A stretch of DNA of 64,000 nt from Dimorphilus gyrociliatus. Its lineage: Eukaryota; Animalia; Annelida. The position numbers were made by a program, and so were the translations under genes. The notes below the pieces were generated by a model. That model was not told the origin of the DNA. It was given only the letters and a program-made list of their open reading frames with translations, and did not search any database. Shown piece after piece: positions 1 through 64,000 of this stretch. Within the stretch, counting starts at the first letter, position 1. Every line of letters begins with the position of its first letter. The DNA lies in contig CAJFCJ010000013.1 in NCBI GenBank assembly GCA_904063045.1, positions 62,001 through 126,000 on the forward strand, in the 5' to 3' direction.

Positions 1-159
1 ATAAACGTACAAACAAACAAACAAACGATACATTAATTTTTGGCAACTGAAATTGACTCATGACTAAAGAAAAATGAATAATAAATAGAGCTTGTAATAA
101 CAAGACTAAATCAAAATATATATATATTTAAATAAGTAAATTTAAACACACATGTATAA

Positions 160-160
<1 letters not shown>

Positions 161-200
<40 letters not shown>
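161..200. repeat. (TA)n microsatellite, representative of many (e.g. ~479-522, ~19221-19262, ~43305-43337)
   Basis: Uninterrupted TA dinucleotide run read directly. Confidence 0.95.
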
Positions 201-208
<8 letters not shown>

Positions 209-476
209 GTATTTCTCTTTTTGCTTCAAAAAACGAGTGCACGCCGAAAATATTCTTTTTTTTTAGTAGAAAAGGAAAAAAAGAGAAGAGAAAAAAATTT
301 CAATCTAAATCCGTTCAACGAGTAACTTGACAAGAGCAATACCGGAAAGTTAATTACTTTATAGGAAAAAAGATTCCAAAGGGAGATTGAAAAAATCGTC
401 CAAATCAATATCATTTTGCGACAGGTTTTCATCTCTCTCTTTGCTTTTTTCAAATTGATTAAGCTTTCAAAAAGAA

Positions 477-524
<48 letters not shown>

Positions 525-617
525 TATATATATACATATATACAAAATGAATGATGTGTATGTACGTATATATATTTATACATATTGCTAAATTTGTGCG
601 ATTTTTTTCTCCTATAA

Positions 618-11529
<10,912 letters not shown>

Positions 11530-13905
11530 TTTGCTAGTTTAACGTTTAACAATCTTTAATCCAAATCTAATAACAGCGCATGTAATCCGGTTAGCCGGTC
11601 GGCTCTGTCTTGCAGTAATCAAGAACTGCATAGAAATATTCGCTAGATTCTTTTACAAGCTCCCACCAGAGCCATACCAATAAACGGTTATACTTTCTAC
11701 ATCCTTCATATGTCCGTTAGTTAAATTTTCCTTTATATATGATCGAATAATTTAGTTGAAATATCCGTTAAATTAATAAATCTTACTATTCCTACGTTCA
11801 TCGCATCTCGATGGAAGCCATGTTGAGAGCCATTTTGTTTAAACGAATCCTATCCCACAATGCATCAGTATAAACATTCCATTATTTTACGAGTGAAATA
11901 TCTCTTAATATTTTTTTTCTTATTTATACAAATATGTAAAACAAAAATCAACGAAAGTGAAAGGTATTTTTCAAAGTGGGCGGAAAAATCACTCAATTTG
12001 AAATTGCGAAAAATGTCCGATAGATGTCGTATACAGACGATTGGTTAACCCTAGTGTGCTTGAAGAACGAACCTTTAATAAAGAGAACGTTCATCTGCAC
12101 AAGCTATTTAACCTCAGTTGACTATTTATTTTTTTGTTAGCCGTCCAGATGCCGTATTTTGTAAAAATAGCAACAAAAAAATAAATTTATTTTCAGCGTA
12201 TTTGATGGCGAGATCAAAATTTTTGGCAAACATTTATCAAAATTTATATCAGTTTGCTAAATAGGTTCTCTTATCAAAGGTGTCCAGAAGACGGTAAAGT
12301 CGTATCGTAAAATTCGTAGGCGTAAAAAAGGTTTTACAAATAAAAAAAGAAAAAAGAAAAAAAAAAGAAACGAGGGAAAAAAAGAGAAATGAAGAGGAAA
12401 GAGAATGATGTAGTGAGGTAGAATAGCGGAAGGGTTAAACTAAAAAGAGAAAAAAAAACGAGGAAGGAGAAAAATGCACAAGGCGCCCTTTAAAGCCCTG
12501 GAAACGGCGTTGAAAAACTATTCGGGGGCCACGAAAATAGAAGCGTTTTTATCCGGGACATTGGCACAGCACTAGACTGATGAATATCGATTTGGGGCAG
12601 CGTTTCTCTCTGCCTGTATAGTTAAGTAGAGGATAGCAGCCGCAAAAGCAACAGCAGCAGCAGGCGGCGTAGTCGTCGTTGTCGTCGAAAATCTAGACGA
12701 GATGCTAGCATCGTATAAGAGCAACGAGATTACGTAGTATAGCGTATCGTCGTAATTATAGTACATGTAAAGCGTACTATAATGAATATACTATACGATT
12801 AAGTGAAATTCCTTTTTCCATCTTCATTCAATCATATCAATATATTATGATATATTTCACACCCATTTTGCATTATCTATTTTGCATATTGTATATTTTA
12901 TACATATATGTCGTATTCTGTATTTATATATATATATTCTATATGTATTTATACATTTAACAGTATATTAGCTTCTAATCTATTCTATATGACGTTTTCC
13001 TTCAATTTATGTATATGATAATGTATACATAGATACATTAATTCATTTATGTAGCTTTTTTATCTTGAAAATATACAGTTTACTTGTATAAGTAACGCAT
13101 GCACGTATATATTTATATACACTAATATATAAACAGTATATATATACAGTATTGTCTGCCTATTCTCCAGATGAATATAAGTATATATATATATAAATTT
13201 ATATGTACATGCGGCGTTCTATACGACATTTATACGAAAAAAAAGCAGCTGACGCCGGGTGCAAGTGGCGCGCAATTTTTTGTCGCCGATTGATTTATCA
13301 ATTAATATTATGGTTATTAGCATTAGCTTTAAGTTGCATAAATTAGCCGTATTTATTTATTAATATTAATTTTAGATATTAATATATATATATATATATA
13401 ATTTTTATAAAACTAGTCAACACTCTTTTATGCTAGAAACTGGTTAAGTTATTGTGCCGTTATTATATTATTAATATCGTATTATTGATCCAATGACGGT
13501 CGTTTGGCCCACCCTGTCAGCCCTGTCCGAACTTGCATCGTCCTGAGTCTACGTAGACGAACATATTCAGCCGCGTATATTCGACATTGTGTAATGACGT
13601 TATTAATACGCTCAGCATCCCTACATCATCGATTGAGGCCGCCACTGACGTTCTCTGCTTCAGATGACGCCCGACAGTGGTGCAGTGGCGCCATGTCCGT
13701 ATGATAAGCGCCGCCGTTCTACCGAGCATGACGAGGACGAGGACGACAAGGAGAACTGGCAAGAAGAGGCAATTGAAAGCTGCAAAAGATTAGTAGCTGA
13801 ACATTCCTTCCTCATCCTCCTCCATATCTCTAGTGTTATTTATACTACTGTTAACGTTCCCTCTTCTTCCCCCACCTACTGGAATAAACGAGGTGGAGTG
13901 GGAGA

Positions 13906-13982
13906 ATGTCTCAAAAATTTCATAATTTATTGGACTTTTTCCATATCGAGCGAAAACCAAGCGGAGGGGGATGTAGTCATGT
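13906..13982 (+). CDS. Candidate alternative first coding exon A of Shaker (MSQKFHNLLDFFHIERKPSGGGCSHV)
   Basis: ATG with A at -3; open frame to a GTAAGT donor at 13983 in phase 2, matching the phase-2 acceptor ttcccaaacag|G at 17684. Confidence 0.5.
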
Positions 13983-14828
13983 GTAAGTATCTACTGATTT
14001 CTTTTATAAAACAAACAAAAATTGAAAAAATCTTTTCCTCTCGAAAATCTGACGATTAGTTTCAGTTGAATTTTTTGTATGCCTATTTCGCTGTAAGGTT
14101 TCGTTAAAAACGTTTTTTCGACGCTAAAAGCTGTAGGAAAAGTGTATTTAGAATAGAGGATGGCGACGACGACAATTTGCTGCAGTATCCATCTGCCGGG
14201 CTAATAAAACTCTCCCCCTTTCGCCCCTTCCCGTTCTCTCTCTGTCTCTCTGTCTCTCTGACTGTCTGTCTATCTGTCTCTCTCTCTCTCTCTATTTCTC
14301 TCTTTCGTTCGCTCTTTTACTGTCTGTCTGTGTGTCTGTCTTTCTTTCTTCCCAACACACCACCTCTCACTCTCACTCTCTCTCTTGCTCTTTCTTGCTC
14401 TTTCTTGCTCTTTAGTTATATCTTTTTACTGCTTTCTATACGTTTTTTAGTTTTTTCATTTTTTTTCAGGGAGTTTTCTCAGTTTATCCCTATAAATTCT
14501 CTATCGTATTTTTAAAGTTAAAGTTTTCCTTCTCCCTCTTTGTTCTCTCCGACAATATATTTCTCTGAAGTGTATGTGTACGTTGTGTATACAAAGCTTT
14601 TCTTGTAAGTTATACGTATGACGTATATCAGCATTCACTAGTAAGAAAAAAAAGAGAGGCCAACCGAATGAGTAAATGAGAGCAAGAGTGCGAGAGTGAG
14701 AGAGAGTAAACGAGAGCGAATGAGATAGAGAAATCCGCCAGGCACACTGGGCCGCTAATTTTAGAAGGCTATATAGCTACAGTGATTTTGGTGGTTTGTA
14801 GTTGGCCTGGCGCATGCATGGATAGCGA

Positions 14829-15070
14829 ATGGGGTGGCGAAGCGGGGCCGTAACCGGCCCTTCGTCGGCCCCTCCTCCTTCATCCGCTAGAAGATCGAAC
14901 TTAGAGTCTCTACTAACACCTCGCCGCCCCGCTAGACGCCTGGGCTCTTCACCGTCCGCCGCCTCTTCCCTAGTCAGCGCCGGTAGCGCCTTATTGGCGG
15001 CTACTTGCCACCGTCAATTAGTACAAGATGCAAAAGAAGAAGAAGCGTCGTCGTCGTCATGTCCAAAGGG
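14829..15070 (+). CDS. Candidate alternative first coding exon B of Shaker (MGWRSG...SCPKG, 81 aa)
   Basis: GC-rich ORF ending GG|gtaaaa in phase 2, compatible with the acceptor at 17684; weaker donor and Kozak context than exons A and C. Confidence 0.35.
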
Positions 15071-15137
15071 GTAAAACACATAGATAAATAAAATACATGC
15101 TTTAATATCCAGTATATACATACAATATATACAGCGC

Positions 15138-15180
<43 letters not shown>

Positions 15181-15809
15181 ATATATATACTGCATAAGAG
15201 TGAGTGAGCGTGAGTGTATGCATATCTATATATACATACGAGCCTATACGCCAAAAAACTAATATATAATCCAATGGTAATTTTATATAAATGTATCTAC
15301 CGTGTTATATAATATATATATAGATATATTTATATATATTTATATATACTTATATATATATATATATACACTGGTAAATATATAGTATATTGCGCATGTA
15401 AATGCAGTATATGTTACTAAGAATACTCGATGGACGAGTATAGGTGTACTTTATGGAAAGATATTATAAACTGTATTATGTATATATGTATATATATAAA
15501 CTGTATATACAAGTATATACTTATTTCAAATCATGTTTAGAATTATATGTACTATATATATATACTGTGTATATAGGCCGCAGCGATCAATTAAATTATG
15601 CAGGGGTGCGTTGTAAATAATTAATCGTTTGTTCATAGTCTTTCTCGGCCGTAGTCAGTGTCGTTTGACGTTGCCGTTCGGAACTAAATATAGGATCATC
15701 GGGTGGAATACGACGCTGTAGCCCTTTTCGTTTGTCTTTTCCCCTTCGATTTTTCCCCTTCCCTACCCTCGCTTTGTTGGATAAGAGGGCGCCGAACGCC
15801 GGCGCGATT

Positions 15810-15844
15810 ATGGCATTCGTACCGGCTTTACTCGATACGAACTT
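15810..15844 (+). CDS. Candidate alternative first coding exon C of Shaker (MAFVPALLDTNL)
   Basis: Strong Kozak context (attATGg); open frame to a GTAAGT donor at 15845 in phase 2, compatible with the acceptor at 17684. Confidence 0.55.
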
Positions 15845-17050
15845 GTAAGTGTTTGTTACGATTCATTGATCGGCCCGCCAATAGAATAAACGTAAAAGGC
15901 GCGCTGGAGACGTGTATAGTTAGTCGATCTTTCTCTCTCTCTCTCTCTCTCTCTCTTTCACCCTGTTTCTTTCTCCCTCTCTCCCCTTTTCTCACTCACT
16001 TACTAACTCAGGCAGTCAGTCATTTACTTACTCACTCATTCACTCACTCTCATTGCTCATTTTCTACCTGATCCTCAACCTTTTTCTTTTATTTTGTATC
16101 TTAGTTTTTTTCTTCCTCTCACTACCATCTCTCTCTCTCTCTCTCTATCTCTCTACCCTGCACTGTGTATTAACGTAGAGGCGCATTTATACTTGAAGCT
16201 GAGCTTTTCGCTCTTTATTTTTTTTTTCGCGCTCGTTAATCTCTGAGCGCCGACGCCGCCTGATTCCTTTTGCCTCCGGAATAATACATTGCACGTATAT
16301 AGAAAAATTGCGTGCGTGATCGCCTTTCTGTTTTCTTTTTTTTACCCAATTTTTAACATAACCCTTCGCTTCATCTCTAATTGAGAAAAAAATTTAATTT
16401 GATATTTTTTCATTAAATTGAAAATTAGAACGTTTATATATATATATAAATTTATATATATATGCAACTCGTATACGGCTCGAACAATGTTGAAAAAATC
16501 AATGGATCATTCGAGCTATTCACTTGCAAGACAATCGATAATAATGATATATATGTGCATATGTTCTAACACGGTTTATTTTAATGGTGGCGAAAAAGTT
16601 TAGTAATAAAATATATATCATTTGCTTGAAAAATACACAGCAAAAGAAAAAAATCAAATGCCAAATAGAGAAAGATATAGAGATAGTAATAGGGGAGAGA
16701 GGGATGGATAGAGTGAAAAAAGAAGGAAAGAGAAACAAAAAATAATGGTTGAAATGAGAGAAATGAGTGAGAGTGTATATATGTGTGTGAGTGTATGTAA
16801 GAGAGATAGAGAGAAAAAGGTTCAGTTACTAGGTACCTTAGAGAGCGAAACTACTTTCAACTTATGCAAGAAAACATGAACATTTATATAAATATAGCTT
16901 AGATGCGCTAAAAGATGCAAAAGTGTTTATGTTCTAAAAAATCCATACACCTCTGTGTAAAGTCCATGGAGAAAGATAAATTTTGCGCAATATACTATAT
17001 ATAATGTAACAATAATAATAATAATAATAATAATGCAAATCTTTTATGTC

Positions 17051-17086
<36 letters not shown>

Positions 17087-17654
17087 TATATATGTGAGTA
17101 ATCAGACTTTTAATTCACTCGGACTGTACGAAGTATATAAGCATGTTATTAACATTATTATTTTTATCACTATTAGGGTTTTTGTATTGTATAATCACTA
17201 AAAAAACATATTTAGCAGACGTTGCATTCACATGCAACATTTACAAACGTACATAAATAAACACATGCATAAATGTGTTTATATATTGCAGTTCTGACAA
17301 ACTAGGTATAGATTCAGCATAAGCTGAAATGTACAAGCGTAAATGTATAGTATACACTTAGATTACATTAATACATTATGCATGAGAGGTCTCTAGGATG
17401 CAAATTTTTTGGGATGCTAGTGTTTAAAAAGGCTGAGAAACAAAATTTGCAGTTGCGATTGCCCTGCTATCGAGCGGCGGTTATTTTGCAGTTGTCGGCC
17501 ATATTTGAATGGCGGGTTGTGAAAATGTATTGCGGTTCGTGATTGGCCGGTTCCGACGGTCGACGATGCGGAAAAACGACGTAATTAACGTCGTCAAACG
17601 ACGAGATGAATCGTCGGTCGGCTAGAAGACGTTTTAAAAAGATATCAGGCTTTG

Positions 17655-19127
17655 ATGACGTTATCATCTGCCTTCCCAAACAGGTCGTTCCCCAACAAGC
17701 TGGCGCCCGACGACGAGCATATCGCTTCGGCGGCAGCCGATGGCGGATGTACGGACGCGCTCGGCATGGGAAGTGAGTTCGAATCGGCCGAACGCGTAGT
17801 GATTAACGTCAGCGGCCTAAGATTCGAAACGCAACTGAAGACGCTCAACCAATTCCCGGATACGCTCCTCGGCGATCCGCATAAACGTAACCGTTACTAT
17901 GACCCGTTACGGAACGAATACTTCTTCGACCGGAATCGGCCTTCTTTCGACGCTATACTCTACTATTATCAATCTGGGGGACGCCTCCGGCGGCCAGTTA
18001 ATGTACCCCTAGATGTTTTCTCCGAAGAGATCAAGTTCTACGAATTAGGTGAAGAGGCGATTGAAAAATACAGGGAAGACGAGGGTTTTACAAAGGAAGA
18101 GGAAAAGGTTTTACCCACGAATGAATTCCAGAAGAAAGTCTGGTTATTATTTGAATACCCAGAAAGTTCTATGGCCGCCCGTTTAATAGCCATCTTCTCC
18201 GTTACCGTCATCCTGCTATCGATCGTCATTTTCTGCCTAGAGACGCTACCGCAATTCAAACAATATCAATCAACTAACACTTCGGAACTTAGTGATGTGA
18301 CAACGGTCAAAATCGAACCGGAAGATATACCGAAATTCACAGACGCCTTCTTTATTATCGAAACGACTTGCATTGTATGGTTTACATCCGAATTGCTAGT
18401 CAGGTTCGCCTCCTGTCCCGAAAAGTTCGGATTCTTTAAAAATATCATGAATCTGATCGATATTGTGGCGATCATTCCTTATTTTATAACGTTAGGTACG
18501 GTAATAGCCGACTCGAATCAACAGCAGAACAATCAAGCCATGTCTCTGGCTATACTCAGAGTGATTAGATTAGTTAGGGTGTTTCGAATATTCAAATTAT
18601 CACGACATTCTAAAGGATTACAAATTCTAGGGCAGACCTTAAAAGCCTCAATGAGGGAATTAGGACTACTTATCTTCTTCTTATTTATAGGAGTAATTCT
18701 CTTCTCCTCAGCCGTCTACTTCGCCGAAGCCGATGAGAAAAAGTCACATTTCAAGAGTATACCAGACGCCTTTTGGTGGGCTGTCGTAACGATGACGACG
18801 GTCGGCTATGGCGATATGAGACCCGTCTCCGTCTGGGGTAAATTGGTCGGCTCCCTGTGCGCCATTACAGGCGTATTGACCATAGCCCTACCAGTGCCTG
18901 TCATCGTCTCCAACTTTAACTATTTCTATCACCGTGAAACGGACAATGAGGACAAACAGAACTATGTGCACGTTCAAAGTTGCCCTAACTTTCCGAGATC
19001 TGTTAAAAAGGATTCGAATGCTGGCTCTGAATCTTGCTCGGAAATTATGGAGATGGAAGAAGGTGTCGTTATTGTAGGTGGAAAGCAGAATCACGCCAAT
19101 TCAGCTAGCGTTGAAACGGACGTTTAA
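17655..19127 (+). CDS. Sh: Shaker/Kv1 voltage-gated potassium channel; T1 domain to C-terminus in a single exon
   Basis: T1 domain [16 protein letters not shown]; S4 [19 protein letters not shown]; filter TMTTVGYGD; S6 PVPVIVSNF; C-terminal PDZ ligand ETDV. First ATG is at 17655 in weak context; a likely splice acceptor lies at 17683/17684. Confidence 0.97.
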
Positions 19128-19212
19128 AAAAAACAAACAAACAAAGTGACAAACTTTAATATATTTATATATATATGTTTTTATATATACATATATATAT
19201 ATCTATTTTAAC

Positions 19213-19268
<56 letters not shown>

Positions 19269-19667
19269 GGATATATATATATTCATCGGATATGTATATA
19301 TCTATATATGTATATATCCTAATACGGAAAATATAAATCTACGGAAAGCGAAGGAAAGGAGAGAAAAAAAAGTAAAAACAAACTTAAATATAATAAATAA
19401 ATTGATATAGACAAGCACCGCCTCCCGAGCCGTCGCTCTTGCCATCGTCCTTTTTAATCAAACTGCAGGTACGTATACGTTTTAATATATGTACAGACTT
19501 ATCTGTCTCGTTTTGGTTCTATTTTTTTTTTCTTTCATTGTTTGTTTGTTTGAAAATTCGTCCGTTTGATTGTTCTTGTTTGTTTTACTTTAAGAAAACA
19601 TACTTCTTTTAATTTCTATTCAAATATTTTAATATTACTTTCAATATACTTAGATACATATTTACTT

Positions 19668-19710
<43 letters not shown>

Positions 19711-22700
19711 TATACATATATATATATTCTTTATTTATACACATATACATGTACTTCCTTCATTATACTAGTTAATTGAGTCTTTAAGTGTTTACATTTT
19801 CTATATGTATCTATACATAAACTCTCGAATCTTAAATATATATGATAAAACCAATATAAGATACATATAAAGCCATATATTTGTGCAATATTTAAATAAC
19901 ATACATATTAAGTATATATGATATATATTTTTCCTTATTTATATGATACTTTGATATAAAAAAGGAAAAATATTATCTACATATGTTGATATAAACACGT
20001 TAATATGTATATATTTGCATATGTACAGTACAACTGAACTATATTTATTTAAATATATATCTATATAGATAAGTAATGCTGCTGCTGGTTTACAACAAAA
20101 ATATTCAAAAAATATCCAAAACCATAAAATGGAATGATGCAGAGTCAGCAGTATCCTGACACGCCCTACAAGACAACAGTGATGAATAGGATTGGTGCTA
20201 TGGCTATGGTGCAACGGACTTAAACTAATAAGCTACGTCTCTTCTCATTCGCCTCTATTTTTAGAATTCAACGCCCATCCATATAATTCTCTCTATAAAA
20301 TTTGCGTGTAAATACAACAAGGAGGCAAAGAAAACAAACAGACTGTTGACTCTGCTTTTCTATAGAGACACAATCGTTACTTTTGCCCGGGCGTCGATTT
20401 GTAGGTGAAAGGAGAAGTAAGAGAACGTGTTTGTAATCGTATTAGAGGAGTGTGTTGGTATATATTCTACCAAAAAGATGGAGTAACAGAAAAAACACAG
20501 GGACAGAAAGAAAGAAAAGCATTTCAGAGAGTGAGAAAACACAAAGGAATAATTCGTATTCCATAGTCGTTACCCGTTTCATTGCCATAACTATTGTTAT
20601 TATAAAAGTGTACATACTCATGTTTTTATCCTAAGTCTTTATCTAGTCCATTTTCCTTATTAATCATATCTTTTTTGTAAAATTAAATCTGGTCCTCTGC
20701 CTCTCCGCCTCTCCCTTTTTCATTTATTTTTTTTTTTGTTGCCTTTCTATTTGCCAAAAGAATAGGAAAAAAAAATAGCAAAGAGAATGACAATCAGTAG
20801 TTGAACTATTTATTACTTGTTTTGTTTATTTTAAATTGCAACAAAAGTGAGAGAGAAATTACTATTTAATAGATAAAAAAAACAATGAAAATATTCACTG
20901 TACAGAAAATTTAGACCGGTTATATCGAGGCAAAAATATAGGACACAACCTATAAATTTCGCTTTTCAGACAGACCAAGGTTATTAAAGCGTTACATTAA
21001 CAAATTTTTTACTTAAATAGACAAAAAGGGTTGATAAATGGCATTGTACTGCATTTAAACGTAAATACTGCCCTTTTTCATTTGATAAATCCATGTATAA
21101 GAATGTAAGGGCAATGGCTATATTTAGTGTGTTAGACTTTTTTGCCAATCACCCTGTTCCGTATTCATGGACATTTATCGATTGATTGTTCGTCCTGCAT
21201 CATTACCATATATATAGAAGAGTTTCGCCTCTTATATTTCGCCCCCTTCTCCTTCCTCTCGTCTTGATTACGCAAGCGGAGAAGTTGATTTCAAGTCAAT
21301 CAATATCCATTCTGAGTATTAGCGATGAGAAATTAGATTGATTTTATATTTTTTTAGACGCCTATTTAACGACCGATTTTCCCTTTTTTTTTTCTACCGA
21401 CAAAATTTTACTCGTCTACGTATATACTTCCTTTTTGAGCGTCTCTCCTCAAAAACTCATATTCTATTGCTTCTCTTTCTTTCTTTCTTTCATTTTGTGT
21501 ATTTTTATTTGTTTAGTTCATTCTCCTCTTGTTCTCCTTTATATGCCTTTGATATACAAAAAAAAGGGTATTCTACATAAATACTTCAAAATTGTATACG
21601 CCAACAGCAGCATTATTTCCAAAAATTGCACATATTTTTCATTTATCAAAAGATTACCAAAGAAAATTTGCAGTTGCTCATCGTTCTTTTTTAGAGATCG
21701 TTTATTTAAAAATTTTTTTTTTGTCTACTTATACATTAAATCATTAAGATATCTTTTTTTCTTTCCCGTTTATTCATTAGGAAAATATTTTCTTTCTATT
21801 ATTTCTTCCAACCTTTTGTTAATTTTTTCATCTCTTTTCTTCACTTCCTCTTTCTACCTCTCTTTTCTTTGTGAAGAAAAAACGATAAGAAGACAAACAA
21901 AAAATTGTCCATGTGTGTGTGTGTGTGTGTGTTTGTATGTTTGTAAGTTTGTGTCTTTATGTATCTATGCGCACGAGCATGCATACATCCATGTATATAT
22001 ACAATATATATTTGTGTATGTGTGCGTGTGCGAATGAGTTAGAAAATCAGAAAATGAGTGAAAGAAAGAAAAGAACAATAATAAATAAGGATCTTCCTTT
22101 TTTTTTTTGTGAGTTTTATTTTCTTTTTCCTTCCGTTCGTTTTCTTTTTTGCAGCTTGCCAGGTAGCGTTCTGTGATTTAATGGATATGGCGCTCGATGG
22201 CAAGAGTGGTGTTTTTCTTAAATAATCATTTTTTTTTTGAAAAAAAAAGGATATTATCAAAAAAAAAAAAAAATATTATACGCTCCGACTATATATTCCG
22301 TAATGTTAAGGAAAAATTATATGCCTGCATTTTGTTGTCATGTAGAAATTGTTGGTGCTCTCCACCATCATTATTATATAAAGATGATTATGAATATACG
22401 TGCAGCTTTTAAGTTTATATATTAATATGCAAAACGTTCTTTTACATGTGCATATAGCTATACTGTTAATTATCACGAAGCCAATTGAAAACGAAACAGA
22501 AATAGATTATAATTAGTACTTGATAAATTATTTAAATTTTTTTCACGCCATCTTAACGGTTTAAAACACGAACATAATCTTGTTGAACATTTCCCCTTTT
22601 TCCTTTTCTTTATATTCGTAAGTATATTAAGTGTGTACAGAGTATAAATGTATCTATATCTATATCTTTTACTTCTTTCCTAGTATTTGCTTTCGCATCG

Positions 22701-23973
22701 TTTTCTTTTCAGTATTTACTTTTCCGCCAATTCGAAAAGCTGTTTAAAAAGTAAATAGCAGCAATATGCCATAAAAATTCAAGTCATGATGTCGCATACG
22801 GCGAAACAACGTGTTTGCAATAAGATTTTATCCGGTCAGGATCTCTGAGAAAAGCTTAACCATTTTCCAACAATTTCTAAACAACGTCTGATCAATAGGC
22901 TTCAGATAGGAATAAAAGGAGAAAAGGGAGAGAAAAATATCCATTCGTTACATTCTCTATCGTTTTTCTCTTCCTTTTTTTTTACTTGACTTATTTATTA
23001 CGCCTATGCCGTTTTAACGTACGGCCTGGGGAACGTTCTATCTCGTTAAAAAAATACGAGAAAGAAACCAAAGGAATACACAGAGAGAGAGAGAGAGAGA
23101 GAGGGAGGGGAGGGGAAAAAAAGATAGAGAGAGTAACGGTAAGAGTAGGAGTAAGAAAACTATATTAGGCCTATTCGCTAAAATAAACCGTCCACAAAAG
23201 CCTAACCATCCCAAACCACCTCTTTCCACCTTGTTTAAAATCTCACTCAAATCCCCCAACCTTACCCTCTCACCCCATCTCGCTTTCCTATCGCTACCCT
23301 TCTTCATTCTCCTATCTATATTACATGCGAGACAAATAAAGGTTAGGAGGCGTCGGTTTCTTGAAGCTGGTGAAAACGTGCGCACTCGTTTTCTTAGATG
23401 TTCCCCAGAAACGCGGATCATTTAAAAGACGCCAGGGGCTAGATGGATTTAGGCCTATCCAGTTAGAGAATAGAAATGTTAAGTGTATATACCGAAGATG
23501 GCGCTAGTGATCAAAAGAATTTTTCGCCTCGAAGGACCACCATGAGCATCACAAAAAGACGAGAAGCCAACAACAACAAAAATGAAAGATTAACAACATT
23601 AAAAGCTTATGACGTAATGAAAAAAAAACGCAAAAAAAATATTGAGAGATGTACGAGTCTCCTCTCATTCCAGTTATTAATATTAATTTATTAATAATCA
23701 TAAATTTTAATAACGTATAGAAAATCCACATATATAATCATAATCCGTTGATAACCCCGCTTGTGTACTAATACAAGCGCCTATGAAGAGTCAGGCCATC
23801 AAAGAGTTGAAAAAAGGCAGCCGTCTTGGTATAATCTTTCGATAAAGCGGCGAACGGCAATGCAAGATATACAACTTATCTCAGCGCCAATCGCATTTGC
23901 GCCAGGAACAGCGCTGCCGGGTCTGCGAACTGGGAGAGTTACTTGCCGCCCCTGCAAAAGGTATACAACGGCG

Positions 23974-24298
23974 ATGAGGAGCGGTTGCTTCTATTGCGTT
24001 AAATATTCGCTATTCGTCTGCAATTTCCTATTCTGGGTAAGTTGCAAATACTTTACAAGTGAATGGAACGTTGGGTAGTCTATTCCCTATTACTTTGCGG
24101 ATCTTAGAAAAGTAAGACATAGACTAGAATGTGGCCAAGTTAAATTAGAATAAAAGAAGAATAAGAACACAAAGTAACATAGAAGAAAGAGAGATAGACA
24201 GGGAGAGAGAGGGAAAGAGAAAGAGAGAGAGAGAGAAGAGGGGGAAATAAGTAAGTAAGTAAGTAAGTGAGTGAGTGACTGAGTGAGTGAGCGAGTAA

Positions 24299-24347
<49 letters not shown>

Positions 24348-26129
24348 GTTATAAGAGGTAGGTAGATGGCTAGGTAGACAGAGTTAAAGAGGGAAAATCT
24401 ATATTCGCCTACCTGCATAATGAATAATATAAATTTTCGACTTGGACGCAAGGTAATGGAAGAAAAATTACAATGATAATAGAGTAAAAGAGGAAGACGA
24501 AAGCACCTGTTTAGCCTGTAACGCATCAATCGCAACCGACAAGCGAGTACTAGTTTGTTTACGAACGTCTCGGCGTAATTAGGTAGAGTAGTTTCAGGAA
24601 TTGAAAACATCGAACCTAGCAAAAATATTTTTTTTGGATAGAATTCTTATAAGATGTATAGGATTATACTATATAATGTATATTTATAATGTAATATATA
24701 GACATATAATATAAACCTAAAAAGCAATAAGACGTATAAAAAAAGATAGCTTTCATTAGAAGTTCTGTATTATTTTTTTGTCAGGTAGTTTTTGCAGTAG
24801 ATTGACGTCAGTCAAACGAACCAGTCTAGCCATCAGTTGACAATATATATATATATATATATATTAATATTAATAAAGAATGATAATTTGATAGGAGAGA
24901 AAAAAGGCAAAAGTTCTATTTTTATGCATAGGATACACATACAGTATTACTTTGTAACAGTTTGTTAAATTCAAAAGGAATACGGGTTTGATAGTTGTTA
25001 TCTTCTTGTTTTCTTTTTATATATTTTTTACAGATTCTTGGTTGTACACTAGTTGGAATTGGTATATGGATAAGAGTTGAAAAGAATTTTAGTACTTATT
25101 CTCAACATACAGACGGTTTTGATTATCTGTATACAAGTGCCTATCTTTTCGTAATTATCGGTTGTTTAGTTACGATTTTAGCCTTTCTTGGTTGTTGCGG
25201 AGCATTAAGGAAGAGCTCGTGTATGTTGTGCGCAGTATGTTACTATTCTTTCTCATTTGAAATTTATCTCATTACCGGAGATACTCGGTTATCTTCTTAT
25301 TTTCTTCCTCTTTATTTTTCTCTTATAAAGAATGTAATCAAAAGTCGGCCTTCGGTCTAGATTCTCTCACGTGACGAAAAAAAAATAGAACCAAAACAAA
25401 TACATATAGAATAGTGCTATTGAACCACGGAAATTACAATTTCTTTCATTTCTTTCTTTAGTTCTTCTTTTGCCTGTGCGTCGTCTTTGCTACTCTGGTT
25501 GGTTTGGCTATTTTAGGTATAGTTTTTAAGCACAGCATTAAAACGTCCTTGCACGAAACGCTGAAAACCGCCATTAAGGATTACTCCAATCCCCGTGAAA
25601 GAGAATCGAAGGAATTGATAGACGTCATTCAGGAGACGGTTCGTTTTCTTAGACAACATCAAATATAATTTGAGAAGTTTATTAATTATTTATAAGTTCG
25701 TTTCACCTTTTCTCTCTTTTTCTTTACTTTTCTTTTTAATGTTCATATAGATGAAGTGTTGCGGAGCGTCGGGACCGGCTGATTACGAAGAACAAACGGC
25801 TCCTTGCGCCGTCGAATACCTTCAAGAAGTAATTTTATTATTTGTATATTCCTATCAAGTGGTATAGTTTTCCCAACCAAATCTTTATTATTCTTTTATT
25901 AGGGGTGCACTGACAAGCTTATAGCATTCTTAAATCAACCGCAAATTATATCCTTGATCCTGGCAACATGTAGCTCCGTTGCAACCCTTATGGTAAAAAT
26001 TTAAATAAGCTTCTAAGTGAAACGTAATAAAATTTAAAAACGGATTTACTTTTAATTCTCTTTCAGATAATCGGAATGGTTTTTTCCGCTTGGTTATGCT
26101 GCTCTATTCGACGTTCTTCTCGAGCCTAA
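23974..26129 (+). CDS. Tetraspanin (~223 aa); exons 23974-24036, 25034-25234, 25462-25638, 25751-25828, 25903-25992, 26067-26129
   Basis: MRSGCFYCVKYSLFVCNFLFW|ILGCTLVGIGIW; FLGCCGA between TM2 and TM3; EC2 with CCG motif; four TM segments. All introns are GT-AG, phase 0. Confidence 0.92.
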
Positions 26130-26687
26130 GTAAATTTTTATTGCTCGAAAGGAAGAATTCCAATGGAGGATATTACGAAAAGAAGCTTTTTTTGAGCAGG
26201 ATTTACTTTAATTTTCAGGTCATTTATATTTCATTCAATGACATTTTTGTGTGAAAAAAAATAGTCCCTTTTGAAATGAGGACAAAAAGTTGTATTTTAT
26301 AAAGATTTTTTCATAAATATATCTATTTTTACAAAATAAGAAACAAACTTATTATTAATCTTTAACACATAATCTTATTTTACACCTTTAAAGGAAAAAC
26401 GTGTCTTTCTTTTACATTTCCAAATCACGTGTTTTCAGTTAAAAGTACTCAGTGGGTAAAAAATATATAAGCACACGCGCTAATTTCGCACTTTCTTACG
26501 CCGAAGAACACTGTCAGACAAAGCGTATGTAAACCACGTGTTTTAATTATTTTAATACAAATATATCCCTCTAAATTATTATTTTTCTATTCTAAATAGT
26601 TCTAATATCGTTCTTTGCAACTACCTTTTGAAATCTCTACCGTGACAGCTAATTTTGGAAAGTTTGTTATAGCTTTATTTCAACAAC

Positions 26688-29600
26688 ATGGGCGACCAAG
26701 TGATAAGCTATGCCAATGGACAATTTTATGGTGAGTAAAATATAGTAAAAGCGTAGGTTGTAAGGTTGTAGTTTAAAAGATGAAAAAAAAAGATTACCAG
26801 ACTGAGTGTAATTACCTTAATGGTCAGACATTTTTTTTAAAGGAAATAAAAAGATTTCCAGAAAAAAGTAACCTAGTGAACAATTTTCCAATGTATAAGA
26901 CCTGAAAGAACGTTTTACGTAATATACAGTCGGAAAATATATCTAGTTACTTAAAACCTGCCTCCACATACTTCTTATCTGAGCTAAAGTTAATTATATC
27001 GCCACGTGTTAGATTAAAGGGAAACTATCTTGTGTCAACGAATTATAGAGAACACGTATACGCTTTGAAAAAGTTTTCCAACTCTGTGAGATATTTAAAA
27101 ATGAAGTCTCGTGTCTCTTTTTTCTCAGTTTTCTATTGCTATTATGTGGGGAGTAAAAAATATTGGTAAGAAGAGTGCTGTACATATATGAGACTACCCG
27201 GGTTTGCGTATAAACTACCGTGTGACAGTTAATATCACAAACTGCTGGAGGGCAGGCAGCTTCTTCGTACTATTACACGTTAATGGGTGGCTAGTTGTCT
27301 TTTTCAGGCGTGATAAACCGCAAGGGGAAAAAATCATCAGCCTAACATATAACGATAAACGCTAATGGATCTTCGTGGCCTATTAAGCCACTTTCACTCT
27401 AATTTCCAATAATATTTTTTCTATACTATTGTAAAATAGTAGTTTATAGGCTTTACCTTTTCTTCTCCAGAAGAATAAATTGAATTGATTATAATTTGTT
27501 AGCTACGAATTAAAACGTAAGTTTATAATTGTGTCAATTAGTTATTTATTCATTTTTAACTAAATTGTTTAATATAAGGAATACCAATGATGAAATATTT
27601 ATAAAGACTAATAATAACATACCATACAGTGAAAAACAAGCAAAAAAAGGAAAAGCAATAAAGGAAAAGTTAAAATTCTTTGCATATATGGATTTACATT
27701 TTACATGTAGCTTAAGCATGCTCTTACATTTTTATTTTTGGTATCATCTTTAGAATTATACTGAAATAATTGCTAGAATTCTAAGAAAACCGAAATAATA
27801 ACGAAAAAGCCTTAAGAGACTTTGTTTGACTTTGTAAATAAAAAAAGATTAGGAGTAGAGGGATTGAGTGAGGAGAATAAAAAACAACAAAAATAAAAAC
27901 ATCCTTTCATACTAATTGAAGTATACCTATAATGCATACAGTAACAGTCCAAATATAAACTTTGTTCGATACGCATATATTAATGAATGTGAAAAATATA
28001 AGTTACTTTTAGGATATAATTATAAACATTCGCGTAATTATGTATAGATATGCTAAACAATTATTCTAATATACTCTATTTTTAGTATATTTATTTCTAG
28101 AGTGATAGAATTTTTGATTGTAATTGCGTGATCAGATAATTATCGCTTAATTTTCATTCTTTCTTTCATTTTAACACCTAAAATTATTTCAGAGGTAAGG
28201 AAATTAAAAACAAAAAATTCTTTAGATTTATTATAGCGTATATGTAATATAACATGGAATAGGCAATGTGGAATAAAAATAAATACGAGAAATATTAGAT
28301 GTGTAAGCAATTACGTAAGTGCGTAAAAGTCGAACATAATTTTAATGCAAAAGTTAGCATAAGAAACAGATATGATAAAACTGACGTTTTTCCCTTTCTT
28401 GATGTTGTTGTTAGAGAGATGTTATGATACAGTTTGTAACGTAAACAAAGTGTGAGTTATCGCTATCATTGTTTACCTTTCTTTACCTCATTACATATTT
28501 TTGTTCGGAAGGAAATTCCTTCATTGATAAGAATTTTTCTCGTATTTCAGATAATAACTACTGTGACGGTAATTGGCCGTATAATCCACATACTGCTCCA
28601 CCACCAACGGATTCGGTACTTTACTGGATGAGCCCTCCACCGCCTGTGCCACCTCAACATTTCAACACGGCTTTAAATTACCATCATAGTCCATTGAATA
28701 CCAATGTGTATAATTTTGCCGATAGGCCCTGCCATTCTCCATTGCCTATGATGGCTCCTGTCATGCCGCCCGCAACTTTTACTTCAGCAACACAAGACAG
28801 CCAAATCGACATGTTCGAGAGGGCGATGGATCTTAAGTGTCTGCGCGAGAAGAATATAAAGTATAAATTTTCTTTGAATCTTGTCAATAAAAAAAAAACT
28901 AGTTGGTCACTCTCGTTACAATTAGATTGGTGGATGAAAATCAGCTACCACCCTCCGTTCTGAGCCTTGAGCGCCTTACTGCACTAGGGGGAGGACAACA
29001 AAATGCTTACGAAAAAGACCAGGGATTAGGGGGAAAAAACTGGACTCCTCCACACTCTACAAACAACGCTTCGCCTCAATATCATCGTAGCAGAGCTAAT
29101 AAATGGAATCAAACCAAAGCCCGTACACCAAAAAAGAGCAGTTTAACACCTGCTAGAAAGACTGAAGCTGTTAATACGCTAGGGCAACCTAACCATAAAG
29201 CTTACTCCTCGAAAATTAATCCACAGGAGCTCGAACAACCAGAGAGGCAGATGTTTCACATGTTACCTACATTGACTTATGGTAAGGTTACTCTTGTCAG
29301 TTTATATAAACCTCTTATATCCAAAGCCGATAGATAGCGCTCTGAATGATAAATATATGAAATGTAATTAAAAATTAATATTTTTTCTAAGAAAATCAAC
29401 TTCCACAAGTAACTAAGGATGGCAAATTGGAATTTAAAAATAATACGAGCTTACCACGCTTACCTCCTCCAGAGTCTTTTGAAAAGGTAACATTTATTAA
29501 ATATATCCATATTTATAGACAATATATTTAAATTTTTATTATTATTCCATATGTAAATCTCATCAGCTTATAAAGTCGAAGAGGAGGAGAAAAAAGGGAT

Positions 29601-32140
29601 CGAAAAAGTCTGGTGTATTTAATTGCGGATTTTGTCGCAAGAACAACATAAACAACCCTAGCTTCCAAACGCATCCTTTAAAAGATGAAGAATTCCGCGT
29701 TCTTTGCCCTATGCTGAGAGCCTATATTTGTCCTATATGCTTAGCGAGAGGAGATAATGCACATACATTAAAGTACTGTCCGTATGCTGTCAAGCCATGG
29801 TTTATAATGAAAATTACTTTGTCTCATTGGTCTTCGCTACCTCTTTCTGTACAAATTCGCCTTACGAAATTGGCTAATGAAACGGGAATAAAATCAATTG
29901 AACCAATTTATCCAAATACCAAATTAGACTATTTGTCTCGATCTCGATTACATATGAATATGACTGTTTCCAATGCAGTAACTCTTCTTCGTAAAGGATA
30001 CTTTCATTTTTATCCCGTACCTCAACGAAAACAACCAACGGAAAATCTAGCCCCGAGACATCCGGAAAATTCGTACAATGAAACATATGGGAATATGAAT
30101 TTCGACGTGAGCCCTAACTCAAATGAAAATTCCACAATAAATCCAACTTTACTATCCCGTGTTAATGGTAATAACGTACAAAGCAATGGAATGACAATGC
30201 ATTTAAATACGAATTTAAATAATCAAGGGCAGTTCCTTCCACCAATAGCCACTGGTGTAAATATGAATAATCAAGGGCAGTTCCTTCCACCAATAGCCAC
30301 AGATATAAATATGAATAATCAAGTGCAATTCCTTCCACCAGTAACTACAGATATAAATATGAATAATCAAGGACAAACTCTCCCACCACTAACTATGGAT
30401 ATAAATATGAATAATCAAGGGCAATCTCTTCCACCACCAGCTATGGATATTAACATGAATAATCAAGGACAGTATCTTCCGCCATTACCCACGGAAATGA
30501 ATATGAATTCGAACATAAACATGAATATGCATTCAAACCTGATTCCAAATCTCCATATGAATATGAATCCTGCCACGAATCCAAATATTCCTATAAATAT
30601 AAATCCTGATACCAGACCAATTTTCCACATGGACATGAACAATTCAACGAATGTAAATAATCTTGCCTATCAAAATCCAACTCAATCTTACACACCACCG
30701 TCAAATATGACTCAAACAACCCAGTTTCCACAGAATCCTCTTGTACTTACTCAAGGTTACAAGTTTACGAGAGAGAAGATTCTGGAGACAACTGCTGCCA
30801 TTGGGTCGGCTATTTTCCCTCCAATTATCAACAATACTGGATACGGGTATCAAACTGTCCCGGAGCCTGTTACGTATCAAGAAAATCACAGAAATTTTGC
30901 TCAATCAGAAGCTATTAATCATATGCCCGTTAAAAGTTATAAACACGTAGACGGATCGCACAAATATAATTATAATAAGAAACACGATGTGACTTTGACG
31001 AATAAACCTCGTAAAGAAATTACAAAATTCAAATCAATACCCAGTCATTTTAATACCAATTCAGTAAAAGGACATAAATTTCATACCAGCACTACTACAA
31101 TTCAAACCAAGCCAGAAAAATTGGAAAAACCCATAGAAAAATTAGATACTGTTTCTGATATAAATGGCAAGAAGACTAGTGAGAGAAATGACAAAATTAA
31201 GGCAGTCACATCAAAGGGGTTTTCGAAAACCACCAATACAAATAAGATAATCCCAAAAAGTAATTCAAAATCTTTACATAGAGAATATCGTTGTGTACAA
31301 ATTACGAGAGGTGGGCCTAGTAAGAAAACTAAATTTAAGCATTCCACTAATCCGGAGGTCACAAAGGAGAAAGATGAATTAGGCGAGTTAACAGCAGAAA
31401 GCAGTGAAGCTGATTTAAAGAATACTCCAGTTTACAAGTCAACGTCCAGTACTGTTAGTAAGATAAATACAAAACGTGAGGATGAGAAGAAATCACGAGA
31501 TTATAATACAAACGTTGATAAGACTAAAAATCAGCAAAGCGAAGCAAAACCTAGAGTTCCAACCTATTCAGAAATAATAACGAGAAATACCAATAATAAA
31601 TCAAACTGTTTAAAAAACACCAAACTTCCGGATGCAACAAAATCGCAATCTTTCCAAAACTCCAAAATTTCAAAAAATGAAAAAATAGAAAATTCCGGTA
31701 AATTGAAATCTGAGAGAGATACAGTTCGATCAAATGCTGTATCTAATAAACCGACAGAGGACTCAAAGTTGGAGATAGCACAAAGCGAAGCACCCAAGCC
31801 AAAAATCCCAACATATTCTGACATAATTATGCGAAATAATCCAATGAATAAAAATAATACAACTGTCGAAGGTGTTAAAAAGCCGATTGTTAATAGTCAG
31901 AAAAAGTTGGAAGACAAGACAATAAATCCAGCGCGGGAGGGAACCAATAATCCGAAAGAACGTTTAAATGACTCAAAAAAAACCTGTCAGGTTAGACCAA
32001 TAGGATTAAAAACTTATACCAATCCAAATAGAAACAGGAGTTTACGAAATGAGAGGAGTGTAAATGACAATCAACGGACCGATGGACACCTAAAGAAAAA
32101 TGGAAGGAAAAATCATATCAGGTATTCGGAAAGATGTTAA
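26688..32140 (+). CDS. nanos: Nanos-type CCHC zinc-finger protein, ~1125 aa; exons 26688-26730, 28551-28860, 28926-29281, 29392-29486, 29567-32140
   Basis: 29624-29779 encodes CGFC-x12-H-x10-C-x7-CPIC-x7-H-x4-C, the exact Nanos spacing, with LRAYICP and AHTLKYCP motifs. Exon phases are consistent (1,2,1,0) and total 3378 nt. Confidence 0.85.
30212..30499 (+). repeat. Coding tandem repeat, 6 x 48 nt (16 aa: N[ML]NNQGQxLPPxxxD[IV])
   Basis: aataatcaag recurs at 48-nt spacing (30218, 30266, ...); six in-frame units are visible in the 809-aa ORF. Confidence 0.95.
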
Positions 32141-32665
32141 ACAAAAGCTAGGAAATGGGGTGTAAAGACTAATATTAGTCCATCAGTTTTCATTAAGTTT
32201 TACTTATAAAGATAGCTGTATGATTACGAAAGACTTTTTTTGATCCAGACATTTCCTACATGCATATTATTAGATTTCTCAGAAAACAAAAATAGCCTTA
32301 CAAATGATAGACCGACTGCCTTTGTTTTATGTTATACATCATTTCAAAGGCTAAATTTGACATACTAGAAAAGTCTCGATAAAATACATTCGCGAGCATA
32401 TAGGTAAATAATCGAAGTTTGTAGGATATATTCTTACTTAATATTCTAGTTTATTTATCTTAATATGTTTTGAGCCATTCTTCATGGTTTATGCAATAAA
32501 GGCAATTTACATAAATACATAGTAGCTATATTTTTTCTGATTATAACCAAATTGATGTACCACAGATCACCGTACTGCTGAAAGTAAACTAGGCTTCGTC
32601 GCTTCATTTTGATTGATAAAAGTAAAATCCACAGAATTCCAGACTTAGACTGCAATTACTATCTA

Positions 32666-34668
32666 TTAGGGGAGATGTGATCTATATTCCCCAGTTAATT
32701 TATTGTAGTAATTATAGCAGATGTTTTTCCTAAAATAAAATATAAACGTTTGAAGTTGACATATTTGTTTAAATTGTAAAACTTTACTTGTCCCACTTGA
32801 ACAGCCAACCAGGTGGTGCCTCACTTTTTTCGTACTTTAAGAGGATTTCGTTGGTTTCTTCTAACTTTTCCAGCAAATACCGACTAGAGAGTTGGCCATT
32901 TTCCCAATCTTCTTTTCTAGTCTGCATCAATTAATGGAAATGAGTGGGAGAGAAGGGTGGGGGGTATAGGGTTTTGAGTAAAGAAAATAAGGGATAAGGG
33001 TATGAATGCACTCTAACTATATTTACTTTCTATATGGTTTTTTGTTTTTAAATTTTAAAATCGTTAATCAATCAAGAAAATAATGTGTTTCTTTTTACCA
33101 AGAACTTAACAAAGGGCTCAGAAGTCTTTTGAATGCTAAAGAATTCAAATTTCCTTAGAAAAGTATCCAATTGGTCAATAACCTCTTCCTGTATTAAAAA
33201 ATAAAGTCATTAAATGATTATATTTTATCCCTTAAGTTATGGTGAAAAGCATGACAGACCTTTATTTTATTTTCATCGATTGGTTTTTGCTTGATTAGAT
33301 CAGCTTGAGGCGCATTACAGTGACAACCTAAGGTTAGAAAGTTACAAATGGTTGAGAATCCGATTAGGAAGAGTGTTTCTTGTTTTTAAATTTAGGTTAT
33401 ATATAAAAAAAAAGCATAAAGAATTTATTAATCACCCGGTGGAGTTTGCGTGCTGCGGTCATAGTTTGAGAGTTGCTTCGAACGAAAGTCGAACTAAATA
33501 ATATTTTACATATATATTAATTTATCATCGTTATTCATGTTGATAATAATATATATATATTTACTGTATAAATATATCTATAGTTATATATAAATAAGTT
33601 ATATGTCAACGAATCACCTTTTGATCAACGGCACTTTCTAGGGCATTATCTACATCAAATTCGTCATTCAAGGCCAACTCCGGATCTGTACAACGCACTT
33701 TCGCTGCTCTTTCTTTCCTTCTGTCTTCATCTTCATCTTCCGATGCGCTTTCATCATAGGGTATTAGGCACAAACCAACAGATCCTTTAGATTTTCGTTT
33801 TCTATCTTCCCTTTTCCTAACGATGAGCTCATTTTCTGATTCTCGGCTAATTTCCTCTCCCCTATTAAAAAGTAATTTAATGCTAGGAGATGAAATTAGG
33901 CAGGAGTGATGTTTTCTAGGAAATGTGTAACCTACTTGGATTCGTTCTTCAATGCCATAATCTTATTGTACTCATCAACTTGAAGCAAATATCTTTCATA
34001 TTCTTCAGGTACTTCCCATGTTACCTTTAAGGAAATAATTAGAAATAATTACTTGACAATCTAGACTTGTATTTAATATTACGGCTCCAGTTGATGTATC
34101 ATGATAATAGTAGCAATTAGTATTCTCGTCTAGTACAGTCTCCCATTTTGTTTGAGGTTCTAGAAAGCCACAATTTTAAACATTTAAAGCGGAAATATTT
34201 TCTCTAATACTTACTGGATAGTGGCAATGGCGGGGGCGGAGGTGGAGGAGTTGGGGGGGGAGCGGGAGGGGATTCAATTGGCTCTTCTGGTTCAACTATA
34301 TCACCTTTTCCATTATTTAACTCGTCGACTTCTTTCACATCAGTTGAATCGTTACTCATAGCGTTTATCTCCTAATATTATACAACACAAAATTCTGTAT
34401 TACTCGTTAGTTTTTATGCTTTAATATTTTTTAACCAACTTTTCCCACCCATTTGTCTTTTAACTACCGCCTAATTTTTCTATCCTTTCTAAAACAAACT
34501 TACAGCCATGAAATTTTCCATTTCCTTGCTCAATGGGTCATCTTTAATGGAAGGCTCCTCCTTATAACTATAATCGATTTCACTGTTTCCATTATCTTCA
34601 CCATTATTGTCTACTATAACCTTTTCTAATTGGAGAACTGGTTTACGAGAGCGAGGCAAGCGAGACAT
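32666..34668 (-). CDS. FNBP4: Formin-binding protein 4-like (two WW domains), short form
   Basis: MSRLPRSRKPVLQL resembles the FNBP4 RRPILQL motif; EMENFMA|EINA; WW1 WETVLDENTNCYYYHDTSTGA|VTWEVP; FLRKFEFFSI; TRKEDWENGQLSSRYLLEKL; WW2 PPGWLFKWDK|KNICYNYYNKLTGEYRSHLP*. Confidence 0.8.
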
Positions 34669-35502
34669 AACTTGAGATTTAGTGCTTCGAAATTGATTGG
34701 AGTTTTTTTTCACTTATTATCGTTCAACAGATACAGCGTCTTATCAAGCTTTGTTGGAGCTATAAATCAATTTGCTCCGATTTAAACTTCCCAGAAGGTT
34801 TATTTTTAAATTTCCTTTATCAATAATCGTTGTATGTGGCAGTATAAGGTGAAATTTAATATATCGACCTGATTTGGGGACCGTAAAAACAAAATTTTTT
34901 AACTAAAAAACTGCAGTTCACTAAAATCAAAGAGTAAAAAGTAGTACATTTCTTCCTTATCTATGCTTAAAGCATTGTTTACAGTTTATACTTATTCCTT
35001 AATCAAGAAATAGTATTATTTTCTTAAGTAATGTGAGGATAGGAATTCATTCTCCTTGATCAAAAATCCTTCCTAAACAGTTTATTTTTTATAAAAAATA
35101 CAGTGTCCACACTTCCCGCTCTTTTTTTTTTTTTAAAAAACAATTTTTATATCCCCCCCCCCTCCCTCCAATCCCAAAAAACTTCAAACTATATATCAAC
35201 AAAACAAGAAAATATGGTGTAAATAGAATAATTTATTATAAAAAATGATTTCAAAAAATCACGAGGAAAAAAATAAGGTTAGAATAATGTAATTAAATCG
35301 ATTTAAAAGAATAAATAAACTCTATATATATATATAATATATATATAAATGGGGCAGTTTAATTTATATATAAATATAAATACCATGTTATTCGTCTTAA
35401 AAACATTTGAAGACACTTTAGTTTATAGAATACTTTAATATTTTTTAAAAATATGAGAGCTTATATTGACTTTTCATTTGGAATGCCAAGCTAAATATTT
35501 CC

Positions 35503-37248
35503 TTAGTTACTTTGTTCATTCTTATTCTCTTGTTCGTTATCATCTTCGTTAAAAACCTTCGAAATTTTACTATCAGATTGTTTTTTACTACTTCTAGTCT
35601 TTCTTTTATTATTCCTCCTTTCTTTTCGCGTTGGTTCTTTCTTTAACGGAGTCGTTATTATTGCCGATTTATCGTTAATGGGATTATTGATAATATTTGA
35701 ATTAGTAATTGCTTTTGTTTCCTTAATCTCTTTTGATAATTTTCGTCTTTTACGGTAAGCAGATGATGAAGATTCGTTTGAATCGTTTAGCTCATCTTCA
35801 TCCGATTGAAAACTTTCGTTAACTGGTTGTGGTAATCTTTCAAGTTTTGGTGCCGTCGTGTCCATAGGGCATTTCATATAAAATAATAAATAGCTAAAAG
35901 AAGGAAGAGAGAGAGAGAAAGAGAGAGAAAAAAAAAACAAAAGTTTAAAGGAATTGATTATCAATTTGCATTTTCAACTAAATAAAACCCCCCACAATTT
36001 ACTTACGCTTGAGCTGCGAAAACGTCCTCTTGACCAACTTTATAAACTTGAGCATCATTACATTCAAACCAATCACCCAGTTGATGCTTTATAAAAGCTA
36101 TGTAATGACCATCATACATATTTGCACCAACATGTACAATAACTCCGTATAATAAATACCTAAAAATATTTAAATAAAACTACAGAAAGTGGAAAGTCTA
36201 TCCTTGTAAAACGATAAATAGATGACGTCAATCATTAACATAGTATACCGTAATATTCTACATTTACATATTTTAAAACGAAATACTGACTTTGCGCTGC
36301 TGTTCCGATTACTCTCTGAGTTGTGTGTAAAAGGTGTCAAGTTTAATTCTTCATTGAATTTAACAATGTCATGCAGTTTCATACCAACTCGAGTATTCTT
36401 CTCATAATTGAAACGCTAAATATAACAACATGTATAAAATATTTATATACTGTAGACATATTGATGCTAAATATAATACCTTTATCTGTAAAACCAATAC
36501 TTGAGGAAGATGCTTTAACAATAGCTGTTTCTGACAGAGGCCATTGCATTTTTCGCATCTTTTACCACTACCTTCCAAATCTTCAGGATGAGTATATCTA
36601 TTGATAAAAGATTTAAATATACATATAAATATACGCAAGTACTTACAGTTTTAAACAACGTTCTAACGTTATATCCGTTGGTTTTTCAGCTTATTTCATG
36701 AAATAAAAATAAAAACAATGGATTATTATTAATAAAATATACAAAAGAAAAGTGTATAGAAAGAGTATATACAGTAGATGTATATAATATTGTTCTTAAT
36801 TAGAATCCTTACTTTCGTGTTTGGGTATAACAAGCGGTATTTCTAGGAACGGATCTTCTTTAGTTGATTGTTCTCTAGAAACAAACGCGTACGTGTGGAT
36901 ATTAATACATTTATACTGTATGTAAATATATACAGTATATATATATATATATTATATACACCTAAATCATGATATATTTACCCGCATTGTACACACGTAA
37001 GAGTTGACAATTGAACTCCTCCAAATGTTAAATCTATTATACATTTGCATTTCAATTTGTCGGCCGATTCCTTGTCGACAAGACACGGATTAGTATTATC
37101 GTCAATCTGTCGTTTTTCTATAAAAAGAAAGAAAGAATATATAAAAGTATATAAATAACATATTATGTCCATTTTGTAATAATGTTAATTAAAAAATAAT
37201 AAAGTATTTGTATACTACTGTTTTCTTTCTATCTCAATTCTAGTTATT

Positions 37249-37302
<54 letters not shown>

Positions 37303-37424
37303 ATGTTATTTATTTCCGGCTACTGATGATAATATTTCATAAATTGTGAAAGGGAACAAAATTAACTTGTATAGATTAATAAATCGTATTATTATCTTAT
37401 TTTCCCTTGTCAGCACCTCTATTT

Positions 37425-37470
<46 letters not shown>

Positions 37471-38748
37471 CCACTTTTGTAATATTAATAAAATAGAAGA
37501 TAAAAAAAAGATAGACTTTAATTTTGAGAAGAAAACGAAAAAGTCATAGAGTAATACAAACCGACAACTCTGTGTTCGTGCAGCATATGCGTTGCGCATG
37601 AATAAAACTCATGACAATCCTGCATACCGATCATACCATTTTCCATTAATTTATATTGAAGGTTTTCAGCAATAATACTGGATACTCCATAATCGTAAAA
37701 CTGTAAAGGAGAATTGATTGAATATTAGAAAATTTTATTCACCTTTGATCTGTTATTGTATATGGTTACTTTTGAAAAAAGATCCTTAAAGATACAGAAA
37801 ATACATTTTCGAATTGTATGACCTTTTTCATCGGAACCTAAACATTCGTGAGCACCGCTTAGAAAGAAATCTCGCATTGTTGGAGTATGTATAAAGACTT
37901 GGACTAATGACAGCATATAACAGGCATTTCCCATATTGTACATTCCCCTTATACCACTATACAAATCAGGCCGGTAATCTGTTGTAGATTCTGCTTTGAT
38001 TAGTATACGCTCTTTATAAGTATTCGGATACCAAAATTGAGAATATAAGCAATAGTCATCGTCCTTTCTACCATTACTAATCGGTTTTTCTACGTCTTCC
38101 ACTTTGATTTTACTGATAGCTTTCCGTTCCACTTTTATTGGAAAATCGTAATCTGTTGCTGTGGCAACATCCTTCTTTGACACACGGCTATTCTTCTCTT
38201 CCGTACACTTATAAATAACGCTATTCTTAACTTTTAGCGACTCTTTCATAAACTTATCACTATAAATAACACGACAACAAGTCGTGCAATATATTCTTGT
38301 TGTTGATAGATTAATCGCTACAAAAAAGAAAGAAGGAATCAAAATAGAGTTAATTCATTTATTGTAAATAACAAATCAATTTATTTCTTTACCAAATTGA
38401 TGATCTCTTTCCTCCAATGTATGTTCGTGAAGGTGACGTCGAAAGCACAAAACGGTAACACAAGACATGCATAAAAAAAGATTCTTTGCCAATTTATTCC
38501 GGCATACTTTACATGATATTCCCTGTTAAGACAAATAATGAATATAAATCAAGGAAAATTATTAAGAGACAATTAATAAAGTATCATTATACAAATTCTT
38601 CAATGGTTGATTGCAAATTATTTACTTTGGCATAAGAAAGTTCCTCCAGATCGATTCGATGACTGTGAATAAGGGTGCAAATCAAACGAAATTTGCTATG
38701 GAACTCGGCTGATTTACTACTAGACTTGAAATGAACGCAAGATTCCAT
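35503..38748 (-). CDS. Divergent USP22/27/51-like ubiquitin-specific protease with ZnF-UBP domain
   Basis: N-terminal MESCVH...CKVC...LCMSCVTVLCFRRHLHEH...IYCTTC (ZnF-UBP); Cys box GIRGMYNMGNACY; QDCHEF; CKCIIDLTFGG; DPFLEIPL; His box GHYIAFIKHQLGDWFECNDA; YLLFY. Confidence 0.8.
37253..37298. repeat. (CT)n microsatellite in a USP intron, representative of several CT/GA tracts
   Basis: Uninterrupted CT run read directly. Confidence 0.9.
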
Positions 38749-39537
38749 AATCTATGATCCGATCGGTTTAATTAGCATTCTGTTTTACTAGATTTACATC
38801 TTTAGTTATATACATACCAACTAAATAACGTGTTATCGCTCGATTTTCCAAAATCAAGAAGCATGGGCAATTAAATTGCCCCACTGAATAACAGTATTCG
38901 CTCGCAAACTTATAACCACGTAATTTGACATAAAAAAACAATCAAGTCATAAATTAACGTTAAAAAAAGTTTGGATTGCTACTTTCCAATATTCAATGCC
39001 GTTCAATATAAACACATTTATTAATTCATTTCTATTCCACACCCAAAATGGCCATGTGTATTTATTTGTTAGTGAATGCCGAATACGGAACCAGTCAGTG
39101 TACCAGGGTTCAATTCATTATCCGCTTTTATGGATTTCAGCGCGAAAAATAACGAACAACCCTCTCGCAGCAATCATTTGTTTATAAATTTAAACAAAAA
39201 ATATCGTTTAGACTCAGTTTCTTAGGCTTAATTTTTCAATTTAAAAACAGACCTCCTGCTATAAGAGTTCAGCTTGAGTGTGAAATTCAAAAAAGAGCGG
39301 ACAATCGCTAAAATACATTATTTAATGTTTATTATTATGGGCTAATAAAAAAGGGATGGATTTGAGATTCAGATAAGATATTTTAGCGTTGAACAATATT
39401 AATTATAGTATATATATTTATATGGTTTCATAACAACTCCGAAATTAATTGTAAGGTGTCTCTGATTTATGTATATGGAGTTTAAAATTTACAGATCTAA
39501 TTCTAGGCTGACACCCCTGGGTTTTGACGTTAGCAGC

Positions 39538-39578
39538 CACGTGATGAATAACCAATAGGCTACGACTCGTCACGTGAC
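39538..39578. promoter_or_regulatory. Two CACGTG E-boxes (one a GTCACGTGAC palindrome) flanking a CCAAT, just upstream of the ERK ATG
   Basis: CACGTG at 39538-39543; ccaat at about 39552; GTCACGTGAC at 39569-39578. Function is inferred only. Confidence 0.45.
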
Positions 39579-39602
39579 ATCGGCCACAATTGGCCTGTAA
39601 AA

Positions 39603-41928
<2,326 letters not shown>

Positions 41929-43295
41929 AGTGAGTAGACTATTTAACTTTCCCCCTTATATTTAATTAATACTATTATTATAACGGAGAATTTTTTCATT
42001 AACTGGTTAATTATTTCTTTTTTAGTATGAAAATGGTGGATCAGACGACTTAACATACCTTTAATTTCTATTTTTATTCGAGTCCAAACTACTCTCTGTA
42101 CTATACTGCTTTCCGTCTCGTGCCGGCTCTTATCTTCTTTGCAGAAAATGCACAAATTATATGAGATCGGATCTTCGTCCGATGTGTTTTGAATTCATGG
42201 CTTTAAAAGATGTTCTATATTTACATGTTTTTTTTATATAGATGTTGTTAGTAACGTCCTGTGCGATGCAATTAATTGCTAGCTGGCTGGTTATCGTGAG
42301 TTTACCTAATAATAGGAAGCACAAATGATTCTAATTAACAGATTTTATTTTATTACATTAATTGCTTGTTCATTTATCGGTTGTACCGTTTTAAGCAGCA
42401 AAATTTAAAGCTGTTCAATGTTCTACGTTTTATATTTTATACGTTGTGAGCGGCGTGTATTTATTATATTAAGTGTTCCGAGATCAACGTCTTTTTTCTA
42501 ACTGCATTATTTTCAAATGTGATCCTGAGGAGTGCATTTGTTTTATCAGTCTATTGTGTAATTTACTGTAATGAGAGCTCAGTGAGCATGCAGATTTCAT
42601 GACCTATTCATTCGAATTTAAAATTTTAAATAATTGGCGGATGTTTTAAAACAATACTTAATACTTATATAGTGTATTCGTCTTTTTCTTCTATATAAAC
42701 CTCTACATTCAGTATCTATTATATATACATATATAAATATGTGTATGTATTGTGCATGTATTTATAAAAAATTATACCTTTAATATTGAAAATGATTATA
42801 ATTATAATAAATAATGCATGTATAAATTCTGACAAAAAAAATGCTAAACTCTTTTTCTTTGCAAAATATTTTACCAAAGAATACAATGCAGTCTTTAGAA
42901 TTTTAAAAAATTGCTCTTTTTTTATCAATTTTTTTTTAATAATATACAATTTACATCAATCACTCAGTTTCCAGTAGGGGTAACATTTTTTGCATTTTTT
43001 TTTTAACTTTAAAAGCGAAATAATCATTAATATTAAGAATTAAGAAACAAAAAAGAAATATTTTTTTGTACTCGAAACATCAGACTTTGACGTACTAAAT
43101 ATGCAATAGAGCCTCAATAATTATTAGCAAAAAAATTGGGATTATAGAGTTTCTTTTCTTTTCAAGAATAATAATCAAAAAATTATAACATCATTACGTT
43201 CTTTCGGCTCAGCACCTCATCCGTAATTTTTTCAAGGATAACGAGGCAAAGACGATCGAATTATCGAGGTTTCGCAGTAACAGTACAATATACAG

Positions 43296-43339
<44 letters not shown>

Positions 43340-43483
43340 ATGCAGGTGAGAAAGGACAAACAAATATTTTGTCTAGTTTTTTTTTCGTTGGTTAAACGAA
43401 TAATATCACTAGTCGAATTTGACAGATCTTGGAAAACTTAGGCCATTGCAGTACTAAAAAACAATATGCGTCAAATCGTTTTT

Positions 43484-46253
43484 TCACTTAGGGCAAGTTC
43501 GGGAAGGTAGACGCTTGAAATGAAAGTCGTACTCTGTAAAATCTATGCCCATACGGTCTTGAGATAAATCACAAGTGTTATTCATAAGTTTAGAAGAAAT
43601 TCGAAAGGTATAAATTGTGTCATTAAAGTAGCCTGCAGGGAGACTCCAGATATCCTTTAAATATTGCAAACGATATAGTAAAATTATAGCATCTAATTAA
43701 TTTCAAACAATTATTTTTAATTACCTGTCTCAGTTCATCTCTGAAAGGTAAATGCTGTAGTTGAGTACCTTCACAATCGGTTTCTGTATCCGCTCCTGTA
43801 CCCTGAGAATAGTGGCACAACCAACTTACCGATACACTTGCATTATTTAATCTAAATTAACAAAAAATGAATTGTTATGTGTATCCAATAATTAAAAGAA
43901 AGAAAAGAGAGTATTTCTTACTTAAGATTGACGATAATATTTCTAAACTGAATAGTTTTATCTAATTTAATTAAGTAGCGATAGCGTCCATCGGAGCCAG
44001 TGCACGAGTTTCTTAGACAAAACGGTGCCAATGATCTATTATAAGTTATAAAGTAGGGATCGGCCATAATATGGCGAATATTTTCGTTCGTCTCTATATG
44101 CGTTTTCCCTCTATCAGGCATTTTTGCCATGGTAAAAGCCATTGTGGTGAACTTTGACGTTCTAAAATTGCTCTCTTCGCGTATGACATTAGCGCTTTGG
44201 ATATGACTTTTATTTCCCGATCTAGAACTGGATGATAGACAGCATTTCTAAAGAAAGTTAAAATCAATATTATAAGATGATGGAAAATAAAAAGCCAACA
44301 AAATTACCTCGTCGCAAACATTTATTCTACAAAACGATCTTATAAGAACATCAGGGGGGATAGGAGTAGGCTTTACAGTTCCTCTAGTAACTGCTGGCGT
44401 TCCAGGTCTAGTAATAATTGTAGGTATGGGGCTGAAATAATTATAGAAAATTCGCAAATTAAACATGACAGTTTTTTTTTATTTATTTAGAATTTTAGCT
44501 TACCTGGTACCTTTCTTCTCCGTCTTTTCTAATATATACAAGGTTAAAATGGATATTAAACTGAAAAAGAAGAGAAATATTCAAATCTAAATATTAATAT
44601 ACAACGTATATAACTTACCATAGCGTCATTACAAAGACTAGAGTAACGATAGCCGAATGTAATAATCTATTAGAGCATTGTGTATCTTCGGGTTGTGATG
44701 GTTTCTTTGATCTACGAGTGTTTTTGAATGAATTCGCTCTATTCAATTTATTCTGATTCGGCCGTCTAGCTCTACTTCCTTCCGAACCTAAAACTGGTGA
44801 GCTGATAACTGATGACGTTGTCGATCTAACACTATCTCTTTTCTGTTTTAATCTTTCATTAAATGTTTCTATTTGTACAATTCTAGTTTGTAGATTATCA
44901 GCAACTTTACATAACTCTTGAACAGCTCCTAAACCTTCCATGTAAAGACGATCTTTATTGACAGTTTGAAAATTTTCTACAACTTCTCCATTTGTCAATT
45001 TGACATCTCCGGCCGGATGAACAGCTTCTGGTATAACGGTTTTTACCTGTTGGGCAAGGACACCTGTTGTTTGCCTCTCCTGAGCTTCCATGCCAACGGC
45101 GTCGGCGTAATCGTCTTTATACGAAAAATTGTACATTTTTACTTTTTTTACTTTTTCAAGCTGTTCTGACGAATCAACTTCCTTAATATTCTCTTTGACA
45201 CGCATATCAGACGGTTGTAATATGGCTCCCGTAACTCTAATATCTCCTTGGACGTCTAAGGCTTTTTCTGGCTTATCGGTTTTAATACCGACATTTCCAC
45301 TTGAATAAACACTTTCACTTCCCTGAACTTTTTGCCACGGATCAACATCTTGCTTGAATTGGGAGGGATTCGACGCTCTTACAATGATCTTCTCCGATTG
45401 CATAGAACATATTGTCCACTCATTACCGCTTAGAGTGTGAGCCTTTAATGCAACATTTAATAGGAAATAGCGTTGGTCAGGATTAGGTTTCCCGTTCTTT
45501 CTTTGATTATTCAACGTCGTGTCGCAAAAATGTAATCTACCGATCGTACAACCCTTTCCAGCCGTACCGCTATTGCTAAACTCGATACTGTACGAATATA
45601 AAAAAGTGATGTCTAAGAAAATTAGAATTATTTCGAGAGAGCAACAACAATCAATAATTAACAACAAATACTTACATTTGTGGAACAAATGGCTTTTTTG
45701 TTCGATCCGATTGGGATTGTTCCACTTGCACAGTTTGTTGTTTAGCTTCTCGCTTATTCCCGTAAATATGAATGTGAAACGATCGTATTTCTTCATAGTT
45801 ATTTTGATTAGTAGCCACGAACTTGGGATAATAACTATTATTAGCTAGATGAACAGTTACTTGAAAATGATTCTTCTTTTGACAAATAAACGAATCGTCA
45901 GGTGCCGAAAAGATAAAACCTTTATCGGCTTCAACAGAAAAATTCACATGTGGTCTTTGTTGTAAAGGGAAAAAAAATAATCATTTTCTTAATGAAATTT
46001 TCTTTGATTCTATTTTTTAAAATAATATTTACAGTGCATTTCCTCCACTGTCGTATAAAACGTAGAATTTTTCATCATGATTTACATAAAACTTGAGGGA
46101 ATTTTGACCGCTATCCGAATCGGCAGATTGACAATGATTTGGTGTATCTCTTTCGCATTTAACCAATGAAGATTGTTGAAGATTTTCATCAATTTTCCTC
46201 TTTTTTGTTTTCTGGCCCTCTTCTTGTCTTCTATTAATATTTAAATAGAGTTA

Positions 46254-46294
<41 letters not shown>

Positions 46295-47197
46295 AATAGA
46301 AAAAGGGGTGTTAAAGAAATGCATATTAAATAAACATTGTCATGAAGAGAGAAAAAAAATTCTTTTTTTAACTATACGCTTTTTCTGCTATCGATCATTT
46401 TTCTTACAATAGATAAAGAATTTGATTAAATACGATTACAAGAAAGCAACACCTACGTATTTAATGTTGGAGCGTATGTTGGATTTGACACAGTTTGGCT
46501 ATATATCGGTAATCCATATTTAGATGGTGGAGGTTGATCTGAAAGAATATTTTTCCATATATAAAATCTATCTACGCATTTATAATATATTATAATAATA
46601 TTATTTACCATTGATCAATTGTTCAGGTGGGCTGTATGGTTCAGACCTCTCTGATTCTGGTGGAGTATCCGGCAAATTTCTATAACAAGACGAAATAATA
46701 GTTAAATAAATATATTTATATACATATATATATATATATAATAAAAAAAGGACAATATTATTATGTTATCGTATACCCAAGTATTGAATTGAAGGTGTTC
46801 AAATCAGTTTGTTGCTCCAATAAATATGTAGGGTCTATGATATTCGGTAGTGATTTAGCGATTTCGTTCGATAAGTCTCTGTTAAATGATAAAGATAGAA
46901 ACATATTCAACTTTTTTTATAATCGATAAGATGACAATATTCAATTCTTTTATATAGGTTTAATACAAAGTTTTATATGGTCTATTTAATGATTATTAAT
47001 GTTCTATCTTATTGTTTACACTTTCTAATCAGTTATTTATTTGTTTGTTTTGTTTAAAACATACTGGGATAGCCTTCCATTAGGATCAGTAGGCGTTACA
47101 GGATTATATGCAGTATCCGGATATCCTAATTGTTGCGATATATAATCGTAATAACTATGCTCTGTTTCTCGGCAATCGAATCGTTGAGTTTCTTCAT
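43484..47197 (-). CDS. MYRF: Myelin regulatory factor (Ndt80-type DNA-binding domain, ICA autocleavage domain, TM segment, luminal domain)
   Basis: LPDTPPESERSEPYSPP; FICQKKNHFQVT; EQSQSDRTKKPF; GRLHF...KPNPDQRYF; IIVRASNPSQF; ICA domain LQPSDMRVKENI with the catalytic Ser and Lys retained; TM AIVTLVFVMTL. Start codon at 47197 is inferred. Confidence 0.92.
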
Positions 47198-48944
47198 TCA
47201 TAATTTATCTCGAATATATTTTTAACATGCTCTTCCTACCGTATCTTATTATCTCTCGGTAAATTTTCTCTTTTTTATAATTATCATCCAAAATATCAAA
47301 AGAGATTAACAATAAATAAGTAGAAGGAGAAAGTAGAGGAGAAAAACACAAATGAAAATATTCACTATTCTCAGATGGGACCTGTTAATACTGAGTCATA
47401 TCCTTCAAGTGAACGTTCAATTTCTTATCAGACGTTAATATCGATAAGATACAAGGGAAAGTTTTTATTATTGTATGAAGTATAGATATTAATTTTTAAG
47501 AAAAGAATTAGAGTAAATGTATAAAAATAAACTATAATGTGTTACTGCATGTTTATAATATTATAAGTATTAATTAACCATATGTATACTGTATATAGAC
47601 AGTAATCTAAAAAGATCAGAATTTTTTAACGATAAAAAGGGATCGTACAAATTTTATACATATCTTATGTTATTCTCAGATTATGATTTATTTTTTATCA
47701 ACTTGACAAAAATTTACATTCCTTAGGATTTTAAAAGGGCAAAGTAGGACACCGTTGAGCCATCTATAGGCTAATTTTTATCAGTGAGAATTTTTTTTCA
47801 TGCTTTTCGACTGAAAGCGGTGGTCCGATTACTTTTTTTATATAGTTATTCAGGATATAATTATTAGTTAAGAATCGGTGAGATAATGTAAATAAGTCTT
47901 TTTTGTTTTTTTTTTTTAAAAAAAAATTTTATAATTACCCATCGGATCCAAGACAATACTCTTCAAGAGCATTAACGTCCAAATTATCGAAGTTGCATTC
48001 ATCTATTATGAAAAAAGACGGAATCGTAAGAAAACATATATAAATATAGCTAGATTCACCCTATAAAGTTGGTCAATTGTAATTCGCTGAATAGGACAAC
48101 TTGTACCGACCGGTACTATAGAGCTTATATATCAGTTTTTCGGGGGGGAAGGGGGAATAATTTTTAGTTCGCGAAAAGATCGTAAAATCTTTATTAATCT
48201 TTCGTCTTCTTGACCTTAGACATACCAATATAAAAAAAACAAATGCCGATAGTAGTAGATAAATATTACACGTAAAATTACGTACAAACAAGATAAATAG
48301 AACGAATTTTTGGAACTGAATGAAAATGAAGCACTTTTTGTATTTTAACGTCAAACTTACTTAAAATATTATTCAAATTTTTAGTAACGATATCATCCTG
48401 AACTATCGACGTCATCACGCTAATAGATCCATTCAAATAATACCAAATCCAATAAAATTAACGATTAAAAACATTATACTTTTCAGACAAAACAATCAGC
48501 TCTTCCGTTTATGCCTTACTCCTCATTTTGGTAACTTTTTTACAAATCACATAAACCAAATCTTTAATTTCAATATTCTTTATTAAATAATTTATTAATA
48601 ATCCTCCAAGCGTTTTAATTTGTCAATTTTCTAAAATTTTGTGTATTACGTCTTACTTCTTCGCAGGTTGTTGACAATTTTACTACTTAAAACGCCACCT
48701 ATTAATGAATCATCATAGTACTCATTAGTTTCTTTTTTATTCCGAAAGAAATTTAAAAGAACATTTTAAAACGGTTTAATAAAACATTCTAAAAATATAG
48801 TTTAAAGAAGAATCTACGGGAAAAAATAATATTATTTGAAATCTGTTAAAATATCTAAATTTTGTAAGGAATACATAGACTTTTCAAAGGAAAAGAAATA
48901 TGCTAGAGTTTTTTTTTGTTAAAAAAAAAAGAAATAAAGAACAT

Positions 48945-49733
48945 TTATTGTTCTTCTTCTAAATTGCGTTTTTTTAATAATTTGGAATTTTCTTCAACCA
49001 ATTTAATAGCTGCATCGCCATGATAAACTGCATGTGAACCCAACTGTCCTCGAAAGATCAGAACAATTGCTGCTCGAATATCTTCAACAGTCATAGTTTT
49101 TCGCTGTTTAAGTGATTTTAAGTCTCTTGCTTCCATTGCAACACGATGAAATATACTTTTAAGAATTTCGTCTAAGATTGCAAGAGCTTCACTAGAAATA
49201 CCCATATCCGGATGTAACGTTTTCAAGGTTTTCTTTATACTCGATCGGAAATTTACATCGTTCAAGTGAAGGTAACGCTTAGGTTTCTTACTCTTGGATT
49301 TTGACGTTTCAGCTTTAGTTTTAGCCATTCTCTTATTTACTTTTTTTGTAATTTTTTTTCTCGGCGACGTTGTCTTTACCGTCTCTGGGGATATTTCTGA
49401 TGTATTCTCGTCTATCGTAGGTAAGATGTTGATATTGCAAAGTGTATTTCTGACCGGAAAGACTATAGTTTCTCTTCTTTGCTTTCCAGTCACGGTAGCT
49501 ATATTAATCTTTTCCAAAACTGGCTTTATATTATCTTCCTCTTTACCACCAATTGCCCCCAAGGCTTCCAATTCATTGCCGCTGGAGTTGGACGAATCAG
49601 ACAATAAGATAACTTCGCTTGCAGAACTATCGCATAAACACTCACAATCCAAAGATGACGAACAACTGCATTCGCATGCTGAACAATGAGTGTAGCTAAC
49701 GGAAGTTTCATGTATTTGCTGCGATTTCGACAT
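48945..49733 (-). CDS. Histone H2B-like variant, 262 aa, with a ~160-aa N-terminal extension; CDS is intronless
   Basis: Histone fold NFRSSIKKTLKTLHPDMGISSEALAILDEILKSIFHRVAMEARDL...TMTVEDIRAAIVLIFRGQLGSHAV aligns with H2B [24 protein letters not shown]...[24 protein letters not shown]. The ORF track start at 49757 is TTG; the first ATG is at 49733. Confidence 0.85.
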   Translation of the reverse strand: MSKSQQIHETSVSYTHCSACECSCSSSLDCECLCDSSASEVILLSDSSNSSGNELEALGAIGGKEEDNIKPVLEKINIATVTGKQRRETIVFPVRNTLCNINILPTIDENTSEISPETVKTTSPRKKITKKVNKRMAKTKAETSKSKSKKPKRYLHLNDVNFRSSIKKTLKTLHPDMGISSEALAILDEILKSIFHRVAMEARDLKSLKQRKTMTVEDIRAAIVLIFRGQLGSHAVYHGDAAIKLVEENSKLLKKRNLEEEQ

Positions 49734-50341
49734 TTTGGTAGCTAATGGAAAGGACAATCCAGATTGATCTATTCATATAACTACTCAACAATAGTAGTAC
49801 TCTTATGGAAAGTTTGGCGAAACATACATACTTAGAGGGGGGTGGGGGAAGTTTTAGAGAGAGAGGTGGGGGTGGGAGGTGATGGTGAAAAAGGGGGCGA
49901 TGAGAAAGAACTTTAAAAAGAAATAAAACTAAAAAAAAGAGGGGGGAGAGTAAATAAAGCAATTTTAAGTTTGTTAGGAAAAAGGAACAAAATGAATAAA
50001 CTACAAAGAGGATAAATAGTTTTAATAATTATAATAGAATATAATAATAATAATTAATAAAAAAAATGTATATTAATTAATAAGAAAAGGTCAGAAAAGA
50101 GAAAGAAAAATAAAACGTGTATGCGTATATGTATGTTGTATGCGTGTATAGGATGGTAAAGTAACGAGATATTGCGGCTAGAGATAGGCGCAAAGCATGC
50201 TATTTTTAGAAACGCCAAATAGGGTATGTGCTCCGCCACTCGGTGGCGTTGATTCTCTTATCCTGCTAGTAGCTTTGTTAAGTTTGTTTCGTTTGTAATA
50301 ATCTTTATCCGGATATGTTAAAAAATGTATAAAATGTACGT

Positions 50342-51352
50342 ATGACGGATTTTGATGCATGTAGATTTGATTTTCGATTGGTTGCCGGAGGCGAATTACA
50401 ACCGTCTAAGAGGAAGAAAGCATCTAGGCCGAAATGTGATGAGGATATATTATTAGAACATTGGAATTATAACGAAGAAAAGAGGCAATCGCCAATAACT
50501 GATGAAGTGGAGACAAAAAAGAGGAAGCTAGATTCGATTGCTAGTCGACTATGGAAGAGCAAGTTAAAGAAAAAGAAAAAGAAAAAGGAAGAAGAAGAAG
50601 TTGACGGAGAGTTTAAACCGATATCGAATGGAAAGATGACGGATGGTTTTATGTTTCATATGAAAATGCCTTCCAAACAGAGAAAGTTGACTAGAAATGA
50701 TTCAAAGAAAGAAGGTGATGAGGACGATTTAAAAATTTATATGCTGTCGCCCGAAAACTTTGAGAGCTCCAGCGAAAGCGAACTAATGGATCTACCTACG
50801 CAGGTACCACTCTCCTATCGATTCGATGCCGATACTAGGGAAGAAGGCGCCGAAGAGATGGAAGAGGATAGCGACGACATTGATGACGATGATAAGTACG
50901 TGTGTTCTATTTGCGGTAGCGTTCAACCATCCGAATGGCGTCTGCTACTCCATACCAGGGCCCATCAGGGACTTCATTCGAAATTGGCCAAGCTTTCCGA
51001 ACGTAGATCGAAAGGACAAGTTAGACGAAGGCCCCCAGAGCGAAACGTTACAAAATGCGACTACGAGGGATGTAATCTCAAGTTCGAAAACACAAGACAA
51101 CTAAAACTTCATCAATGGTGGCATATGGGTTACAAACCATTAGCTTGTTCACTTTGCGATTATGTCTGCAGTCAAAGAAACTCTATGAATTGGCACATGA
51201 AGAACAAGCACGGCCTAGATAAGGTGTTAACTGCTCATAAAAGAACGGCTTACGTTGGGGCCGATGGTGTTTTAGTGAGCGCAAAGACAACTTTTGCTCC
51301 TCCAGCCGTCGAATCTGTCTTAGATCTACGAACACGAAAAGAAGAGTCGTAA
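50342..51352 (+). CDS. Intronless C2H2 zinc-finger protein (3 fingers; last two ZFP91/ZNF653-like)
   Basis: YVCSICG...HTRAH; CDYEGC...HQWWH; KPLACSLCDYVCSQRNSMNWHMKNKH (compare ZFP91 KPLQCEICGFTCRQKASLNWHMKKH); basic NLS-like runs. Confidence 0.85.
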   Translation: MTDFDACRFDFRLVAGGELQPSKRKKASRPKCDEDILLEHWNYNEEKRQSPITDEVETKKRKLDSIASRLWKSKLKKKKKKKEEEEVDGEFKPISNGKMTDGFMFHMKMPSKQRKLTRNDSKKEGDEDDLKIYMLSPENFESSSESELMDLPTQVPLSYRFDADTREEGAEEMEEDSDDIDDDDKYVCSICGSVQPSEWRLLLHTRAHQGLHSKLAKLSERRSKGQVRRRPPERNVTKCDYEGCNLKFENTRQLKLHQWWHMGYKPLACSLCDYVCSQRNSMNWHMKNKHGLDKVLTAHKRTAYVGADGVLVSAKTTFAPPAVESVLDLRTRKEES

Positions 51353-52350
51353 TGTAAGAAATAAAAAGAAAGACAAGCAAAAAGGAATAACAGTATCCTT
51401 TTATTCCCCTGTAAGAGTTATTTCCTGATTTAGGTCTATAAAAATTTATAAATACACATGTACATGAATGTATACAGTATATATATATATATATACAGTA
51501 CGTATATATATATATATATATATAGCCAGATATATATTAATATACTGTATAAGAATTTGTACAAGTCAAGTCCCTTTATTGAATAAAATCTTATAAGTAC
51601 TTATATGTACATATATTAATATATTTATTCGCAATCTTTTTACTCTTCTATGTATATTTATTTATATTTAATAGAGTTTCTCTGTAAATGAATATTTTCA
51701 CCTTGTATTTTATATGAAGAAATATACAGCAACAACAACAACAAAAAATAATAAAAAAAAAACAAATCTTATCAATTTTTATTCTTTATTTTTAGTGCAT
51801 TTTTTAATTCATACTTTCTTTTCAAATTACGTAGTGAACGCTTTGTTCTAATTTTTTACACTTTTGAAATTAAGAATTATAACGTCTATTATCTCTATAT
51901 AAAATACACACACACACACATTCTAGATTGATGTTTAAAGCGTCTAACTCTCATAGTTACTTAGGTTGAAAAACTAGCAACAGTGTACTTTTTTTTTTCC
52001 TTTCTTATATTTATTTCCTTTGTAAGAAATAAGGGGAATTTCTCTAGTATTTTTAGAGACGTAACCACTGATTGCGGAGGTTTAAGAAGAAGAAAATGAT
52101 GCAGCGTCTACTATTTCGATTTATATTCGGGAATAAATAAAAAGAGAAGACAAGAGGAAAAAAAGAAAAGGAAAAAAAATATCGAAATAGGTTGAAATTG
52201 ATAAAATCATATCCTATTTCCAAAGACTTGTCTTCCTGCTTTCTATTCAAAAAAGTTTCTTCTATATTTTTCTTCTAAAAAAATAAAAACAAACTTAAAG
52301 ATTTGTCTAAAAAATTAGATAAAATGAGATTAACTCTTTGCACTTAATAG

Positions 52351-52389
<39 letters not shown>

Positions 52390-52861
52390 AAAATTTATTT
52401 ATAGTTAGTTATAAATTAAATATATGCATGAATATTTATAAAATTTAAATAAAGGTCAAATTTTTGAGATAAAAGATTAAAAAAGTTCTTCTCTAGTCTG
52501 AAAAAAAATTGATTTCTTTTTATCGAATTATGCTTCATCCCTACAGTGATTCGGCCTATGAGAAAGATAATCTACAATCATATAAGTTGTTGAAAAAAAT
52601 AAAAAGAGGAATAAGCAAAGAAATAATTGTCGTAAAGTGTATTTTGTTTATAACCTAGTAATATGTCAGTGTATCTTGCCCACATTATCTTTGATATATG
52701 AGGAATACGATAATTTATCGGAGAACTTTTAAAAGAATAAGTGCATAGACTGTTTCCGGCGAGAATGAAAAGCGAGAAGGGAATTATAAGTTAGCATATT
52801 CTTTGTATTCCTATACTATAACTGCATTCTTTATGCACAAAAAGAAAAATATTCATGTATC

Positions 52862-55800
52862 TCATATATGCTTAACATTAATAGTTGGCGTCGACGGTTC
52901 GGCTTCCCTTGTTGTGTTTCTCCTGTACGGTAGCGACGCTGTTTTTCTAACTGATTTCTTAGACTTTTGAGTTTGACCTGGAAGGCTAAAGCACGTCTTT
53001 TTCAAAAACAAACGTGCATTACCAGATGCTGGACGGGCTCCCGGATGAGTTGTAAGATCATTCAAATGTTGGGCGTAGCCACCAGTAAGAACAACAACCT
53101 CCTTTTGATGCTTTTTGGACGGTTTTCCAATAATGAAAGTATGAGATTGTTCAACCTCCAAAGTTTGATAAACTTGTATGTCTTTGCATGACCCGTAGGC
53201 CGCGTGAATTTTTATATTTGCATTTTTAACTAAGTGCTGCAGGTATTGAGTTTTTTGTTTCATCGGCTCGGCCGTTAATCCATCCATGAATGCAACCATA
53301 CCGTATGGAAAGTTATGTTGAGCCAGCCACGAGACGACGACTCTATGCTGCATATCTGGTCTGGCTGTAATGTAGAGTATTAGATAGCCAAGATCCTGCC
53401 ACATGCGTACAACGTCGACCGCTCCGGCTCTAACCTTTGGGTCCTTTCCTCTAATAGAGACGCTAGCAGTAAATGAACCATCTATACTAAAAACAACCGT
53501 TTCCGTTTTGGGTGGTAAAACGGCTAAGCTAAAATCAGCGGTTGTATGGTCCCCTCGCACGGTCATTACAACAGGGTAAATACCAAGCGAGAGACGCTTA
53601 TCTTCTGGAACCTCGTACGTTACTCTACCGCTTGAATCGGTGCGAACCGTATCTAAAAAGCACCATTCACCGTCCGGCGGCGATCTTTGCACATGAATAT
53701 CAACTCTTTCACTAGATAAAGCAACGTCGAGGATACCATACATAAACTTTGCTGTTAGTAATTGCTTCTTATCCTCAGCAATAAGAACATCATTAGCCCT
53801 ATGATTAGGCGCTGTATTATGCAACTTGATCGCAGTTCTCCTTTTAAGCCATTTTTCAGTTGGTTCCTCAGGTTTGTACGATCTTCCTGATAAATGATTG
53901 GCACTCGGATTTCTCCAGTCCGAGTCTGTTTGGCTTAATAGTTGCCTGAGAAGGAATGCAATAGCGTCCATCGACTCCCAGAAAGACGACTGCAGTAAAT
54001 ATGGCAAGGCGGATGGATTTATCTCTTTAAGAGCATCCGGACAGTATAAAACATAATCAATGCGTTTAGTTCCCCACCATTTAGCTGTTACAGCTGTTAA
54101 GTCGGAAACGCTAATTTCAGTTTCGCTGAACAGTCCCATGTGATTTTGTATGGCTTCGGCAACGTGAACACTTTGGCCATTTCCTCTTGGAAAATTTTGA
54201 AATCTCGAAACGTTAATGGGAGATATTAAACGAAATTTTTCGCTAATTAATGGCTCCAAACGGCAAGCACACGGATCCGTTGCGTAGAAAATATTGTAGA
54301 TTTGCTGACAGCTAGGTTTTGGTATGACATCTGTAGTTTATTAAAAGAATTATTATTATATAACGTAAAATAAAGAAATTGCATAATTATAAATATATAC
54401 TATACGTGTATAAATATATATATGTATATATGTATATATATGCTATATATGACTAGTACATATATATATATAAATATACAACGTAGAAGGTGGGGGATAA
54501 TAATTAGAATTAAATGATCATTGGCTAATTTCTAAAGAACATACAATAAGGAAAGAATATTTGAGTAAGAGATAGCTATATGCGGAAAGAAAGAACCAGC
54601 AATTGATTGTATTATGCACTTTAGACAGAATTTTCTAAAGGATGATGCTGGCTCCTCCGTTCTCTATGTTTGCAGTACATTATGTATACTGCATTTATAC
54701 ATATATACAGTACAGGTACCCTATTTTTAGCCACTTGTTTTTTTTTTTTTCCAAAAATGAATTTTTCTTTTTTTTGGCCTAAACAAGATGTTTTAAAGAG
54801 AAGTTAAAATAAGGACAACTCATCTATCTTTAAGTGAGATTTATAAAATCTTTGTTTATCACAATAGAAATAAGAAAATTATTGATTTATGCAAACATTG
54901 ACTAAATTGGTTAATTAAGTAAAAGTAGTAAGTGATAAATATTCAAGAATAATTTTCACAAATTATCTAATACTGTTACAAAATGACTTTCATTTTTACC
55001 ATTCGCAACTTCATTATTCTTATTTTAAAAAATATAGAAAAATCGATTTTAACACCTCATTGATGAAAAGATATATTTTTCTTATCAAGTTTGTATTAAA
55101 TACAGCTTTTATAATTCTCAAGTAAGGATAGATAATTTGTCTTCATTTTAATTTCTGGTAAAAACATCTTGCTTAGGCCAAAGTTGAAAAAAAATTTAAT
55201 TTTCAAAAAAAAAAATGGTGGCCAAAAATAGGGTATCGGTACTGTATATATATATATATTCTATGTATATTAATATATATATATATATAAGTATATAAAA
55301 GAAAATAAGGGAAAAATATGCAATAAATAAATTAAAAGTAATAATAAAACAAAGATTTACATAAATCGAATAAAAGTAAAAAAGAATAAAAGAATTGATA
55401 TCAGGCGAAATGTCTATTGTACGCCAGTTTTCACTTAATATTTATTATTTGTTCTATTCTTTACTATTTCTCTTTCATTTTTAATGACAAAAAAATTAAT
55501 AAGTGTCTCATTACTACACCATTTTGAAATATAAATTCTATAATTAATCTTTTTTCGTAGAAAACTATTTGTTAAAAATACTCTACCATTGTTCTAAAAA
55601 AGAATTCTTTTATTCTTTTTCGTATAAAAATAAATAAATAAAAAAATAAATTATATTAGTAGGCGTTAATTTTTTTTTGCAAAAGTAATTTTTTATGATT
55701 TCTAATAAAAAAATATTTGGTTAATTCTGTTTGTTTGTTTTTTAATTTTTGTGTAGTACCGCGTATTATATTGTGCCTTCCAAGCGTCAGAAGAGATGGA

Positions 55801-58800
55801 TCGAGAAATTGAGGAGTTGAAGCTGTTAGGACCAGAAAAAACGGAAATTTTGTCGAAAAAAATTAAATTTTAGCAAAGAAAATAATTTAAAGCAGCTGAA
55901 ATTTAAAGCAAAAAAAAATAGTTGTTAAAAAAAAGACAATATAAAAAATACGAAAATATTCCAAAAAAATATAGAACATAAAAAATTTCTCCCCAAAACC
56001 AAAGAACAATAAAAAATGCTCCAAAAAAAAAAGTTGTTTAAATAACGTCTTAGAAGAAATAATTTGAAGATTATACTGATATAAGGAAACAATTTCTTAT
56101 TGTAAAATGATCTTTTACAAAAGTATCAATATTTTAAGAAAAAAAATTAAATTTGTTTTTCAAAAAGAAAATTTCTTTTTTTAAAAGATATTCTTTAAAA
56201 AAAGAATAGAAAAATGAAAAATTAATTGAAAAACTGTTTTAACTTACTTTGCCTTTCATCTGTCTTGCAAAGGCGTCTAAAGGCAAGAAGTAGGCCGAGT
56301 GGCGCACCGAACATAAAAAAATCATAAACTTCGAAATTGAATTTTCCGCTTTCTCCTCCATAACTTCCAGTCGATGTTCTCCTCGAAACAGGGCAAGAGG
56401 CTGGATAACGATTTGAACTTCTAGGTGATGCAGGTTTAGTGGAATAAAACTCTTCATCGGAGCATAAATCTGGATTGCTAATTATTTCCTCTTCTTCGCT
56501 GAGTTCATTCAATTGGCTATTGGACAGGAATGGATTATTTTTTATGAGGGCGTCGTAAACCAACAAAGATCCAACACTATCTCCAATAATACAGACCCTT
56601 CCCCTGAATGATACACCTTCTTCGGACTGCAGGAATTCATTATAAACCTGATTACATTTTTTAACCATCTGCAGGACACTTTCAGAATAACTATGTAGTT
56701 TCCCCGTAGCAAAAAGTGGCACGCAGCTAACAGGAATATGATTGGCGGCTAAAATGGCAGCGTCATTGCCAATTCTTGGGACTTGTGGAAATTGGAAAGT
56801 TGGAGAGAGTGTAGAAAGCAGTTCCAACGCTTCGCTACAAATAGGCGGGCACTGAACCAATCGAACAGCAAGCCTTCCAACCATAGCGGGATAATGAGAC
56901 GCTAAAACAGCATCAATTGTTGATCGCAGCGTATTAACATCTGTAGACTTCAGCTCAGATCCACTTTCCACAACGCTACCCCCGTGAGCTACCAGAAATA
57001 ATACAGTCGTTCTGCACGGTTGCTGACTAGAACTTAAAGCTGTTGACGGTCCAGATGCCGTTGTTAATGGAGGATCCTGTTGTAATCGTTTATAGCGTTC
57101 CAATTTCTTATCGAACGATGTAGCTAACTCTCCATCTGCAACATCGGGTATGCTATAGATTTTTTTCCAAAATATTGCATAGTGTTTACTTAAAAATTAA
57201 TAATAAAAAAATACGTTAAAAAATCTGTCCAATAATCAAAAAATTATAAAAAAAAAGAAAAACCAAAAAAAATTAAAATATATGTCAAATTATATAATCA
57301 TCTTCTTTTTACGGTATATAGATATATTTGATGCAATACTTCAAAGATACTGTATCAAATTGATTTATATATAATAAATTAATAAAAGCAATAAATAAAC
57401 AAACATGTACAGTATGTAAATCTAAAGAAATACAAAGATTTAATGTACATATATACAGTATATATATATATATGTACAGTTTATGTACAGTATATATATA
57501 TATATATATATACATATGCATAAAATAAACACATCTATAATTATATCTATACGTCTATTCAACGTTTAGGTCGTTTTTTGTTTTTTGGTTGTTTTTTTTT
57601 TAGTCATTATTATTAGTCTAAATTATTAGTGAAAAACTATATTATTAAAATGTTGAAAAAAGAAAAAAAAAAAACAGTGCATTATTAGATGTTAGTAATT
57701 ATTTTTCCCTCTAAAAAGCGCGAAATTACCAAAGACCCGTTACCAATGGAAACGACTAAACGCTGAATGCCTAGAAGGGATATTTTTTTTAACGATTTCT
57801 CTTTCTAGCAACAAAGAAAGTTAGTACTTAGGTGTGTAAATAAATTTGCATATAATTTGTACATAAATATTATGCAGTGTATTATCACCTTGTTTAGTTT
57901 CGTCGCTGGGGACGATAAATTCCATAGAACTGGATTTGAGCAAACGTTCGCGAGTTACCTCTTCTATAAGAGATGCGAATACAAAAAAAGACATTCTATA
58001 TTAGAATTAAAATAAAAGAGCGCAAAGGAACAAAAGGTAAGGATGGAAAAATTGGAAGGGGTTATTGAAGTGTTCCACAAAAAGGAATTGAAAATGATAT
58101 AAAGATTGCAATTAATATAATTATAATAATAAATTAATGGGCCCGGATAAACGGAGAAGGATAGTTAGCTTGAAGAAAACCAACTAAAAAAAAAGAGCTC
58201 TTTCCAGAATTAATACTAACTAGGCAATCATTTTTTATGGGAAAGTGATAAAGCTTTATTGTAAGTATACCTTGAGCGTCGTAAAATTCGTCTTCGGAAC
58301 TATCGTCTTCAATATGCTCCATTCCTATCGAGCTAATTGCGTCAGCCCATGAATCTCTTTTTTGTACATCTTCATTAACGACAAAAACCGCCTTTGACGA
58401 TGTAGCTTCTATTTCCACTTGTTCGGCTTCCTTTTCTGACTTTATTCCACCATTTTCCGCTTGTTTTGCTAACGCCATCTTCTCGGCAAGAGCCAATTGA
58501 GTTTCCTTTTCCAATCTTCTTATATCATCCATAGTCATTCCATTATATTCATCTTGCCAACACCAAACTTGGCGATGAGCCCTAACCATTGTCTTTCTGA
58601 GAGCCACCTCGTGAATAAACCTCTCAATTTTTGTTTGCATTCCCCAATACTTAAACTCAACCCGGCAAAGCTTGTAAGCACACATGATACGATCACCACA
58701 TTCATTTTTCCAATTATCCGATAGGGGGCCTCGGCCTGTCGTCTTAGAAACGTACAATTTTGGGTCTTCCTCTGGACAATACTCTCCTCCAGAGACCGAA

Positions 58801-59647
58801 TCTCGAACGATATCGATAAAATCTGCTCATTGGTGAATTAATAATCGTATCAATAGAAATCCGCTTAGTGTTTCCCTTAATTATGTTGATGATTAAAACG
58901 GGATAGGATTTTATAGTAATTGGAAGAGTGGGTGAGAGGGAGAATATGAAGAAATATTTGTCATTATTTAAAAATCGATCTCTTTCTACGATATATATAT
59001 TAGTGTTGTACGCGTGTGTGTACGCAGTAAGCAATTAAAGGAATATAATCATGCTCTCAACGAGAGAACCGATCTCTATAAATTGATTTTTGAATCATAT
59101 CACGCTTTCTACTCTCTGTCTTAGTTTATCTTACTATGTCTACTCTCAATATACAAGTAGCGTATAATATTTCAAGGTGAGAAACTGTTTCATCAACATA
59201 ATTAAGTGTAAACGTCATTAACTTACCAACTGTTCTATTACGCAATTCAGACGTTGATAGATTAAATACGTTATTCTGTTCTCCTTTATCTTTTAAATAC
59301 TTTGTTTCAATCTCAATACTGAATTTCTCGACGAAGGGACAACGATAGATTGTTTTTGTGTATGGGTAAGCGTTCCATGCCTCCTCTTCAACTCTTAGAG
59401 CAGACTTTGGTAAAATCGAACGAAACCAAGCTGGCAAATGGGAGCCAACGTGATAGACTTTATGAGTGTATTGACCAGGCCCGCATGGTCCTCCACTCTC
59501 GTTATATGGCTGATTTATAAGTATCTCAACTCCAGATCCAGTTCCAGAACTCTCTTGTCGACTCTTCTTCTGAATCATATACAATTGAGCAATTTGGTAT
59601 TCTTCAACGGTTAGCGGGATGCATATTCGGTACTCCTTGATCAACAT
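52862..59647 (-). CDS. rdgB: Membrane-associated phosphatidylinositol transfer protein (rdgB/PITPNM/Nir): PITP domain, FFAT motif, DDHD and LNS2 domains
   Basis: MLIKEYRICIPLTVEEYQIAQLYMI; MCAYKLCRVEFKYWGMQTKIERFIH; FFAT motif SSEDEFYDAQ; IIGDSVG; FFMFGAPLG; KRIDYVLYCP; LNS2 domain VFSIDGSFTASVS...YITARPDMQ. Confidence 0.95.
54708..55244. mobile_element. 537-bp MITE / foldback element of Tc1/mariner-pogo type, in an rdgB intron
   Basis: TA|CAGTAC...GTACTG|TA ends (TA target duplication). The left arm (caggtaccctatttttagccac...ttggcctaaacaagatgtttt...atctatctttaagtgag) matches the reverse complement of the right arm (ccgataccctatttttggccac...ttggcctaagcaagatgtttt...atctatccttacttgag) over roughly 200 nt. 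No ORF. Confidence 0.85.
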
Positions 59648-59932
59648 CTGTTTATTATTGATAAAAGAGGAATCGTTATATTATCAATTATATAGTTTCT
59701 ATTACTTTCAATTACAATTACGAAGAGCAAGAAATAGTTGGCAAAAACACAACAACACTGACGATAAGCTTGGTGCAAAGAGTAGAGAATTTATAGAGGC
59801 TGCGGGATTGGGATCTCTTGCGGACAATGAGGTAAAAGAAGGTCGCTGAATCAGCGTTAAAAACGTGACGACACGCGTAGGCGGCTAAATTCGTGCCCAG
59901 GCACTGGTTAAGGGAAAGATAGAAGAAGCGTC

Positions 59933-60150
59933 TGACGTCAAGGGCGTTGGCCGTCGAAATTGCCTAAATTGTTGTATCTGCAAATCAAAGATCGGGATGA
60001 TATTTACACATACTTACATTATCGCTTATGTGACCCGGATCAATAGGAAATCACCGCTCAAAAAATGCGGAATATTCAGATATATCTTACGCTACAGAAC
60101 ACGTTGATATGCAGCAATCGTTCTTCTCTCAGTATGATTTAGTGACGTCA
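59933..60150. promoter_or_regulatory. Two perfect CRE palindromes (TGACGTCA) upstream of rdgB
   Basis: TGACGTCA at 59933-59940 and 60143-60150, in the CpG-containing island between the MORN3 stop and the rdgB start. Function is inferred only. Confidence 0.45.
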
Positions 60151-60466
60151 TTTACCGAGCAACGCCCTCTTTCGGCAACATGTTAGAGCTAGGCCTATCG
60201 ATTGACCAAGAATAGGTTATTAATGGTACTGGCTAGATTATATCATGTTTACAGTACAAATGTATGTTTTTACACACAAACTTACAAACATATGAATATA
60301 CTTAAGCGCGTATGTTTGCTAGGTTTGGTTTTTCAATTTTTTTTTATCGGTGTATTTCAATTGAAGAACAAATATGTATACAAGTAAAATGTAGGCTTAC
60401 ATATGGCAGTCGAGAACTGTGTCTCCCCCATCTCTTCCTTTTGTCTATCTTTCGGTTTTTAGGATT

Positions 60467-61320
60467 TTAAATGTCCTTAATTGATAAATCCTCTTCGGCA
60501 TTGTTGAGAATCTGCTGGGAGTTGGCTAGATAGCATTGAGGTAGAGGATACTTTGACGGGTCTGGAGCAGTTTCTCTGCAAAAGTCCTTCATCTCGCCAC
60601 ACTTGGCTGTATCTTCAAACCAAACGCCTTCGTAGACTTGTCCTTTATCTAGGAAATAATACTTTCCGTGCCCGTGTTTCTTATCATCTTGCCATTCTCC
60701 CTCGTAGCGATTCTCATCCGACGTTCTATACATTCCTTGCCCGTGCCTTTTATCATCGTACCATTCCCCTTCGTAAACAGAGCCATCTTCATAATACATT
60801 CTTCCCCAACCGCTTTTACGGCCCATGTACCATTCTCCTTCAAAGTAAGCCTTTGTGCCATAAAAGTAGGTACCATAACCCTATTAGAGAGAAAAATGGA
60901 ATCTTTGGTTACAAGCTTTGTTCGTCGTTATACTCCTTTATAGCATAAAAGGTTACATACGTGCATTTTATCATTCTTCCAGCCTCCAGAATATATTTTC
61001 TCATAGCCTCCGTCTTCTCTTGGTACGCTTAATGTACCGAAACCGTTCCTTTTATCTTCTTTCCAATCTCCGTCATACATATTTTTTGTCGCCTTCCATT
61101 TATAAGTTCCTTTACCTAAATAATAATTCATTCTATTAGTTTTTACCCTATTAAATTTCAGTCTCATTTATCCTTTTATACCGTGACGTTTGTTATTTAA
61201 CCATTCCCCTGTATATTCGTTACCATTAACTGAATATACAGTATTTCGGAAGCCTTTCTTATCTGCTTTATCATTATTTATTTTCCATAATGGTTGTTTG
61301 TCTTTAGGTGGACGAATCAT
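60467..61320 (-). CDS. MORN3: MORN repeat-containing protein 3
   Basis: MIRPPKDKQPLWK...VYSVNGNEYTGEWLNNKRHG; YDGDWKEDKRNGFGTLS; YSGGWKNDKMH; SGWGRMYYEDGSVYEGEW; GQVYEGVWFEDTAKCGEMKDFCRETAPDPSKYPLP, collinear with MORN3. Confidence 0.9.
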
Positions 61321-61726
61321 GATTTTTTTTAAGCTGTCGATATTTAAACTACTTATTTTGTCTATATTATCATTATTATTATATATCGTCTGGTCAATTG
61401 TCCATGACAGTTGTTGCCATAGATACTGCCACCAACGAAATATTCGATAACAACCAGTTTTTATTTACAAAAATAGAATACCGTCTACGATAATAAGTAA
61501 AAATGGCTTCTGTACACTTTCGTTTGTCTACAACTCCATAATGGATTGCTAACATATATTTCCTATTAGGGTCTTATAGATAGGCTGTATTTTTTCTAAT
61601 AAGGTACCGTGGTTGACATCAACTTTTACGGTTCATTAAGGGAAAGGAATCTGAAACAAATTATTCTTAAAAATACAGTAAAAAAACAAAAATACAAGAA
61701 ACTTGAATGAAAATTAATAAATAAAA

Positions 61727-64000
<2,274 letters not shown>

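Follow-up and report, generated by a model that had tools for sequence, protein, structure and literature searches.

Nanos proteins are among the most conserved regulators of the germline and of stem cells in animals, and they are active in the germ plasm of many of them. To our knowledge, the functional parts that lie outside their zinc finger are short linear elements, namely the NIM and, in flies, the Pumilio-binding helix; annelids, insects and flatworms have Nanos proteins that do without a NIM. In the stretch of 64,000 nucleotides analyzed here (referred to as the window), which comes from the compact genome of the annelid Dimorphilus gyrociliatus, noted for gene loss, a Nanos finger is followed by hundreds of further open codons. 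This raises the question of whether the finger and the extension form one protein and, if they do, what the extension consists of and what it could contribute.

Gene model, zinc finger and open frame

The source gene was identified as that of the deposited D. gyrociliatus protein DgyrCDS9254 (P0001), which has 1085 aa encoded in 4 exons, carries no gene name, is 100% identical to the window and includes the complete post-finger extension (Table 1). When P0001 was mapped exactly onto the window, GT-AG exon borders were obtained, the GT donor of exon 1 at 28861 being assigned by eye. A first-pass annotation of the window had assembled a protein of 1125 aa; its whole extension is present in the public model, whereas about 40 of its N-terminal residues are absent from the deposited sequence, in which the finger occupies aa 248-300. 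The whole-protein work was done with the deposited P0001 and not with the rebuilt 1125-aa model, and the two exons of the paralogue L004 were left unjoined, exons being searched separately. Literature searches for the nanos genes of D. gyrociliatus and for the gene id gave no relevant paper.

The finger matched the Pfam zf-nanos profile over positions 1-53 of 54 (E = 7.5e-19, 68.1 bits against a cut-off of 27) and scored 73.5 bits when the genome was scanned with zf-nanos. Its spacing, read from the translation of 29624-29782, is canonical (C-x2-C-x12-H-x10-C and C-x2-C-x7-H-x4-C), and the codon of the last Cys ends at 29779, exactly where the first-pass annotation had placed it. Comparison of the finger with solved Nanos structures by phmmer gave 5kl1_B (Drosophila Nanos) at E = 5.2e-17 and 3alr_A at E = 4.8e-12. 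The best four Foldseek matches were all Nanos chains (5kl8_B, 5kl1_B and 3alr among them), with weak E values of 0.01-0.1 that reflect the low pLDDT (about 60) of the finger in the AF2 model. The dN/dS of the finger was 0.13, with dS saturated.

Past the finger, the frame stays open for 786 codons in the same exon, from 29780 to the stop at 32138-32140, as had been read at first. The frame 29519-32137 (873 codons) is the longest in the 64-kb window. The 704 codons that follow the conserved domain described below contain no stop, versus 32-70 stops in each of the other five frames, and the chance of such a run estimated from the local base composition is about 4e-23, which in DNA of 35% GC requires either selection that is still acting or an origin in the very recent past. 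The evidence that the mRNA runs uninterrupted through exon 4 consists of the deposited gene model and this open frame. Whereas canonical Nanos proteins have the finger near the C-terminus with a short unstructured tail, here the first ~71 of the 786 post-finger codons encode a segment predicted to be folded. Judged from its sequence, the protein is a member of the Nanos family in which the finger is internal and the same exon encodes a very long C-terminal extension.

Table 1. Features of the gene in the window, numbered from the first letter of the window
Feature	Position	Strand	Basis or remark
Coding exon 1, Pro-rich N-terminal region	28628-28860	+	ATG at 28628; exact P0001 mapping
Coding exon 2	28926-29281	+	P0001 mapping
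QMFHMLPTLTY motif, end of exon 2	29248-29280	+	Kept in the related-species orthologue
Coding exon 3	29392-29486	+	P0001 mapping
Coding exon 4 including stop codon: basic stretch, finger, post-finger domain and entire tail in a single open frame	29567-32140	+	P0001 mapping
Nanos CCHC-CCHC zinc finger	29624-29782	+	Pfam PF05741 (zf-nanos)
Post-finger helical domain, ~71 aa (predicted)	29783-29995	+	Conserved in paralogues and orthologues
Asn/Pro/Thr/Ser-rich linker	29996-30217	+	
Six tandem 16-aa (48-nt) units, consensus about NMNNQGQFLPPIATDI	30218-30517	+	TRF
Met/Asn/Pro-rich stretch, then Gln/Pro/Thr/Tyr-rich stretch	30518-30982	+	
Motif QSEA-x(3-4)-P-x-x-Y-x-x-[IV], degenerate first copy	30905-30949	+	
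Basic Lys/Thr/Asn/Ser-rich region, 385 aa, predicted disordered	30983-32137	+	Net charge +38
QSEA-type motif, second copy	31538-31576	+	Core PTYSEII
QSEA-type motif, third copy	31784-31825	+	Core PTYSDII

A conserved domain behind the finger

The whole extension had been described in the first-pass annotation as low-complexity, a label that turned out to be wrong for its first ~71 residues, which are conserved, hydrophobic and predicted to fold; the low-complexity part is therefore limited to about 714 aa. These residues directly follow the finger and carry an invariant core, T-x2-H-W-x-S-L-P ... E-P, which is present in the window copy. The alignments (A1, A3) were nearly gapless, with 32-43% identity to the window copy and 14 invariant columns. 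The domain is present at no fewer than three other loci of the D. gyrociliatus genome (L001, L004 and L017) and in two orthologues, P0002 and P0003, from a related species, represented by Logan runs SRR23372216/228/229/231 and SRR31984834; in the D. gyrociliatus genome, a profile of the domain scored 133-136 bits at three loci and 44-48 bits at two more. AF2 models built on 5 sequences showed 5 helices, with a mean pLDDT of 80 for the domain alone and domain values of 77-92 when finger and domain were modelled together. The domain is under purifying selection (dN/dS = 0.30, dS saturated). A splice at the GTATGC at 29782, just past the finger, had been named at the outset as a way in which the tail could turn out to be a separate unit; it was rejected because the protein sequence encoded by the next 71 codons is conserved in the paralogues and the orthologue, with a dN/dS of about 0.3.

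A search with the domain among 1.84 billion (1.84e9) representative proteins matched only P0001, P0002 and P0003. Pfam and the PDB profile search gave no convincing match to the domain, nor did the ESM Atlas; Foldseek of the finger and domain against the PDB matched the finger alone, and the best fold match of the domain in VIA-align wide, to HdeA at Z = 4.1, was within noise. Finger and domain appear together to mark a lineage-restricted, dinophilid subfamily of Nanos, defined in the present analysis.

Counting the window gene, the genome of D. gyrociliatus has no fewer than four or five Nanos-like loci. L001 (C10) and L004 (C19) have the same finger and domain as the window copy (36-37% identical to it over the domain; 32% for P0002, their orthologue) but no tail: both stop 5-6 codons past the last conserved Arg of the domain, near the equivalent of 29996, and both are abutted by neighbouring genes. 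L004 is a minimal protein of ~135 aa that starts at the finger. L002 (C20) is a canonical-looking nanos with a zf-nanos finger of 81 bits, which, unlike the window copy, has a ~35-residue Ala/Gln-rich tail after the finger and no post-finger domain. The long tail is thus confined to the window copy among the paralogues of this genome. Because a more canonical, short-tailed copy, L002, is present among these loci, the window gene is best regarded as a derived Nanos paralogue and not as "the" Nanos of the genome.

The CCHC-CCHC finger of Drosophila melanogaster Nanos (PDB 5KL1/5KL8 chain B) is of the same type and shares the canonical spacing, and there too a functional element lies directly after the finger, the short helix I376-E385 that contacts Pumilio (PMC4995099). 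However, the post-finger region of the Drosophila protein consists of 28 residues, at which the protein ends, whereas the window copy has a predicted 71-residue five-helix domain followed by about 714 residues. The first post-finger residues of the window copy, KPWFIM, were aligned by phmmer with KPIITM of Drosophila Nanos, an alignment of ~6 residues in which the resemblance extends to about 4; I376 and M378, which lie in KPIITM, contact Pumilio (PMC4995099). Past these first ~6 residues, no similarity of the domain to Drosophila Nanos was detectable in the PDB profile search. The C-terminal extensions of vertebrate proteins comprise tens of residues (42 in human NOS1, PMC4995099) and no folded domain, compared with ~786 residues in the window copy. 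Vertebrate NANOS1-3 also bear a NIM (Bhandari et al. 2014, PMC4003280), whereas none was found in the window gene: a six-frame scan of 24000-29700 with the pattern (about F-x-x-W-x-D-Y-L-x-L) gave no match within the gene, in line with what the first-pass annotation had seen, and the pattern was likewise not found in the paralogue loci. This is expected, since the NIM is reported to be absent from all annelid Nanos (Bhandari et al. 2014, PMC4003280).

Composition and repeats of the tail

The composition of the tail agreed with its initial description, an Asn/Pro/Gln/Met-rich block being followed by a Lys/Thr/Asn/Ser-rich region (Lys 16%, Thr 11%, Asn 11%, Ser 10%). A prion-like scaffold would be expected to have a long, uncharged, Pro-poor stretch rich in Asn/Gln; here N+Q reached a maximum of 35% per 60 aa in a block with 14% Pro, so that this block is at most moderately prion-like, and the remaining tail is highly charged (+38). 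At the DNA level the tail has 42% A and an AT skew of 0.28. The tandem repeat was detected by TRF at 30218-30508 with a period of 48, 6.1 copies and 83% matches, and comparison of five in-register units gave a mean dN of 0.15 and a mean dS of 0.97 (ratio about 0.15). With the differences between units mostly synonymous, the 16-residue repeat peptide itself is under selection. Over the 10 core codons of the two strong copies of the QSEA motif, 4 synonymous and 2 conservative changes were counted.

Homologues of the tail, a search for which had been suggested initially, were not detected: word-index searches returned nothing but the window protein itself, a search of its own genome likewise only itself, and the ESM Atlas no usable match. 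A search with the junction piece gave zero matches and also missed the known paralogues, indicating limited sensitivity. No published description of the architecture was found.

P0003 is the positional orthologue of the window gene, as judged by colinear blastn blocks. In the related species, a stop occurs 43 codons after the domain and is followed by a ~200-nt stop-rich spacer and then, in the same frame, by a low-complexity ORF that is open for at least 140 codons. GTAAGG is found at the end of the domain, and there are 27 frame-preserving GT-AG pairs by which domain and ORF could be spliced together, none of them compelling. Possibly the orthologue also has a long tail. Apart from composition, the window tail and this ORF were not alike in sequence, the alignment score being below the shuffle mean (z = -0.56).

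Interpretation and proposed function

The explanation that we favour, with a probability of roughly 0.6, is that the gene is a real, translated, derived Nanos paralogue of the domain-bearing subfamily, whose frame has been extended by a disordered tail of ~714 residues supplying effector or assembly functions. The reading frame would have run on, in the same exon, beyond the point at which the sister copies stop, through the 16-residue Asn/Gln/Pro/Met repeats and into the basic tail. The finger would bind mRNA as in other Nanos proteins, and the post-finger domain most likely docks a partner protein, because it stands where Drosophila Nanos has the C-terminal helix that contacts Pumilio. Effector or assembly functions are proposed for the tail because annelid Nanos proteins are without a NIM; they could be exerted by the repeated short motifs, by non-specific RNA binding of the basic region and by multivalent low-complexity contacts.

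If instead the mRNA ended or were spliced soon after the domain, the ~700-codon tail would be a coding unit of its own, belong to an alternative isoform or be translated from an internal start, and the fusion of 1085 aa would be a read-through in the annotation. The early stops of L001 and L004, the stop, spacer and GTAAGG at the end of the domain in the related species and a GTAAAG at about 29990 in the window are all consistent with such a short mRNA; however, zero stops lie between domain and tail in the window, where a 74-codon linker would be stop-free by chance in about 0.5% of cases, finger and tail share the frame in both species, and the deposited gene model joins them, and we consider this explanation unlikely. 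Still less probable, and in our judgement very unlikely, is that the tail is a functionless by-product, in which loss of a stop led to translation into A-rich sequence and expanded repeats that are tolerated without being selected. The A-richness of the tail, its lack of detected relatives, its failure to align with the corresponding stretch in the related species and the short paralogues that do without it are what such a by-product would predict, but the 704 stop-free codons, the divergence of the repeat units chiefly at synonymous sites, the retention of three copies of the short motif that differ mostly at synonymous sites and the open low-complexity frame kept at the same place in the related species argue against it.

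As to what an extended, translated Nanos paralogue would do with its tail, the first-pass annotation had proposed a scaffold of germ granules (condensates) joined to an RNA-binding repressor. The Asn/Gln-rich repeated block, the long basic disordered region, the multivalent repeated motifs and the germ-plasm activity of Nanos proteins in many animals fit this proposal, whereas the modest maximum of N+Q, accompanied by Pro, and the presence of L002, which could hold the germline role, weaken it, and it appears doubtful. A more far-reaching version, which we regard as rather unlikely, would make the domain a new dinophilid fold that turns Nanos family members into adaptors with a new partner, the Pumilio interface being replaced or modified; the window copy would then be fused to a selected multivalent tail that nucleates or joins granules, providing its own scaffold instead of NIM-recruited CCR4-NOT.

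What is new at this locus, as far as the sequence and structure predictions tell, is a previously undescribed folded post-finger domain and a disordered tail of ~700 residues on a Nanos finger. In the compact genome of D. gyrociliatus, Nanos has multiplied to four or five loci and has gained behind the finger a predicted folded domain that has no detected relatives. These features are specific to one lineage, and their weight is moderate for the present. Should the domain prove to be a module that binds a partner, it would illustrate how a Nanos without a NIM can gain effector contacts, and the window copy would be a naturally occurring fusion of a repressor with low-complexity sequence.

Gene model and Nanos finger

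By a word-index protein search with the exon translation, DgyrCDS9254 (1085 aa, D. gyrociliatus) was obtained as the sole match with 100% identity and 100% coverage. This sequence is already public without a name, and no mention of DgyrCDS9254 was found in the literature. When the protein was mapped back to the window, which spans G000:C13:62001–126000, four coding exons with GT–AG borders were placed (table), and 29567, the start reported in the first-pass annotation, was the exact first base of the last exon; the 1125-aa model proposed there has ~40 N-terminal residues more than the deposited one.

The finger (29624–29782) matched Pfam zf-nanos with 68.1 bits and E = 7.5e-19 (cut-off 27) and both CCHC motifs showed canonical spacing, bearing out the CCHC-CCHC finger recognized on first reading. 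Among solved chains, the nearest were those of Nanos from Drosophila (5kl1_B, E = 5e-17) and from zebrafish (3alr). By all finger criteria, the predicted protein belongs to the Nanos family.

Coordinates of the gene, its tail and related loci (window positions unless a locus is named)
Feature	Coordinates	Strand	Remarks
Coding exon 1 of DgyrCDS9254	28628–28860		GT–AG borders
Coding exon 2	28926–29281		GT–AG borders
QMFHMLPTLTY	29248–29280		end of exon 2
Coding exon 3	29392–29486		GT–AG borders
Coding exon 4 (last)	29567–32140		GT–AG borders
Tail proper	29996–32137		~714 aa
Six tandem units	30218–30508		48 nt / 16 aa each; inside Asn/Pro/Gln/Met-rich block
QSEA-x(3-4)-P-x-x-Y-x-x-[IV], three copies	30905–30949; 31538–31576; 31784–31825
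L002	L002:1396–2265 (G000:C20)	minus	canonical-looking nanos, short Ala/Gln-rich tail
L004	L004:1176–1630 (G000:C19)	minus	minimal two-exon Nanos gene, ~135 aa
L017	L017:1400–1743 (G000:C235)		two CCHC motifs with shortened, knuckle-like spacing, then post-finger domain

A domain behind the finger and its relatives

A profile scan detected four zf-nanos loci in the worm's own genome. At L002, only ~35 residues follow the finger and the post-finger domain is absent, and no NIM-like pattern was found up to 1.5 kb upstream. At L001 (C10) and L004, ~76 residues follow the finger before the stop, which aligned without gaps to the first post-finger residues of the window protein (36–37% identity, 16 invariant positions in alignment A1, where L004 was represented by its last exon alone, exons unjoined). 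The product of L004 begins directly at the finger and ends after the post-finger domain, with a phase-0 intron within the second CCHC motif; since it was not among the matches of the representative-protein search, this locus may be unannotated. The domain profile revealed two further loci in the same genome: L017, with a strong GTAAGT donor immediately before the stop, and L018 (C22), a copy nearly identical to L017 but for homopolymer frameshifts, and therefore either a haplotig or a pseudogene.

When 1.84 billion representative proteins were searched in full with HMMER, the profile matched only DgyrCDS9254, P0002 (149 aa) and P0003 (189 aa). The latter two originate from runs SRR23372216/228/229/231 and SRR31984834 as assembled in Logan. 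Contigs L005–L012 from these runs are genomic, syntenic with D. gyrociliatus and saturated in synonymous divergence. P0002 is identical to L001 at 124 of 146 positions, has a TatD-DNase neighbour in common with it and is its orthologue. The P0003 contigs run colinear with the window (67–84% identity in blastn blocks from 25016 to 29862), which makes P0003 the window gene's positional orthologue in a related species. Although synonymous sites are saturated between both species (dS about 1.7–2.1), the finger had a dN/dS of 0.13 and the post-finger domain one of 0.30, so that the domain is under purifying selection. Splicing at GTATGC 29782, directly past the finger, is ruled out by such selection on the following residues.

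The upstream neighbour gene (25016–26128) is 82–84% identical to the related-species contig at the DNA level, whereas the two nanos orthologues share 51% protein identity over finger and domain, so that this paralogue evolves fast. In the N-terminal region, QM[FL]HML.TLT was the sole part found conserved between both species (QMFHMLPTLTY vs QMLHMLKTLT, 11/17 identities); this candidate linear motif was not found in any other paralogue. A 200-nt block 5' of the annotated start codon (28279–28479, 76% identity to the related species) could represent a 5' UTR or an upstream exon missing from the annotation, or act as a promoter element.

AF2 models were built on a five-sequence alignment: that of finger plus domain gave pLDDT 77–92 across the domain, and that of the domain alone gave a mean pLDDT of 80 with five helices. 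No match to the domain was found in Pfam, in PDB sequences searched with its profile or in the ESM Atlas; Foldseek matched the finger alone, and the best Z in a Foldseek-independent scan of 48,161 chains was 4.1, well within noise. We treat it as a lineage-restricted, predicted helical domain, with the shallow alignment and the small helical fold as caveats.

Open frame and tail

The long open frame noted at first reading was confirmed: the last Cys codon ends at 29779, and 786 codons follow up to the stop at 32138–32140, the frame through finger and tail being the longest of the whole window. Over the 704 codons past the conserved domain no stop occurs, compared with 32–70 in each of the other five frames (chance ~4e-23 from local composition). 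The extension had been called low-complexity, and its composition is as described, but its first residues belong to the conserved domain common to the paralogues. The 385-aa region after the Asn/Pro/Gln/Met-rich block is rich in Lys (16%), Thr (11%), Asn (11%) and Ser (10%), with a net charge of +38. No relatives of the tail were found by word-index searches, in the worm's own genome or in the ESM Atlas.

Differences among the 16-residue units fall chiefly on synonymous sites, with a dN of 0.15 and a dS of 0.97 averaged over 10 pairs, which are non-independent and drawn from small units. In the 10 core codons of the two strong copies of the QSEA motif, which occurs three times in the tail, four synonymous and two conservative changes were observed. 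At the sequence level, the stop-free frame, the synonymous-biased units and the thrice-repeated motif together indicate a tail that is translated and under selection.

In the related-species orthologue, the stop lies 43 codons past the domain, followed by ~200 nt of AT-rich, stop-filled sequence and then by a same-frame ORF rich in Val/Pro/Asn/Gln, which has no stop over at least 140 codons (4/4 contigs end inside it) and contains PGVNQVPAMS-like tandem units of ~10 residues. Thus, both species have a low-complexity, repeat-bearing coding stretch at the equivalent position. The tail could not be aligned with this ORF (z = −0.56 against shuffles), and none of 27 frame-preserving GT–AG pairs joining the finger exon to the ORF stands out.

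Place in the Nanos family and possible contacts

The window protein departs from the canonical Nanos architecture in two ways, the post-finger domain and the long tail. Since low-complexity C-terminal extensions of varying length are already known in the family (PMC4003280), the tail is an extreme of a known property. The predicted folded domain and its small paralogue family are undescribed as far as our searches reach.

In Drosophila Nanos, I376–E385, directly past the finger, form a helix that is required for repression and clamps Pumilio (PMC4995099), and phmmer aligned KPWFIM of the window protein to Drosophila KPIITM, which contains I376 and M378. The post-finger domain would thus sit where Drosophila has this partner-docking element, but the likeness covers only a few residues. 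Annelid Nanos proteins are without the CNOT1-binding NIM (PMC4003280) and, in line with the first-pass annotation, no NIM-like pattern was found in any paralogue, so that effector or assembly contacts may reasonably lie elsewhere. Candidates would be the three repeated tail motifs, the N-terminal QM[FL]HML.TLT, the basic region, which could bind RNA non-specifically, and the repeat block, which could offer multivalent contacts. The putative germ-granule role proposed at first reading would be compatible with this proposed mechanism.

Follow-up and report, generated by a model that had tools for sequence, protein, structure and literature searches.

A Divergent, Solitary H2B Variant Gene with a Long Acidic and Cysteine-Bearing Tail in the Annelid Dimorphilus gyrociliatus

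Introduction

Does the annelid Dimorphilus gyrociliatus possess an H2B beyond those already listed for it, and, if so, what kind of histone would it be? In animals, to our knowledge, divergent variants of H2B are rare, and those found come mainly from mammals, sea urchins, and hydrozoans. The question is raised by an open reading frame on the minus strand of a 64,000-nucleotide stretch of contig CAJFCJ010000013.1 (the window), the predicted product of which ends in an H2B-like fold and begins with a long tail. A first-pass annotation, made from the letters of the window, had called it a novel H2B variant, and had proposed a germline or sperm histone that could bind zinc or cross-link through disulfides while escaping H2B ubiquitylation signaling. 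The published histone census of the species, compiled by protein-to-genome alignment together with transcript data, comprises 17 core histone genes, of which three encode H2B (two canonical genes and one "unknown variant"), and describes this complement as minimal and fully conserved (PMC12153100). The set ranks among the smallest known for histone genes.

Gene Structure and Reading Frame

The coding sequence, the features of which are collected in Table 1, starts with an ATG at 49733-49731 and ends with a TAA at 48947-48945 (minus strand); if it were read from an upstream TTG, the product would have 270 residues. The open frame is more than a chance event. The window is AT-rich (33% G+C), its base composition predicts stop codons at a frequency of 0.074 per codon, and the probability of an open run in this frame by chance is 9e-6 for 150 codons and 1.6e-9 for 262 codons. 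Within the tail region the coding frame contains no stops, as against 2-10 in each of the other five frames.

Table 1. Positions of Features of the H2B Variant Gene in the Window
Feature	Position	Strand	Description and basis
Possible 90-nt 5'-UTR intron	49742-49831	minus	Donor ctaa/gtatgt; acceptor tcctttccattag/, 8 nt before the ATG; read from the sequence
Complete coding sequence, no introns	48945-49733	minus	262 codons plus TAA stop; ORF list and sequence
Outer tail, residues 1-82	49488-49733	minus	Acidic, Ser-rich, predicted disordered; composition, AlphaFold2, gene-like codon use
Cys cluster, residues 17-34	49632-49685	minus	C-x2-C-x-C-x-C-x5-C-x-C-x-C; His16 just ahead; two CEC(S/L)C units
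VILLSDSS, residues 41-48	49590-49613	minus	Consensus of a SUMO-interacting motif: aliphatic core, then S-x-S plus acidic residues; sequence
Inner basic tail, residues 113-156	49266-49397	minus	SPRK (123-126) at 49356-49367; KSKSKKPKR aligns with the basic segment of the H2B tail immediately ahead of the fold
Internal ATG, Met136 (MAKTKAE...)	49326-49328	minus	AGAATGG context; a start here would give 127 aa, the canonical H2B length
Histone fold (alpha1 163-173, alpha2 181-209, alpha3 216-226)	49056-49247	minus	AlphaFold2 pLDDT 95-98; Foldseek; phmmer
C-terminal helix, residues 230-261	48951-49046	minus	Q230, H238, K244/L245, and a 12-residue extension (K251-Q262); alignment, AlphaFold2
AATAAA poly(A) signal	48944-48949	minus	Overlaps the stop codon; sequence

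Codon use, scored in frame with a table trained on the neighboring genes, amounts to +0.152 bits per codon in the tail and +0.138 in the fold; the neighboring genes themselves reach 0.13-0.21, and the flanking DNA scores between -0.16 and -0.47 in all frames. Because the frame of the tail is open and its codon score matches those of the fold and of the neighboring genes, unlike those of the flanks, both fold and tail look like selected, maintained coding sequence. In neutral simulations that started from the canonical gene and introduced no indels, the 127 codons were still free of stops in only six of 2000 runs (0.3%) at 42% fold identity.

The Histone Fold and Its Identity

The gene is derived from H2B and not from another histone-fold family. 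AlphaFold2 models residues 161-262 with a pLDDT of 92-98 in the layout alpha1, alpha2, alpha3, alphaC. A phmmer search of the PDB gave 179 matches (E <= 0.01), and the best 60 of these are all nucleosomal H2B, with E values for single-copy chains of 3e-17 to 3e-15; Foldseek likewise places only H2B chains, either nucleosomal or bound to H2A, among its 50 top matches to the fold (TM 0.85-0.91, rmsd 1.4-1.7 A). The first-pass annotation had named clustering with non-nucleosomal histone-fold proteins as an outcome that would speak against its reading. No such clustering appears: when the worm's own genome is searched with the variant fold, H2B is matched at E 1e-14, as against E 0.006 for an ORF resembling Dr1/NC2-beta, the only match in the genome that is not an H2B. 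This ORF (contig 28:138556-141741, ORF 1354-1725 minus, 123 aa), which is 26% H2B-like, was set aside as a candidate since by eye it looks like Dr1/NC2-beta.

As a reference for alignment we used the canonical H2B of D. gyrociliatus (127 aa, loci L003 and L004), the fold of which, over the aligned stretch shown, matches chain D of PDB 8ux1 (in our view Drosophila H2B). The variant fold is 38.8% identical to this reference (33/85 columns), with positives at 51 of the 85. Among 100 H2Bs, 64 columns are conserved in 80% or more of the sequences, and 29 of these are changed in the variant. Conserved positions that are kept include L170, H174-P175-D176, G178, S180-S181, A183, I186, F195, R197, A199, E201-A202, and L205, and, further along, T213, I219, A222, L225, G229, L231, H234-A235-V236, G239, and A242. 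S180-S181 and T213, together with R211, which is also kept, are loop residues with which H2B contacts DNA.

K120 is the H2B ubiquitylation site, and E105 and E113 form the H2B part of the acidic patch. None of the three is retained in the variant; Q230 occupies the column of E105, H238 that of E113, L245 that of K120, and K244 that of T119, so the alignment to the worm's canonical H2B upholds the substitutions first reported (E105Q, E113H, and K120L with a Lys one position earlier). The added C-terminal tail that had been described was also recovered, as 12 residues lying past the canonical end. Further changes affect K108 and K116, the alpha1 tyrosines (Y37F, Y40S, Y42K), and a series of positions (Y83L, R92E, E93D, Q95R, R99V) that, from established nucleosome structure, we take to be the face of alpha2/alpha3 meeting H4. 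Normal entry into the octamer is not assured, because conserved columns are changed, including these H4-facing positions and the start of alpha1 (Y40S, Y42K).

Pairing with H2A was modeled with ESMFold2, using residues 140-262 of the variant and residues 12-122 of the worm's canonical H2A. The score was 0.86 in three runs versus 0.00 for the best of three controls; it is a measure of likeness, not of binding, and may come from the model's memory of solved H2A-H2B complexes. Of 78 solved complexes, 51 attain the mark applied to such complex scores, as do two of 108 mismatched pairs. At least 90% of contacts are common to the runs, and the partner has a pLDDT of 81.

The N-Terminal Tail

The protein can be divided into five parts: the outer tail (residues 1-82), a brief linker of mixed composition, a basic tail (113-156), the H2B fold, and the C-terminal helix with its 12 additional residues. 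The first-pass annotation had put the tail at ~160 residues, and about 156-160 residues do precede the fold; only ~112 of them, however, stand before what is a normal-looking basic H2B tail. In an AlphaFold2 model built from a 101-sequence alignment, residues 1-156 are predicted to be disordered, and the outer tail has a pLDDT of 41-53 and no secondary structure. Its composition is strongly acidic (pI 4.05 for residues 1-60, which include 17 Ser, and pI 4.06 for residues 35-82).

The Cys-rich block noted in the first pass is present as described, with seven Cys in 18 residues (positions 17, 20, 22, 24, 30, 32, and 34). AlphaFold2 predicts no fold for the cluster. Runs of C-x-C and C-x-x-C, which are metallothionein-like features, occur in the variant, again with no predicted fold and with no relatives found. 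An origin of the cluster from a microsatellite was considered and set aside, as the coding sequence contains no tandem repeat at the DNA level. Relatives of the tail as a whole were not found in the ESM Atlas or by HMMER among 1.84 billion representatives; the structural rows of the ESM Atlas have TM values of 0.26 or less and are meaningless. A search of the genome revealed no second copy of the tail.

Downstream of the Cys cluster, and directly preceded by E40, lies the segment VILLSDSS, which resembles the Daxx sequence IIVLSDSD given as an example of the consensus for SUMO-interacting motifs (PMC8616421). The motif is degenerate, and we regard this segment as a candidate SUMO-interacting motif and as a lead only. 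Other elements of the tail named in the earlier description are also present, with RRET at residue 86, a single SPRK at 123, and a basic stretch before the fold (residues 113-150, pI 10.7). In this stretch and just beyond it, K147, K149, K150, and R153 are conserved by alignment to canonical H2B. Met136 is the only internal in-frame Met preceding the fold.

Relatives, Genome Copies, and the Published Census

An exhaustive HMMER search of 1.84 billion cluster representatives yielded 2411 matches, among which only the query itself fell below 1e-30; no ortholog was found in this collection, and no match covers the tail. The best of the other matches comprise predicted H2Bs in tandem or fused form, ordinary H2Bs, and long-tailed H2Bs from plants, at 30-44% identity and in the fold only, and the plant long-tailed H2Bs are among the better single-domain matches. 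Word-index protein searches with the whole variant and with the fold piece, a method blind to distant kin, returned only the variant itself or nothing, and a contig look-up by exact sequence gave no record. On these searches we read the variant as probably lineage-specific. As no ortholog was found, dN/dS is not measurable for this gene.

The genome search identified four H2B loci in D. gyrociliatus: two identical canonical genes, h2buv1, and the variant described here. Comparison with the census shows that its h2bc1 and h2bc2 peptides are identical to ORFs in L003 and L004, and that its sole H2B variant, h2buv1, is identical to an ORF in L002 (Table S6 of PMC12153100). The variant is not among the three H2B entries, a comparison that covered all 17 DgyrT entries, and its N-terminal and Met136 peptides do not occur in the part of the tables of that paper available to us (PMC12153100). 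It is uncatalogued as a histone, though a 262-residue model of identical sequence is already present in protein collections. The claim of a novel H2B variant therefore holds: the leading PDB and structural matches are all H2B, no ortholog was found, and the published census lacks it.

Canonical histone units were placed on scaffolds 2 and 29 by the census (PMC12153100); the identical canonical H2B peptides sit on contigs 14 and 29 of the assembly searched here.

No H4 variant was found in the genome, which contains only two identical H4 genes. A candidate for a partner H2A variant (contig 19:1828928-1832188, ORF 952-2070 minus, 372 aa, 37% identity) was rejected, since by eye it looks like the head of an SOS-type Ras exchange factor, in which a histone fold is followed by the apparent start of a DH domain.

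Transcript Type, Genomic Surroundings, and Expression

At the variant locus (L001) there is no match to the Rfam Histone3 stem-loop (RF00032) at E <= 1. The canonical genes in L003 and L004 are followed by Histone3 matches of 34-39 bits, located after H2B on contig 14 and after both H2B and H2A on contig 29. Because the stem-loop present at the canonical copies is missing and an AATAAA signal lies at the stop codon, the transcript is probably polyadenylated and of the replication-independent type. The paired genes h2buv1 and h2ac1 (L002, contig 2:1380540-1383932) also have no Rfam histone stem-loop at E <= 1.

The sequence ahead of the gene suggests an intron in the 5'-UTR with Met1 as the first start. 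Met1 would be the first ATG past the likely splice acceptor and has an A at -3, and the CT-rich stretch upstream of the putative intron holds no ATG. From this arrangement we infer that translation probably starts at Met1.

The gene is solitary and lies outside the histone clusters. Downstream of it is a large exon of a MYRF homolog (44615-45796 minus; PDB 7dc3, E 4.5e-50), and upstream is a gene for a 336-residue acidic/basic low-complexity protein that ends in C2H2 zinc fingers (50342-51352 plus). The C2H2 gene is transcribed divergently from the variant, with ~600 bp between the two start codons, and it is possible that the two share a promoter region.

A hint of expression, and a weak one, comes from sequencing runs. 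Sampled words from a 1.3-kb stretch containing the variant are present to 83% in a run of unstated type from 2017 with only 60 million letters, and to 13% in a coral metatranscriptome. The share of 83% would be explained more easily by RNA than by genome coverage of less than 1x, which would hint at transcription of the gene.

Comparison with Known H2B Variants

In its architecture the variant is nearest to mammalian H2B.W and also resembles plant H2B.8, with orthology to neither. Like the worm variant, H2B.W (H2BW1/H2BW2) has a fold less than 50% identical to replication-coupled H2B, lengthened tails at the N- and C-terminus, and an N-terminal tail that cannot be aligned to canonical H2B, and it is single-copy and lineage-restricted (PMC8857922). 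In contrast, H2B.W is reported to keep most of the residues that contact H2A and H4 as well as the modification sites (PMC8857922), many of which are changed in the worm variant. The two differ further in that the mammalian protein has no Cys cluster and no acidic outer tail, whereas the annelid variant has both.

H2B.8 of flowering plants, in other respects a nucleosomal H2B, likewise has a long disordered stretch in its N-terminal tail and is of the replication-independent type, as the worm variant probably is. The disordered insert in the tail of H2B.8 drives condensation of sperm chromatin, and the protein acts in sperm and seed by phase separation (PMC9668745). However, H2B.8 belongs to another kingdom, its fold is near canonical, and its tail is unrelated to that of the worm variant.

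The first-pass annotation had also likened the protein to sea-urchin sperm H2B on account of its SPKK-type motif. Both the worm variant and the spH2Bs of sea urchins and hydrozoans have an extended N-terminus with an S-P-basic-basic motif. The tails of spH2Bs are strongly basic and contain many repeats of SPK(K/R) (PMC9903204). The worm variant has a single SP[KR][KR] motif (SPRK) and no array, its outer 82 residues are acidic, and its fold is far more divergent, so the likeness does not hold up.

Mammalian H2B.L (subH2B) and H2B.N share with the worm variant a highly divergent fold in which the alphaC/acidic-patch region is lost or changed. Non-nucleosomal roles have been discussed for H2B.L and suggested for H2B.N, which is reported to have no alphaC (PMC8857922); in the worm variant, by contrast, alphaC is kept and lengthened. 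Within the same genome, h2buv1 resembles the variant in having no recognizable 3' stem-loop. It is otherwise quite different, being 93% identical to canonical H2B, 127 residues long, and part of a histone unit on scaffold 2, whereas the variant is 39% identical in the fold, 262 residues long, and solitary.

Alternative Explanations

The explanation that we prefer is a functional, lineage-restricted H2B variant gene of D. gyrociliatus, solitary, with an intronless coding sequence, probably polyadenylated and replication-independent; we judge its chances of being correct to be about even. An unlikely alternative is that the protein keeps the H2B fold, may bind H2A, and works outside nucleosomes in a structural, storage, or chaperone-like capacity. 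A precedent for such a non-nucleosomal H2B exists in mammalian H2B.L/subH2B, which is found in the sperm perinuclear theca. The number of conserved columns that are changed, which include the acidic-patch glutamates, the ubiquitylation Lys, and (by our own mapping) the H4-facing residues, would fit this role, as would the fact that no H4 variant is there to compensate and that no histone tail that binds chromatin looks like this long acidic, Cys-rich one; H2B variants of this kind are discussed in the literature (PMC8857922). The retention of the basic segment before the fold and of the DNA-touching loop residues argues against it, as does the confidence with which the H2A interface is modeled.

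Translation might instead yield the short form only, a 127-residue H2B with an ordinary basic tail beginning at Met136, with the 135 codons upstream serving as a transcribed leader or lying in untranscribed DNA; the first-pass annotation had itself named such a start as an outcome that would speak against its reading. In favor of this are the context of the start, which is strong (A at -3 and G at +4), a length exactly that of canonical H2B, and a tail for which the searches found no relatives; yet we consider it unlikely, given that the 135 upstream codons are free of stops (a probability of ~3e-5 by composition), that they equal the fold in how gene-like their codon use is, with all other frames closed, and that a scanning ribosome would use Met1 if the transcript begins upstream. 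A decaying or silent copy, the frame of which is open by chance, would account for a solitary position far from the histone clusters and for a very divergent sequence with no ortholog that was missed by a census using transcript data. We hold this to be highly improbable, because even without indels neutral drift rarely leaves the frame open, the tail is also open and codon-biased, many of the positions conserved in H2B are retained, and the modeled fold has a pLDDT above 92; the words shared with the 2017 run, for which RNA would be the easier explanation, point the same way.

Proposed Role and Significance

If the gene is a functional H2B variant, as we prefer to read it, the models suggest that its fold still pairs with ordinary worm H2A, so that it would take the place of H2B in the dimer with H2A and probably in the nucleosome. 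In nucleosomes containing the variant, the acidic patch would be weakened (E105Q, E113H) and the H2B ubiquitylation position would be without a Lys, so that they may escape H2B ubiquitylation. Their H4-facing surface would also be altered (Y83L, R92E, Q95R, R99V). The projecting helix and the long flexible tail may provide protein contacts or mediate self-association. If other strongly diverged H2B variants are a guide, the likeliest setting would be germ cells or early embryos, and a germline or sperm histone, as the first-pass annotation had proposed, would be in keeping with this.

More speculatively, and with what we consider a slim chance, the outer tail may serve a germline histone as a regulatory leader. 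Some protamine precursors carry acidic leaders, and the dwarf male of D. gyrociliatus measures 50 micrometres. The acidic, Cys-rich segment might mask the basic histone in cis until deposition or cleavage, or, in dwarf-male sperm, it might use zinc or disulfides to cross-link neighboring nucleosomes. Either of these, if true, would mean a protamine-like locking role for a histone in an animal with a minimal histone complement.

The presence of an extra, strongly remodeled H2B alters the published picture of a minimal and conserved histone set in D. gyrociliatus. If the variant is expressed in germ cells, it would offer a tractable example, in a spiralian, of histone turnover in the germline, and a natural test of a nucleosome that has neither the H2B half of the acidic patch nor H2B ubiquitylation.
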